The notes under the pieces: generated by a model
The model's input: the letters and a program-made list of their open reading frames with translations, nothing else
Databases searched by the model: none
What the model was told of the DNA's origin: nothing
Assembly (NCBI RefSeq): GCF_036588685.1
Contig: NC_086373.1
Span: forward strand, 42,346,001 to 42,410,000
Direction: 5' to 3'
Origin: Mytilus trossulus
Lineage: Eukaryota
Length of the DNA stretch: 64,000 nucleotides
In this document: piece after piece, positions 1 through 64,000 of the stretch
How the letters are laid out: each line of letters opens with the position of its first letter
Position numbering within the stretch: position 1 is the stretch's first letter
Position numbers and translations under genes: made by a program

Positions 1-440
1 TGACAAATCAAAGCACATATATTGAATACTAGCATCATTAAGTCATGCTAAATTACTGAAATCGTCACAATTTTAGCATTTTAGTTAAATTTTAGACGGT
101 TTCCGTCTTAATTGAAAGTGGCCCCATTCGTGTTCATTCATAATATTGAAATTTAAGTTGTATTTGATAATAATACATAACATATATAAAGGGTGAGGAT
201 GAACACCGATGGGTCCACTTTCATTTTTGACAAAAAAACATCTGAAAAGTTACTTTTTTGGGGCATATTTGATAGATTTTTCATATGTAAGCTTTAATTG
301 GAGCGTTTTTAATGACTTAATCAGTTAAAACTTTCACATACACTAATTGAATCAATTGAAATAGACACTTAAGTGTTTAAAAAGTTCCCAAAATTTTTCA
401 TTAGATGAACCTGAAATTTGAGGCCAAAATCAGCCCTTAC
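1..440. mobile_element. Terminal part of a non-autonomous DNA-transposon-like dispersed repeat
   Basis: Non-coding; ends in GAAATTTGAGGCCAAAATCAGCCCTTACC, which resembles from memory the end of a common bivalve dispersed repeat. The other end is outside the window. Confidence 0.3.
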
Positions 441-593
441 CCCCTGCTGACTGCCATTTGCAATTGCCAAATAAAAATTGATCACAAGATGTAACAAAAT
501 GATTCTTAATATAAATTTAATACTAAACAGAAAAAATAAACTTGTGGCCACTATGTTATGCTGCAAACATACGGTGTCCATATTTTTTTAGTA

Positions 594-635
594 CACCAGA
601 TCCGGATTTCGACAATAAATGTCTCTCCAGTGATG
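594..635 (-). ncRNA. Minimal type I hammerhead ribozyme motif (Penelope-like/retrozyme-associated), core mutated
   Basis: Minus strand reads CATCA-CTGGAGA-GAC-ATTTATT-GTC-GAAA-TCCGGA-TC-TGGTG. Stem I is CATCA/TGGTG, the core is CUGgAGA (consensus CUGANGA), stem II is GAC/GTC, followed by GAAA, a palindromic stem III TCCGGA and an AUC cleavage triplet. Confidence 0.6.
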
Positions 636-2922
636 TTAGGGATCAAAACGGTATTTGGATTTGGAAGGCCATATAACAAGTACCCTCATTTTTTGAAAAA
701 GTACCCTCATTTTTAGATAAACTCTTGAATTTTACGAGTCAATATAGGATGAACGGATCATATAAACCGGAGGGAAAATATGATACAAGCCCAAACAAAA
801 AAATATAAACAAGTCTAAATTGAAAACTACGTTCGAATCTATATATGTTACAGCTTATTACTTGTAAACTTGTGCTATTTGCTTATTGTTGTTGAAATAT
901 TTTTGTTATGTTCAAGCAATGTATATTATATTTGTTGGATTTATTTATTGTTATTGTCAAAGAGATGTTTTGTACTGCATTCTAGATCTTTTATTGTGTA
1001 TTAAACATGGCTTAAATGCAATTTATTTAAAATAAGAACATGGTTTGCAAGAAATCAAAATCAGAACATGACTTGAATTTAATCAAATTAAACATGGCTG
1101 AAATTTAATCAAAATAAACACATTACTTAAATATTTACTGGAAATTTTTCATATACTGCCACATAAACATTTCAGGGCAGCAAATCCTACAACCTTGCAG
1201 TTGTTTCAAGTTGATGTGTTCAAACTTTTTTAACTAACAGATAGATTGTATTTCTGATATATATAGTCAATGATATTTTCGTAGATCCATTCATACTTTA
1301 CTATCATATAGCATTGTTCATGAGAAGGACATAATTGTTTGTATGTAAGATTATGCCATTTGTTGTGTCTTTATTTTGATCATCCTAAATATGCAGCGGC
1401 AAGTAAAATTACCTGGTGACAATTTGGCAGCTATCAATCAAATAATCATTTTTTTGAGTCCAGTTATAAATATTGTTTTATCTGCATAAGATATAAATGT
1501 GGAAGATATTGTTTCATTATTTTTACAGTGGAAAAAGAACTAATATAATGTATATGCAATACTATAAATAAACCTTGTGCAATCGTTAAAAAAAATATGC
1601 TGCAATGCAATTAGATATTAAATCTGGTATTGAACATAAAACAGGTATTTTTATAGATTTTTATGCAATGCTTTGAGAGCAAAGACAAATTTACAATGAA
1701 GCAGTATATTTTATCAGTTATCTGTTGATATTAAATTTTAATTAAAACTGTATATAATAATGGATCAGGTAAAGCAGTTTATAGAATTAACTCTTATAAA
1801 GTGCTAACAGTTAAATTTGTGACATACTGCTGTACAAAATCACAAATCCCCCCTTTCTGTTATTGTATTTCAACCTTTAACCTCAATTTCTATCTCTTTT
1901 CTATCTAGTCTGTTTCTTTATTGTCTTTCCAATCTTTTATATAGTGTAACATTGGTAGTTGATTTAAATAATCTTTCTGGAAATAAAAATTCAGAGTTAT
2001 AGATTTTGAATTTATAGAAATTTTTATTTGTATATATAAATTTATACAGTTCCATATATAATCAATGGAATCAGCATGTTCATATTTTAGATAAAAATAT
2101 ATTTACCAAATGTCTTTTACTTCATATTTATTTTGTACTAAAGCTTTTTTAATCTTAAAGATTACATGTATCTTTAACAATGAAATTTTATTGTGCATTT
2201 ATTTTTTGTGATATTAAACACATGTAGTATGTATTATATTTAATTATCTTTACTTGTTTCTGAGAAACAAGTTATAATTGTTGTTTTATTTACTTTGTAT
2301 TTTATTATATGCTTTTGGCTGTCAATAGCTTTTATTTGTACAATAGTAAGGGCTCATCTTCAATATAATTTGTATGTTTTTTTTAAACTCTTCTTATTGG
2401 CCATTTGTGCTATTGCCAACACTTTTTTGCCACTTTTAAACAAGCAAAATTTTACTAAAAATGAAATATCCATCATTCCATTAATTGTTTTTAAAAACTC
2501 TTTCTGAAATAAAGGCCAGAAATCGTCTTTTTTAAGTGAATCCAAACCTTCCCATACTTTTATTTTTGGAAGAGCCAAAAGTTATACACTATTATCAAAC
2601 TTGCATGAGATAATAGTTGAACAGTACCTGTTATAATACATTTGTCTGCTGTTTATTAGTAATCAACTTTATTTTCTCATGAATATTTGATGATGATAAG
2701 ACCCTTTCACAGTAATTGTTATCTTATATTCTTCATATGATCTGTGCAGATTTTGCTACAGATATTGTAAAGAGTAAAATCATTAAAAATAATATATGAA
2801 CTTTTGTTTCTCTTTTAGTCAATGACCAAATATCAAACTCATTGTGATCTGTGTACATTTTGCATGGTGAAATAATTTATCAATGAATTATCATGAAATT
2901 TAAAGAGACCTAAACATGCTAA

Positions 2923-3345
2923 TATAAAAAAGAAGATGTGGTATGATTGCCAATGAGACAACTCTCCACAAAAGACCAAATGACACTGAAATTAACAACC
3001 ATAGGTGACCATACAGCCTTCAACAATGAGCAAAGCCCATACTGCATATAGTCAGCTATAAAAGGCCCCGATAAGACAATCTAAAACAATTCAAGCGAGA
3101 AAACTAACGGACTTATTTATGTAAAAAAATGAACAAAAAACAAATATGTAACACATAAACAAACGACAACCACTGAATTACAGACTCATGACGTGGGACA
3201 GGCACATATGTAAAGAATGTGGAAGTGTTAAACATGTTATTGGGATCCCAATCCCCCCTATCCTGAGACAATGTCGAAAAGAACAACATAAGAATTAATT
3301 ATACAAATCAGTTGAAAAAAACTTCACTCATCAGATGGATAAAAA
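2923..3345 (-). mobile_element. SINE-like dispersed repeat (AAGAAGATGTGGTATGATTGCCAATGAGACAACT family)
   Basis: The same block recurs in full or in part at ~19540-19650, ~21385-21450, ~27300-27420, ~35841-36254 and ~36660-36790. Confidence 0.6.
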
Positions 3346-3889
3346 ATACAAATACTACAAATATAAGTTTTGTTGAATCTAAGCTGTCTTAGAACAATAC
3401 GATAATCAAACAAACAAGTTCTGTAAGGGATCGACATTTTCATATTCGAGGGGAATGGTAAAGGCACAGTTAGATTTTGAAAATGAATATCCTGGATTGG
3501 TAAGAGCTGATCAAAACTGACATAAGACCATATGAAAATGAATATTATACAAACAAAAATGAAGGAAACATTTTGTGTAAAAAAAAATAAAAGAAATGTT
3601 CACATGGTGAAACCACAGAGAAATGAGCATCCAGATCAATAGATGAAAATAAAATGTCAATTGGCAAAAATCCTCCACTCCCCACGAATATCAATGGTGT
3701 TCCATTTAGATACACATGAATAGAAGGTGAGATTGCATTAGGTGTAAAAAAAAATTTTTAAAGACAAACATGTTTCCCCATGCAGCCTGCTTTTAAAAAC
3801 CACTGTTCTAACAAAATTGCTCCATCGAAGTAAAATATCCCCCACCACAGTGTACAAAAAGAAAAACAATATTTGTATTTCATGTGTCT

Positions 3890-4645
3890 GGAACCCTTTT
3901 CTTGGTACCCTTAATCAGGATCGTTCAGAGCCGAATATTTGAAAGCTAAAGATATATTTGAATTGAACTGAAAAGGACAAAATCTATCTAGGGTCAACTT
4001 TGCTTGAAAGAGATGAAACCTTAGTTTCTTTATTAATTCAAAATTTATTAACGGAATATATATTATAGAAAAGGTTGTTAAAAATCCTGTCGGTGCAAAG
4101 ATACTCATCACTAATATTGATACCCTCTGCCCACATATAGAGGTTTGACCCATGCAGTGCTGTTAAAAATTAAAACAACATGTTATAATTTCATGCATTA
4201 GAAGCACATTTCTTGATTCACCTTCATCAGGAAACGTAAAAGTTAAACATTTGAAATGCAAGGATATATAAGAACCAAAACAGTTGAAGGGCTATAGGAA
4301 ATAAAGAACCTAAAATTAGACTAATCCTATGAGGTCAACTTTACCAGATGGAGTTGAAACCCTATTTTCCCTATAATTTCAAATTTCATCAAAAGAATTT
4401 TCTAGAAAGTCTGTTCTTGTCAACAAGCGAGACTGGATTCCCAAATACTGACTACCAGTACTACGCTTATAACACCTTTTAGGGAGTAGAGGTATTGACC
4501 CACTGTTTTAAAAATTAGAAGAACATGTTAAATATTTCTTGTGTTCGAGGTTGTCATGTGGAGTTACCTTCATCAGTTCAATGAGCTGATGATACAAGCA
4601 GGGGCTTATAGTCCCACATTCAGAGGTATTATCCCAGTGCTATAA
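3890..4645 (-). repeat. Degenerate tandem ~310-350 bp repeats with hammerhead-like cores (non-LTR retrozyme-like array)
   Basis: CTGATGA-type cores lie on the minus strand at 3912-3918 (mutated), 4224-4230 (with GAAA at 4209-4212) and 4570-4576, spaced 312 and 346 bp. Units share GGTCAACTTT..GAAACC and AGAGGT..GACCCA..AACATGTTA blocks. Confidence 0.5.
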
Positions 4646-4649
4646 AAAA

Positions 4650-6016
4650 AACTAGATGCTCTCAAGAGCCTGTATTGCTCACCTGATTCTACTTGGGTTT
4701 TTGAAATCATGTGAAAAAATATAAAATTTGGCTAAAATAACAACACAACCTCATAAGGAAAGGAACATTCAGGCTATGTTTTATTTCATTCAAAAGTCCC
4801 CCACTAGCAGCCATCTTGGATGATGGATAGGCTACAAACTAACAACACTAGGTCAGCACCTCATAAAAAAACATTCATGCCATGTTTGGTTTCATTCCAT
4901 TCAGTGGTTCGTCAAAAGAAGACATTTGTATATATTTCCAATAGGGTCCTATGTTAAACTAAGTCCCTGGCTGGCAGCCATCTTGGATGATGGATCGGCT
5001 ACAAAGTAAAAACACTTGATCAGCACCTCATAAGGAACATTCATGTCATGTTTGGCTTCATTCCATTCAGTCGTTCTTCAAAAGAAGACATTTGTATATA
5101 TTTCCCATAGGGTCCTATGTTAAACTAAGTCCCCTGCTGGCGGCCATCTTGGATGATGGATTGGCTACAAACTTACAACACTTTGTCAGCACCTCATAAG
5201 GAACATTCATGCCATGTTTGGTTTCATTCCATTCAGTGGTTCTCTAAAAGAAGTCATTTGTATGCATTTCCCATAGGGTCCTATGTTAAACTAAGTCCCC
5301 CGCTGGCGGCCATCTTGGATGATGGATTGGCTACAAAGTAACAACACTTGGTCAGCACCTCATAAGGAACATTCATGCCATGTTTGGTTTCATTCCATTC
5401 AGTGGTTCTCTTAAAGAATTCATTTGTATGCATATTCCATAGGGTCCTATGTTAAACTAAGTCCCCTGCTGGCGGCCATCTTGGATGATGGATCGGCTAC
5501 AAAGTAACAGCACTTGGTCAGCACCTCATAAGGAACATTCATGCCATGTTTGGCTTCATTCCATTCAGTGGTTCTTCAAAAGAAGACATTTGTATATATT
5601 TCCCATAGGGTCCTATGTTAAACTAAGTCCCCTGCTGACGGCCATCTTGGATGATGGATTGGCTACAAAGTAACAACACTTGGACAGCACCTCATAAGGA
5701 ACATTCATGCCATGTTTGGTTTCATTCCATTCAGTGGTTCTCTAAAAGAATTCATTTGGATGCATTTCCCATAGGGTCCTATGTTAAAATAAGTCCCCTG
5801 CTGGCGGCCATCTTGGATGATGGATCGGCTACAAAGTAACAACACTTGGTCAGCACCTCTTAAGGAACATCCATGCCATGTTTGGTTTCATTCCATTTAG
5901 TGGTTCTCTAGAAGAAGTTCAAAATGTAAAAAGTTAACGATGAGGACGACGGGAGACGACGACGGATGCCAAGTGGTGAGAAAAGCTCACTTGGCCCTTT
6001 GGGCCAGGTGAGCTAA
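4650..6016 (-). mobile_element. Helentron-associated non-autonomous element (HINE/DINE-like) carrying a satellite array
   Basis: Subterminal inverted repeats GCTCACCT/AGGTGAGC, terminal hairpin GCTCTCAAGAGC, GGCCC-TTT-GGGCC palindrome and (GAC)n microsatellite; inserted in an A/T tract. Confidence 0.75.
4735..5915. repeat. Tandem satellite array, ~7 x 166 bp
   Basis: GCCATCTTGG anchor at 4810, 4977, 5143, 5309, 5475, 5641 and 5807 (period 166-167). The repeated ORFs in the track are artefacts of this array. Confidence 0.95.
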
Positions 6017-6171
6017 AAAATGAAATCAACATGTTAGAAATTTCAGGCTTTTGAAGTGTTTCTGATACCTTAAGATCTTTTGTTTGTATATCTGCCTGTT
6101 CCAATGGCTCATGTACTAGAATGTGACTTGTATTTATATTTTACATGAAAGTGTTTAAGCTGTCCCATTTT

Positions 6172-6609
6172 TTAGTTCACCTGGTCATAAGGGGCCAAGT
6201 GAGCTTTTCTTCTCACTTGGTGTTCGTCGTCCATTACCTTTTACAAAATCCTTTCCTCCTAAACTACTAAGCCAAATTTAACAAAACTTGTACAGCAAAG
6301 TAAGATCTACAAATAAGTCAAAATGGTCAATCTACCCTTTAGGAATTATTGCCCTTCATAATCAATTTTTTACAATTTTCTAAAATTTTGTAATTTTTTG
6401 TAAATTTTTACAAAATATTTTCCTCTGAACCTACTGGGCCAAGTCCATTATAAACAGAGATAATTGTAAGCAGCAAGAAATGTTCAGTGAAGTAAGATCT
6501 ACAAATACATCATCATCACCAAAACACAATTGTGTCATGAATCCATGCGTGTCCTTTAATATGCCCAAAGACCAAGGTGAGCCACACATGCTCTTTGGAG
6601 CCTCTAGTT
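6172..6609 (+). mobile_element. HINE-like non-autonomous Helentron, short copy
   Basis: Starts TTTAGTTCACCTGG..GGCCAAGTGAGCTTTTC and ends AGGTGAGC..GCTCTTTGGAGCCTCTAGTT; opposite orientation to the 4650-6016 copy. Confidence 0.7.
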
Positions 6610-9600
6610 CTTATGTAGTCCTATGTCATCCAATTAATGTTTAGATACAAGATGCTTAAGAGCATGTCCACCCTTGAAGGCTGTATGGTGGCACACATAT
6701 GTCATTTTTTGGTACCAGTAGACTCTATTCTTTGGTTCTATCTCATTGCTTTACTTTGTACCCATTTTTACTTTTATTGAGGTGTGTCTTTTAGTTTATA
6801 ACTTTCATATAAATGTATTTCTTACAACTATCTAGTCTGTTTACTTAAAACTGTAATAAATTAAATCTTAAGAATTTTTTTTTACACAAATTTCTTTGTC
6901 AAGACGCTTCATTTCAAATTGATCAATTTGAAGGTATCTTAACTTATCATTTTTAATACAATGGAAGTTGCTGTGATTTCTGACATCACCAAGAAAAATG
7001 GTCCCTCCAAAAAATTAATCATATTTTTTGTCTTTCAGAACAAATACAGCTCAGATTTTTGTTCATTGGCTAAAAAAGCAACAAAATGTTTTATATATTT
7101 TAATGGTTTTACTTCTTATGCATATACAAGTAATGCAAATGATAAATGTAATGTACTTAAAAAATATTCATAATATCTGTGAAAACAATAAAAAAATGCA
7201 GTATCGCAACTTTTGTGATGGGGAATTTTACAGGAGGTATTGCAATGAAAGGATGAGTAGCAGTACATTTTACATTGAAAAAACTTGCAACTGTAAAAGT
7301 ACATGCATATGGCTTTTCTGAATATTTGTTAATGAAGTTAATGCAGTTAAATGTAATTTTTCTGTATCAAACTGGCAACCCAGAAAATAACATTATTTCT
7401 CTGATCACCAATTTTGACAACTTCTAGCTTAGGACTGTTCTAGAAATTATTGCATGTAGAGGAAAAATTAAAAATGATGGGTGGTGTCCCCACCGTGGTG
7501 GAAATTTTTCCTTAAAAAAAAAAAAATTCCTCCACTCACATAAATTGAACTGACATAAAACTAAAATCACAGCTACAGTATGAATAAAATATAATACATT
7601 AATAAGAAAACTAGCAAGACACATTAATTAATAAATGCATTCTGAAGTAAAGTCAAACAAGTTAATTGCATACATGTACATTCAATATAAAAAACAAAGT
7701 AATCGATACTTTAAATATTATACATTTTTTTTTTAAATTCAAACATAAACGACAAGAAAGAAGTTGAAGTTGGACACTACACATAATAAATAAATAATTC
7801 TATAAATAGATTTTTACATAAAATACTTGAGTGCAGATAAAACTGCATAAATTCATTTATCTAAAAATGTTCTCAGTTAAAATATTTCTAAAATTATATT
7901 TTTAGAAATTTTATATGAATAAAATAGTATTCATATATCATAAAACATTTAGAAAGACATGACAGATAAAAGATAAAATAGAAAAGAAATAGAAATTAAG
8001 GCTGAAGGTAGAAACTATTATGAAAGTGGGAAGATTTGAAACCCAATAGAATTTTGACATAAAGTATTTTATGAGGGTTAGTTTTATACATCAAGTATAT
8101 TAGTAGTATTAAGGCCACCTTTGATATGCTAACAATTGGTTTTATTTATTGTGTGTAAGCATTGCATAACTATTTGCAGTTTTTTTTGTGGAGCAACTCC
8201 CAAAATAATTCTTTACAGCTGTAACTGTTGAAGTCATATTGACAGGCAAAAAAATAATGAAAGATGGTTTCTAAATCTCTAGCAGCATATAACATGGATG
8301 TTTCATAGAAATATAAAAAATGATGGAAAATAATACAATGCATATTTGTTCTTATTTACAAATAATACATGGATATAAAAGTATACAATTTATTGGTAAA
8401 TAGTCTTTCATATTTCAGAAAAACAAACAAATCGGCTGCTTATTTAAATTTGAACACATCAACTGGTAATGAGACATAAGTTGTGTAAATGTCTGATTGT
8501 ACGGTTGTAATGCAGGATATTGTGAGTTGAGAAGTTAATGCATACATTTATTTTTTCAAGTTTTATGAATCAACAAAAATGTGTGTTTAGTTATTGCTAT
8601 TTTGGAAAAGCTACATACAGATATATGTATTTGATATCTGAATGTGATTTCTTATTATTGTGATACTCCATTCGTTGCAATATTCACATCAATAAAAATG
8701 TAGCAATAGTTTCTGAACTTACAGTACCTCAAATGTGGCAGTGAGTTTGACTATATTTTAAGCTTACTTCATGATTTCGTTTTCAAATTATTCTAACCAA
8801 ATGTTTTATGAAAACTCCCTCTTCAAACAAAATCTATGTGTATACACCTTTATGTGAATTTTACATTTTTAATATTGTGGTTGAACTTTTACTCAGTTTT
8901 TGAATTTAAAACTAAACTTTTTCACTGGGATCATCATAAAAATAAAATTATCTATAAAATAATACAAACCAAAACAGCACATCAATAGAAGGAAGAGACA
9001 TACAAAACATATTTTAAACAATGTTGATAAACTTAATATAACAAACTAACTAGCAGTATACATTGCTAGAACAAAACATACCATTACAACAACATAAAGC
9101 AATATAGCACTACTAAAATATAACACGTATAAGCTGTTATATATTGATACAAAAATAACAAGGTCTTAAAATGCAATTTCTGTATAAAGCCTCATCAATG
9201 TGAAATAATATTTTAAATTCTTGTATACAACAATTCATAAACATTTTTAGTACTTCAAAATGAATCCAGCTGTTTTATAACACAACATATGATAATAGGT
9301 ATAATATGGTTGCACAGCAAGTCTGTCCTTTACATGGCAAAAAAATATTTTTGAGTTATCTCCCATTAAAGCAATAAATTTTGTGAATATTCAAATACTA
9401 TTGATACATGTATACCAGGATTGACTGGTATAAGCAAAAGCTTAAAGATTTCTGTAATGAAAATAATAACTCTTCAATAAATACTGGAATCTTAAGTTTT
9501 GTCCATTCAGGAAGATCAACACTTTATATCTTATCATGCAATCATGAACTGGCCTAAAGAACAAACTGAAATCTTTTTAAGTAATTGAATTTTGAATATA

Positions 9601-10260
9601 TTACTAAACAAATCTTAATATCTTTTGTTGGATTCAGCCTTATGTTAAATAATCAGTATTAAGAATAGTATGTGCATAAAGCTGCATATATACAAAGCAA
9701 AGACATATGTACATGCAGGAAAATTTGAAAATAGCTGCCCTATATGATATGAAAGAGTGCGAAATATATATATGTACATGTATATTCCATTCTCAATTTT
9801 ATGTAATGCAATATTGCTTTTCAATACAAACGAATGAAACAAAATATTAATTGCATAATGTTATTTAGTTTTTGCATAATGTAGCACTTATTTTGACAAA
9901 ACATATACATGTATCAACTATATATGTCACACATCTTTAAATGCAAAAGTCAGAATATAACAGTAATTTATTGTATGTATTAAAATGCAGGATTCTGTAT
10001 TTGTCAAAATGCGTATAAAATCAATAAAATACAAAGTCTACTGTGCCTTTATAATTTCTAACAAGTGAACGAAATAAACAAAACTGGTATGAATGAAGAA
10101 CACAAGTTTCCTGAGTCTACATGACACCTAGTCTGTAAATTCTATTTAAATGGCCATTTCATTCAATAACAAAAATACATATATAAATTTGTACAAAGTG
10201 AAAATTTACACTATCATTAATAAATTAGCTGCACCGAGAGTTTGCTGAATACAACAACTT

Positions 10261-13200
10261 CTACTGATTCTGTGATTTGGCTTGTATTTTCATCATCAGC
10301 TTACTGAAAATAGAAATCATTCATTACTGTACATTTTGCAAAAAGGACAAACTGATATCATTATTATATTTATCTCTGTCCCTACATCTTTATCACCCTG
10401 CTCAGTTGCTCCATAATTCTCATCATCACGGCTTAATGATGAGAGCAGATATTATCAGCAACATCAAAATGTCGGAGAAGTTATCAGGGACATCCCAATG
10501 TGTAAGGAGATGTTATCAAGCATGCTTTCGTCAAGCATAAAACTGTTTTAAGGAGGGGAAATATGGATAAATGGATTTTGTTCATGTAGATATTGTCAAA
10601 TATCAGCCGCTCCACACAATGTAAAGCTTTTTAGCTCGTTCTCTGTGCACAGTTGACATTGTGGATGGTGGCTGATATTGTATGATGTCAATGTGTAGAA
10701 AACCTGTTAATCTTTAGTGATACATCTCCATTATTCACTGATGTTTGAATATTTATAATCACTTTTTTGTGATTTTTTTTTCCTTTGTTAAATGTTTATT
10801 AAGATCAATGATAAAGTATAGTAACGAATGGTAAAGAAAGGGTAAGACACTTTTATTGTAAATGTATGCATGCAAGTCCATTTAATTTTGTCAAACAGTG
10901 AACACAAGCATGTCTTTTGGTTCAATTTGAAAATGAAATTTTAGTTGTCTATGAAGTTGCACATTTAAGAATAGTTATAAAATATTAAAAAGAAAATGAA
11001 AGACAGAAAATTTAACACTCTCTTAAATCAATATGAATGTTCAAAAATGTATGTGTAGTCATGAGAAAACAAAACAAAATGCAAAATATGACTTTCCAAT
11101 TTTTATGAATGGAAAAACCCTATATGACTAGGGGAGATAACTCTACATCCAAAATAACTTACAAGTATCAGTAAATAATATTTACTTTAAATAACAAGTA
11201 TCACTCTTGACTATTTTCATGTATGACTTTGATTTTTGTTCTATATTGTGGGTAGATTTTGAAATATAACTACACTTTATAAGTATATGTTAACATTGTA
11301 TCTATAAATAATGTTGTACTAAATAATGCATATGAAGGCATATTATTTACTCACTTGCACAACATTTTAACATCCTTTAACTGATCATACAGATCCTGGT
11401 TAATTCTGTCTTGTTCTACCATCTGTCTTCTTAGATCTTCATCGTCCTTCTTATACTTCATTAAACTTTCTTTCTGTTCCTCAATCACCTGACTCTGTTC
11501 AGCTATAATTTGTTCTTTGGTCTGACCAACATTAACTTCCATATCAATTTTACTGTTTAGATTGTCTATTGTTTTACTATTTTCATTTATTGTTTTACAT
11601 TTGTCATGATTTTGCTCAATGAGATCATTAATTGTGGCACTCTGTTCATTAATTGTAGCACTCTGTTCATTAATTGTAGCACTCTGATCATTAATTGTAG
11701 CACTCTGATCATTAATTGTAGCACTCTGTTCATTAATTGTAGCACTCTGTTCATTAATTGTTATCACATGTTCTTCATTTTTCACATTTAGTTCTTCATT
11801 TTTCACATTTATTTCATTAATTGTAGCACTCTGTTCATTAATTGTATCACTTTGTTCATTAATTGTAGCACTCTGTGCCCTCACTTCATCTTTCTTTTCC
11901 TTAATCATCATCTTCTGCCTTTTAATAACTGATCCATACTCTCCTTTAGTATCCTCTAAATCCCTCAACTGACTACACTGATCACATATCTGTCTATCTT
12001 TCTGTGTTATTGTCCTCCTTAACTGGTACACATGTCTACCCTGTACTTCAGTTATATCCCTTATTCGATTATTATCTTCTGACTTTTGCTCTACTTCATT
12101 TTCTAGTTGGTGAATATTATCTCTCAAGAAATTATTATCTTGTTCTAAATCATGAACACGCCTCAACTGACCGTTGTAAATATGATTGACCAGTTCCAGT
12201 TGAGAATGTAATAATTGCTGCTCATCTCTTTCATGATAAATTTCATCATCTTTCTTCTCTATAGTTCTCATCATTTCAGCTGTAAAATAATTCAAGAGTA
12301 TATTTTTTTATGGATAAAAAATGTTACCAAATTTGAAAATGGGGGATAACTCTATCTTTTGTAAGAAACAAAAGTCTATTCATCAAAGTGAAGAAATTTG
12401 GAAAACTATGCAAATTCAACATAAATGTTCAATCTGATAAATGAGGTTTTATTCATTATCTTTTAAAAAATTATGGTCTTTGTGTGGAATTTAATGAAAA
12501 ACAAATACGCCATTGATTTAATATATACAGAACCTGTAACCACCAATTGAACAAACCCATATTAATCAGAAGTATTGACATCTACATGTAAAAATTAATA
12601 TGAATAATAACTAGTACAAATATGTTATGTTTGACTTATAAGGTATGATGAGATACATTTGTTATAAATTTTCTAACATCGGAAAAATGCCTTAAGCTTT
12701 CCAATTTCAATATCAATACAAATAGAAAGATTTATAAAACTCTGTATATAACAATGAAATCAATGCATTTGAAAAGAAAAATCTATTACAGCATAGTAAA
12801 ATAGTTTGAACCTTCAACCAATTATATAAATCACCATATTTAAGGAGCACAAAAAATAAAGTTTCCATGTTCATTTCAGAAATATTTATTAATATGAAAT
12901 GTTTGATTTCACTGATCTATCAGAGTTTGGTTGAACAATCCAAACATTTACTATACCTAATGACTGAGTCCTTCTTTTAGTTTTATTACCTCTCCAGTTG
13001 TTGATGAAAATTCTATACTGTAAACAGGTAGGGATTTCTCCTGAAAACAGAACAAATATGCAAAACTGAAAATTTAATGAGTTGAAGTTTGTTAAGAAAT
13101 GTAGTCATCCTAATTTTTCACCTCTATACTCATTTTGGGGAGTTTTGTCAAGTCTTTTTTTGTTATATAAAAGTCTCTCATAACTCTTTTGAGAGTGGCT

Positions 13201-14987
13201 CTTAAATGTTTTTAAGATTGTTTACTTTTAATTAAAACATGCTGTAGATAGTGTATTCATGTTTGTATTGTACATGTAGAGAGGTGAGACTATAATGAAA
13301 TATTTGATTTGATTTGATTCATCTTAAACTAAGATATTTATATACCGTATGTTACGCAACTTCTCCTCATTGTAATGCTCTAGATGTTTTAAGAAATTTT
13401 TGTAAATATAATCTTTGAAGATGGATTACCATGTAAGCCATTCTTTAAAAAAAAATATATTCTAAGTTGAAATACAAAAGATACTATCACACAAAAAAAT
13501 GTGTTTCATTTTATATTTGAATTGAAGAATATTTATTTCCTACCTTTCTGTACAAAATATTGGTCCCAAGCTAACTGTAAATCTTCTATACTAAATCTCA
13601 TTAACAGAAACTCTCTGGTTTCTCTTTGTTGTTCTTCAGTGAGGGATCTAAAATCTGAAAAAAAGAAATAGATTAAATGTATAAACTTATTTCTAATTGA
13701 GATCTTTTAAAATCAATTACAGCTGCCGGTAAAACTAGTCCCTTCAGTACCATACAACTTTTATTATTTTGAGCTACAAATGTATGTACTTAAAGATATT
13801 CAAAGCGTATATATACATGATATATGCACATGTTTAATCAACATAATAATACAGATCTGGAGCAGTCATGAAATATGTCAACATTCTAATATCAACTCAG
13901 TATCTTAACAAATGGGCTTTTAATTGGTATACATGAATGCAACATTAATTGTATTATTTTATTAACTGTATGTAAATTATGGCACAAATGTTTAAAAGAA
14001 GTCCATGAAACAATTTTAAATTAATATTCACACTGAAATACAATAATACATATGCTAACATTTTTACTCAATATTTAAAGGTATGCAGGTGTAGATCCAG
14101 GATTTGATGTTTGGGTGGTGCTCCTGATAATTCAGAATCATAAAACTGTATTTTAGTGTGATAATTTGGTGTTACATGTAATTGCAGATGTACATGTGTA
14201 TGTAGACACATGGCAATTAATAACTTGAGATACATTGTATCAAAAAACACCGGTCTATTTTTTTTAAGAAAGTGCTTTTGACCTCTATTTGGGTCTTATG
14301 GTTTAAATGATGTTTAGTTGTTGCCTCTTTGACGTATACTTCACCATGATCACATCTCCTCTTCTTTTTCTTTATTGGTTGTAATGTTATACCTACATTT
14401 TGTATATATCTATGAAATTACCTGATAGTTTTCCCCAAATATCACTATCTACAGGAACTGTACCACCTGTGTTCTGCTGGTGAACTACACCATCCAAGTT
14501 TGGATGAGGAAAGGTTTCAATCATATGCTTCACTTCTTCTATATGGCTTGCATCCTTAGGTGGTCTGCCTGTTTTCAATGAAATAAAATATAAATTCACT
14601 TAATATCTAAGGAAATTACGATTTTAATCAAATTATTGTAGCTTTTATTCATTGAAAGTTCTATTAAATTGAAATGAAAATGTTTAACTGGCAAATATAC
14701 GTTACTGGTACACAGTTTTATAGATTTGTAAACTCCAAATATTAATTAAGTGAAAATAATCACTCTTTGTTGGGAAATTTTGAAGTGAATGCTGTTAAAC
14801 AAGTTATTAATTATAAAACACAGTCAGTGATGGATTGATAAATTTATGTCATTTTAGCATGATGAAGGAACAACCTTTTTATTTTTTTATTTTGAGAATG
14901 AATGAAACATCTGAAATTATGTGATTTACAATTAAGTTTTATAGGAAAAATAAAAATTTCATAACTACATTTACCTGTGAAAGTCAT
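10261..14987 (-). CDS. Spliced orphan coiled-coil protein, paralogue A (~440 aa)
   Basis: GT-AG, phase-compatible exons 14987-14975 (ATG inside exon 15046-14975), 14568-14422, 13654-13544, 13040-12957, 12279-11355 and 10303-10261 (TAG). All are conserved in paralogue B. The C-terminal two-thirds is a heptad coiled coil with INEQSAT repeats. The true start may be further upstream. Confidence 0.8.
11625..11875. repeat. Coding 21-bp minisatellite (INEQSAT / LNVKNEE heptads)
   Basis: Repeated TTCATTAATTGTAGCACTCTG units inside the large exon. Confidence 0.9.
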
Positions 14988-15114
14988 AATTGTCTCCCTT
15001 GTCTGTAATATTTTTCTTGTGTTTAAGTCTTCTGTCACTTGTGCAACTACAAATACAGAAAATAAAAGGCATATCAAAAATATTGGTCTGTTATTTTGTA
15101 AACATTTAATTTTC

Positions 15115-15260
15115 ACCTCTTTTTTCTCTAATCTTCAAAAAATTAACCCTTTTTTCTCTAATCTTCAAAAAATTAACCCCTTTTTCTCTAATCTTCATTT
15201 TTTTTGCCCATTATTCTCTAATCTTCATTTTTTGAGGGCATTATTCTTTAATCATTTAAC
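15115..15260. repeat. Short tandem repeat, ~30-bp unit (TTTTTCTCTAATCTTCA...)
   Basis: About 5 degenerate units, visible directly. Confidence 0.75.
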
Positions 15261-15323
15261 CCCATCCAAACCCTCAACCATGATGACCTGTTTTACAAAT
15301 TAAATACTGTTTACTCATAGCTA

Positions 15324-18017
15324 CAGTACAATTTTCGCGAAAGCCATCCCAAACTCCATACACCGAGTTTTTTCCTGGTGTAACGCCAGGAAACTCCGAC
15401 ATCACTCCTTAAATTCTTGGAGAAATTTGGGAGTATTCCCTCCGACTTTCGCGTAAATCCGTTACCTTTTGTTTATTGTATTAGCGACATCTCTCCCAGT
15501 CTGGAGTGACGCGGTGTCACACCAGGTAATTAATTGCCCTTATCCTTCTGATCTATGCCGGCAGGCAACAGTCAAGGTATGCGAGATTTCTTATGTAATT
15601 AAACAATTGTATTTCCTGTCTATTGATTATCAGTTAATATCTGATTGCTTGAAACAATTGAAAGATTAAAATCAAAATCAAAACGTTGTTGTTAATTCTT
15701 TTAATTACACTGTACATTTAAATCAAGTTTTAAAAACAACTATATTTGATTTTGACTTCCGTTTTTTTTATCAGTAAATAAATATTTAATTTACTAAAAG
15801 ATATATAATTGTGTAAAAATAAACGGAGACTAACGCTGAATAAATTAGGGCAAACAAAATTTACAAGTCTCAAAGTTGTTTATACAAGTAAAAAGGAAAG
15901 TATTATTCACTATCTGTTATGCTAATAAGTGTACGCAATTTCCATTTTACGATTACAAATAAAAGTTTAAAAAAGCAAAAGGTTGTTGTCAATGCTTTCA
16001 ATTGCATCAAAGTTTTATAAAAAAAAATCTATACTTGATTATGACCTCGGTTTTTTTTTTATCGGCAATTTATATAACTTAAGTTACGAAAAGAGACATA
16101 CTTGCGTGAAAATAAACGGAAATTAACTCTGATAGTATAAAATGTGAGAAAGAAAGAAATAACGTGTCTTAAAACTTGTATATGCAATATGCAAGAAAAA
16201 AAGAAAATACAATTCACCATTCCTTATGCTTAATAAGTCTACGACATTTTCTCTTCACGGTTTGTTACAATGTAGCATTACTTGAGGATAAATAATACAT
16301 TTCGGCTACAACAGGAATACTTCTATGACTGCATCAAATTGTCGTTGCAAAATATTCATTTACGCACAATGAATGTAAACTTTTGTGTTGTATTTAGAAC
16401 AGTGATCTTTAAATATTTTTAAAGCAATTAATTGCCGTGGGAAGAGGACACGCATCTCAGTGATCAACAGTGCGTAATTGAACTTGAACTTGACTTCGCT
16501 CACAATATTGAATGCTAAAAATAGTGACATCAATTTTGTTCACCAGATTTTTATTTGGCGGGAAATAGTATCATGTAACAGTAAACTCAGGTGACCTTTC
16601 TGGATAACCGTGGGAAAATTCATTCAAGGTTTGAACTTGCTTTGTAATGATTGACATAAATGTGTGTGCGTTAACTGGTTAAGATTGAGGCTCTAGAAGG
16701 TCCTTTTAAAATTGATTAACCGGATTCTAAGTTATATTCCTTTTCTGAATAAACCAACATCAGTCTTTTATTTTTACGTTTCTCAGTCAACAGATGACAT
16801 AAAAACGGACATTATTTATACGTCCATAGTCAACACTATATTATATTAATGGTAGATGAAAACAGGATGCATGTCGTTCAGTTCCTGATGGGCGTTGGTA
16901 GACATCCTCTGTGAAAATTTGTCGATCGTGAAAATTTGTCGATCGTAAAAATCCGATCCACCTTTTTTTTTTAACATATTTCTTTCTTGTAGAACACTAT
17001 ATAATTTCATTTTAATATTCTATTTTATAAATTGTTGAAATACTTCTTTTTATATTTCGCCGAGGACTTTTAACAAGCAGTAAAATACGGACGGATTGCG
17101 CTAATCCAAGTTTATTTTGAATAATTAAAGATCAATAACAGATCATAACGGATAAAAAACACATTATTTTTTTCTCCATATAGAAAATATAATTGTGATT
17201 ATTGTGTTGTGTCTGGGCGGCGAATGTATCTCGGTATTTATGAATATAGGGCTGCCACATTGCATACGGAACTATTTGTCACTTTACAGTTTCTTTTTTA
17301 AATTCAAATATTTTAAGTCGGTAATCTACCGAGGCTAGTGAAACATAATATTTTACATTTTAAAATAAATTGAAAGTAACAGAGTTCACTTGTTGATCTG
17401 ATGTAAATTAACTCTTGGGTTTAATTTAGATTGAACATATAACCGTAAAAGACATCATTTTGTTTTAAGCCAGTTGATATTAATTATATAATATTGAACT
17501 ATTAATGAACCGAATATTGCTCACTGAGTAGGCCATAAAAGGTTCTAATTGTGGTAAAATAATCTTTGTTGAAAAAACAAAAAAATATGACCGGATCGGA
17601 CTATAATAAATACAAAATAAGTGTTTTATTCGTATTTTTATACGTTGTACGTTGTATGTCATATGAAAATGACATGGGCATATACATACAAACATAATTA
17701 TCATATTTTAAATAAAAATGTCACACTTTTATCTAACAATGAAAGGACATTTAAATACCGTATTTTAAAGCACACAGGTGCAATCAAGATCGATTAAATG
17801 TACAAAGGTAATAAATCTGGCTAATCCGATGATGTTGTCACGCGTCATTAATTTTCAATACATACGATGTGGGCAATAAACCAATTAACAGCCACGCGGT
17901 GTTGGGAGAGAATCTTTGGAGGAAATTGGGAGTATAATCCGTGATTCGCAGTGTCAATCCGCTACACACGGAAATCGGTGATTAGAGTTCGCGATTACAT
18001 ACTCTCTGTGCGTACTG
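15324..18017. mobile_element. Non-autonomous TIR DNA transposon (TA TSD, Tc1/mariner-like ends)
   Basis: TA|CAGTAC...GTACTG|TA ends with imperfect subterminal inverted similarity. The matching position in copy B (~40945) is an empty site. Confidence 0.7.
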
Positions 18018-19315
18018 TATTGATCATGAAGTTCATTTACTTCCATTGAAAATTGGGCAACAGGTTTTAACAATAACACCCAAGCTTGTCTTGATATTGT
18101 TAACGGTACCCTCAAATAAGCATGCTATTTTAGGTAAAATCAGTAACAATATTGTATATATATATGAATTTGTGTTCTAAATTCAGATGTAATATTGCAA
18201 ATCAGTGTCATAAACGTATTATGCTTCAACATGTTCAAGAGATCAGCAACATGTTGATGGTCCATTAATCTATTGAAATGTCAATCATACAGCTCTCTCA
18301 TTAATATTCAAACTACTTTAACAAGTTCATGTACATGTACATGTACAAACATTTTCTTTCTCATGTAATTTTTCTCATTTTTGGATTTTTAATTATGATC
18401 TTGTTTAATCTTCTTCAATATATGTCATATATACGAGTTGGTTACCTAAATGAACTTCTAAAATCTGGGGGACTACCCTTTGGTTACATTACAAATCTTT
18501 TTCCCTAAACATGTATATTCCATATTTAAAATACAATAGATTGATACAGTTAATGCATGTGTTTAACTGCTTTTAATATGTATACAGACTAATATTTTTA
18601 AATCAAAGTTTGCTACTTTTTTATAACATTTATCCAAGAAAATGTTATCTTAGAAATGGAATGTGTATATTTAGTGTATATATATATATGAGCATACATG
18701 TACAATGTAGCATGCTGTTGTGAACTTCATGTATAATGTAGCTTTAATTTTTCCAACAAGAAAATATTTCTGTGTTCATGATGTTTGTCCACTTTGTTTC
18801 AACGTTCTACAACCAAATTTCTACTTAGAAGTTTGCATAGCTGTGGCCTAAACTGTTAACCTCAATCTTACAATTGATTTAGCGTACATGACAAATGAAT
18901 ACAGCAATAATAAATATAGCCCAAAACATTTTGTAAACAATGTGGAAAAACTCCGGGAAAACTTTGGACGATATTTTTGACAGAAAATCAGTAACTGGCA
19001 ATACTGAGTATGTTTGCATCATTTCATCCATGTAATAAACAAAGTAGCCAATGTGTTTTTAAGACTGTCAATACTATATCTACAGAGATATTAAAGGAAA
19101 ATGTATTTTTACCGAAGGGGGTATCCATTTTGATAAACAAATGAAACGGAAGTGCTTTTTTTAAAATTCAACCAATAACCAAATTACAACCAATAACCAT
19201 TTTAACAACGGACGCAAATGAAAATTCATTGTTCTAAAACAGGTTAAAAAGTTGCCATTTTCAAATTAAAAAAAATCCGAAGTATTTTATCCATCACGGT
19301 TTTCTACCCATTTCA

Positions 19316-19402
19316 CACAGACACTTGTTTCTATCCATAGGAAGGTCGACTTCTATTTATATGGATAGTCGACCTTCCTATGGATAGAAACAAGTGCCTG
19401 TG
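19316..19402. mobile_element. 87-bp fold-back MITE with 8-bp TSD (hAT-like)
   Basis: Near-perfect palindrome CACAGACACTTGTTTCTATCCATAGGAAGGTCGAC...GTCGACCTTCCTATGGATAGAAACAAGTGCCTGTG, flanked by direct CCATTTCA at 19308-19315 and 19403-19410. Confidence 0.85.
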
Positions 19403-20984
19403 CCATTTCAGTATTCAAATCAACTTACTTCGAGACTTAATTACATTGAAAAAGACGAAAATAATAGAAGATAAAAACATACTTGATTTTGGAAAAAAAG
19501 GAAAGGACAAAAGAAATTATCTTGTCATGAAAAGCTTGTGGACATATCTGAAGGCCGTACTTTAACCTATAATGGTTTAATTTTTAAATTGTTATTTGGA
19601 TGGAGAGTTGTCTCATTGGCACTCACACCACATCTTCCTATATCTATATGGTGCTTAAATCCCTTAAGAAACGGAGCGTCAAAGTGGCCAGTGGTATTTG
19701 ATATTCTTCTTTTTTTTTTCTTTATCATTTTCATTGAGGTGCAGTCAATACGGATTAAAATGAACTTTAAATTGATTTTAACTTGAAATTTGGGCAAAAC
19801 TAAAGTCAATATTAATGTTGTTATCTAATTACTGCGATTACTGTTCAGTAGATATTATATATCCTTTTATTTGATTCGCATGTTTGAGTCAGACTTGATG
19901 CAAATCATGACAAAACGTAAAAAAAAACACCCAAAAATCAGAAAGAGATATTTCTCACGTTTTTTTTTTTGTAAAATCATACGTGAAGTATTGCGGATCG
20001 TGAATAGAAAGCAGTAGACACTTTTCTTGCTACTATACAAATGAAATACAAACATAAAAACATTTAGTTCTTGTTATTAATCTAATATCCTTTATGAATC
20101 CACATCAGTCGGATTAAACAGGAAGACGGAACGTCGGCAATTAGCGTTTTTCGTTCGACTTTTTCCGACGGTTGGACAAATTGGCTACCGTTTTGTAATG
20201 TGTTAAAGCATTTTATTATTCTAAGACCCAAAAAGTAGTTATTAAGAAAAGAGTCTTGGCATTTTCAAGGTAGACTTCGTGTATCTAACTTTTGTCTTGA
20301 TCAATTATAAGTAACTTATTGGAATATCAATTTAAAAATACGCGTTAACTGCTTTGAAAAATGAAATATCAACTTGGACAAAATGGCTACCGCTTGAAAA
20401 TCGACTGTGTAGCGAAGATTTTTATAGAATCTGCTATATTTGAACTCACAAACAATGAGGCTAATATTTGTACTTTTGGTAGATGTTACTATTGTCTCAC
20501 TCTTTTTATTCATTTTCTGCTATATCTACTTATAAAATTCACTTTCAGGCGATGAGTTAACGTAAAACGTCGTTGGACATTTTTCTTATTCCAGCTAAAT
20601 ATGCAGCAACCGAGTCAAATGAAATTTGGCAAAAAAACGGCTTTAACGCCACAAAGAACTGATAAGTTTCAGAAAGATCAGAGAATAAGATATATGATTA
20701 CTTTACATAAGAGTTAAAACAGTTTTTCATAAATGTAACGTTGGACAACCGTTATTTTCACATAGCTTAAGTTTTGTTATTTTAATCCTCAAATATACTA
20801 GATATTACTTAGTATATGATCAAGAGCTATAAAACATAATTTAAAGCATATATTGAATTTGCTTTAATATTGGTTCGTGTTTGGTAACATTTTTATTTTG
20901 TTTTGCGGAGGAAATTTCGAAGATTCTGTTTTAAATCCTAGGGGTTGTAGGAACATCGTGCGTAACTTTTATGTTCTATTTCTA

Positions 20985-21150
20985 TTGGATGATTGGCCGG
21001 GTTATCGGACACATTTTTAAAACTAGATACCCCAATAATGATTTTGGCCAAGTTTGGTTAACTTTGGCCCAGTAGTTTCAGGGGAGAAGATTTTTGTAAA
21101 AGTTAACGACGACGGACGACGACGACGACAGACGACGGACGCCAAGGTGA
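20985..21150 (-). mobile_element. HINE fragment
   Basis: Matches 26125-26285 (GGACACATTTTTAAAACTAGATACCCCAAT, GACGACG microsatellite). Confidence 0.65.
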
Positions 21151-21489
21151 GTTAATGGCACAGACAGACTGCTCTAGACTTTAATCATATAAAAAAAATG
21201 CTTTTGCTTAATATCTTGTCACTTTCAGAAGTTTGCCCCAGTTAAGTCCACAGCTACACCACTTATCCATATCTTGAGCGAGAAGACACTTGTACAATGA
21301 AAACCAAACAAGACAATAAGTGTTTTTGTTTAACATGTTACTAGTCAGAAACTGAATTACCACTGTCATACGTCTCTGTACAAGTAAGAAGATGTTGTAT
21401 GATTGCCAGTGAGACAACTCTCAAGACTCCACCAGAGACTAAATGAAGTAAAAAAAAAAGTAGAAATTTGGTATACTTGTAATTGAATA

Positions 21490-24400
21490 CACTGTAAATA
21501 AAAGTGTTAAGAATCTGAACACTTTTTGAACGCCCTTTTGTAACACTTCTGGAACACGTAACGGTGTTCTCAATATTAACATTGGTGTTCCAGTTTTTAA
21601 CATTATGTGTGCATCTTTCGAACGCTATGTGTGTTATTTTTGAACGGATAGTGTGTACTCCTTGAACACCTAGTGTTTGAATCCGGAACGCGTAACAGTG
21701 TTCTAGATATTAACTTTCGTGTTCCAGTTTTTAACATCATGTGTGCATCTTTCGAACGCTATGTGTTATTCTTGAACGGATAGCGTGTACTTCTTGAACG
21801 CCTAGTGTTTGAATCTGGAACATGTCCTTGTGAGCAAAATTGTATGCCGTTACGCGTTCTAAGCCTTGTAACACTTCTGGAACGCTCGGACTGTGTTCCA
21901 GAAATATGTGTTAATATCCAGAACACATAGTGTATATTACTGGAACACAATTTTACATGTTCCAGAAAAAGTGTTATATTCTCTGAAACATTATTGTGGT
22001 CTTGTAAAACAAATATTTTAATTGATTAAAAACGTATTTAATTGATTAAAAAAGGCAACATTTAAAAAAAAAAAGTACAATAAAATGTGAAATATTGAAG
22101 CAACTTTAAAATGACAAGTTAGACAAGTTAGAAATATAACATTTGTAATTTGCAAAATGTGTCCAAATATTTACTCATAAACAAAATGTTCGTCATATAT
22201 TTAAAATTATTATGTTACAACAAAGTCAAGTGTCTTATGTTTAACTCATCGTTTGCAACTTCCTAAGTCAAGAACTGTTCTGAATTTCTTTACAAAATAC
22301 TGATGCCACTGACTCTTTTATCACCAAAATGTTCCATAATCCACTGGCTGCATAGCACTCAGATAGTCAATATCAAACATAAAATACCCTGTGTATATGA
22401 TGCTAGTAGTCGAGTCGGTGTTCATGTAACACTGCTTCCTTGGACACTTTTAAACATGATTTGAGTCATTTACAACTGATTTTGAGCTTCCATTTTTAGA
22501 GGATTCGTCTCCTTGGGTTATAATTATTCTTTAACCTTGTTATCCATCAACCGTAAGTTCTAAAATGTGAAATATGAAGTGTATGAGTAAACAAATTATT
22601 CATCATGTCGACATTCCTTAAGAATATTAGAAAATCTTATTTCGTTTTTGTAATTCCATTATACTTGTCAGCATTATAAGATAAGATGCATTTGCCAATG
22701 AGTGGTAATTGAGTGGTCAAATGTGCTCTCGTGTTCTATATCTTTTTAAAAAAAATGATAGAAAGTGTCCAGCAAGTGCTATTATGTTTTTTAGGCAAAA
22801 CTTTATCGTAAACTTAGACTTGTCACTAAATTAACTGCTAACATTTCAAGAAACTAATTACCATTTGCCTTTATTTTGAAAGATATTTAGTAATTTTTTC
22901 ACTTATGATCTGTATACGGATAATTGACGGATGATGTAATTGCATCAAATTTAGCTCAAATAGCTTTCTGATTAATGTAAACAAGTGAATGGTGCACATT
23001 TTATTGATAAATCTGCAATAACAACACTTGTAAGAAGTCAATGGACATGCACTCCTATTCAAAATTCTTAAACTTACATATAGTACTTTTATGGTGCAGG
23101 ATAAGTAGTCATCTCTGGAACTGCAACATGTTCTCTTTATTCTCGAGGTATGCACGAACAATTACCCTTAAGTACAGTATAGTTGGGTTTGTACCCTATA
23201 AAAGTAACATAGGAATACATTACAATACATGAATGCAGTGCACAAGGGTGGACATTTGCTAAAATGAATTACTAATTACAAAGCTATTATAAATAACATA
23301 TACATGAGAAATTTAAAATTAGTGTTGCAGTATGCCTTTTTTTACAAACTTCTGTCTTGACATTGCAATGTCATGACAGTTTTTGCATTTGTGAACAAAT
23401 CTTTATGCATTGGTTTTATTTAATTACAAAATGTACATCCTCAAAAGTGTAGATGATCGTTTGATCTTCTTAATGCTTTCTATATATATACACAATGTTT
23501 GAGTCGTGTTAGGAATACATGGCGTTCGGAGAAAACGATTAGCTTGAACGCATCATGTTCGAGACCAGAACACATTTACAATAGCAACGATATCATCATT
23601 TACATATAAATTTACAGAGGTTAATTTTTTTTTTAAACATGATAATTTGAATGTAATCTCTCAAAGAACCGCTACTTTTTTAATCGAATTATGACAGCAC
23701 AGTTAAGTGGAAGTGGAGGGGGCAGTTTTATGTTCGAACAAAACGTTCTTCCACTTATACTTCAGTGTGTCCTGTCCAAGTAGACATTTGTTGATTTCAT
23801 GTTTCATGACAAAAAAAATTATTTTTTATGTTCGTCATGTGTAGATAAATATAGATAAACATACCTATTATATCAAGTTTTGTTGTTAATTTTCTTCAGT
23901 GAAGCTTCTTCAATCACGATCAAAAACCAAACTTCCGGTACATTAATACGTCACGCGCTGTTATGTACGCGGATATGTTTGGAACACATGGCGTTCAGGG
24001 AAAATGGTTAATTTGAACGCATCATGTTCGACACCAGAACGCTTTTACAAGAGCAACGTTTTCATGAGCATTTACGCATTTACATTGTTAAAAAAAAATA
24101 CCTTAAGAACTTAAGTCGTTTAGAAAAAGATTCATATTAAAAATCAATCATTTGCACGCTTATAAATACGCTCTTGTAAAATGTTTCATTTTTTTTTACC
24201 AAACTATAATTTGCTTATATGCCGATACAGCTAAAATACATTTATCGTCAAATCATAGTACGAATCACCCTTATTCATCGTCTGTTTGACTCTGAAATGA
24301 TGAATTTTTTTTTCACTCTCCTTTACAATATAAGAACATTTTTAGTGTTCAATTTAGAACACTTGTCTTGAACATGTGCGTTCAAAGACTGAACACAATG

Positions 24401-24516
24401 TGTTATATTCTTTAACGCAGACGTTCAATGTGGAACACTAATGTTAATAACTGAACATATTGTGTTTAAAATTGGAACGCGTCCAGACGCGTCAGGCGTC
24501 TGCAATATTTGCAGTG
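21490..24516. mobile_element. Non-autonomous TIR transposon with CACTG ends (CACTA/EnSpm-like) and GAACAC/GTGTTC subterminal repeats
   Basis: TA|CACTGTAAATA...TATTTGCAGTG|TA ends. Dense GAACRC motifs at both ends, plus a ~130-bp tandem duplication at ~21540-21830. Confidence 0.6.
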
Positions 24517-24599
24517 TATGTAGACACCTCTCTCACAAGCAAAATATTACTTTGAAATATAAGGGCAGTTTATTTCTACCATTTCTCGCCCCAAGTTGT

Positions 24600-25370
24600 C
24601 ATCAAAGAAAACAAAGCACTAGGCTTCATACGTAGAAATGTTGGATCCTGTCCAGAGGAAGTCAAGAAACAAGCATATCTTGCACTTGTCCGACCTCACC
24701 TTGAATACTCTTGCAGCGCATGGGACCCTCACCTACAAAAACATATATACCAGATTGAGATGGTCCAGCGCCGTGCAGCACGCTTTATCAAAAGCAACTA
24801 CTCAAGAGAGCCTGGAACAGTAAAACTCTTCTAGAAAAATTAAAACTAACACCACTAGAAACTAAAAGAAAAATAGCACGTATAACGCTCTTTTATAAAG
24901 CCATCCATGAAAGAGTTGCTATACCTAGGCTATTCCAACGCACGTTATAAAACCAAGAAGAACTTCGAGACTCCATCAACCGAACACTAAAAGATATGTA
25001 CAAATCAGGCCAAACAAAGATATCTACAAATACAGCTTTTTCCTTAGGACCAATAGAGACTGGAATAAACTACCAGATGAACTATTAGAGATTGAGAAAT
25101 AGATGTAGAGCAGTAAGGAATTCAAGACCAAACTCACCAAGCTCCTCTGTAGTGGCTAAGCAACACAAACAATAGATAATAGTAGAAAATGTTTTTAACC
25201 TGCACCTATATATAAATTTTTAGCACAATTTTGGAACTATTGGTTGTAAATATAGAAAGTTTATTGTCATGTTGGAAGACGTCAAAAGTTTTAAACTTTA
25301 CTTGAGTGATGGGTCGAAGTACCCTTTTCGAGTGACGACATAGCGTAGATGTAGATGTAGATGTAGATAT
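24600..25370 (+). mobile_element. 5'-truncated LINE (CR1/L2-group) RT C-terminus and 3' tail
   Basis: Frame from 24601 reads NKALGFIRRN..KQAYLALVRPHLEYSCSAWDPH..IEMVQRRAARF, and later YKYSFF..DWNKLP after frameshifts. Ends in a (GTAGAT)n tail at ~25346-25369. Confidence 0.8.
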
Positions 25371-25536
25371 AAAGTTTACTGGCCACTGAGTATACTCCAT
25401 ATTAGGGTACTGACGGCTTATAAAAATATATTATCTACACATGCATATATTCAGATGAAAGGGACATAACATAACTCTAACTTTTCATTTAATAGTGAAG
25501 CAAGGGAAAACAAATCCAAAACACAAAATTAGATGT

Positions 25537-26328
25537 AACTAGAGGCTCTAAAGAGCCTGTGTCGCTCACCTTGGTCTATGTGAATATTGAACAAAGGAAG
25601 CAGATGGATTCATGACAAAATTGTGTTTTGGTGATGGTGATGTGTTTGTACATTTTACTTTACTGAACATTCTTGCTGCTTACAATTATCTCTATCTATA
25701 ATGAACTTGGCACAGTAGTTTAAGTGGAAAATGTTAGTAAAAATTTACAAATTTTATGAAAATTGTTAAAAATTGACTATAAAGGAAAATAACTCCTTAG
25801 GGGGTCAATTGACCATTTCGGTCATGTTGAATTATTTGTAAATCTTACTTTGCTGAACATTATTGCTGTTTACAGTTTATCTCTATCTATAATAATATTC
25901 AAGATAATAAACAAAAACAGCAAAATTTCCTTAAAATTACCAATTCAGGGGCAGCAACCCAACAACGGGTTGTCTGATTCATGTAGAAAATGTCAGGGCA
26001 GATAGAACTTGACCTGATAAAACCATGTCAGATTTGTTCTAATTGCTTTGGTTTTTGAGTTATAAGCCAAAAACTGCATTTTACCCCTATTTTCTATTTT
26101 AAGCCATGGTGGCCATCTTGGTTAGTTGGCCGGGTCACTGGACACATTTTTTAAACTAGATACCCCAATGATGATTGTGGCTAAGTTTGATTTAATTTGG
26201 CCTAGTAGTTTCAGAGGAGAAGATTTTTGTAAAAGTTAAGGACGACAGACAACAGACGCCGGATGCTGGACGCCGGACGCAAAGTGATGGGAAAAGCTCA
26301 CTTGGCCCTTCGGGTCAGGTGAGCTAAA
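25537..26328 (-). mobile_element. HINE-like non-autonomous Helentron, complete copy
   Basis: AACTAGAGGCTCTAAAGAGCCT..GCTCACC at one end and AAAAGCTCACTTGGCCCTTCGGGTCAGGTGAGCTAAAAA at the other; internal ~150-160 bp diverged repeats. Confidence 0.8.
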
Positions 26329-26464
26329 AATGTAACTGATTTACAGATATGTTTGAAAAACATACATTGGCACTCATGCCACATCTTCTTATAGCTATGT
26401 AATAACTGTGCCACTGGACGTTTAAGCAGTCACAAAGAGATTACTTAATTAGAGATTAAGATTA

Positions 26465-27263
26465 AGAGATGTAACTGGATGCTTCATACTTTGTATATGG
26501 ATGCTTCATGTTACAAAGTTTCAGTCGGTCACATGTCAAATTGTCCGGCTTGACCTCATTTAAATGGTTCAGCGACTACTTGAAAAAAAAGTTTAAAATT
26601 TTTTGTAATGCTAAATTCTCTCTGATTATCAGTAAAAGGATAACTATATTTGGTATGTGTGTACCTTTCAAGGTCCTCATGCCCGTCAGACAGTTTTCTC
26701 ATTTCATGAATCAGTGGTGGTCAAGTCCATATCTCAGATACTATAAGCAATAGGTCTAGTATATTCGGTGTAAGGAAGGACTGTAAGGTGTACATGTCCA
26801 ACTGGCAGGTGTCATCTGACTTTGACCTCATTTTTATGGTTCAGTGGTCAAAGTTAAGTTTTTAAGTTTTGGTCTTTTTTCTAATAATATATGCAATAGG
26901 TCAACTATATTTGGTGTATGGAAATATTTTATGATCTATATGTCAGTCGCACAGGTTTTATTTGGCCTTGACCTTATTTTCATGGTTCAGTGTTAAGTTT
27001 TTGTGTTTTGGTCTGTTTTTCTTAAACTATAAGCAAAGGGTCAACTATATTGGTTTTATGAAAGAATTGTTAGCTGTACATGTCTGCCTGGCATGGTTCA
27101 CCTGACCTTGACCTCATTTTCATGGTTCATTGGTCAATGTTTAGTTTTCTTGGTTAATGTAAAGTTTATGTGACAGTTGTAATAAAGCTTTATATTTAGG
27201 ACTATCAACATAATATCAATGATAAGTAAAGAAGGCAAGACATTTCAGCGTGTGCACTCTAGT
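26465..27263 (+). mobile_element. Second HINE-like family, 5'-truncated, with internal diverged tandem repeats
   Basis: Repeated TGACCTTGACCTCATTTTCATGGTTCA units; ends GTGTGCACTCTAGTT. Confidence 0.55.
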
Positions 27264-28559
27264 TAAGATTGTTTTGTACTTATAATTAAATCATACTGTG
27301 TGAGCCAATGATCTGTGTTGAAGGCCGTAACTTAACCTTCAATGGTTTACTTTTATGAATTTTTACTTGGATGGAGAGTTGTCTCATTGGCACTCATACC
27401 ACATCTTCCTATATCTATGTAGATATTGTATTCATGTTTTTATTGTAGGTGTAGAAAGGTGAGATTATAATAATAAAAAAATGATTTGATTTGATCTGAT
27501 ACATTCCTCATTTCTGTTCATAATTTTACCCAAAATGATTTCCCATGGTATTAAGTGAAAAATCTACTTCACTGACAATATTCTACTTTCAAATATTTCA
27601 AAACTGTGATCTTGTATGAAAAAGTTTTAAAAAGGGACCAGTTTATAACTTGTTTTTATTTTAATATTGGCCACTGATTGTCAACACATATGATTTATTT
27701 ATGGAATCATTTGGAAAATCTTGTTGATTTTTTACATCATACGACGACAACATATTGTGTCATGCATAGCTCAAATAAGAAGTTACTTGTGCGTTTTTTT
27801 AATCCACAAACAGTATACAGATGATCTCAGATATTTATAAGATGTAGGCAAGTCTGTTCCAAAAGTCAGACCAACATGCATTTAATTTGTTCACACATCG
27901 TTGTAAATATAATGGAATTTGATGCGACTGTCATACAAGTGAGAGGTTTAGCACTATAAAACCAGGTTCAATCCATCATATTCTACATTTGAAAATGTCT
28001 GTACCAAGTCAGGAATATGACAGTTGTTGTCCATTTGTTTGATGTGTTTTATCATTTGATTTTGCCATTTGATTAGGGACTTTCAGTTTTTAATTTTCCT
28101 CAGAGTTAAGTATTTTTTGTGATTTTACTTTTCATTTTATATATATAAGTCAGGTAAAACTATAAGTTACACTAAGTCTCTTTATATCGTTAAATCCTCT
28201 ACATTCTCAAAAAATAAAAAAATCAGTGTTAACATGTTAAACATAATTATAACACTACAAAGATGATTTAACCAATATTTCATCCATTTTGTAGATTGAC
28301 AGAACTGAAGTTGAAGATCATCAATGTTTTCAATGTGTTTAAAAAAAAAAAACCCACAAATTCGGAAAGAAAAAACCCAATTTTCACTGTTAGGTATCAA
28401 ACTTCAACTATTTTCTATTATTGTGACTTTCTGACCGGAATAATGTTGATTCGCAAGAGGGAATTCACGGTTATCTCTTGATGGTATATAAAAAAAATAT
28501 GTTATTTCTATTGTTATCTCTTATATGTAAACTTTCCCATTGGTAATGAAGATGTCGGT

Positions 28560-29200
28560 CCCTTGAAACGGACGTGAAGATGAGTTTGTTAACAGTGCTG
28601 ATAAAGTATTTGTTTCTATCTATATCAGGCGATTGGCTGCTACTAGTATTCAATTTTGGTTGACTTGATGTGTTTTCATCAGTAAAAACAGATTCAAATC
28701 TATGGTTATGTGCTTCTGCTTTCCCTTTGCTTTCTTCTTTTTGAACGATTGGTGGTGCATTAGTCTCTTTTCTTTGATTTAATATATTGCCAAACAACAG
28801 GTGCTATTCTCTCACCCTCTTCCAACTACTTCCAATATTTTTGAAATAAAGTTTTGATGTGCTTCTTCTAATTCATTGTTTCATTGTAAGTACGTTTTCC
28901 CAGGTTGTAAACCCTTAGTGTAGAGCATCACATAAACCCCCCCCCCCCCCTTTATTCTTTTACTGAATAAAGAAAAATAGTATAAGAAATTACAGAAAAC
29001 GATATGAAGACATCATCTTTTCTCTCAACCTTCTGAATACTTTTCCTCCTGATATTCCCTTACTTGACCGTTAAAATAATTTGTTAATTTCTCGATCTTC
29101 TCAGATTATTCGATGCATGACCATATGTTCTAAATATTTGTCCCTTTAGATCTTCAATTTGTAAGAATGCAATGCAATTTGGTTTGCTTTCTTCGGGTTC
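28560..29200 (-). pseudogene. Degraded LINE ORF2 fragment (tether region between endonuclease and RT)
   Basis: Across frames it reads WQYIKSKKRD..KGKAEA.N.RFESVFTDEN..PDI, similar to CR1-group ORF2, with multiple stops and frameshifts. Confidence 0.5.
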
Positions 29201-32025
29201 ATCATTTAAAAGCTGATATAAAACTAAAAAACTTCTAAACCGTATAATTCATTTCAAGAAAAAAGTTTCCATTTTCTTCTCAATCTCTGTCTTTTTGTAA
29301 CTAAATAAGTAATATTTTTGTCTCCCTTTTTTTTTTTTTTTTATCAATATGAGTTTCAAGAAATGTTGGTGAATCCAAATTAATAAAATGCTTAGCCGAG
29401 CGCAGCTGGATAAGACTGCAGAGGTCCAACCACGAACAATTGGGGCAAACATTTGACACAATATTCGCACTTGAGACAGGTCTGAAATCAATAAAATGTT
29501 TATTTTTATGCCTTTGTGCAATACACTATACTGTTTGGGAAATTGCCCCCCCCCCTCCAATAAAATATTTATTTTAACACCCTTTTTTTGGAAAAAAAAA
29601 ATATTTGAAGAAATTTTCTAGTTAATTTTTGAAATCTTGAGAACAAATTGTCCCCAACACCCAATTTTTTTGAAAACTCTACATAACCCCCCTTTTTACC
29701 ACAAAAAAATATTCTTTCCTTCAAGAAATGGTCATAATCTCAATTCAAATTTCCAATGGATTTACTTAAAATTCTTTCTTCAATACATTATTAAAAAAAT
29801 TTGCTATCTCTTGTATTACAATGTATTCGTGTTTAATTTGTAGTTGCGATAGCCTAAATTAAGAATCTTAACAAGATTTTAATCACCACAAATAACATTG
29901 GTCATATCATAATAAGTTCAGAACTGTCCAAATTGACCTATATAATAACACTGCATGGATTTTTTCTTCACAAATGCAATACCTTAAAATATTGCTTGCT
30001 AAATTTTGGTTCAATACTTCAATAGTGCATGTATGGAGCAGTAGCACTTGAGATATACATGTATGGAGCAGTAGCACTTGAGACACACATGTATTGCCAT
30101 AGATGGTCTGCAAACTCTCAAAATATATTGTAAGGCATTAATAAGATATGGTTAAGACCTTTAATGTTGCTGTACAACCATTCATTTTGTGTGTCTGGTA
30201 TTAATGGTTACAAGTATCAATATTTTTAGTTTTTTATGGTTGATTTTTAGTAAGCATGTTATAATGAACTGTTTGTTTTTTTACTGACCAAGTTTGCAAA
30301 TTCTGCCTACAGAAAATCCATCAATTTTGTGTGCCTATTTCTAATTATGTATCTTAGAACATGTTGGGTTATAAATTTTCTTGTGTCCATCTATTAGAGC
30401 TGAATGTTGATTTCAAGTCCTAAGTCCTCTCTTTAGAATTAATCAATAAGTGTATAGATATGTGGTGCATAAGAGCATGTCCATCCTTGAAGTCTGCATG
30501 GTGACACATAGCTGCAGTTCCTAGGTGACACACAGATGTCTATTTTTGGTAAACTCTCGTTCTCTGGTTCTGTTTCATTGCTTTTTACTCTGTACCTATT
30601 TCTACTTTAAGTGAGGTGTATCTTATAGATCATAACTTTTATATAATGTATTTTCTTACTACTATTTAGACTGTTTACTTAAAACTGCATAAATAAAATC
30701 TGAAAAAAGCACAAAAATACGGACCTCTAAGAACGCTATACCTTAATCTAAACTTAACAATTTGAAGGTCTCTCAACTTATTATTCAACTCAATCGCAGC
30801 TGTAGTGATTTCTGACTTCACCAAGAAAGTTGTTCCATACGAAAAATGAATGATATTTTAGACATTCAGAAAACAGAACAAAGGGCTTGGATTCTAGTTC
30901 ATGAATTGAACATTATTTTTGTTTTTATATATTTTAATGGTTTTTACTTCTTATGCATATACAGGTAATGTAAAAAAAAGTCATGTACTAAATGAATATT
31001 TATAATATCTGCACAGACAATAACAAAAATGCAGTATAGAAACTATTATGATTGGGTATTTTCATCAAATCTGCATGAAGTATTGTGATGAAATGATGAG
31101 TAGCAGCACATTTTGACATTGAAAAAATGACAACTGGTCTGTAAAAGTACATGTATATGGATTTTCTGAATATTTGTTAATGAAGTTCATGCAGTTAAAT
31201 GTTTTGTTCTGTATCAAACTTGCAACCCAGAAAATAACTTCATTTCTCTGAACATCAATCAACTACATTGTACTACCTCATGCAAATTTGACAACTGCTA
31301 GCTTAGGACTGTTTATTGTATGGGAAGAGGAAATGAAAAATGGTGGGTGTTGATATTTTTCAATCATACAAAAATAAATATATTTTTTTTTATAATTTCA
31401 TATGGGATTCTAAAAAAAATATTCCTCCACTCACATAACTTTGTGGAACAGTCCTTCCAACCATTTTAAAGATATAAACTAAAAGCACAGCTTTAGTATG
31501 AATAAAATGAAATACATTATTTAGAAAACTAACAAGACACATCAACTAATAAATGCATTCTGAAGTAAAGTAAACAAGTTAATTGCAGATACATGTACAT
31601 TCAATATAGAAAACAAAGTAATCAATACTTTTAATATTTTCCATTGTTTTGTAAAACTTCAAACATAAAAGACAAGATAGAAGTTGAAATTGGGCACTGC
31701 ACATAATAAATAAATAATTCTATATATAGATTTTTACATAATATACTTGTGTGTAGATAAAACTGCATAAATTCATGTATCTAAAAATTTTCTCAGTTAA
31801 AATATATTTACAAAACTATATCTTCAGAAAGTGTATTAAATATTACATATCAAACAATTAGAAAGATATGATAGATAAAAGATAAAATAGAAACAGAAAT
31901 TCAGTTCAAAGGTAGATAATAATATGATAATCAGACATTAGACATTTTTTGGTTGGAAAAGAGGGGGGTGGTAATTTCATTCAGCAGGTTCATTAGTAGG
32001 ATCAAGGGAATTTTTCATAGTCTTA

Positions 32026-32424
32026 CAATTGACCACTTTCGAGTTCATCCGTCACCGAAAAAAACTCGTCAATTATATGCGCCTTTATCACCGTCATTTG
32101 TGCGTTAAGGGGCGTTGTCACTTCCCTTCCAATGTTGAGCGAGTGGTTGGAAAACTATAATTCTATACTGTACGAATTATTCGGCAAATTGAATTCTCAA
32201 AATTGACAATCAACACTGCTGTCATTAGGGAATTGTCAGTAAGTACCTACAGAGCAACCATTATTTCTAGTTTATCCTGCACAAAGACGATCACTAAGAC
32301 ACTTGATGAACGTAAATAGTGCAGGGATACAGGCGACCCCCTCTATCTGGTTAATGACGTCATAAAGGCGTGCATAATTGACGAGTTTTTGCCGGTGACA
32401 GATGAACTCGAAAGTGGTCTATTG
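32026..32424. mobile_element. MITE with ~60-bp TIRs
   Basis: GACCACTTTCGAGTTCATC.GTCACCG.AAAAACTCGTCAATTAT and its reverse complement at the two ends; absent from copy A. Confidence 0.8.
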
Positions 32425-34236
32425 GCTTTTGTGTATAAAAAGTTTTTGTTTTAAGAATAACATACATATGAGCAGTTTTCTTTGTAAGGTGAAATATGCA
32501 TAACACTACTTACATCAGTGGTACATTTTGATGTCATATTGATAGATGGTGTAAAGATAAAAATAGATTAATTGTTTGGTGGTTGCTTAATCTCCAACTG
32601 CATGAATCATATGCATGATTTTTAAAAATATAAAAATGATGGGAAAATTCTACACTGCATATTTGTTCTTATTTACAAATAATATATGGATATAAAAGTA
32701 TACAATTTGTTATAAAAAATTAGTCTTTTATATCATAGAAAAACAAACTGCTGCTTATTTGAATTTGAACACATCATCTGGTATTGAGACATATGTTGTG
32801 TGATGTCTGATTGTATGGTTGTAATACTGGGTACCTCAAATATGGCAGTGATTTTGACTATATTTTAAGGTTTCTTCATGATTTTCTTTTCAAATTAATT
32901 CAGCAATATATATTATTTAAAACCCTCTCTATTAAAAAATTCTACTTATTTCCAAATCATGTAAATTTTACATCTAAACTGTAGTTGTTTTACATTCAAT
33001 CAGTTTTCAAATTTAAAACTTAACTTCTTCACTGGGATCAAAATGTTAATAAATTTCGTCCATAAATGAAACACAATTAAAACCTTACAATAAAAAAAAA
33101 GAAAGAGAGACCTTACAAACACATATCTTAAACAAAATTAAACTTAATATAACAAACAAACTAGCAATATACACTGCTAGAACAAAACATAGGATAACAA
33201 CAACATTCAGGAAAATAGCACTACTAAATTATAACATGTATAAGTTGTTATACATGTATACAATTATAGTATGACCAAAAAAAATGCAATTTCTGTATAA
33301 AGCCTTTTCATTGTTAAATTATATTTAAAATTCTTGTATACAAATTATTTACAACAAACCATTAACATTATCAATACCACCATAAAACTTAATCAGGCAA
33401 TTTTAATTTCAAATAGATTATTATAGGTCTTACATGCACAGCAAGACTGTTCTTAAAATGCCAAAATTTATTTTTGAGTTATCTCCCATTAAAGCAAGTA
33501 TTTCAAGATATTCAAATGTTATCGATATATTGAATGGGCAAAGCTTAAGGGTTACTGTAATGAAAATAATATAACTCTTCAATAATAACTGTAATCTTAA
33601 GCTTTACAAAGTAAACACATATATACAGGTATGAATATTTGAAAACATGGATGTCCTTTATGATATGTAGGAGTATGAAATATACAATGTATGTATGTAA
33701 TTCAATATTGCTTTTCAATACAAATGAATGAACTAAAAACATCAATTATATAATGTTATTTGGTATTTGCATAGTGTAGCACTTATTAAAACATAATGCT
33801 CCTATAAGTAGTTAGTTAAGGTTCTTGTACCAAAACTATACATGTTTCAAATAGATCTATGCCATACATCTTTAAATGCAATAGTCAGAATATAAAAGTA
33901 ATAACATCATGCATATAGAAATGCACTGCAGGATTCTGTATTTGTCAAAATGCACCTGAAATAAATATAGTTTAAAGTCTATAGCTACTGTGCCATTTAA
34001 TTCTAACAAGTGAACAAAATACCAAAACTGGTTTGAATGAAGAAGACAACCTTAAGTTTCCTGAGAGTCTATCATGTCTATATAACACTTAGTCTATAAT
34101 CCAAATTCTAATAAAATGGCCATTTAATTCATTACAATATATATACATATATACATTTGTACGAAGTAAAAATTTACACTGTTACAAATGTATTAATAAA
34201 TTAGCTGCACCAATAGTTTGCTGATTCTAACAACTT

Positions 34237-37200
34237 CTAATGACTCTGTGATTTGGCTTGTATTTTCATCATCAGTTTACTGAAAAGAGAAATCATTCAT
34301 GAATGACATTTACAACAAGCACCAATAATGATATCAGTTATATTTCTCCTATATTCAATGATTTCTGAATATGTATAACCACTGAGTCTGACTGGTTTTC
34401 AGAGAAAAAAAACTCTCTATCCATCTACATAAATTGAAACATCTGCAAGTTCATAAAGTTGATTGAATTCATATAAAGTCAAAAGTTTAACTTAGTTATA
34501 CCAGTATTTTCTTTTTTATCCTTGAAGAGTGTTTAGACATTTACTTGCATGTGTGTACAATGTGTAATTAAATTTCTCAGATTTATTTTTAATGTTTTGA
34601 ATTATCTCCCCTTACCCTTCTACACAGATTTTTCTGTAATTCTCCTGGTATTAAATGTTTAATTTGTTGTAAGCAGGTATTTATTTAACACTCTAAAAGT
34701 GAGGGCAATGTATATACTAACATTGTATGCATAAAAGTTGTTAAAACAATCATGTAACTCATATGAAGGCATATTATTTACTTACTTGCACAATATTTTA
34801 ACATCCTTTAACTGATCATACAGATCCAGGTTTATTCTGTCTTGTTCTACCATCTGTCTTCTTAAATCTTCATCATCCTTCTTGGACTTCCTTAAACTTT
34901 CCTTCTGTTCCTCGATAATTGACTTCTGTTCTTCAAGTTTTGCATTCTGTTCTTCAATCAGCTGACTTTGTTCTGCTATAATCTGTTCTTTGGTCTGACC
35001 AACATGAACTTCCATATCAATTTTACTTTTCAGATTGTCTATTGTTTTGTCCTTTTGTTCACTAATTTCAATTATGGTTTTACATTTGTCATGGTTTTGC
35101 TCAATGAGATCATTAATTGTAGCACTTTGTTCATTAATTGTAGCACTTTGTTCGTCATTTCTCACATTCAGTTCTTCATTTCTCACATTCAGTTCTTCAT
35201 TTTTCACATTCAGTTTTTCATTTTTCACATTCAGTTCTTCATTTTTCACATTCAGTCCTTCATTTTTCACATTTATTTCATTAATTGTAGCACTTTGTTC
35301 TTCATTTTTCACATTTATTTCATTAATTGTAGCACGTTGTTCTTCATTTTTCACATTTATTTCATTAATTGTAGCACTCTGTTCATTAATTGTATCACTT
35401 TGTGCCTTCACTTCATCTTTTTTCTCTTTAATCATCATCTTCTGTCTCTTAATTACCGACCCATACTCTCCCTTTGTATCCTCTAAATCCCTCAACTGAC
35501 TACACTGATCACATATCTGTCTATCCTTCTGTGTTATTGTCCTCCTTAACTGGTACACATGTCTACCCTGTACTTCAGTTATGTCCCTTATTCGATTATT
35601 ATCTTCTGACTTTTGTTCCACTTCGATTTCTAGCTGGTGAATATTGTCTCTCAAGAAATTATTATCTTGTTCTAGATCCTGAACTCGCCTCAACTGACCG
35701 TTGTAAATATGTGTGACCAGATCCATTTGAGAATGTAATAATTGCTGTTCATCTCTTTCATGATAAATTTCATCATCTTTCTTCTCTATAGTTCTCATCA
35801 TTTCAGCTGTAATAAATTTTAAAAGTATGATTTCAAACTATAATATAAAAAAGAAGATGCGGTATGATTGCCAATGAGACAACTATCCACAAAAAAAACC
35901 AAAATGACACAAACATTAACAATTATAGGTCACCATACGGCCTTCAACAATGAGCAAAGCCCATACCGCATAGTCAGCTATAAAAGGCCCCAATAAGACA
36001 ATGTAAAACAATTCAAGCGAGAAAACTAACAGCCTTATTTATGTAAAAAAAATGAACGAAAAACGTTAGTTTTCTCGCTTGAATTGTTTTACATTGTCTT
36101 ATAGGGGCCTTTTATAGCTGACTATATGCGGTATGGGCTTTGCTCATTGTTGAAGGCCGTACGGTGACCTATAATTGTTAATGTTTGTGTCATTTTGGTC
36201 TTTTGTAGATAGTTGTCTCATTGGCAATCATACCACATCTTCTTTTTTATATTAACTCATCAGATAGACAAAAAATATATTATCTAAGACAGACATTTTT
36301 CATAAATCTTAAAATGGGGGATAACTCTATTTTCACATATAACACTTGTATACACATATACATTCATCAAATTGAGAAATTGGGAAAACTAAATGCAAAT
36401 GCAATATAACTGTTGGATCTGATTAGTTTGTCTTTTATCCATCATCTTTAAACAATTCTGGCCTTTGAGTGGAATCTTAAAGCAAATGTCTATTACTTTA
36501 ATATATAAATATTATTCATCTTGCTTATTCTTTAGTTTTCTATGATGTGTCATGTGTTCTAATGTTTGTCTGTTTGTCTTTTTTTTAATTTTTACCCATG
36601 GCGTTGTCAGTTTATTTTCGATTTATGAGTTTGACTGTCCCTCTGGTATCTTTTGTCCCCCTTTTATTGCTGTCGGTGTGAGCCAAAGCTCCATGTTGAA
36701 GACTTCTTTGACCTATAATGGTTCACTTTTACAAATTGTGACTTGGATGGATAGTTGTCTCACTAGCACTTATACCACATCTTCTTATATCTTTAACATG
36801 AAACCACCAATTGTACAAACCCACAAACTAGGAATATTGACATCTGCATGTAAAATTGATTTCTCAAATGTTTTGCAAAAAGCCCCAAATAATAACTAGT
36901 CAAAAGAAACTCTGCTTGACATATAAGGTATCATTTAATATATTTGATTTAAATTTTTTCAAACAGACTAAAATGCTTTCTTGTTTCAATATTATAAACA
37001 GTTTGAAAGATTTAAGAACTCTGTACATTACAATGAAATCAATGCATTTTCAAAATAAGAATAAACATTACAGCATAGTAAAATGATTTGAACTTTCAAC
37101 CAACTATATCATTTAACATTACGGTATATCTAAAGATTATTAACAACAAAGTTTCCTTTTTTATAACAAGAAGATAATTCATGACTATGAAATGTTTGAT

Positions 37201-40200
37201 TTCAATGTACTATCAGAGTTTGGTTGAACAATCCAAACATTTACTATACCTAATGACTGAGTCCTTCTTTTAGTTTTATTACCTCTCCAGTTATTGATAA
37301 AGATTCTGTACTGTGAGCAGCTTGGTAGTTCTCCTGAAAGCAGAAGAAAATATGAAAAACTTATATCTTTAATTTGTTAAGAAATATAGGTATTCTAATT
37401 TTTCATCTCTTTTTTCTTCTTTGCACTAATATTGCCAACTTTTCTTTCCAAAAAAAAAAGAAAAAAGAGGAGAACTGAAATTGAAATCACAGGACAATAC
37501 CCACTCCACATACTACTAATATATAAGCTAAGCTGGAAATAAATCAACCTTATGCAAGTGCACATATACATCTACATGTATAAATCTCTGATTGATTTTG
37601 GAATATTCAAATACGAAATAAAAGATGAATTTTTGTATAATTTGTAGGGTTTTTATAACAACCCAATGTTCAAGTAGTTGCAAACTTTCCTTAGAGATTT
37701 GTTCAAACCCAAAAAGGTTTAACAGATGACTAAATGATGTGTTACTTTGTTTGCATAAGGTTTGATTGTTATCCAACCAAGCTCATATGAAAAAAAAGTT
37801 TAATTATCTCCCTTTAAACATGATAGACTTTATGATTAAAATCTGTTATTTTCATCCTTGGTAGTTCTTCACAACCATCACAGTATCATCAATATCAGTT
37901 AAGCTATTTTCTAAGGGCTCTTCCAGAAAAAAATGTATGGGGGGGGGGGTTGGAAGGCAGTTTTTGTCAGCACCCGCCACCCAGGCAATTATAATTGACA
38001 ATTATAGTGCATTATAGTGTGAAAAGTTGCTCTGATACCCATCACCCATGTATTATTAATACAATGTGCCTTAAACCCCCCCCCCCCCCCTTACATCTTT
38101 TTCTGGAATAGCCCTAATGACAAATAGTCAGACAGACTGACAGATTGAAGTAATTGAATTCAATTATCTCCCCTTTAACATGTTGAAATGGTAGGATTAA
38201 ATTTCTAAATACACATCCTCGGGTAGTGTTCTACAAATATTGGTCTAGCTGTTTTGAAGAAATTCCAATTGTGCTTACATGGCACATGAACAGATGGGCC
38301 TGACATGTGGATATACATGAACCATCAGCCCTTCCGCCTCTATTGAGGTGAAATTAGGTAACCAACAAACCAAAGACACATACCTTACAATTAAAGGTCA
38401 CAAATTAATGTAAGCTTAAATTTTAAAACTGGTACTCAAACTGTTGATAGTTTCAATCTGAACAAATAGATACCATACAGGTCAATTCAGAAGTAAGGCT
38501 TTTCATACAAATTTGGACAAAACAGTGATCTCATATTTTTAACACTGAGATGAACTTTTTGCAAACAATTGCTTATGATTCCAAAATAAAACAATGGGTA
38601 ATCCAAATTAAAGTCACTCTTGTTGGTGATTATAATTGCTAACTCTATCAAACTAAAAATTATTTTTGAGCTGCAGACCAAATATAGAATCATGTTCTTC
38701 CATGGTGAAGTTTTTAAGTTATGCTTTCACCTATGGTACATGTATGTAAAACTATGACAGGGAAATCAATTTAAAGCACTGGGTTTTTAGTTTGCACCCA
38801 ATGAAACACTATCAAAAGTGATTTTTAAGTGAATCATCTTTCATTCACTGTCCAAAATAAACATGGTATACTAATAAAGTCAATCCCTGTCATTAAAATG
38901 GTCAAAATGTACAAAGTAAATAGATGGAAGCCGTGCAGTTTATTACATAATGAAGTTTCATCTTATTTACCTTTCTGTACATAATATTGGTCCCATGCTA
39001 ACTGTAAATCTTCAACACTAAATCTTGTTAATAAAAACTCTTTATTTTCATTTTGTTGTTCCTGTGTGAGCGATCTCCAATCTGATAAAAAGACAGATTC
39101 ACAGTTGAAAAAATTTCTTTAACTGTACATTTAACAATTTTTATTAGAATAAACTCTCTGTAGTTCTCATTACATGGATACCTGTGAAATTAGCACTTTG
39201 AGTGCCCAGTACCTTTTTTTTTTATCATTGTGTGTCATTTTTTTAAAGATATTTACATGTGTTTTTATCAACATGCATAATTAACATATCAAATATATTT
39301 TTAAATCTCAAATTATTTTCAATATCAACAAAGAATCTTTAAAAAATGCAGTTTTAATTCATATGCAAGAAGATCTATTGTTATTTTTTACTGTAGGTCA
39401 ATTTTGCACTGATTTTTAAAAGAATAATAAGAAACAATTTTGATACTCATATGTCATGTATGTGTTATCTCATTACTACTGATCAGAACATCTGCTGTGT
39501 ATTTTTGTTAGATATATTTCTATTTGTATCCATCTGATAAGTTAAGCCTTTTTCAACTCATATTTATGGTTCACTTTTGTGTTGTACTTTAACACTGATG
39601 TTCCAGGTGAGGTGGAGAGTTGGGATATAGCCTTCATGTTTAACTACGCCACATTCTGTATATATGTGTCTGTCCCAAGTCAGGAGCCTGTAATTCAGTG
39701 ATTGTGGTTTGTTGCTGTATTATATATTTGGTTTTCTTTCACTTTTTGGTACATAAATTAGGCTGTTGGTTTTCTCATTTAATTTTTTTTTACATTCGTC
39801 ATATCTCTTATGCAGCTTTTCTGAAATCGCAATAATTAATCTCAAATTCAATTTACATTTTTGTCCATTCTTCAAAAAAGCAATAATAAATGCATGCCAT
39901 TATTTCTGAGTACATGGTACATTTAATTTTATTAATTTAACACTGTTTATTTTTGTAGACTCTTTTTTTCACCTCTATGTGACTTTTTTTTTATTGATGT
40001 TGTATTGTTGTTTCATTGACAAAAAACCCATATCTGTTTATCCCCTCCCTCAGTCCTAGTTGCAATGTTTTACCAATTATATTACCTGAAAGTTTTCCCC
40101 AAATATCACTATCTACTGGAACTGTTCCACCTGTATCATGTTGGTGAACTACACCTTCCAAGTTTGGATGAGGAAAGGTTTCAATCATATGCTTCACTTC

Positions 40201-40740
40201 TTCTATATGGCTTGCATCCTTAGGTGGCCTACCTGTTTTAATGAAATAAAATTTAAATTCACAAATTATCTTGCAGCATTGATTTATTGAAAAATTCCAT
40301 TGATCATACATTGTACATTGATCATGAACATTTTGATTTGGCAAATATACATTACACAGAATGTTTATATTTTAATATAAAAAAAAATAATAAAAAAAAA
40401 TACTGAACTGCGAGGGAAATTCTATACCAAAAGTCCTTAATATAATGGCAAAATCAAAACACATCTAACAAAAAAGGAAAACAACTGTCATATAAATTTG
40501 TCAACTCCACATGGTGATTCAATTAAAACAACCACTCTTTGTTGTGAAGGCTGGTGAATGGGTTATTCACTGTAAAACACTGTGGTTGGTTAAAAAAATT
40601 CTGTCAATTTACAACCTTTGGATTTAAGCATATTGAGAATGAATGAAACATCTGAAATTTTGTGAATAATAAGTTTTATTGGAAGAAAAATATACAGATA
40701 CATGAATAATAAAAATTTCATAACTACCTGTGAAAGTCAT
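34237..40740 (-). CDS. Spliced orphan coiled-coil protein, paralogue B (~472 aa)
   Basis: Exons 40740-40728 (ATG inside exon 40799-40728), 40232-40086, 39081-38971, 37333-37250, 35806-34786 and 34279-34237 (TAG). Exon sizes and phases match paralogue A except the repeat exon (1021 vs 925 nt). Confidence 0.8.
35841..36254. repeat. ~190-bp-arm inverted repeat built from the SINE-like repeat
   Basis: 35841-36030 is the near-exact reverse complement of 36065-36254, with a 34-bp spacer. Confidence 0.9.
37915..38114. mobile_element. PIF/Harbinger-type (Tourist-like) MITE, 200 bp
   Basis: TAA|GGGCTCTTCCAGAAAAAA...TTTTTTCTGGAATAGCCC|TAA, with internal poly-G and poly-C mirror tracts. Confidence 0.8.
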
Positions 40741-42635
40741 AATTGTCTCCCTTGTCTGTAATATTTTTCTTGTGTTTAAGTCTTCTGTAACTTGTGCAAC
40801 TACAAAAACAGAGAATATAAAGCATATCAAAAGTGTTAAACCCGAAAAATCAAAATGTGTGACACATGGCTTAAGAGTAAAAAGGCATTTCGTCAAGTTC
40901 TGAATTTGTTTGGACCTATTTAACATACTGTTTACATATGCATGCATGTACCGGGAACTTCATTTACTTCCGTTGAAGATCAAGCAACATGCCAAATAAC
41001 ATGCCAGCTTATCTGATGAGTGTTTACCCTCAGAATATGCATGTTATTTTATGTATAAACAGTGATGGTAATCTGTTGACTCTTGCACATGTATGTATTT
41101 GTGTTCTAAATCGAAAGTATGAAAAGCAGTGTCATAAACATTTTCAAGAGATTAGCAAAATGTTGATGGCCAATATTAATCTATTGAAATATCAATCATA
41201 CAACTCTCTCATTAATATTCAAACTTCTTTAACATGTTCATGTACAAACATTTTCCTTCTCTTGTAATTTTTTCTCATTTCTAGACTTTAATTATTATGT
41301 ATATTATCATGTTTTTTCTTCCATATAACTATATTATGATAACATGTATAAGATCATATAAGAGTTTGATTCTTAAAGAAATGTTTAAACTCTGAGGGAC
41401 TCCGCAAGGTGACATTACATATCTAGTTCCATAAGGCTATATTTTCTGTATTAACAATAAAATCAGATTGATACCGTTCAAGCATGTTTCCTAGAATAAT
41501 ATTGTTAAATCAAAGTTTGCTACCTTTTTCTAACATATAACCAAGCAAGTGTTATTTAACAAATATAATGTCTACATGTAGTATATGAGCAAACATGTAC
41601 AATGTATCATACTGTTGTTAACTTCATGTATACTATAGCTTTCCAACAAGAAAATATTTCTGTATTCCATGATGTTTGTCAACTTTGTTCCAGACATTCT
41701 ACTACCAAGTTCACGCTAAGAATTTTGTATAGCTGTGTCGTTTTATATTAAGATTCATTTTAGAATTGATTGAGTGTACATTACAAAAACATACGGCAAA
41801 TATAAACATAGCGAAATACATTTTAGTAAACAATGTGGAAAAACTTCGGGAAATCTTGAGCTTTGGACGATATTTTTGACTGAATATCATTAACTGGCAA
41901 TACTGAGTATGATTGTATCATTTCATCCATGTATTAAACAAAGCAGCCAATGTGTTTTTAAGACTGTCAATACTATATCTGCAAAGATATTAAAGAAAAT
42001 GTATTTTTACCAAAGGGGGTATCCATTTTGATAAACAAATCAATCGGAAGTGCTTTTTAAATTCAGCCAATAACCAAATCTTACAACCGATAAATATTTC
42101 AACAACGGACGCAAATGAAAATTCCTTGCTTTTAAACAGGTTAAATAGTTGCCATTTTCATTTGTTTTTAAACGAAGGGTTTTATCCAGTATATAACCAC
42201 AGGTGCTTTTGACATGAATGATTTTACCCTCTCTCTTTATTTCAAAATCTGTCATTATATCTCGGTTTTCTTTCAATTTTAGTCTTTCTTCAAGGATTTG
42301 TATCAGCAGTATAAATGTCATGAATGTAGTTATCAAAGTTGTACAAAATTGAACATGTAAAATGTTGTTTGTTTATAGTAAACACGTGTTTGGTTAATTA
42401 TAGTAAGGTCGGTTCGATTGGGATATTGAGTTCATGCACGAGTGAACTCAGGTGGCTTAAGGTTTATGACCCCTTCTGTGACCATTTTTGTAGGAACAAA
42501 ACTACAGATATAATGAATAATAAAGATATGCCATTTTGAACATATACCAAGGGAAAACTTGATGCAAAGCATTGTTATTTACTGTTTCATTGCATTTATT
42601 AGAAAAAGAGGACTTTGTGGCAAATAAATCAAGAT

Positions 42636-42982
42636 TTTTATAGAAAATCCACAGCCTTTAATACAGAGATTTTTGTTATAAAATTTGAAACATAGATTAC
42701 TCACTTGGGTTTCTATGATGTGCTAGCGTTCATTTCTTACAAAAAGTTCTAAGCAACCTGTAAATTGCAAAACAACTCGTGCTGAGTCACTACAGTCGAG
42801 CGCACCCTAAAAGGTGTACTTGATTCGGTCCATATTTGTATTTGTTTTAACCAATAACTACATTAATAAACTTGTTTTCAGGAAATCAATGCTAGCACTG
42901 CATGCAATAATCCTATATCTATCAGTCATCAAATTACCAAATATGAGAGTACAAGAATAAAGGCTGTGGATTTTCTATAAAA
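42636..42982. mobile_element. MITE with ~25-bp TIRs
   Basis: TTTTATAGAAAATCCACAGCCTTTA ... TAAAGGCTGTGGATTTTCTATAAAA. Confidence 0.7.
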
Positions 42983-43144
42983 TTTCCATATGCCCCAAAT
43001 ACCTGTGATGTTTAAGCATTCAAGTCATTGCAGTCATAGTGTACAGTAGCATTTTGCCAAATAAATAATATTATTAATCATATAATTTATTTTCAGATTT
43101 GTGGACCACAAGTATGGGGAACCCAGTACAAGCTGCTTAATAGC

Positions 43145-43620
43145 ACTACTATAGGGGGTTTTTGGACCCCCCAAAAAGAAATTAAGACCCCCAAGTTATA
43201 TAATCTTACATAATCTCAAATGACATAATATCATGATGTCATGACGTCATACATTTTATAGCACCCATACATTAATGCTGACTCATCCTAATCTTTATCA
43301 CCCATGTTCCTATCATGAATTCATGACGTCATATATTTTATAGCACCCATATATTAATGCTGACTCATCTTTTTATAGCACCCATTGATGTCATACATGA
43401 GTTAAAAAATTATGATTTGATCATCACCTTCTATTTCCCTATTATTTAAATTATTTGGTTCTGAGAAAATTTTCTTCCCCCTTAATTTTTTTAGATGACA
43501 ACTTATGACACCCACTTCTAACCTATCATGACGTCAAACCTATCATAACGTCATAATGCCATACATTTTTATAGCACCCATTCATTTTAATGCTGACTCA
43601 TCCTTTTATAACACCTATTG
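43145..43620. promoter_or_regulatory. Putative left terminal repeat region with clustered CRE and AP-1/ARE motifs
   Basis: TGACGTCA at 43242, 43324 and 43529; TGACTCA (within TGCTGACTCAT) at 43279, 43361 and 43594; TTTATAGCACCCAT repeated at least 4 times; GGGGGT..ACCCCC hairpin next to the ACTACT. Confidence 0.5.
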
Positions 43621-43726
43621 ACAATTGTTTTTTTTTTGGCTTGTGAAACAGGTGATTAATTTTAACACTGACAAGATGTTTGCAATCTTTATAAAATAAA
43701 TGACTAAATACAATATTATTCATAAT

Positions 43727-46700
43727 TTATTGATATGTTGAATTATTCAACATTTTTTGTTCTTTAAAGTACAACAGTTGACTTTCAATCATATCAGCAT
43801 CTTTAATTTCTTTCTGCAATCTTTTTTTAATTCTTTTAAACATGTTCTCGTGATAGTTCATTTTCACTTGTAAGTTGATAAGCCTTTTATTGTTTATTTT
43901 ATCAACCTTTTCCAAATAGGAAATCATCTCATCTTGTTCATTTGATCTGAAAAAATATTTTAATATTTATGTTAAAAGGTTTTGTTGGGTATGAGGGTGT
44001 TGTTTCGTCCTAATCTCAAAGGATGGAACAAATGGAGGTGGAGCAGTGTATCTAAATATTAAATATAAATAAATATATAATCCCAGCGTTTATCTCCTTT
44101 AATATATATATATGACATAATATATAGACTCTAAATAACAGCCCAACACAACAATGTTAGATCTGTAAATTTGCTTTCTCAAATGTTTGTTCTTCCCTCG
44201 CCTGGATTCGAACTCATGCTACTGTGATATCGTGACACCAAATCGCCTTGCACTAAATACCGTCACATCAAACCACTGCGCCACGTCGACCAGATAAAAA
44301 TCTGGTTTTCCGTGGCGTAGTATTACCTTTCCTCGTCGGTTTTAATTTGATGGCGTATTTTAGAACAATATATATATATATATAGAACTGTAGAAATTTG
44401 TTTTGCATGCACACGTATAAAAAATGCGATTTTTATCCAACGCAATCATAGGTTTGAACGTTGTTTTCAATTTAGACTTGTATATATATATATTTTTTTA
44501 TATACAATTTATGTAGGTGTATATGATTATTTTTTGTGGTTTGTAACTGCTGTAATGCCCAATGATGCCCAATCCTATCAGCAATCATACCATATCTCAT
44601 TAATTTGATAAATTAATCTAACAATATTGTAAAACATAAAAAAGAAGAATAAACTTACATTTGTTGGATATGTGGATATCTTTCCGTCTTGATCTCCACG
44701 GATGGAGCAAGCGGAGGTGGAGCAGTGTCTCTAAATATTATATATCAATATACTAAATAAATAAATGATTGGGAATACGTTAAAGTAATAAAAAGTCAAG
44801 AGAATTTCAGAACGCAATTTGGTTCCGAACAATATCTATCACGCTTTGTGCATGCAGACTCCACGCGGCCTTCACGTGATTTTACTATTTTTAGAATAAT
44901 TGCATAGTAACCAAATGCACTTGATTCAACCTTTACTAATTATGCAACATTTTGACCTGGTCGTGATTAATGTCCTATAATAAGAACCCATGCAGCTTTC
45001 ACCTGATTCTCTATTTATAGAAAAATGTCAGATTAACCTGTCCATATGAACTTGATTGATTCTTATCATGTTATTTATATGGAGCGCCTAAATAAATATC
45101 TTATGAACAGAATTTGTAGTGTCAGAAGTTATATTAATTTATTTATGGCATCTTAAACTGTAAATGCATACTATACGCTTTTATACCCCAATATAAAAAA
45201 AAATGAGGCTAATAGGGTGGTAAAGTATAAAGAAATTTAAACAAAATAATTAAACAAAAATAAAGAATACAAACCAATGACATGATAATGGGAAGAATAC
45301 AGAAATTCGCGACTTCCATCGAAACACTCTTTAAGCAACAGTTGCTATTAGCTCATTGGTGAAGGTCGAAAATGCTTCATTTACATATTTTGTGAAGCAA
45401 TTTCTTTATATAATGCATTTGGTTTCGCTCATTGTTGAAGGCCGTAAATGCTTCACTTTTCATATTTTTTAAACAAATTCTAACTAAATATAATGCATTT
45501 GATTTTTCTCATTGTTGAAGGCCGTGAATGCTTCACTTTTCAAATTTTGCTGTGTCCATATCAACGGCAGCTATTTTGACCTTTTTCAAAAGAGATGTCA
45601 AAAACATTTCACTTAAGTCTGATATTCTGTCAGAACATGCTACTTTTACGTTGTTCCCATAAAGGTTTCACTTTTTTTGCTGCATGCAAACTCCAAGCAG
45701 CCTTTACTTGATTTTCAGAATTTTTAGATTGAAAAATTCCGATGTATCCGAGTAATTAAGAACAATCCCGATACAACCGAATGAACTTTCGTCAGGCTTT
45801 ATTATATATCAATATACTAAATAAATAAATGATTGGGAATACGTTAAAGTAATAAAAAGTCAAGAGAATTTCAGAACGCAATTTGGTTCCGAACAATATC
45901 TATCACGCTTTGTGCATGCAGACTCCACGCGGCCTTCACGTGATTTTACTATTTTTAGAATAATTGCATAGTAACCAAATGCACTTGATTCAACCTTTAC
46001 TAATTATGCAACATTTTCGAATAATTCTCTAGAAAATATTTCAATAGGTTCTAAAATTTATGTTGTAAATATAGTACACACTGCAGTTATTAATAGATAA
46101 ATAAAAAAATAACTTGTACCCTTTAATACATCCAATCACAGCGTTCTTAAGTTGACTTCCTACGCCCTGTCTTGGGTACACACAAGGCCAACCTAATGCT
46201 GGGAAAATGTGATACTACCGTTTTCCCTATACATCAAACATTATGAAATTGAATATTTTGTCCAGAACTATACGAATGAAAATTATAATAGATCCAAATT
46301 TTATTCAGATTGTACTATAAAGAAACCGAAGTTTTTTTTCGATTTATTTACATAAACTTATTAAATCAGCTGCAGCATTACTATTATATGTAGACCTTCA
46401 TTGCATAAAACAATGGAAATAACATTGTATATTGATATAAACGATCAAACTTGTTAAATATAAATAAATTCTATATAATCCCGGCGAGGGAAGAACAAAA
46501 TTTGCCACCACAAATCTACATATTTATCATTATTTTGCTGACATTAGAGGAATTATGAATATTATATATATATTACACGGGAAGTAAAGGAGGAGTTTTT
46601 TATTTTAAAATTAAAATAACGACTGAATACAAAGTATGCATGTTCTATTGTGTGATAATGACGTTCCGTACTTCTATATATAGACTAAGTGTAATACGAT

Positions 46701-46981
46701 TTATCTCCCTTAATATACTCAACAACAACTATGACGATACATAGTAACGATGTATAGTTTCACCTGAAGATTGTTTTAAAAACAAACAACATGAAAGTAC
46801 TTGTGAAGTAAAACTATTTATACAGGAAATGTTGGATTTAATAGTAATCTATATATATTTCTATACACAAGAACTTATTGCATCTCCTTATTGCTTTGTA
46901 TATTAATTTAACTTGTGACAATATATGTGAAACATAAAACTATAAAACTTACATTTGAGTGATGCTAGGTTTGCTTTCCAT
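43727..46981 (-). CDS. Spliced small protein (~106 aa), Pro-rich N-terminus plus coiled-coil C-terminus, in the putative Polinton left arm
   Basis: Exons 46981-46953 (ATG..AT|gtaagt), 44730-44659 (tttag|..AT|gtaagt) and 43946-43727 (ttcag|..TAA), all phase 2, give MESKPSITQIDTAPPPLAPSVEIKTERYPHIQQISNEQDEMISYLEK... Confidence 0.55.
44130..44290 (-). mobile_element. tRNA-derived SINE-like element (Pol III A and B boxes)
   Basis: A box TGGCGCAGTGG (44273-44283) and B box GTTCGAATCC (44204-44213); a partial second copy lies at ~46478-46530 on the + strand. Confidence 0.6.
44737..46017. repeat. 217-bp direct repeat pair (44737-44953 and 45801-46017)
   Basis: The two copies appear identical by eye, offset by 1064 bp. 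Confidence 0.85.
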
Positions 46982-47504
46982 CCTTTTGTAGGTTATCAAG
47001 ATTAACTATAGAGTACCATCTATATATTTATATATAAAATTAAACTGTCTAAATTAATTAATATTATATGTTGTATAGTTTAAGGATAAATTCCAATGTC
47101 AGGTTGTAAACGTATTTTCAATTTTAAAATCCGTAAGGCATCCATTATTCATCAATTTTTGTGAAGTTTTAGTCAGATAAATTCATAAATGAAATATGGT
47201 ATTAATTTTACATGTGATTAATTGAAATAATAATTGTTTTAGTCTTCAGGGTACAAAAGCAATAGTGTTACCATTTCAAGACAACAATTTAAAAGTGCAA
47301 CGACACAATTTTTAACAAAAACAATTATTATTATACTTTACTATAGTAACCACTAATAAAATAAACTTCACAAATAATCCCTTTTTCCGGCGCGTACTGC
47401 GCGTAGGCAAAATAACTGTGCGGATATGAGCGCGTAGGCAAAATAACTCATTTGGCGGCAATTTGCACGTCGTCTTTCAAATAACAACTCTAAGTTCAGT
47501 TCAG

Positions 47505-47672
47505 TATAATAATACAGTTATGGCCTTCATAAAAGTTAATATTCAAAATTATTAAATTTCGAAAAAGATTAGTTTACCTCGGTCCTACGGACCTCGAGAA
47601 AAATAACCCTTTTCTCGATTTAATAATTCTGGATATTAACTTTTGATGAAGGCCATGATTGTATATTATTCA
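47505..47672. mobile_element. Fold-back MITE-like palindrome
   Basis: ATGGCCTTCATAAAAGTTAATAT...ATATTAACTTTTGATGAAGGCCAT inverted arms. Confidence 0.7.
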
Positions 47673-47900
47673 ATAAGTAATAATTTTTTTATGAAATTGT
47701 TCTCATTTTAATAGTAAATGTTTAACGAATTTATTGAAAATGCATGGACCATTTGTGTCTGAAATAAGAGATTATCTTATCTTATCGTAATAGGATTCCA
47801 ATACAATAGGATCGAACAATCTAATTTATATGTGGCGAATAGGCCGGGGTCGAAAGATTATCGTTCCACAGGTACGCATGAGCGGCCATTTGCAGAAAAC

Positions 47901-49765
47901 ATGAAGATGTTTTTAGCGGTGATTGTGTTTTCTTTGTATTTTTTTATGTACACAGATGCTTGTTTGTCATGTACAAAATTAGGAATCACCACAGAGTGTC
48001 TGTGCGAAGAAGGAATATGTTTACACATTGAAGATGACAAAATATACCTTGTCAAACTGACTGGATCGTGTAACTGTAATGTTACGTATATATCCAAGAA
48101 ACCCTCACTGGTCCTAAATAGGAACGATGCATCTTGTTCCTGGACATGTTCAAGTTTTCTTTGTTGTAAGTTATTATAGAAACTATACCAATATATTATG
48201 TAACACTCCTCTGATTATAATAATGTTTTTAAATCTTACATGTAATATAACATATGTTTATTTCAAATACAGTTACGTTAATTTTGTCGTCCATTATATA
48301 GTTTCTTGTCCCACTTATTGTCCTACATACAGAAAATGTAGATGCAAACTATTTCATGATTGTGGTTGATTCTGCATATACACATTCTAATAGCTTTAAT
48401 TACAGTTAATGATAAANNNNNNNNNNNNNNNNNNNNNNNNNNNNNNNNNNNNNNNNNNNNNNNNNNNNNNNNNNNNNNNNNNNNNNNNNNNNNNNNNNNN
48501 NNNNNNNNNNNNNNNNNNNNNNNNNNNNNNNNNNNNNNNNNNNNNNNNNNNNTCAAGGATATTGTGTTAATAGAAAAAAAGAAAGAAAAACTGTCAATAC
48601 ATCATAAAGTATTCCTTCAAAATACAACATTTACAAAAATATGAATGAAATCTTGTGTTTATTTTACAGTTCCTGATAATGCAACAGTTACAACCAAAAG
48701 TAATCTGTTACTTACCACACTGACAACAGGTGCAGTACCTCAAAAGACAGAAGCTACAACAGAAAAGACACCAATAACAACAGGAGTAACAACATCAACT
48801 ATCACCATAGGAGAAGCAACAGACACAACACAGACAATATCCATGACAGTAACAACAACAGATATAAATTATACCATTACAGGTACAAAAAAAAAATGTA
48901 TTACCTTTTTTGTACATTGAATTTTGTTGTGTAAAAAATAGATGTAAATCAAGATTTTTGTTTGATTTATGAAATACATTGTTGAAGTGAGCCAAGTTTG
49001 TAATGTCCATTGGCCAATATTTCAAAGATTTTAAGGACAGTGTCACATTATAAACTTTATCTTTCCTGTACTTTTTTTTTCAGAGTTCACCTCTGTAATT
49101 TGAAAAGTAACTTGATCTTAAAGGTGTTTCATTGAGTAAATATTTATATAAATGCCCCAAAAAAAAAAGTGTACAAAACAACACCAATATATATATAAAA
49201 AAAAGAAACATTAAATATAAATATCTATGAATATTTTGGATAACAGATATCCTTCATCAGTATGATAATGATGTAAATTGAATCATATCAATCTATTCTG
49301 ATTTAACTATAATAATTTTTTTTTTTTATAGGATTGTGGATTTGGGCTGTAGTTTTCAGTGTTTTCATTGTAGCTGCCTTAATGAAACTTATTCTTCAAC
49401 TGCGAAAACAACAGAACCAATACTTACCACTGCTTAGAAGCCTTAATTCTACCACAAATTCACATCTTTATAGCCAGACCATGCAGTCCTCATATTTAAG
49501 TATGGAATCATCCCAAACACCATCAGCACAGGGAAATATTAGCACGCCTGAACCATTCAATCGTAGCATCTACACGCCACCACAGTCATCAAGCCCAAAA
49601 CATGATACACTACCATCACCACCTACAGTATTTCATATCAATGACCAAGAGGAATCACCTGAACCTTCTGCATCACCAATTGAATTGATGTCAATATCTC
49701 CCATTGCCAGTAGAACAAGAACCAAAACCAAAAAAAAGATCATGTTTGAGGAAATTAATTTGTAA
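47901..49765 (+). CDS. Spliced type I membrane glycoprotein (~303 aa): signal peptide, 10-Cys ectodomain, Thr-rich mucin stalk, TM helix, Ser/Pro-rich tail
   Basis: Exons 47901-48165 (|gtaagt), 48670-48882 (tttacag|..|gtacaa) and 49332-49765 (tttatag|), all phase 1. Signal MKMFLAVIVFSLYFFMYTDA; TM LWIWAVVFSVFIVAALMKLIL. An N gap in intron 1 could hide further exons. Confidence 0.75.
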
Positions 49766-49947
49766 AAAAAAATTACTTGGACATTTTGAATCAAAGTCAG
49801 AAAAAAAATCATAACTTTTAATTTTTTTTTTTTTTATTTCTTTGGATAAAAAAAGACCATAATTGTCTAAATAAATATTTTTTAGTGCATCAGTTTGTTC
49901 AAGAAAGAAAAATAGCAACAACAAAAAAATCAGAAATACTACTACTT

Positions 49948-50183
49948 AAGGTTTAGACTACACATTCCAAATAGGCTGATTTGTTGTCAATTTTTATTTT
50001 CATGAATGTTTAGACTACAATTCCACATAGGTTGTTTTGTTGTCAATTTTTATGTCCATGAAGGTTTAGCCTACAATTCCAAATAGGTTGTTTTGTTGCC
50101 AATTTTTATATTCATGAAGGTTTAGACTACAAATTCTAAATATGTTTGTTTTATTGTCAACTTTTATATTCATTAGGGTTTAG
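49948..50183. repeat. Tandem repeat, ~57-bp unit x4
   Basis: AAGGTTTAGACTACAATTCCAAATAGGTTGTTTTGTTGTCAATTTTTATATTCATG units. Confidence 0.85.
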
Positions 50184-51496
50184 AAAAGCATGTCTGTCAT
50201 TATTATTAGATTAGATTTACAGTAGATGTAGCATTTAATCCCATTGTTGAATCTAGATTTTGTTGTAGTTGTTTTTTGTTTTGTTTTAATTTAGATATGA
50301 AGTTTAGAAAAAAAAATGTCAGTCATTTTTACTAGATTTAATTTACAGTAGATGTAGTTATTTTTTACACTGTTAAATCTAAATTTTTGTTTTTAATTTA
50401 GATATTCAATTAATAACTAGTCATTTTGTATTTGTGCCAATGAATTTTATTTACAAAACACTCAATATATGTGCCATTAATAGCATTATTACAATACATC
50501 ATAAATTAGGTAAACTTATAGAAATCTTAAAACATGTATACCCCCCTTTTTTTACTTTTTCATAAATATCACGTATCATGTTTATATGTGCCTATAAACT
50601 GTGATAAATTTATTTTAAATACAACACTAAATAATAGCTGTATGTTTGCTCATTATATGTGTCCATATTATGTAGTTCTACTTATTATTTGAAAAAAAAT
50701 AATACTTATGGTGCTTATTTGAACAATACTTTTTTTTTAATATTTGTTATAGATGCATTTCTTTTATAATGTAGATCATTGATAATTTTTTTATTGTCTA
50801 GTTTTATACTTATGATATTATTATTATTATGTTTTTATAAAATTTTATACACCATTATTATTAAACTACCTCATTTCATTGCTGATGGTTTTTTTTTTGG
50901 ACAAAAATCAAATGCAAAGTGTTGTTGCCACTTTTGTTATATAAAATTTATACACTGTTATTGTTTAAACTACTGCATTTTATACAGATTATGACATTAT
51001 GTACCTTATTTAATGCCTCTGATGTTTTACTACAAATTCCAGATGTGAAATGTTATTGAAAGAACTGAAATATATCCCATATCAAGAACACTTTGATATC
51101 ATTGTTTTTGTTTGAATGTTTTAATACACTATTAATGTTAAGTTGATTTAATATGATCAGTTTAAATACTTTTTTTTGTGTTTTTGTTGTTGTTGTATAT
51201 TTTGTTATAATTACTGTTCCAAATAATAAAAATGTTTATTAAATGTTTTTCTTTTCACTAAGCAGCTGTTGATGTCAGGGGAGGAGGGTCTTAATTTGTG
51301 GTAAAAAAGGTTTAGATTTTTTTTCGTATGAGATATGAAGGCTGTTGTTCACTTTTAGACCTTTTTTTTTTGAAAACATAGACAACAAAAAGACCACATT
51401 AATACACGTGATGTCATTACTTGTGTCCTTAATAATAACCTTAGTAACATTTTTTTTTATCATAATGAATTAGAGTTTTGTTCAGGACACATCAAA

Positions 51497-51988
51497 ATGG
51501 AAAAAATTGTTGAAGAGGAAACTGACAGTTTGGCCATTCCTATGGCATACTCACACTCAAGCATGAGATCTAGTATAAGTTCTTTGTTTAGGAACTATGA
51601 CATTCATTTCGACATTTTGAAAATGACAGGAATTTTGGTACTTTTATCTATAATGAGTGCTACTTTGGCAATGACTCATCATATTTATGCTTGTGACAAT
51701 TCTCAAAACAGAACTGATTGTATTTCATTATTAACTACCGACTCTTTGGACCAACAACAAAATTTTAGTTTGTGTACTTACATGAAACAATTTCAATTAC
51801 CAGGACATTACTATGTCACAATATGTACCTATCAAGCAGACATCAGAGTTGATGTCCGAATGTATCTTAATGATAGACCTACAATCAAAGGATTCTTTCT
51901 GAACACAAATCAATATGAATATTTAAAAAGGTTGATACCACATATTGACAAATCTATAAGCAACGCAAGAGCAAGAATAGGACAATGA
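51497..51988 (+). CDS. Transmembrane protein with C-terminal PC4-like ssDNA-binding domain
   Basis: Hydrophobic ILKMTGILVLLSIMSATLAM segment, then FQLPGHYYVTICTYQADIRVDVRMYLNDRPTIKGFFLNTNQYEYLKRLIPHID, matching the PC4 pattern YVTV..F.G...IDIR.Y....P.KKGI.L...QW..L. Confidence 0.75.
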   Translation: MEKIVEEETDSLAIPMAYSHSSMRSSISSLFRNYDIHFDILKMTGILVLLSIMSATLAMTHHIYACDNSQNRTDCISLLTTDSLDQQQNFSLCTYMKQFQLPGHYYVTICTYQADIRVDVRMYLNDRPTIKGFFLNTNQYEYLKRLIPHIDKSISNARARIGQ

Positions 51989-52049
51989 TAAAAGAGAACC
52001 TGGTGGAATTTTCATGTACTATATACTTTTATGTGTGTATATAGACTTT

Positions 52050-52081
<32 letters not shown>

Positions 52082-52120
52082 GGAAATAATCGTATAACTA
52101 TAGATCAGACTGATATCGCT

Positions 52121-52783
52121 ATGAGTGACGAAAAGACGCTTCTCCCCTTTTCTTCCCCGACAACAATGTATATTGCCGGTCCGACGCAATCTGGAAAATC
52201 GATGTTCACCAAAAAACTCATCGAAAATGCTTCAAAAATGTTTACGGAAACACCAGATAGAATCTTGTATGCTTATTCCGAGTATCAGACATTGTTCGAC
52301 GACATGCAGAATATTCCAAATTTAACTTTTCAAGAAGGACTACCAGACAAACAGGAAATAGACGAGTTTACCCTAAATACGAAACATGCTTTAATTATAC
52401 TCGATGATTTAGTATCTAAAATTGTGCAATCCTCCGACCAATTGCATTTGTTTTCTGTAACCAGTCACCACAAAAAGGCATCAGTGGTGCTGATTTCTCA
52501 ATCTTTGTATCCGCCAGGGAAGTTTTCGAAAAGTATATCCCTGAACTGTGCTAATTTTGTCTTGTTTCGTAATCCACGAGATATGCGTCAATTGACAACA
52601 TTTGCCTCTCAGATACTTCCTGGCATGACAAAATATTTTAATGATTCTTATAGAAAGGCAACTCGGGAAAGATTTAACTACCTTTTTGTCGACCTGTCTA
52701 ATCAAAGAGAGGACAGAGAAAAGTTTATGTTACGCACGGGAATTTTCCCCAACGATACTTGTGTGGTTTACAGACCTGTATAA
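52121..52783 (+). CDS. Polinton DNA-packaging ATPase (FtsK/HerA, A32-like)
   Basis: Walker A GPTQSGKS, Walker B LIILDDL, SHH and VLISQ motifs. Start moved to ATG 52121 because the upstream extension is a TA microsatellite. Confidence 0.95.
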   Translation: MSDEKTLLPFSSPTTMYIAGPTQSGKSMFTKKLIENASKMFTETPDRILYAYSEYQTLFDDMQNIPNLTFQEGLPDKQEIDEFTLNTKHALIILDDLVSKIVQSSDQLHLFSVTSHHKKASVVLISQSLYPPGKFSKSISLNCANFVLFRNPRDMRQLTTFASQILPGMTKYFNDSYRKATRERFNYLFVDLSNQREDREKFMLRTGIFPNDTCVVYRPV

Positions 52784-52832
52784 AATAGACACCAACCCAT
52801 CTTGACTTTTAATTCTGTTTTTGCTGACAAAC

Positions 52833-53141
52833 ATGAGCGGTCGTATGAGATCCAACTCAGTGTTATTGAAGTTTCTGTACAAGACAAACAAAAAGCAAAG
52901 AGTGACTGTCTTATCACACCTTAGTAAAGAAGAAATAGAAGTTTTTTCTGAGATAGCTCTGAACATTTATAAAGGAGTGTTTCCAAACAAAACGAAATAC
53001 GTGAACACTTTAAAACCGTTTAAATCGATCGTTTTCAGACTGGGATCAAAGTCGGTGAGTAGTCAAAAGAAGAAGAAAATTCTGATCCGATACCAAAACA
53101 TAATTCCACTCTTAATACGACCTGTTTTGGAATTTCTGTAG
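52833..53141 (+). CDS. Small basic Polinton protein (putative virion core protein)
   Basis: Immediately follows the ATPase; the EIALNIYKG...KKKIL..IIPLLIRPVL pattern resembles small ORFs commonly seen in Polintons. Confidence 0.7.
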   Translation: MSGRMRSNSVLLKFLYKTNKKQRVTVLSHLSKEEIEVFSEIALNIYKGVFPNKTKYVNTLKPFKSIVFRLGSKSVSSQKKKKILIRYQNIIPLLIRPVLEFL

Positions 53142-53151
53142 CACGATCATA

Positions 53152-53415
53152 ATGGCTAAAGAACTGATATTATTAGCAAAGAGAAAATACGAAGAATTAT
53201 TGGCATCGCAACCTTCAGCTAATGAAGACAATCAAGAAGACATGAAATATTCATCTGACCCTCCAGTAGATGTTTCAACACAAATTGGAAACGGCTTATT
53301 TGTTGAAAAAAATGATGATAATTATGCAGGCACGCCTGGAGTTCTTCAACATCCCTCACCTAAAATAAAAAATGCGAGACGGAGAAAGAAAAACGTAAAA
53401 TGGATACCGTATTGA
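53152..53415 (+). CDS. Small Polinton protein with QIGNG motif and basic C-terminus ending WIPY
   Basis: Intact ORF tightly packed after the previous one and followed by AATAAA at ~53457. Confidence 0.65.
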   Translation: MAKELILLAKRKYEELLASQPSANEDNQEDMKYSSDPPVDVSTQIGNGLFVEKNDDNYAGTPGVLQHPSPKIKNARRRKKNVKWIPY

Positions 53416-53488
53416 CTCTACTTTTTTTTTTTTTTTTATCTGTGTAAAATAGTTATAATAAAACAATAGAAATTGACAAGTTTTTTAT

Positions 53489-56400
53489 TTATTCGCTACA
53501 ATAACCAAACGGTAAAGTACTTAAGTCATTCAAGAGCCGTCTCTTGGTGTACACCATTTTGTATTCTTTTTGCTCTGGTCTGTTATACAATTTTCGTTTG
53601 CAACCAAGTCTAGAAATTTTTCGGGGATTAGTGGTTAGGATCGAATTTCTGTTTTTGTCAACTACAATATCTCTAATCGCCGAAAAATTTATAAGCTCTT
53701 CATTCGCTTTAGTTTGGAGAGAAAATCCTCTTACTTTACACTTTTCCTTTCCTGATACCATCCTGTAGGCGTAATTTTTAGGACCACCGGATACGAAATG
53801 AGTAATATACCCGTCTTCAGTCGAAATTTCGTTGGTCAGTTCACCCAAGTAGTTTCCTATCGGTAGTGTATTTGTGATTTGTTTGTTTCTATCTACAAAT
53901 ATGACGGAATCAGTGTCAACGTAAAGAGTGTTCTCGTCCGTCTTCTCGAGTACTTTATAGAGACTAATTCTAGCCCAACAAGTGGTAAAAGAGGCAATAA
54001 ACACGTTGGTTTTGTAGTCTATAGGTATGAAAGACGGGTAATCGAAATGTTCCGTCTGTACAGTATTTTTATTGATGATGTGAAAGTCCCTTACGTCCTT
54101 TTTTGGATCTGAAAGTAACTGAAAGAATTTGTCGGCTTCATTTTCGGTAAAAAATGTGGTCTGTTTCATGTTTAACCGTTGTCCAAACTTTCCCCAAAAA
54201 CTATTCAAACAAATTTTGGCGAGACTACGAAGACCTGGATTTTTTCTTATTTGATCGTAATCCAAGAGAATTCCTTCCTTTTGGGCATAGTCTGCTATGT
54301 AATCCATCTTTTGTTGTTCCGTTTCACACTCTGAGGGAAATCCGGAAGCTTCCTGTTTTAATTTCAAAAACAAATTAACATACCCGTCAAAAAGACCACC
54401 TTTCCCTGTTTGTCTGTCGTAGATTTTGGTTTCTGCGAAATCATATATTTCATAAATTTTGAGTATTCGATACCCTTTTGAACGAGCCAATTCTAACTCC
54501 GGTGTACACCAAGTTCCTATCATAGATCTGTTTGAATCTGTACATATACAACTACGCTGATTTTCTGTCTCTGCACATTGTTTACATAAAGGAAACTTTA
54601 ATTTTCCGTTCGATAAGTACGGTAAAACAGGATGGTACAGACGTCTCGGTGGAAGAACTTTCACCTTTGCGATACCGAAATAATGTGAGAGATCGGAGAA
54701 ATTGGACGTGACAATGGTTGGATGTCCGATAGGATATTTTGCATATTTATTAACGCTAGGATACAAACTGTAAGAAAAAGAAAAAAGGAGATAAGGTTAC
54801 AGACATATAGGTTATAATTTTTTTTTTTTTTTTTTTTTATTTACCAACTTAAAAACTCTTTTAAAGATAAAGGGGTGTGTGTGAATATGAGTTAATAGTT
54901 TACCACCAGTCGAGTATAGTCAACACGTTAACATGAAATATCAATAATGCTATTGTCATTTTATAAAAAAAAAAAAATTTACTGTTTGATTTGAAAACTA
55001 TACATTATTCAAAAATACTAAGGATTTTTCTACCTTCAGACACAGATTACTGTAGCCACACAACCTTTTTTGGAATTTTTTTTGGTCCACAATGGTTTCA
55101 TCAACTTTGCCTTTTTTTTTTTTGGTCTTTTCAATTATTTCCGCTTCTAGCGTCACTTATGGAGTCTTATATTATATATTATATATATAGACGAAACGCG
55201 GGTAAAAAAAATTTATAAGTCTCTGATTAGGTATTTTTTTACCTCGTAAAATCGTAATATTCAATCGTCTCCCCAGGTTCCGTGGTTTCATGGTACAATC
55301 TTATGGCATTTGTTCTTCCCCCGAAAAAACTGTCTCTCGGGTCAAGGCGATCAGTTACCTCGATAGAAGACACATAAGCTCTAATTTCCTCATCTTGCTG
55401 TAGTTGTTCCATAAACTCATGTTCCCAGACACTGACGTATTCGTACCCTCGACGTTTTAATTCCGTTTCTTTGTTTTTGGTAAGGTAGTATAGTTCGTTG
55501 AGAGAGTGTTTGGTGAGAGGATCGGTGGTACGTGTTCTTTCGTGTGGAAAACAGGACGGACAACCATGGAAACGACATCCTTTGGAAAAAAATAAAATAA
55601 AGAAAAAAATTAAAAAAGAAAAAAATTAAAAAAGAAAAAAAAAATAAGACCGCGCCGCGGACTCGAAGACCGCGCCGCGGACTCGAAGACCGCGGACTCG
55701 AAGACCGCGCCGCGGACTCGAAGANNNNNNNNNNNNNNNNNNNNNNNNNNNNNNNNNNNNNNNNNNNNNNNNNNNNNNNNNNNNNNNNNNNNNNNNNNNN
55801 NNNNNNNNNNNNNNNNNNNNNNNNNNNNNNNNNNNNNNNNNNNNNNNNNNNNNNNNTATGCTATCCTTCTTGTACCTCGTTCTTCATATCCGTCCAATCT
55901 GTAATTCGTACCCTGTACTCTATGTTCTCCTCTTCCATTTAGAGCATGTTGAATATGAATCGTCGGTTGACCATCTTTTCGTCTGGCGGATTCCATGGTC
56001 CATTCTAACCATTGAATTGATATCTTGCTAAAATTGTCTCTCGATACGTAACCTTGCGAAGGGACCAACGCAAGAGGGGTTTTGAGGAAGACAGTCGTCG
56101 GTTTACCATATCTGTCAGAATCTATCGTATCTTTAGTCACCCAATCACCTTCAGGTATTTTGAAATGTACAACGTTGTTTTCATCAAATTTCGTTTGACA
56201 CCTTACAGTCTCATTGTTTCGTCTGTCTATAAGGCGAGTTTCATATTCCTCGTCCAAAAACAATTCCCGGTAAATTGCTTGACACGCAGAGGCTATCGTA
56301 ACGTAATCAAAGGGGTCTATACCTTCCCTTTGAGTTACCATTTCACCATTTGCGTTTAATTTTCTCTCCGACGTGACCTCCATCATTAACTGACGAAATT

Positions 56401-59111
56401 TCATGCAACCACGTCGTAAAATATCTACGTCGGAGACACAGTAGTCGTACATTTCCGATTGAAAGTCAAAAATGGCATTTTGCTTAGACGCATACCATTC
56501 CCGGAATTTCTGGACATCCTTCCCAGACATGTTTTCGATTCCGTAATAACTTTCATCGGGATACGGACCTCGATACGATTGATTTTCCTGTGTGTTAAAC
56601 AAATGCGGAAAATAACCTTTCGTCACCTCTCTCAAACCAAAACATTCTGGTATTTTGGAGAGTTTCATTTGAATGAAATTAAGCGAATCTAGGAAGGTCA
56701 GATCCAGTCCTTTAGAAACGTGCATGTAGTTGATTTTGGAACCGTCAAAAAATAATTTTGTTCGGTTTGACGCTGTGATTGTCCAGGAGACAGTTAAGTA
56801 TGGGATAGTTATCGAATCCCTTGGCATTATGTGCCATCAACACGGTATTTTTATAACAGGGAGTCATGATATGCGAACAAAACTGTTGTGGTACGTCGTT
56901 CCCTCTAAATACCCGTTGTCTAAACCCACAACGGTTCTCGCATGGTAACGGTATTAATTTCTTTCGGAGGACGCTACATGTGTCGCAACGGCTACCACAA
57001 GAGTTACACTTCGAGTCTTTGGTCAATTCTTCGTTCTGGCATTTGACACATGAAGACTGCAGCACGGCAAAGTTTACCTTGTGTTCCGTTAGTCCACACC
57101 ACGATTGATCGCATTTCACGCAAAGACGACATTTATCACACCTTGTCTCCAGATTACATTTCACTTCAACACCTCTTGGTACATGTCCATCCGAACACGA
57201 TGCTTTGGGTTCACCCGCCTCAGAACGTGCACATATACCATTTCTCATAGGAAATTGTCTTCCACAAGGTACTCTTGGTGCGTAGCCATCTGTGCAAACC
57301 ATCAATTCGTTTTGCGTAGTTTCAAAATCGAAAAAAAAAAATTTTCTAGGTTCGTCTGTAGTCGACTCTCTATTTCTTTGCCGGCGTTGAAAACACAAAT
57401 GGTTTCCGAATTGGTATTCGAAACAATTTTTGCATTTCCATTCACCGCACTTGTGATCCTCCGGACTTCTTTTTTGTCTGCAGAGGACTTTTTTGCAGGT
57501 TCTACACTGATAAAATCTCTCGCACATGGACTTCTCTGTGTCCCTTCCTCTGGTGTCTTTCCTCTCGCGATGGCTAATGTAACAATCTTGATTGCGACAT
57601 GTTCGATTGCAATACACGCACTGCTTTTGGTCTGCACTTGACTTGCAATTTTGGCTACCACATACGTCGCACGTATTTATGCAAGAGTGTCTCCCTTTGT
57701 TTTTGTAAGGTATTAAACAAGAAGCACAGAAGTACCCGAATCCAAAAAATCCATTAATGCTACCTATTCCGTCGAAATGCCCTCCTCCGTCTGTGGTGGA
57801 ATTTTCGGTAAGGTACAGGTAAATATTTCTATGGTCTGGGTTATTTGCGACTCGACAGAACTTGTTACCAAGTTTGGCAGACAAAACCAAAATATTGACC
57901 TCAAGCAACTCTTCTAGAGCGTCGATGTCTCTGATCGTTAATGGTTTATTGATTGAAAGGTTGGCCTCTTTACACAAGGTCAATGCCATTGTTTTTCCGT
58001 AGGACTTCTTCCCATCACTTACATGCTTGTAGTAGCTCTTCGTTGTCATCCCATGTTTTATGACCTTCATGAACGTGTTCATATAGGGGGGATCGTTCTT
58101 GGTTACGTTTTTCCATTTGTCTCCGTGTACCATTTCGCACAGTTTTAGAAAACACCTTCCCACGGCAGTGGCCAAACACAAATGGTCGTCGTTGGATATC
58201 CGAAGCATGGATCTTTTCAGAGCTATAGAGCTATTCGGACCATTTAATCTGATGATCGGTAGTGTACGCCCGCTACCGCTTGGTATGGCTATGCGTCCAA
58301 CAACAACGTTCATCTGCGTATCCAAAGGTAAATTTTCTTCGCTATTTAAGACATTTTCCACAGCTGTCATAACTCTGTTAGAGTCGATGTTGGACCATTT
58401 GTCCAATGGTACAACGATGGCATTGTTGAGATCAGGGTGAGTTACGATGACTCTTCCGAGGTCGCCCTCGTTGTTACCTCGAGCTCTGTTAAGAACGTCG
58501 TCAAACATTTCGCGTACTTCTTTCAAAATATCTCTCATCTTTTTCCCTTTCCATTGATCGTTGAATTTGATTTTGTACGTCGTTTCTCTCGCCAAATTTT
58601 TAGAAAATATTTTTTCCCCTGTTTTTTCAAAGATGTACGGTAACGATTCATCCGTTGCCCCATACCCCTTTTGACTGGACTCACCCAAATGGTTGGTCTG
58701 CTTTGTTTGCACCTCTGGTGTGCGAGAAGCTTTCAGTATAGAGATGTTGGGGTTCTGCCTACTTGTTTGTGGAGGATAACTGACTATTTGATTATTTACC
58801 GATTCGTGTACTGTCTGATGTTCCCGTAATTTGGATGGAAGATCGATTTTTATGCCGCAATGTTTACATGTTTGTAGATATGTGAGTCTGTCTATCACTA
58901 ATTGGTTCGTCAAAAGTAGATTATCTATAGCCCAAACGATTAAACTGTTTGCATCCGTAAAGGTCTGTAAAATATTTGTTATGAAATTTGTTATTCGCTG
59001 TTGTATGACAGGATGGCTCGTTAGATAGTTTTCTTCTGCCCATTGGCGGAGTTCCGGTAAGGAAGCAATGGTACTTACGAAATCCGACAAACTTGGATAT
59101 TTCTGGCTCAT
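53489..59111 (-). CDS. polB: Protein-primed DNA polymerase B (pPolB) with terminal-protein/OTU-like N-terminus; two introns and one frameshift
   Basis: Exo I FFDFET, Exo II AHNAKGFD, Exo III YCVSDV, DSFFGGRT, motif A YYDFTS|LYP, motif B KICLNSFWGKF, motif C YVDTDS, GPKNY and KVRGF. Coding segments: 59111 to the N gap (~55856) with an extra A at 56747-56752, then 55579-55243 and 54767-53489. Confidence 0.95.
54768..55242 (-). other. Spliceosomal intron (475 bp, phase 2) in pPolB motif A
   Basis: GAT TTT ACG AG|gtaaaa...ttttcttacag|T TTG TAT CCT restores DFTSLYP. Confidence 0.9.
55580..55855 (-). other. Second pPolB intron (phase 1); donor hidden in the N gap
   Basis: Long polypyrimidine tract ending ttttccaaag|GA TGT CGT TTC CAT GGT TGT. 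This restores RIAY(EFx)G|CRFHGCPSC of the endonuclease-like insert. Confidence 0.75.
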
Positions 59112-59361
59112 TTCCCTTATTTTTTTCTGTAACAAACAAATAAACTAAAAAGATCATGTTTAATATCAATATTTCAAAAAAAAAATCAATGCATATAATT
59201 TATAGACCCTATTTTTTTCTGCTGCGTCATGATGACAAACCATTTAAGAATTTAAGCACCCAGATCGATTTGCCATGCCTTTTAGCAGAGGTATTTCATC
59301 CCCTACTCGTTCGCGATTGGTCATGTTGAAAAAGTAAAATAACGTATAAATATTTTGTTTC

Positions 59362-60450
59362 ATGACAGTATTTTCATACTCAGGGTATAACATGATGGGA
59401 TTCGATAGAGAACGTACCGAATACAGATGCGGTTGCTATTCCGAATACTATTCGCACGATTCATTTTTTTACAACGATTCCAGAGGTGGTTTTGTCAATG
59501 TTTGCGGAAAACACGACCATGAAGATACAGCACGAAGTGATCATTTTGAACATATCAAAGCCGAACGTGTAATAGGAAAAGCTGAAGACGTTTTAACGAC
59601 ACAAATGAAACCTGTCCCTATTATTAGGTATCTAAAGGAACAGAGAATGATTTCCGATGATGATGCAAGCAGGCTGCTAAAATATGATTCAAAGTCTATA
59701 ATGGTAAAGGAGCTGTTACAGATTTTCATTCAGCGTATATCATTAAATCAATTGAGGTTGACATTAATAAAAACTGAACAGACACAGTTACTTAGATATT
59801 TGACAGATTCGGAGCAAAATCAAGAAGACGATACTGAAAAAAGCTACGAAGGAAGATGTATGTTACATCTCGAGGGAGACTGCTATGTCGTTGCCAACGA
59901 CTATAAAGGCTGTATTTACATTCACATTCGCAAATACATGACAAAAGGATCTAAGAAATTTCCAACTAAACAAGGTGCGAGTCTTACGCTCTCCAGATGG
60001 CTGATGTTAAAATCTAAGAAAGATGAGATCGACCTAAAGTTTAAAAACGGACTTGATGGCAAACTTGAAGAAGAAGATTTGATTCATCTAGGAGGTGGTG
60101 TATACATTACAATAAATCCAGAATTCCCTACTGTAGATATTAGACATTTTTGGAGGCCTCAAGATGCACCTAAAGCAGTCGCTACAAAACGCGGTGTAGC
60201 CTTGAATAAGTTTAAATGGGAACGTCTCTGTTATGTAATGGATTTGATGATAGATTTCGTACCAGAATTGAATAGTGGTGTCATCTGTGAGTTTACCCAC
60301 GACAACGAAATGGGTATTTTGGCCTGTAAAGAATGTAATCCCTTCCCGGAAACTGATGAAGACGATCCCGTCCCAGAGGATGAAAACGACACTTTACCAC
60401 TACCACCACTTCTAGACAAACAAGAGGGGATTCCTGAAATTGCTAATTGA
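59362..60450 (+). CDS. CARD-like death-fold domain + two tandem PC4-like domains + C-terminal Zn-binding motif
   Basis: aa ~66-148 show a six-helix CARD pattern (EDVLTTQMKPVPIIRYLKEQRMISDDDASRL..VKELLQIF..LRLTLIKTEQTQLLRYL). PC4 repeats lie at aa ~166-225 and ~240-296, followed by CEFTH..CKEC. Confidence 0.75.
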   Translation: MTVFSYSGYNMMGFDRERTEYRCGCYSEYYSHDSFFYNDSRGGFVNVCGKHDHEDTARSDHFEHIKAERVIGKAEDVLTTQMKPVPIIRYLKEQRMISDDDASRLLKYDSKSIMVKELLQIFIQRISLNQLRLTLIKTEQTQLLRYLTDSEQNQEDDTEKSYEGRCMLHLEGDCYVVANDYKGCIYIHIRKYMTKGSKKFPTKQGASLTLSRWLMLKSKKDEIDLKFKNGLDGKLEEEDLIHLGGGVYITINPEFPTVDIRHFWRPQDAPKAVATKRGVALNKFKWERLCYVMDLMIDFVPELNSGVICEFTHDNEMGILACKECNPFPETDEDDPVPEDENDTLPLPPLLDKQEGIPEIAN

Positions 60451-60635
60451 GTTGTGTAAAGAAAAGAACCGTATATTATATACCGTATATTATATATATA
60501 TATATATATATATATGCATTATTAAATTATACATCGATTCATCAGGCGTTATGTGTTTTTTTTTTTTTTATTCTCTCCTTCTCGAGCTATCCCGATAGGA
60601 GGTAGCACTTTGGTATGTGAGACATTCCCATTCCA

Positions 60636-60926
60636 GATTTAAAAAAAAAAGATCAAATCATAAAACGAGTATTAACATGAAAGGTTTAAAAACATATTTA
60701 ATACGTGATTCATTGGTATAACATTAATTACGTTGGTGACTCTTGAATGGGCTCATGAAAATGAGTAAAAAAAACCAAAAAAAAAAAAAACGATTTAAAA
60801 AAAAATCAAATCATAAAACGAGTATTAACATGAAAGGTATAAAAACATATTTAATACGTGATTCATTGGTATAACATCCATTACGTTGGTGACTCTTGAA
60901 TGGGCTAATGAAAATGAGTAAAAAAC
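60636..60926 (+). repeat. 153-bp tandem duplication of the integrase upstream region and first codons
   Basis: ATCAAATCATAAAACGAG...ATGAAAATGAGTAAAAAA occurs at 60652 and again at 60805. Confidence 0.9.
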
Positions 60927-62083
60927 AAAAAGAAGATTACATCAGAAAAATATGGACTGACCCCAGTCATCCTGCAGCATTTGCCGGTCCTGATAAACTT
61001 TATAAAATAATTCAAAAAGATGGGAAGTTTGACATAGGTCGCGGCAGCGTTAAAAGAATTTTAGCCAAAATAGATACTTATAGTGTTCAGAGACCTACTA
61101 GAAAAAAGTTTAAAAGAAATAGGGTAATCGTGTCTGGTATCGATGCGCAATGGGACGGTGACCTCGCATCCATGGAAAATGTATCGAAATACAATAAATA
61201 CAAATTTTTACTGATACTGATAGATATATTTTCCAGGTATCTAATAGTCAGACCGTTAAAGGATAAAAAAAGCACTACCGTTGCAACGGCATTAAAATCT
61301 ATTTTTAATCAAAGTAACAGAAGACCATCAACTATTCGTTTCGATCAGGGAGGAGAGTTCAAAGCGAGTGTAAAACAATATTTGAAGAAAACAGGGATTC
61401 ATGTTTTTTACACCCATAACTCTCAGATAAAGAGTAACTATGCGGAAAGAGTTATCAGAACGTTAAAAAATCGTATATATTCCTATTTCATGGAAAACCA
61501 AACGTACAAATATATAGATGTACTTCAGGATCTGGTAACTAGTTATAATAATACTCCACATCAGTCGTTAGGAGGTGCAACACCAACTTCGGTGACGAAA
61601 AAAAATGAGGATGAAATTCGGTACGTCCAATACCTAGCAAGGCAAAAAAATAAAAAACCAAAGAAAACGACAAAGCAAAAAAACCAAAAACCAATAAAAA
61701 TGACAAAATCCAAGAAGAAGAAACGACCTTTCTATAAATTTAATTTGGGTGATCACGTCAGAGTTTCTCAACTAAAAAGAGTATTCGAGAAAGGATATCA
61801 GGAAAATTGGACATTGGAATATTTTACGATTTCAAAAAGATTTAAAAGAGATAATCTTGACATTTATGTTTTATTTGATGCCTTAGGTGATAGAATTGAA
61901 GGAACATTTTACCGAAATGAACTTCAGAAAATAGAAAAATCTGATACTGAACTATATAAAATTGAAAAAATTACCAAGAAAAGAAAGATAGCGGGGAAGG
62001 ACCAAGTTTTAGTTAAATGGTTGGGATGGCCTTCTAAATTTAACTCGTGGGTATCCAAGGATGAAGTAAAAGAATTCAAATAG
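60908..62083 (+). CDS. int: Retroviral-type (c-int) DDE integrase with C-terminal chromodomain
   Basis: WDGDL..IDIFSR, RFDQGGEF and AERVIRTLK; SH3-like FNLGDHVRVS; chromodomain YKIEKI...VLVKWLGWPSKFNSWV. Confidence 0.95.
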   Translation: MKMSKKQKEDYIRKIWTDPSHPAAFAGPDKLYKIIQKDGKFDIGRGSVKRILAKIDTYSVQRPTRKKFKRNRVIVSGIDAQWDGDLASMENVSKYNKYKFLLILIDIFSRYLIVRPLKDKKSTTVATALKSIFNQSNRRPSTIRFDQGGEFKASVKQYLKKTGIHVFYTHNSQIKSNYAERVIRTLKNRIYSYFMENQTYKYIDVLQDLVTSYNNTPHQSLGGATPTSVTKKNEDEIRYVQYLARQKNKKPKKTTKQKNQKPIKMTKSKKKKRPFYKFNLGDHVRVSQLKRVFEKGYQENWTLEYFTISKRFKRDNLDIYVLFDALGDRIEGTFYRNELQKIEKSDTELYKIEKITKKRKIAGKDQVLVKWLGWPSKFNSWVSKDEVKEFK

Positions 62084-62120
62084 ACAGTTTCATTCGTTAT
62101 TCGGTCATTGTGTATTCAAG

Positions 62121-62543
62121 ATGAGTCTGAGAATTGTTGTCTCTTCAGCAGACGGGATTGACTTATTTTCCGATAATCAAACTTTTAATTTCAGAGTCAA
62201 ATTGAATAGAACAATACAGTTAGATGGATATTGGGTTGTGGCACTAACGGAGTTTACTTCGACCGAACAAGTTGACTTACACAAATCATTATTTATTTTT
62301 TCGGATATGTGTCAACAAAGTTTTATAGGAAACAACGAGCAACCATTACTTAGAAGAGTACAATTTGAGAGAAGAAATCAACGCAATATGATATTTTACA
62401 ATCCTTATTACATCCCTGTTCGAACAGGCTCAATGGAACATATCCATGTATATATAACAGATGATAAAGGAGTATTTGCTTCATTTCTCAAACAGCCGGT
62501 TACACTGACACTTCATTTTAAAAAGTTTCCTTTTGTCCTTTAA
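62121..62543 (+). CDS. Minor capsid protein (penton, single jelly-roll)
   Basis: N-terminal F.DN...NFRVKL...L.G.W.VAL.E and C-terminal PLLR..YIPV..I.VYITD..G..LHF motifs typical of Polinton pentons. Confidence 0.85.
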   Translation: MSLRIVVSSADGIDLFSDNQTFNFRVKLNRTIQLDGYWVVALTEFTSTEQVDLHKSLFIFSDMCQQSFIGNNEQPLLRRVQFERRNQRNMIFYNPYYIPVRTGSMEHIHVYITDDKGVFASFLKQPVTLTLHFKKFPFVL

Positions 62544-62544
62544 G

Positions 62545-62997
62545 ATGAACAGTTTGACATATGTAACAGATCCTAGTATGTGGGAGAAATTTTATAAAAA
62601 TATGGTAAACAGAAATTTTAATCCATACAAATACAAAAACAGTAAAAGAATAAATCAGACAGGGCGTGGTTTACATGGCAGATATAGGGGTTCCTACATG
62701 ATTCCTGTTAACGCAAATGCTGTGGAGGAGACTGAGCCGATGCAGGGCCCTACGACTATGGTGTCACCAGTTGCTGCTGCAGAAGAGAGAGCATTTTCAC
62801 AAATGAAAACAGAAACGGCTAAACCACATGTTAAGATACAGAAACATATAAAACGGTCAAGGAAACATAAAATAGTCAGTAGAAAAAAATCGAACAAGAA
62901 GTCAACATCTAAACTGAAAAAGAAAAAAACTTTCAAAAGGAAAATCAGAAACGATTATTCTGATAGTGTGTGGAATATCAAAAAGAGAAAGAAGTAA
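62545..62997 (+). CDS. Basic, Lys-rich putative DNA-condensing core protein
   Basis: Lies between penton and major capsid; contains a QTGRG motif and a very basic C-terminal third. Confidence 0.7.
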   Translation: MNSLTYVTDPSMWEKFYKNMVNRNFNPYKYKNSKRINQTGRGLHGRYRGSYMIPVNANAVEETEPMQGPTTMVSPVAAAEERAFSQMKTETAKPHVKIQKHIKRSRKHKIVSRKKSNKKSTSKLKKKKTFKRKIRNDYSDSVWNIKKRKK

Positions 62998-62999
62998 TC

Positions 63000-64000
63000 A
63001 TGTCTTTTTTGAGCGGGGATAATAAGGATATTGGACAACCTCAGGAATTATCTATTTTTGCATCTCCTCCTAATCAAGTAGCTGTTGAAAAAGTAACATA
63101 CACGGAAGAACGACCTATTTCGAATTTAATCAATGATTCTACCCCCATAGAAATAGTTGTTTCTGGAGCTGGAAATGATTATATAGATTTAAGAAAAAGT
63201 CGTCTATATGTCAAAATGCAAATTTTAAAATCAGATGGAACTAAGCTAGTAGATGATGAAAAAACAGGTATCATTAATTTACCGTTGCAGAGTATGTTTT
63301 CACACATTGATATTTACATGAACAATAAGCTTATATCAATAAATTCCAACAATTATCCTTGGAAAGCCTATTTCAAGACGATACTTTCTTCTGGAAACGA
63401 TGAACAGAATTCACAACTTCAAAGCCAACTCTTCATGAAAGACGATGACCCTATGGACTCTGTGAGTCTCAATTCCGGTATAGTTAACAGAATGCAATTT
63501 ACACAAGATTCAAGAGTATTCGAGTTAGAAGGAAATTTATTGGAAGATGCACTTCAACTGGATAAATATCTTATAAGTGGTGTCGATATCTACATGAAAC
63601 TTTTCAGATCAAATGTTCCCTTTCTACTCATGTCTGAAGAAATTTCGCCAAGTTACAAAGTCAAAATTTTGGATGTGTTTTATAGAACCGCGAGAGTCAA
63701 ATTGGACCCGGGAGTTATAATGAACCATCGAAACGAAATACAAAAATCACCAGCCCAATACATGATCACTAGAAGTCACGTTATACAAAATGTAATTCCT
63801 AAGGGGTCAACTGATTTTTTTTGGGATGCAATGTTTCCGAAAGCTCTTCCATCAAAAGTAGTAATTGGGCTAGTTTCCCAAAAAGCTGCAAATGGAGATT
63901 ATACTGCTAATCCGTTTAATTTTCAACATTTCAACATGACAAACGTTACTATGAAAGTGAATGGCGTGGAGGTTTATGGGTCTCCATTGAGTTTGGATTT
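63000..64000 (+). CDS. Major capsid protein (double jelly-roll), truncated by the window edge
   Basis: Open from ATG 63000: ELSIFASPPNQ..RPIS..PIEIVVSG..YIDLRKSRLYVK..NLPLQSMFS..NNYPWKAY..NPFNFQHF, the Polinton MCP pattern. It is missing from the ORF track because it has no stop in the window. Confidence 0.92.
   Translation, partial: MSFLSGDNKDIGQPQELSIFASPPNQVAVEKVTYTEERPISNLINDSTPIEIVVSGAGNDYIDLRKSRLYVKMQILKSDGTKLVDDEKTGIINLPLQSMFSHIDIYMNNKLISINSNNYPWKAYFKTILSSGNDEQNSQLQSQLFMKDDDPMDSVSLNSGIVNRMQFTQDSRVFELEGNLLEDALQLDKYLISGVDIYMKLFRSNVPFLLMSEEISPSYKVKILDVFYRTARVKLDPGVIMNHRNEIQKSPAQYMITRSHVIQNVIPKGSTDFFWDAMFPKALPSKVVIGLVSQKAANGDYTANPFNFQHFNMTNVTMKVNGVEVYGSPLSLD

Follow-up and report, generated by a model that had tools for sequence, protein, structure and literature searches.

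A spliced gene for a predicted type I membrane glycoprotein in a Polinton of the mussel Mytilus trossulus

Results

Structure of the gene

The window, the whole 64,000-nucleotide stretch of Mytilus trossulus contig NC_086373.1 that was analysed, contains a three-exon gene with the following features.

47506–47669, strand., imperfect palindrome, about 230 bp 5′ of the start codon
47901–48165, +, exon 1, 265 nt, with the start codon at 47901
47901–47960, +, predicted signal peptide, cleavage after TDA placed by eye
48166–48669, +, intron 1, GT-AG, phase 1, with a GTAAGT donor after the tenth Cys
48670–48882, +, exon 2, Thr-rich stalk, 213 nt, 39% Thr, phase 1 at both ends
48883–49331, +, intron 2, GT-AG, phase 1
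49332–49765, +, exon 3, 434 nt, membrane helix and 120-aa S/T/P-rich cytoplasmic tail
about 49334–49402, +, membrane helix, from the hydropathy of exon 3
49421–49432, +, YLPL, a YxxPhi-type sorting motif 7–10 residues after the helix
49664–49675, +, PSAS; three related tail types have PSAP, the TSG101-binding late-domain motif, at this position
49700–49747, +, family signature PIASRTR, a Lys-rich stretch, then IMF
49870–49875, +, AATAAA, possible polyadenylation signal

The three exons joined encode 303 amino acids, and the RefSeq model XP_063424494.1 (P0052, 303 aa, Mytilus trossulus) matches all three exon translations letter for letter. A Mytilus coruscus model (P0011), with a head 88% identical, has the same splice junctions; both models are gene predictions. 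A preliminary description of this DNA had joined three open reading frame fragments in phase into one protein of about 303 residues, and the exons, the phase-1 GT-AG introns and the RefSeq identity agree with that assembly. The position of the intron 1 donor is conserved within the family. Since five of five genomic heads checked, at 22–28% identity, have a final Cys with a phase-1 GT donor after it, the gene structure is not due to chance. There are 136 masked bases in intron 1 (48417–48552), and a dispersed genomic repeat of about 155 bp lies inside intron 2, at about 49164–49320.

The signal peptide and membrane helix calls are based on hydropathy, which peaks at 2.6 in exon 3 and at 1.9 at the N-terminus (Kyte–Doolittle, 19 aa window). 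Past the signal peptide, exon 1 encodes a 68-aa head with the 10 Cys originally described, 8 of which are family-wide. The Thr-rich stalk, about 70 aa long, has the sequons NAT and NYT as first reported, but the NVT sequon that had been placed with them is in the head. The helix and the long S/T/P tail had also been recognised correctly, although the tail continues past KKK, its supposed end, to ...IMFEEINL and the stop. By prediction, the protein thus has a signal peptide, one membrane helix and three extracellular sequons, and its identification as the product of an element-borne type I membrane glycoprotein gene is supported at the level of sequence.

The enclosing Polinton

The gene is located 4.5 kb inside the left terminal repeat of a complete Polinton, whose right terminal inverted repeat is at 65109–65373 in extended coordinates. 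The other features of the element are as follows.

43139–43144, +, left 6-bp target-site duplication, AATAGC; the right copy is 3′ of the right terminal repeat, outside the window
43145–43409, +, left terminal inverted repeat, 265 bp, 99% identical to the right one
51497–51988, +, next gene, predicted type II membrane glycoprotein with a C-terminal PC4-like domain
52031–52783, +, packaging ATPase, Pox_A32-like (E 6e-4, below the Pfam cut-off)
52833–53141, +, 102-aa ORF, by eye like ‘GasderminX’ of Mytilus adintovirus BK011005
53489–59111, −, protein-primed DNA polymerase B, in pieces (PF03175, E 1e-16 and 7e-13)
59362–60450, +, PC4-domain protein (Pfam)
60908–62083, +, rve integrase with a C-terminal chromodomain (PF00665, E 6e-11; PF00385, E 3e-7)
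62121–62997, +, two ORFs of 140 and 150 aa without a Pfam match above the cut-off; from position, presumably the minor capsid and core proteins
63000–64000, continuing to 64304, +, large ORF without a Pfam match, which from size and position is probably the major capsid protein

Beyond the window there is an adenain-type protease (PF00770, E 3.5e-7, above the cut-off). The capsid-candidate ORFs fit in size and place and are conserved in other elements, with no Pfam match. The preliminary description had placed the glycoprotein gene in a Polinton arm and had named a host gene flanking the insertion as the alternative. Because the gene lies within the terminal repeats and the target duplication, it is not a flanking host gene, and it has relatives in other lineages. 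In three Polinton lineages (the window, C5:52.53 Mb and C8:59.21 Mb), polymerase B is broken into three pieces at corresponding positions and appears to be split by two spliceosomal introns common to all three; the window copy has a frameshift near 56.75 kb and is masked in part.

Three sister copies, 98–99% alike, are present at C5:31.1 (31.11–31.13), C5:34.5 (34.55) and C7:33.8 (33.76) Mb. They are rearranged, with exon 1 lost, exon 3 kept, and all, part or none of exon 2 remaining, and two of them are flanked by their own 6-bp target duplications. Their terminal repeats are present, while the left arm is replaced or cut, in two copies with an inverted piece of the right end in its place.

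The left arm of the window element (43410–47900) has no ORF longer than 93 codons; it contains a 218-bp stretch repeated exactly in direct orientation (at 44736 and 45800), together with an 80-bp tandem repeat and the palindrome at 47506–47669. Elsewhere in the window, a 166-bp unit occurs in tandem in 6.8 copies that are 92% alike (4794–5917). Paralogous ORFs of 307 and 339 aa lie outside the element at 11351–12274 and 34782–35801 (−), in a duplicated block of about 23.5 kb; they have 7-residue repeats, are coiled-coil-like and have no Pfam match.

The product of the next gene (51497–51988) has a membrane helix at about residues 40–58, sequons after the helix and a Cys pair in the PC4-like domain. 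This layout was seen in nine of nine copies retrieved by pattern, from eight of nine regions, and the PC4 score ranges from E 1e-9 in one lineage to 0.035 in the window copy. Judging from these features, the element encodes two adjacent predicted membrane glycoproteins. The PC4-like domain of the neighbour, a single-stranded-DNA-binding fold, is predicted to face outside the cell; its sequons and Cys pair are conserved in four lineages, with at least 31 matches in the genome. A literature search combining Polinton, PC4 and transmembrane found no paper.

The family and its head

Protein searches of the genome gave 18 head loci, 17 of them on C5 and the window copy the exception, after weak rows lacking the Cys pattern had been removed (10 of 15 in one search and 1 of 8 in another). 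The region of C5 with these 17 loci, 12–64 Mb, also has many Polinton remnants, some nested in one another. Searches of public databases brought up 13 longer relatives, every one named as Mytilus. From 1.84 billion proteins they gave 22 cluster representatives; of the 21 looked up, the six with names are Mytilus and 15 are unnamed, mostly on short contigs. In one family type, the P0001 cluster, the proteins of M. edulis, M. galloprovincialis, M. trossulus and M. californianus share at least 90% identity, a likeness that reflects either recent spread between species or strong conservation.

Members share a layout in which an 8-cysteine head, with a phase-1 intron after it, precedes a Thr stalk that varies, a single membrane helix and a tail ending in P[IV]AxRTR. 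Five positions (C57, C59, W81, C83 and C88) are the same in all 24 heads compared, and four more (C24, C33, P69 and C79) are nearly invariant. The stalks vary freely, and model P0020 is without one. At L074 (C5:12.194–12.195 Mb), the stalk exon runs into its own membrane helix and is followed by a second helix-and-tail exon, and this gene may have alternative ends.

The Cys-rich head is modelled as a short beta-solenoid, and the structure search proposed in the preliminary description gave no significant fold match, with no Pfam or PDB match. A class III fusogen such as MFUS-1 or gB does not fit an ectodomain consisting of a 68-aa head and a 70-aa stalk, with no room for a fusion-loop domain or trimeric coiled coil. 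An Ig-like CR1 domain, as in the E3 CR1 and RL11 proteins, has no Pfam match in any of the 24 heads, and the solenoid model and Cys pattern are unrelated to it. Of the attachment or envelope protein initially suggested, the envelope fusogen is unlikely, because the head has 68 aa and does not match fusion folds. The accompanying premise that capsid-encoding Polintons are non-enveloped was too strong, since nematode Mavericks carry a gB-like fusogen (bioRxiv 10.1101/2022.07.12.499685, in part).

Motifs of the cytoplasmic tail

A YxxPhi motif is near the membrane in seven of seven full tails, one of them doubtful, as counted without a shuffle control. SPEPSAPPM occurs exactly, at one aligned position, in three of the seven, which are 30–41% alike; the window copy reads SPEPSASPI, and the four further tail types have nothing similar. 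PSAP is thus present in three of eight tail types, and PPxY in none of the seven full tails, while P[ST]AP occurs in 0.8–2.6% of shuffled tails. One PSAP tail matches Pfam Gag_p6 (HIV Gag p6) with E 0.0036, below the cut-off. The window copy itself, with PSAS and no PPxY, has neither form of late domain.

What might a late domain do in this tail? The protein could be the exit and attachment protein of a vesicle-cloaked particle, with the tail recruiting ESCRT and capsids to the membrane and the head binding the next cell, possibly jointly with the adjoining PC4-like glycoprotein. The exact SPEPSAPPM, set against the shuffled tails, and the Gag_p6 match argue for this, as do the presence of the second predicted glycoprotein, the fusogen of nematode Mavericks, and the precedent of bluetongue NS3: this glycoprotein belongs to a naked virus and, in budding, binds TSG101 through its PSAP (PMC6949946, in part). 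However, the lineage of the window copy has been inserted recently, with separate target duplications, despite having PSAS, and PSAP is missing in five of eight tail types. Furthermore, no fusogen gene was found in the window element, and a structural gene would be expected to be conserved in all elements, whereas the glycoprotein gene is patchy and fast-changing. On balance, we find a role in exit doubtful, though a serious contender.

The most constant feature is P[IV]AxRTR near the end of the tail, in all seven full tail types and in an eighth, partial type (8/8); among 5000 shuffled tails it arises once at most. In the close relative P0011 from M. coruscus, the tail end is altered and lacks the motif. 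The invariant end would be explained best by a receptor with a nuclear tail, of which the ectodomain is shed and the stub is cut in the membrane, so that the freed tail could bind chromatin or cell-cycle regulators. The proposed contacts are P[IV]AxRTR and K-K-x-[LIM]-x-F, and the tail end may resemble cyclin- and PP1-docking motifs. Alternatively, the uncut protein would tether chromatin at the inner nuclear membrane. R-T-R-S aligns with the nucleosome arginine anchors of LANA (R7, L8, R9) and IE1 (R486) (PMC9040877, in part), and shedding has a precedent in E3/49K (PMC13437282, in part). The likeness to arginine anchors is weak, however, because no sequence motif diagnostic of acidic-patch binders emerged from an AlphaFold screen (bioRxiv 10.1101/2024.06.26.600687, in part). 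Moreover, basic tails can be membrane-binding or export signals (PMC6949946, in part), and YxxPhi and PSAP point to endosomes. A nuclear tail is thus, in our estimate, unlikely. We consider it quite unlikely that the protein is a Polinton-encoded signalling receptor, in which the variable head would sense a host or pathogen cue and the cut-off tail would bring the P[IV]AxRTR anchor to chromatin. The integrated element could then monitor conditions outside the cell and control its own reactivation or the host response.

Linkage to Polintons and evolution

Constant linkage to Polinton cores, the check suggested at the outset, was seen in part. There is a Polinton gene within 20 kb at 13 of the 17 loci with flanks read, compared with roughly 0.2% of the genome within that distance of Polinton genes (from at least 76 matches); many of the loci are duplicates, so they are not independent. 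The locus at C5:52.5 Mb is enclosed by the repeats of another complete Polinton, which has a target duplication of its own, and two family loci share the left arm of that element at 98%. The four loci without a Polinton gene in the flanks read are all on C5, at 12.09, 12.19, 31.21 and 48.22 Mb, with 10 kb read per side at 12.09 and 31.21 Mb. At 12.19 Mb, the head is intact, the nearest integrase remnant is 40 kb away and M. coruscus has an 87–89% relative; the 48.22 Mb locus is a frameshifted 1.6-kb duplicate of the 12.19 Mb one. The complete Polinton at C8:59.2 Mb gave no head match, and there are at least 45 capsid matches in the genome; thus, the gene is an accessory of some lineages. Some elements have two paralogues of it.

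The head has changed faster than the core genes: the window element and the C5:52.5 Mb Polinton are 80% identical in the putative capsid protein, 70% in the ATPase and 68% in the integrase, but 21–23% in the head. Head and tail identities do not track each other, at 89% and 36% in one pair and 27% and 46% in another, as would fit a swapping of modules at the phase-1 introns. When seven heads of one paralogue type are compared in pairs, dN/dS is 0.14–0.62 in 16 of 21 pairs, with dS ≥0.2, and near 1 or undefined in the five youngest; the pairs span 36–83 codons, are not independent and come from a paralogue type other than that of the window copy. No positive selection was seen in the head pairs tested, and several family copies contain stops. 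These ratios suggest that paralogous heads are under purifying selection between sub-lineages, and the overall pattern would be that of a gene kept during the spread of the element that decays after insertion.

These results bear on whether the gene is a passenger, that is, a captured host gene of no use to the element, or a member of a mainly host family with some Polinton copies. The four loci lacking a Polinton gene in the flanks read, including the intact 12.19 Mb head, and the type at least 90% alike in four Mytilus species would fit a passenger, as would the introns, which are also present in nematode Maverick cargo (bioRxiv 10.1101/2022.07.12.499685, in part). Introns do not mark host origin in these Polintons, however, since in three lineages the polymerase, too, appears to be spliced. 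At two of the four exceptions, 10 kb of flank was read per side, and one shares flanking DNA with linked copies. The excess of Polinton linkage over the genomic background, and the decay of young duplicates while older splits are under purifying selection, also argue against a passenger, which we judge very unlikely, though the gene at 12.19 Mb may be one.

Discussion

To our knowledge, no particle has been tied to most Polintons, and their exit, their entry and their handling of host defence are open. What, then, is the function of the glycoprotein? The preliminary description, which did not note the family, its conserved tail motifs or the adjacent second membrane gene, offered three candidate functions and left the choice between them undecided: an attachment or envelope protein, a superinfection-exclusion factor, or an immune decoy akin to adenoviral E3 membrane proteins. 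We tentatively favour, by analogy, a surface modulator like those of the adenovirus E3 region, sorted through endosomes. The host spliceosome and the ER and secretory path would make the protein in element-bearing cells. The small, presumably disulfide-bonded head, probably held out on a glycosylated stalk, would bind a host surface molecule, and YxxPhi in the tail would recruit clathrin adaptors, so that the tail could draw the glycoprotein and the bound host molecule into endosomes. In lineages that keep PSAP, this motif may hand the glycoprotein to ESCRT. Removal or masking of the host receptor would protect the element-bearing cell from haemocytes or from a competing element. The layout matches that of E3/49K, a glycosylated type I protein with a flexible linker that is sorted by YxxPhi and LL motifs and is known to be shed (PMC13437282, in part).

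Because the gene changes fast, exchanges modules, is patchy and has paralogues, a role as a host-facing accessory fits it better than a structural one. On the other side, P[IV]AxRTR with the basic stretch resembles a nuclear signal more than one for sorting, the E3-like model does not account for this invariant end, and the exact SPEPSAPPM in three divergent tails fits budding equally well. By analogy with adenoviruses, these mussel Polintons probably exert an effect at the surface of the host cell.

A Polinton clade keeps a spliced, modular predicted surface glycoprotein under selection, beside a second predicted glycoprotein, and this appears to be a new accessory family in a known element type. 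If the PSAP reading is true, mussel Polintons exit the cell in vesicles, with no fusogen involved. Among the Mytilus genes annotated as host genes, ‘mucin-2-like’ or ‘uncharacterized’, some are element genes. The 68-aa head and the three short tail motifs provide handles for ligand and motif tests for which no replicating element is needed.

Comparison with known systems

The element resembles adintoviruses, including Mytilus adintovirus BK011005, in its polymerase B, rve integrase with chromodomain, ATPase, adenain protease, candidate capsid genes and GasderminX-like ORF. The adintovirus accessory genes described include PLA2X, GasderminX, cupiennin, Oncoids, Bcl2 and IAP, some of them membrane-active, and section 3.2 of that paper, on accessory genes, names no mucin-stalk type I protein (PMC8502044). 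PIA[RSK]RTR was not found in the searched part of the BK011005 adintovirus supplement text. A term search of a coral polintovirus preprint gave no match for transmembrane, glycoprotein or intron (bioRxiv 10.1101/2023.10.06.561300), and our literature searches found no description of the mussel glycoprotein family. A membrane protein in a Polinton is not new, given the membrane-active adintovirus genes, the Maverick fusogen and the ‘candidate envelope glycoproteins’ already in print (bioRxiv 10.1101/2024.03.25.586562, in part); what appears to be new is the family, its modular build and its tail motifs.

Like MFUS-1 of nematode Mavericks, the mussel protein has a signal peptide and one membrane helix, and like the Maverick cargo genes WASP and KRMA, its gene is intron-bearing, modular and near the left terminal repeat (bioRxiv 10.1101/2022.07.12.499685, in part). 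In contrast, MFUS-1 has 866 aa and a class III fusion fold, whereas the mussel protein has 303 aa with a 68-aa head, and the Maverick cargo encodes enzymes rather than a predicted surface protein. Bluetongue virus NS3, another membrane glycoprotein, belongs to a naked virus and has a PSAP late domain along with basic motifs (PMC6949946, in part); it has two membrane helices and PPxY as well, while the mussel family has one helix, and PSAP in three of eight tail types.

The E3 CR1 proteins of adenoviruses (E3/49K, CR1-beta) and HCMV RL11 provide a further comparison, although no homology to the mussel family was found. An accessory type I glycoprotein goes with a naked, adenain-processed capsid, and the flexible extracellular linker, the YxxPhi motif (YLPL in the window copy) and fast change are shared (PMC13437282, in part). 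The E3 CR1 proteins have an Ig-like domain, in contrast to the head of 8–10 Cys modelled as a short beta-solenoid in the mussel family. The mussel tail, at 100–145 aa, is 5–7 times longer than the 19-aa tail of E3/49K, and it ends in P[IV]AxRTR.

Follow-up and report, generated by a model that had tools for sequence, protein, structure and literature searches.

The gene for the protein-primed family B DNA polymerase (pPolB) of a Polinton/Maverick element in the mussel Mytilus trossulus is split by two introns of host type. Such introns are common to separate insertions of the element and to distantly related families, and both are removed in one contig that is likely RNA. We consider it highly probable that they represent an old gain in a lineage infecting bivalves and that they are spliced routinely rather than acting as a switch, the term routine reflecting consensus splice sites and a lack of contrary data.

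The window (the whole 64,000-nucleotide stretch analyzed) carries a ~22.2-kb element that starts at position 43145, extends to the last base of the window at 64000 and ends 1,373 bases beyond it (L031:1373). Its terminal inverted repeats (TIRs) are 265 bp long and mutually 99% alike, the left one lying at 43145–43409 (+), and a 6-bp TSD is present at 43139–43144 and again beyond the right end. The Polinton/Maverick gene set comprises, in addition to pPolB, a packaging ATPase (52121–52783, +; Pfam Pox_A32, E 6e-4, under the curated cut-off), a retroviral-type integrase with a chromodomain (60911–62083, +; Pfam rve, E 6e-11, and Chromo, E 3e-7), both single-exon, a likely capsid gene, and, downstream of the latter, an adenovirus-type protease (Peptidase_C5, E 4e-7). 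The capsid assignment concerns a conserved ORF of fitting size and place (63000–64000, +, continuing into L031) which, from its size and position, we take to encode the major capsid protein; the conserved ORFs fitting double jelly-roll major and single jelly-roll minor capsid proteins by these same attributes matched no Pfam family. No core gene other than pPolB contains an intron. The element also carries two PC4-like single-strand-binding genes (51374–51988 and 59350–60450; Pfam PC4, E 0.05 and 6e-12, respectively) and a putative spliced cargo gene of three exons (47901–49765, +). The latter, which matched no Pfam family, would encode a type I membrane protein with a predicted signal peptide, Cys-rich part, Thr-rich stalk, membrane span and Ser/Pro-rich tail; its exon 2/3 junction is in phase 1 with good sites, its first donor is weak, and exons 2 and 3 are also present in a sister copy on contig C5. 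Outside the element, two long open frames on the minus strand (11351–12307, 318 aa, and 34782–35837, 351 aa) gave no passing Pfam match.

The pPolB gene reads on the minus strand. Exon 1 (55846–59111), of which we infer the start Met from the sequence and the 3′ end from sister copies, encodes the N-terminal region, the exonuclease and the first half of a Vsr-like domain (Pfam PF03175, E 1.9e-16). It is followed by intron A (55580–55845), which is rich in simple repeats and interrupts the Gly of YEFHG|C in phase 1, its acceptor at 55580 consisting of a pyrimidine tract followed by AAG. The donor falls within a stretch of Ns in the window and was read from sister copies L002 and L003 as G|GTGAGT, thereby placing the end of exon 1 at ~55846 and setting the length of intron A at ~266 bp, compared to 196 and 251 bp in the sister copies. 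Exon 2 (55243–55579, 337 bp) encodes CRFHGC...DSFFGGRT...YYDFT and two bases of a Ser codon, and thus the second half of the Vsr-like domain, the YxGG-type motif GGRT and the start of motif A. Intron C (54768–55242, 475 bp) splits this motif A Ser in phase 2 (DFTS|LYP); it begins with GTAAAA, ends with a pyrimidine tract and CAG, has a GC content of 0.27 versus 0.37–0.44 in the exons, and shows no strict YTRAY in its last 70 nt. Exon 3 (53489–54767; PF03175, E 6.9e-22) harbors LYP, motif B (KICLNSFWGK), motif C (YVDTDS) and the stop codon. The original prediction of a 475-bp GT-AG intron in the Ser of DFTS|LYP, a second intron with its acceptor at 55580 in YEFxG|C, and a 337-bp exon carrying DSFFGGRT is thus borne out, that of the exon by translation. 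Exon 1 of the window copy is frameshifted near 56745, a lesion absent from both sister copies and not mentioned in the original prediction.

A profile of 98 homologues aligned DFTSLYP with motif A, and GGRT with the YxGG motif, of the phi29 polymerase. A structure model of P0002, an uninterrupted natural homologue (pLDDT 92), superimposed on the phi29 polymerase with a Z score of 29.1 (rmsd 3.2, 429 aligned residues), while its residues 200–337 matched the E. coli Vsr endonuclease (1cw0; Z 9.6, rmsd 4.8, 120 aligned) and also resembled I-Bth0305I (Z 7.2). By these alignments and this model, the enzyme is a protein-primed family B DNA polymerase with an inserted Vsr-like nuclease domain, as in other VSR-bearing pPolBs, such that intron A splits the Vsr-like domain and intron C motif A. 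A phmmer search of the PDB with P0001, a M. galloprovincialis gene model, yielded no match, and an Atlas search with the Vsr-like region returned unnamed clusters only.

If left unspliced, the reading frames stop at 55239–55241 and 55610–55612 with motif A still incomplete; full-length polymerase, as anticipated by the original prediction, therefore needs host splicing. A nuclear element devoid of its own RNA polymerase already relies on host transcription, and splicing thus adds no new kind of dependence. Four of the 24 listed read runs were compared with positions 53300–55581 in search of the splice joints. In run X1, a probable RNA sample (status guessed; 77 million letters), contig 4 (736 bp, depth 4.1) skips exactly 54768–55242, i.e. 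475 bases CT..AC, and past exon 2 enters exon 1 sequence at 55580, with no other letters on the aligned pieces, indicating that both introns had been removed. Depth was zero in the inner intron bins of this one low-depth run. The joint was seen in this one of the four runs: X2 yielded partial pieces of relatives, X21 (raw RNA, 6% read) no reads, and X17, which is DNA-like, retained intron C and also contained a relative in which a shorter insert occupies that position. Thus, precise intron removal restoring the homologous frame was observed, thinly, in one contig at a depth of ~4; the joined form may otherwise reflect an intron-free DNA copy in the X1 animal. The GT...AG ends, donor consensus and pyrimidine tracts point to introns of the major (U2) spliceosome, and self-splicing of the group I or II type is disfavored by interiors that are short, unrelated, and either AT-rich or filled with repeats.

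The original prediction went further in proposing that splicing could work as a latency/activation switch. Regulated splicing of this kind, or retention of intron A yielding an excess of a short N-terminal product (~1,190 aa) lacking the polymerase domain, would fit the fact that retention of either intron truncates the frame ahead of a complete motif A (compare P0247) and that pPolB alone is split among the core genes. The available text of a punuivirus report likewise describes enrichment of intron-bearing genes in the latent programme, but presents these genes as constitutively expressed, with no splicing switch (10.64898/2026.10.09.758095). The donors GTGAGT, GTAAGT and GTAA match the U2 consensus and, with their long pyrimidine tracts, look constitutive; X1 gave no retained-intron signal, with the caveat that it is a single run of low depth; intron interiors are unconserved between families; and the largest pPolB family of this genome does without introns in the copies examined (see below). 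The switch is therefore an unlikely reading, unsupported by the present data. Under the preferred reading of routine splicing, nuclear transcription of the element by host Pol II would be followed by splicing through the major spliceosome, and the introns would be copied along as the element replicates as DNA.

Two sister copies of the element, on contigs C5 and C7, are >99% identical to the window in their exons and carry both introns. The three 99%-identical copies on three contigs are each flanked by a different 6-bp TSD with both introns present in each, implying that the introns predate integration. The exons of the copies differ by 0 and 2 mismatches over 1,688 bases, compared to 6 and 8 mismatches along with 3–4 gaps in intron C. 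The C5 sister is rearranged, with inverted pieces of the polymerase gene adjoining a second intron-bearing family (L048–L050, L085; C5:31.11–31.15 Mb), and in the C7 sister (L032) the left 6 kb have given way to an inverted ~1.5-kb segment of the right end. Intron C contains a decayed piece (54897–55170, −) of a ~355-bp host repeat, to which it is ~69% identical; 39 further matches to this repeat were found among the 42 listed (40 of 253 candidates scored), and elsewhere the repeat occurs in short tandem arrays. The remnant is present in all three copies and, given its divergence, was acquired long before they spread. Matches to the whole of intron C were confined to the three sister copies, all others being to the inner repeat at ~69% identity (again with 40 of 253 candidates scored), on the basis of which an introner was rejected.

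Host insertions acquired after integration by a dead element, with GT-AG ends arising by chance, could account for the host repeat remnant and would sit well with the frameshift of the window copy. The same inserts nevertheless recur despite different TSDs, and at the same codons in divergent families; they are spliced exactly in X1, and their ends bear no duplication, whereas a decay insertion in L046 shows a direct duplication at its ends and no GT-AG. This explanation was accordingly rejected, with a residual probability that we regard as negligible. The original prediction was to be given up if sister copies lacked the inserts and no spliced reads existed; the sisters carry them and a spliced contig exists. 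A second explanation, that the polymerase gene was domesticated as a host gene and then gained introns, has a precedent in the same bivalve subclass, where it has been proposed for TLEWI elements in the portion of that report at hand (10.1101/656579). Here, the elements harboring the gene are multi-copy, have TIRs, distinct TSDs and a full gene set, and lie at non-orthologous places. Contradicted by this diversity of insertion sites, domestication was rejected as very improbable.

Introns or intron ends at these codons were found at 13 of the 28 distinct places examined in the genome; 14 places had no intron at the sites covered and one was undecided. Families only 54–85% identical share intron positions at the same codons, with unrelated intron sequences that show no alignment beyond 22 bp from one family to another. 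In L004/L007, L005 and L024/L027, site C is occupied at the same base by introns of 88–143 bp, and site A, where preserved, in phase 1 by introns of 149–252 bp. L008 carries an intron at site A in phase 2 and none at site C (L008:1155–1500). L012, L013 and L015 have their site A intron in phase 0, after the Gly, plus a third, intron B, of ~141 bp and phase 0, just before the YxGG-type motif GGRT; intron B is also implied by the unnamed protein P0170. A single Gly codon is thus associated with junctions in phase 1 (L003:1235–1500), 2 (L008) and 0, after it (L012:1258–1500), in three families. GT...AG ends were present in 16 of the 17 introns delimited by protein homology, the exception being the decayed copy L027, and the 17 measured lengths range from 88 to 493 bp; intron C of L004 and intron B of L015 were missed by the intron pattern and were read from alignments. 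In the site-C clade (window 43145, L036:3046), the termini of the elements have the sequence ACTACT..., compared to AGTAGAG... in the site-B family (L039:3944, L042:4033) and AGTAG in the C4/C8 family.

Between the window and L037, pN/pS amounted to 0.20/0.79 over the 110 codons of exon 2 and to 0.15/0.88 over the 421 codons of exon 3. With pS saturated and pN low on both sides of intron C, the exons were evidently under purifying selection during the time that they carried the introns. Three further diverged intron-bearing elements possess TIRs and TSDs of their own, and exon 1 (~930 codons of P0001) aligned free of long gaps in L033 and L043. Several copies carry stops or frameshifts, which were counted against present activity. 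The commonest pPolB type in the genome is that of a high-copy, near-identical Polinton family with open frames of 640–1253 aa (L028–L030 and 20 more); this largest family, with 23 of the 50 matches, is intron-free in the three copies examined. Site C requires an AGY serine codon, and TCN is used in nine of the ten intron-free genome copies compared.

Among named proteins, the nearest to those of the element come from Mytilus species (74–99%). The joins found here are present in public gene models. P0001, with 99% identity to L037, has its exons joined at exactly these codons, as have M. edulis gene models; automated annotation of Mytilus genomes had thus already joined these exons, unlabelled. 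The ORF-called version of the P0001/L037 family in public contigs is broken into pieces of 1187, 81 and 441 aa, with ends YEFLGE and DFTR and a start at ...FFSLYPS. Six unnamed clusters at 68–80% identity have their start at LYP or immediately upstream, two of them with a read-through of the pyrimidine tract, and P0265 reads through an in-frame intron at site C. Searches of metagenome and viral contigs gave 77 and 6 pattern matches, respectively, none of which was confirmed as a relative. Intron DNA outside this genome is known through run X17 and protein ends only.

In a tree built from exon 3 only, with 45 hand-picked rows of 107, every intron-bearing row fell within one 31-row clade (99/98); mussels, oysters and a pearl oyster are the sources of the named members of the wider clade. 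In line with the original prediction, shared positions therefore mark a lineage, with the same codons used across its families. Site C was confined to a 13-row subclade (100/100), within which it is absent from P0127 and P0146. Two further proteins, P0002 and P0003, run uninterrupted through sites A and C and are nested in the intron clade (97/95 branch), indicating that loss or repeated gain has occurred. The notion that a DNA-replicating element has no reverse transcription step to purge introns, also part of the original prediction, is reasonable, but these two contiguous members lie inside the clade. An AU test did not reject a topology forcing P0002, P0003 and P0182 outside the clade (p-AU 0.287), a result that does not demonstrate a clade with the three outside. 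Of the ORF-called proteins, 2 of 17 within the clade, namely P0002 and P0003, spanned site A, as opposed to 120 of 143 elsewhere in the tree; these counts exclude 45 NCBI-type models (195 of 240 proteins left before position filters), and no p-values were used since kin are not independent but share states and two length-limited searches bias the starts.

Repeated, independent gains at motif codons, whether at proto-splice hot spots or as relics of homing-type introns, with site A invaded up to three times, provide the most substantial alternative account of the origin of the introns, if still a doubtful one. The three phases at site A are compatible with independent gains no less than with a single gain followed by sliding; the contiguous P0002 and P0003 lie between phase families in the tree; and all three intron sites fall on residues that are 98–100% conserved (80 of 120 long homologues) within 113 of ~1,470 codons, the chance of such conserved sites being 0.001 by residue and 0.012–0.026 by window in a post hoc calculation. 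As described in the accessible part of PMC12768974, mirusvirus spliceosomal introns carry homing endonucleases, VSR-like ones being among the types tested, which may be set beside the resemblance of the Vsr-like domain to I-Bth0305I. The introns measured here, on the other hand, are too short for a nuclease gene, and an intact shintron was rejected on account of their size and of the absence of a homing endonuclease inside the 17 measured. Moreover, a single-clade tree was not rejected, site C behaves as one clean gain, and conserved sites would be enriched anyway because introns there resist imprecise loss. Repeated gain concerns the origin of the introns alone and is compatible with their being genuinely spliced. 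For the sites overall, one gain followed by sliding and loss, or several gains, are both possible.

The simplest reading of the position of the introns within motifs is one of retention. An intron in an invariant codon would tolerate exact loss only, and an element replicating as DNA would rarely pass through cDNA; the intron would thus persist while its interior is free to drift, as suggested by lengths of 88 to 493 bp, simple repeats and a host repeat remnant. Proto-splice context may have contributed to the choice of sites. The intron in the Gly of the Vsr-like domain probably came first, followed by that in motif A in one subclade and that at the GGRT site in another. A more elaborate scenario, in which an old but still mobile bivalve polintovirus lineage had its introns aimed at invariant codons by a homing-like process, the three phases reflecting repeated invasion or sliding, and in which splicing sets the level of full polymerase, seems improbable to us.

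With respect to known systems, TIRs, a 6-bp TSD, pPolB, integrase, ATPase, protease and a likely capsid are common to this element and to animal Polintons/Mavericks, as described in passages on vertebrate (PMC8097293) and nematode (10.1101/2022.07.12.499685) elements, and the Vsr-like domain in pPolB recalls mollusc pPolB2 (excerpts of PMC10748475). Unlike animal Mavericks as portrayed in those passages, the element has spliceosomal introns in a core gene. Intact vertebrate Mavericks are presented in the relevant section of PMC8097293 as devoid of introns, Genewise introns being taken as decay; intronless core genes, a descriptive trait there rather than a formal criterion, do not extend to pPolB here. 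The available text of Widen et al. (10.1101/2022.07.12.499685) depicts Maverick core genes as intronless and cargo as intron-bearing, and the putative cargo gene at 47901–49765 resembles the intron-bearing cargo that nematode Mavericks carry close to their left TIR. A long-standing precedent for a split viral polymerase comes from chloroviruses: according to the portion of PMC7019647 consulted, PBCV-1 a185r has a spliceosomal intron of 86–101 nt, conserved in sequence, at one shared position in a family B polymerase and present or absent by lineage. That virus is a giant lytic algal virus with one intron, whereas here an integrating animal element has two introns in a gene, with three sites in the clade and unrelated sequences. 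Spliceosomal introns also occur inside full-length polinton-like elements of dinoflagellates, where, on the partial text of PMC12166617, they are young copies of host intron-generating transposons, in contrast to the old, position-conserved introns reported here. As far as the accessible part of PMC12768974 goes, mirusvirus introns, including shintrons, share with ours GT-AG ends and a concentration in conserved genes of nuclear DNA viruses, but mirusviruses belong to a different realm and have many introns, some with homing endonucleases, none of which were seen in the introns here. TLEWI Tc1-like elements of pteriomorph bivalves are DNA elements with spliceosomal introns as well; those elements lack TIRs and look domesticated in the passages concerned (10.1101/656579), while the intron-bearing Polintons described here kept moving. 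Group I introns have been reported in PLVs (PMC12220804, in part). The available portions of PMC8502044, PMC10294476 and 10.64898/2026.07.28.741278 contain no passage relevant to pPolB introns, and the literature searched holds no description of spliceosomal introns in an animal Polinton pPolB, although supplements or Repbase may already annotate some.

These findings bear on how Polintons are catalogued. In the passages concerned, one survey scores an element as intact only with intronless ORFs (PMC8097293), and another applies prokaryotic gene callers and assumes that endogenous viruses are without introns (PMC10120064); the intron-bearing clade, which accounts for 13 of the 28 places examined in this genome, would therefore be scored as decayed or be missed. 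With three phases at one codon and families for which a tree can be built, the clade offers a small system in which to study how introns are gained, lost or shifted by sliding, and reads across the exon junctions would report Polinton transcription in an animal without being mimicked by DNA. An inherited pair of spliced introns in a core Polinton gene, for which there are precedents in other DNA viruses, contradicts the working assumption of the field: Polintons are not always intron-free.

Follow-up and report, generated by a model that had tools for sequence, protein, structure and literature searches.

A predicted CARD fused to tandem PC4 repeats in a young Polinton of Mytilus trossulus

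The DNA that we analyzed (the window) is a 64,000-nucleotide stretch of contig NC_086373.1 from Mytilus trossulus. It contains most of a young 22-kb Polinton, at 43145-65373, and this Polinton carries a CARD-PC4-PC4 gene. From its N-terminus, the encoded protein comprises a Cys/His module (aa 12-52) and a CARD (aa 63-151), after which come two PC4 repeats and a tail with Cys/His residues. Our preferred but tentative reading, to which we give nearly an even chance, is that this is a Polinton ssDNA-binding protein for replication that carries a CARD decoy, which damps the host's death or immune signalling. The viral origin of this kind of gene, the repeated recruitment of CARDs, and a cassette of CARD and TBP genes all appear to be new.

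The first-pass annotation of this DNA had recognized a Polinton, and we agree. Pfam identifies both pPolB and a retroviral-type integrase, the combination that marks Polintons/Mavericks, and the element also has terminal repeats and a perfect target-site duplication (identical 6-bp flanks). As had been stated, the CARD-PC4-PC4 gene is transcribed divergently from pPolB: the polymerase starts at 59111 on the reverse strand, so the two genes are head-to-head. The polymerase is split over several ORFs, by mutation or by assembly error, and its N-terminal part is Cys-rich. The names of the virion genes (Table 1) follow the gene order and the usual Polinton anatomy, so they are presumptive. This block has the same gene order in two other elements (L077 and L078), and the protease of a related element matches PF00770. 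Three further copies of the Polinton are 98-99.8% identical. Each of the four copies is broken or rearranged differently, and the CARD-PC4-PC4 frame is open in all four.

The element has other features of note. The ~5 kb inside its left end (43410-49000) contains short ORFs only, including a secreted-looking Cys-rich ORF (47901-48179) and a Thr-rich ORF (48645-48920), and is mostly missing from the other three copies. A direct repeat of ~150 bp (~95% identity) lies at 60630-60930, between the CARD-PC4 gene and the integrase. There is also a second PC4-like gene, which has counterparts in three elements (L063:5897-6406, L078:259-711, and L176:4921-5454). It adjoins the CARD-PC4 gene in two elements and is present in one element that has no tandem PC4. 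Between the hydrophobic segment and the degenerate PC4-like domain are cysteines and N-x-S/T sites, and the product is possibly a membrane protein with its PC4 fold on the luminal side.

Table 1. Features of the Polinton, with positions in the window
Feature	Position	Strand	Remarks
Left terminal inverted repeat	43145..43409	.	Right copy at 65109-65373, outside the window; 99.2% over 265 bp
Second PC4-like gene	51497..51988	+	Hydrophobic segment, then one degenerate PC4 domain; PF02229 E = 0.035
Packaging ATPase	52031..52783	+	Weak Pox_A32 and Adeno_IVa2 matches
pPolB, protein-primed DNA polymerase B	53489..59111	-	PF03175; several ORF pieces
CARD-PC4-PC4 ORF	59362..60450	+	362 aa; probable start M12 = nt 59395
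N-terminal beta-hairpin module, aa 12-52	59395..59517	+	C23, C25, C48, H51; putative Zn site; this sub-clade only
Diverged CARD (predicted), aa 63-151	59548..59814	+	Homologue Pfam matches, family profile, model, structure alignment
PC4 repeat 1	59854..60057	+	Y181, R190, K203 = F77/R86/R100 equivalents kept; W89 equivalent absent (M193)
PC4 repeat 2	60076..60270	+	F255, D259, R261, W264, K276, R277 = F77, D84, R86, W89, R100, K101 equivalents
C309-H313-C322-C325 tail	60286..60336	+	Hallmark of the Polinton tandem-PC4 family; putative Zn site
C-terminal acidic tail	60346..60447	+	34 aa (12 D/E, 1 K/R); low-confidence model
Retroviral-type integrase with chromodomain	60908..62083	+	PF00665, PF00385
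Virion gene block (presumed): penton-like, basic core-like, major capsid protein	62121..64000	+	Protease outside the window; no Pfam match

The CARD-PC4-PC4 protein likely starts at M12 because its homologues start at this column. The AlphaFold model has a mean pLDDT of 79. A homodimer prediction for aa 12-330, with the alignment left out, scored 0.00 in two runs. In ~6% of one raw RNA run, 6 reads fell within 8.1 kb and 0 on the CARD-PC4 gene; three contig sets that we guess to be RNA cover the gene, but they cover intergenic DNA too. IMG/VR searches with three proteins (P0022, P0001, and P0189) found no locus.

The two PC4-like repeats of the first-pass annotation are confirmed by PF02229, which matches two stretches (E = 5.7e-12; 45.4 bits, with a cut-off of 25 bits). 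The best sequence match in PDB is human PC4, and when we compared the whole model to PDB with Foldseek, 1pcf aligned with a TM-score of 0.91 (by target length). The residues that contact ssDNA in PC4 are taken from PMC4350104. Repeat 2 has the full set, with the stacking residues F77 and W89 and the basic contacts. Repeat 1 lacks the W89 equivalent, both here and in most family members. R190, R261, and H242 are 99-100% conserved (110 rows). Because both repeats align jointly to repeats I-II of Pur-alpha (Z = 11.3, rmsd 4.0, 130 residues), we think that they are likely to fold as one intramolecular dimer.

The CxxxH..CxxC tail is also as had been described, and C309, H313, C322, and C325 are conserved in 98-100% of the 110 rows. 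The N-terminal module was overlooked in the first-pass annotation. Of the 12 rows that include it, 11-12 conserve C23, C25, C48, and H51. Judging purely by residue pattern, both of these Cys/His sites are likely to bind Zn. The module has no PHROG family and no Atlas match, and a structure search with it found no clear fold match (best Z = 3.4; best viral E = 0.15). Within this genome, we found it only in the CARD-PC4 gene family and in decayed remnants of that family. For instance, decayed remnants of another member are at G000:C1:46.25-46.27 Mb (L161-L163).

The CARD call is transitive, via relatives, and structural, because neither the whole protein nor the isolated segment matches PF00619 and because the segment scores just 11.2 bits against a profile built from nine canonical Polinton CARDs (a score reached by 1 of 994 scored shuffles). 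A 47%-identical paralogue, P0023, scores 48.6 bits against the same profile and, with 26.2 bits, matches PF00619 above the gathering cut-off. Of 20 homologues, 14 match PF00619, 7 of the 20 above the curated gathering cut-off, and 4 of the 6 homologues that have no match start inside the domain. The family profile finds the CARDs of Apaf-1 (E = 1.3e-5) and BCL10 (E = 1.2e-3). AlphaFold places six helices between aa 54 and 147 (pLDDT 82-96); the alignment behind this model included CARDs that are more canonical, from which the model is not entirely independent. The modelled domain aligns to the CARD of caspase-9 (89 residues) and to that of Apaf-1 with Z = 10.8 and rmsd 1.9 in both cases; for helical bundles, Z below 13 alone is not conclusive, and here the family sequence profile concurs. 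In this wide structure search, death folds fill ranks 3-31, death domains and DEDs have Z of at most 8.4, and the SP100 CARD is at rank 41 (Z = 7.8). The Foldseek search of PDB with the whole model listed no CARDs; the wide search did.

These results agree with the first-pass annotation of CARD-like helices at ~66-148, for which AlphaFold and a structure search had been suggested as checks, and they support its view that the Polinton captured a host-type death fold. A chance helical pattern is rejected by the PF00619 matches of the homologues, the family profile, and the structure search. The CARD is not a non-conserved N-terminal extension either: it is kept across homologues, and the six-helix fold and the domain length are retained throughout the clade. 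Its surface has diverged, with at most 23% identity to the 11 host CARDs that we sampled, and it has lost the RRGP-x-AF stretch that is common to canonical Polinton CARDs and host CARDs. The CARD of this sub-clade is on a long branch (0.97) in the CARD tree, and mean identity within the sub-clade is 36% for the CARD versus 54-65% elsewhere.

Across four pairs, with dS close to saturation in most, dN/dS for the CARD was 0.09, 0.27, and 0.34 (fused) and 0.30 (stand-alone). This compares to 0.05-0.27 for the PC4 repeats, 0.13 for the integrase, and 0.08 for the capsid protein. Except for the tail, the CARD has the highest dN/dS of the folded domains. These ratios indicate that the CARD is under purifying selection yet is the fastest-changing folded domain. 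Because it is the least conserved folded domain, it fits the role of a host-facing part; the faster change also fits relaxed constraint. One oyster-type copy (L077) has a stop within the CARD.

We searched for the tandem-PC4 family with a profile and found 2361 proteins at E = 0.001, of which we analyzed the best 150. Among these best 150 of 2361, 107 have a near-complete tandem PC4 and tail, and 9 of these 107 full-length representatives match the CARD profile, although some of the other 98 may be N-terminally cut short. The first-pass annotation had proposed a survey of mollusc Polintons for PC4-PC4 proteins with and without a CARD; our set includes both kinds. Polintons commonly carry the tandem-PC4 core, to which the CARD is an add-on.

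There are named homologues in Mytilus, Crassostrea (CARD-PC4x2 proteins XP_052680649.1 and XP_034306234.1), Pinctada, and abalone, and ESM Atlas has an automatic cluster of 61 CARD+PC4 proteins, mainly from Mollusca. Within this genome, L005 is a 47%-identical paralogue, and the P0022 family has a textbook CARD (PF00619, 64 bits) and no N-terminal module. The nearest relatives of the P0022 CARD in PDB are RAIDD (E = 1.4e-6) and the caspase-9 CARD (E = 2.6e-6). The database names of P0026, P0037, and P0025 (CASP2 or LZTFL1) look like misannotations.

Wherever the flanking sequence suffices, the CARD-PC4 gene is intronless and has a fixed place upstream of the integrase (the window and its three copies, L005, L007, C5:21.86 Mb, L077, and L078). 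Two elements with CARD-PC4 genes have polymerases that are 59-60% identical to this element's. This genome also has other Polinton families. In seven regions around their major capsid genes, we found no tandem-PC4 match, and the polymerases that we compared from three of these seven had no significant match to this element's polymerase. Polintons have two deeply split polymerase classes, according to a preprint (bioRxiv 2023.08.22.554363). Because the seven other-family regions lack tandem PC4, the CARD-PC4 gene would at most serve the elements with this class of polymerase. The first-pass annotation had suggested that the protein is the element's replication SSB, which is possible for this class; a universal SSB of Polintons is rejected.

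In a tree of PC4 cores (135 rows), the majority of CARD fusions are in one clade of bivalves (mussels, oysters, and pearl oyster), with 96% SH-aLRT support in a 42-row subset. By their cores, these fusions cluster with tandem-PC4 proteins that have no CARD, for example those of mini-elements. Five fusions are outside the main clade (P0076, P0102, P0069, and the abalone-type P0129 and P0140). Forcing all 15 CARD fusions into one clade is rejected (p-AU = 9e-6), in a quick tree whose rows were chosen after the first tree was known and with the CARD of P0069 called by eye. The trees suggest that the CARD was fused to the PC4 core repeatedly and separately in several lineages. Alternatively, there could have been multiple losses, or recombination.

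In a second Polinton family of this genome, which persists as internally deleted elements of 4-6 kb, the CARD is a separate gene. We examined ten regions: four have a stand-alone CARD, four have tandem PC4 only, and two are not Polinton-like. In all four elements with a stand-alone CARD (PF00619, 52 bits), it lies directly before a TBP gene (PF00352, 73 bits), which is truncated in one of them. In one of the four, a CARD-less tandem PC4 is immediately upstream, which puts PC4x2, CARD, and TBP genes in a row. The cassettes are at G000:C13:11101339-11107091 (L066), C8:79.35 Mb, C15:2.53 Mb, and C10:68.27 Mb. These short elements have terminal repeats, and the TBP gene overlaps the end of the CARD gene. 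TBP-like genes are also named in the legend of a MELD-virus figure.

As to the donor of the CARD, a tree of 50 CARDs had no resolution at depth, and the two host CARDs that are most similar to Polinton CARDs have no caspase-domain match nearby. The genome has at least 150 CARD matches. Host paired-CARD exons are in large tandem expansions (G000:C5:72-85 Mb, C8:54-57 Mb, and C9:75-77 Mb), and these are possibly RIG-I-like receptors.

A gene of this type has probably been described in oyster, as CgCARDCP-1. This protein reportedly consists of an N-terminal, caspase-2-like CARD and two PC4 domains, is said to have 253 amino acids, and reportedly has a small effect on NF-kB. The oyster family analyzed here has 328 amino acids, as against the reported 253. 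The title presents CgCARDCP-1 as a host LPS receptor with NF-kB activation (Wang et al. 2018, doi 10.1016/j.fsi.2018.05.018); elsewhere it is cited as an oyster PC4 study, with a remark on stimulation by LPS and Vibrio. On two contigs, full Polinton gene arrays contain homologues that share 73-74% identity with one of the named CARD-PC4x2 proteins of Crassostrea. Because the oyster-type homologues sit inside such arrays, we consider it quite probable that CgCARDCP-1 is itself a Polinton gene.

How might the protein work? In our preferred reading, the tandem PC4 core, a predicted ssDNA binder, would serve the element's strand-displacing polymerase. The two repeats would pair within the chain as those of Pur-alpha do, held together by the Cys/His tail, and would coat displaced strands in protein-primed replication, as adenovirus DBP does. 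The CARD would bind a host CARD of the caspase-2/RAIDD/caspase-9 type and, having no protease, would poison the host assembly, as iridovirus CARD-only proteins do. Through its fusion to PC4, the decoy would be enriched on viral ssDNA, the place at which host sensors would also collect. The CARD of this sub-clade is strongly diverged and has acquired a putative Zn module, so the target may have changed.

The replication role is consistent with the conserved PC4 contacts (complete in repeat 2), the head-to-head arrangement with pPolB, and the shared polymerase class; the seven Polinton regions without tandem PC4 argue against it as a general role. The decoy is consistent with the similarity of the canonical P0022 CARD to RAIDD and caspase-9 and with a CARD that seems to be under selection while being the least conserved folded domain. 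Because the CARD is also a separate gene in four elements, it can act untethered. For the same reason, the coupling of replication to immunity that the first-pass annotation proposed is less likely to be obligatory. We favor an SSB with a CARD decoy because of this stand-alone form, because GIV-CARD of an iridovirus is described as an early gene that blocks apoptosis (PMC4457926), and because adintoviruses are reported to encode homologues of Bcl2 and IAP (PMC8502044). On the other hand, the low identity to host CARDs and the loss of RRGP-x-AF count against a decoy. So does the repeated fusion to PC4, which exceeds what a free decoy needs, and the title on CgCARDCP-1 speaks of NF-kB activation, not inhibition. 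Also, the stand-alone CARD beside TBP in all four elements hints at transcription.

A role in transcription or replication is what we would expect if the CARD were a self-polymerizing handle, like those of Aire and SP100, which gathers PC4 units into filaments or condensates and so builds a compartment with the TBP of the element or the host. Aire also has a CARD and a DNA-binding domain, and CARD filaments are described as making nuclear foci; PC4 is described as a coactivator at the TFIIA-TFIID stage (PMC8328476); and the row of PC4x2, CARD, and TBP genes fits. Independent fusions would suit a function that requires linked parts, and the loss of the host-like surface in this clade fits an interface for self only. 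Nevertheless, we think that this is unlikely: 98 of the 107 tandem-PC4 representatives (from the best 150 of 2361) show no CARD, so the core works alone; canonical members resemble apoptotic CARDs, with the SP100 CARD just at rank 41 (Z = 7.8); and a stand-alone CARD cannot polymerize a separate PC4 protein unless both bind. The repeated CARD-PC4 fusion is also what would be seen if ssDNA clustered the CARDs and thereby nucleated signalling by the host's caspases or NF-kB. The cell's death could in this way be timed to the release of particles, or integrated copies could kill cells that are invaded by another DNA virus. AIM2 and IFI16 have the same plan, a death fold with tandem nucleic-acid-binding domains, and the title on CgCARDCP-1 and the reported stimulation by LPS and Vibrio point the same way. 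But stand-alone CARDs are unable to sense DNA, the viral CARD precedent is inhibitory (PMC4457926), and the gene remains in mobile, recently inserted elements, with no fixed host locus seen, so a trigger of this kind seems quite unlikely to us.

The divergence of this sub-clade's CARD might instead mean that it is a relic, retained as a structural spacer or as a platform for the Zn module, with no signalling role. It has no Pfam match, scores 11.2 bits against canonical Polinton CARDs, has a branch length of 0.97, and has the top dN/dS of the folded domains, tail aside. However, the six-helix fold and the length are retained, its dN/dS of 0.34 is well below 1, and canonical CARDs persist in sister clades, which makes a relic very improbable. 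Finally, the published reading of CgCARDCP-1, as given by its title, and database names such as CASP2 for homologues would suit a domesticated immune gene of the host, encoding an LPS receptor, that happens to be inside a Polinton or was once picked up by one. We find this scarcely credible: in all elements whose flanks are long enough, the gene is intronless and stands at the same position ahead of the integrase, and by its core it clusters with tandem-PC4 proteins without a CARD, for example those of mini-elements. At this locus, a host gene is ruled out by the terminal repeats and the target-site duplication.

If the CARD and the core were joined repeatedly and independently, then selection would have favored a link between viral ssDNA and death-fold signalling. 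We can go further and speculate that mollusc Polintons have assembled AIM2-like proteins several times independently, by joining captured host CARDs to a viral ssDNA-binding core, that displaced strands cluster these CARDs and thereby turn host CARD signalling off or on where replication takes place, and that Polintons are the true source of CgCARDCP-1 and of some scallop "PC4 stress genes". As a whole, we regard this as doubtful. If it is true, then the induction of CgCARDCP-1 or of those scallop genes reports the activation of endogenous viruses. For animal Polintons, we know of no replication accessory factor and no immune antagonist that has been defined by experiment, and the CARD-PC4-PC4 protein offers a concrete candidate for both roles, one that can be expressed.

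There is likely an annotation trap here, as work on bivalve immunity and stress takes the genes for CARD-PC4 and two-repeat PC4 proteins to be the host's, and some of them are called CASP2 in databases. The PC4 of bay scallop is described as intronless, with two repeats (PMC9223095), and according to the supplement, this gene (Arg0233380.1), which was studied as a host heat-stress PC4, has Polinton-type repeats and the Cys/His tail. The "G3" IAPs of hard clam and mussels combine BIR and PC4 domains, and many clam IAPs are intronless (PMC7831173). The G3 proteins may be another fusion of a death regulator to the Polinton PC4 core. Our search for longer PC4-core fusions, which is weak by the tool's own note, found three proteins, including one CARD fusion and no BIR.

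The first-pass annotation knew of no description of the fusion. In the open-access literature that we searched, we found nothing that ties the CARD-PC4x2 architecture to Polintons, so that much holds. The architecture itself is probably not new, given the 61-member Atlas cluster and probably CgCARDCP-1, and the tandem-PC4 gene already has the label MOSUB in an adintovirus. Among viral proteins, the top fold match is MOSUB of the Branchiostoma lancelet adintovirus (A0A5H3CIS2; E = 3.1e-6 over 182 columns). It is so named on a map in the supplement of Starrett et al. 2021 (Suppl. Fig S2), and the main text does not mention it. Like the gene studied here, it is a tandem-PC4 gene of Polintons; unlike it, it has 203 amino acids, too short for a CARD and two repeats. 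The oyster-type proteins have a canonical CARD and lack the N-terminal Cys/His module.

Other known systems share parts of the protein. Human PC4/Sub1 and repeats I-II of Pur-alpha share its fold and the residues that contact ssDNA, but PC4 is a homodimer with one repeat per chain, while our protein has two repeats in one chain, a Cys/His tail, and no W89 equivalent in repeat 1. The iridovirus vCARD is likewise a virus-borne CARD without a protease. It is a CARD-only protein of 91 amino acids, which corresponds in plan to the stand-alone Polinton CARDs of the second family rather than to the fusion: those are CARD-only, as vCARD decoys are, and the fusion is not. AIM2/IFI16 and Aire/SP100 resemble the protein in plan alone, with a death fold and a DNA-binding domain. 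They are host-encoded and their DNA-binding parts are not homologous to PC4: AIM2 and IFI16 have PYD and HIN (OB folds) and Aire and SP100 have CARD and SAND, where the Polinton protein, lacking the PYD and HIN-200 of an AIM2-like receptor, has a CARD and PC4.
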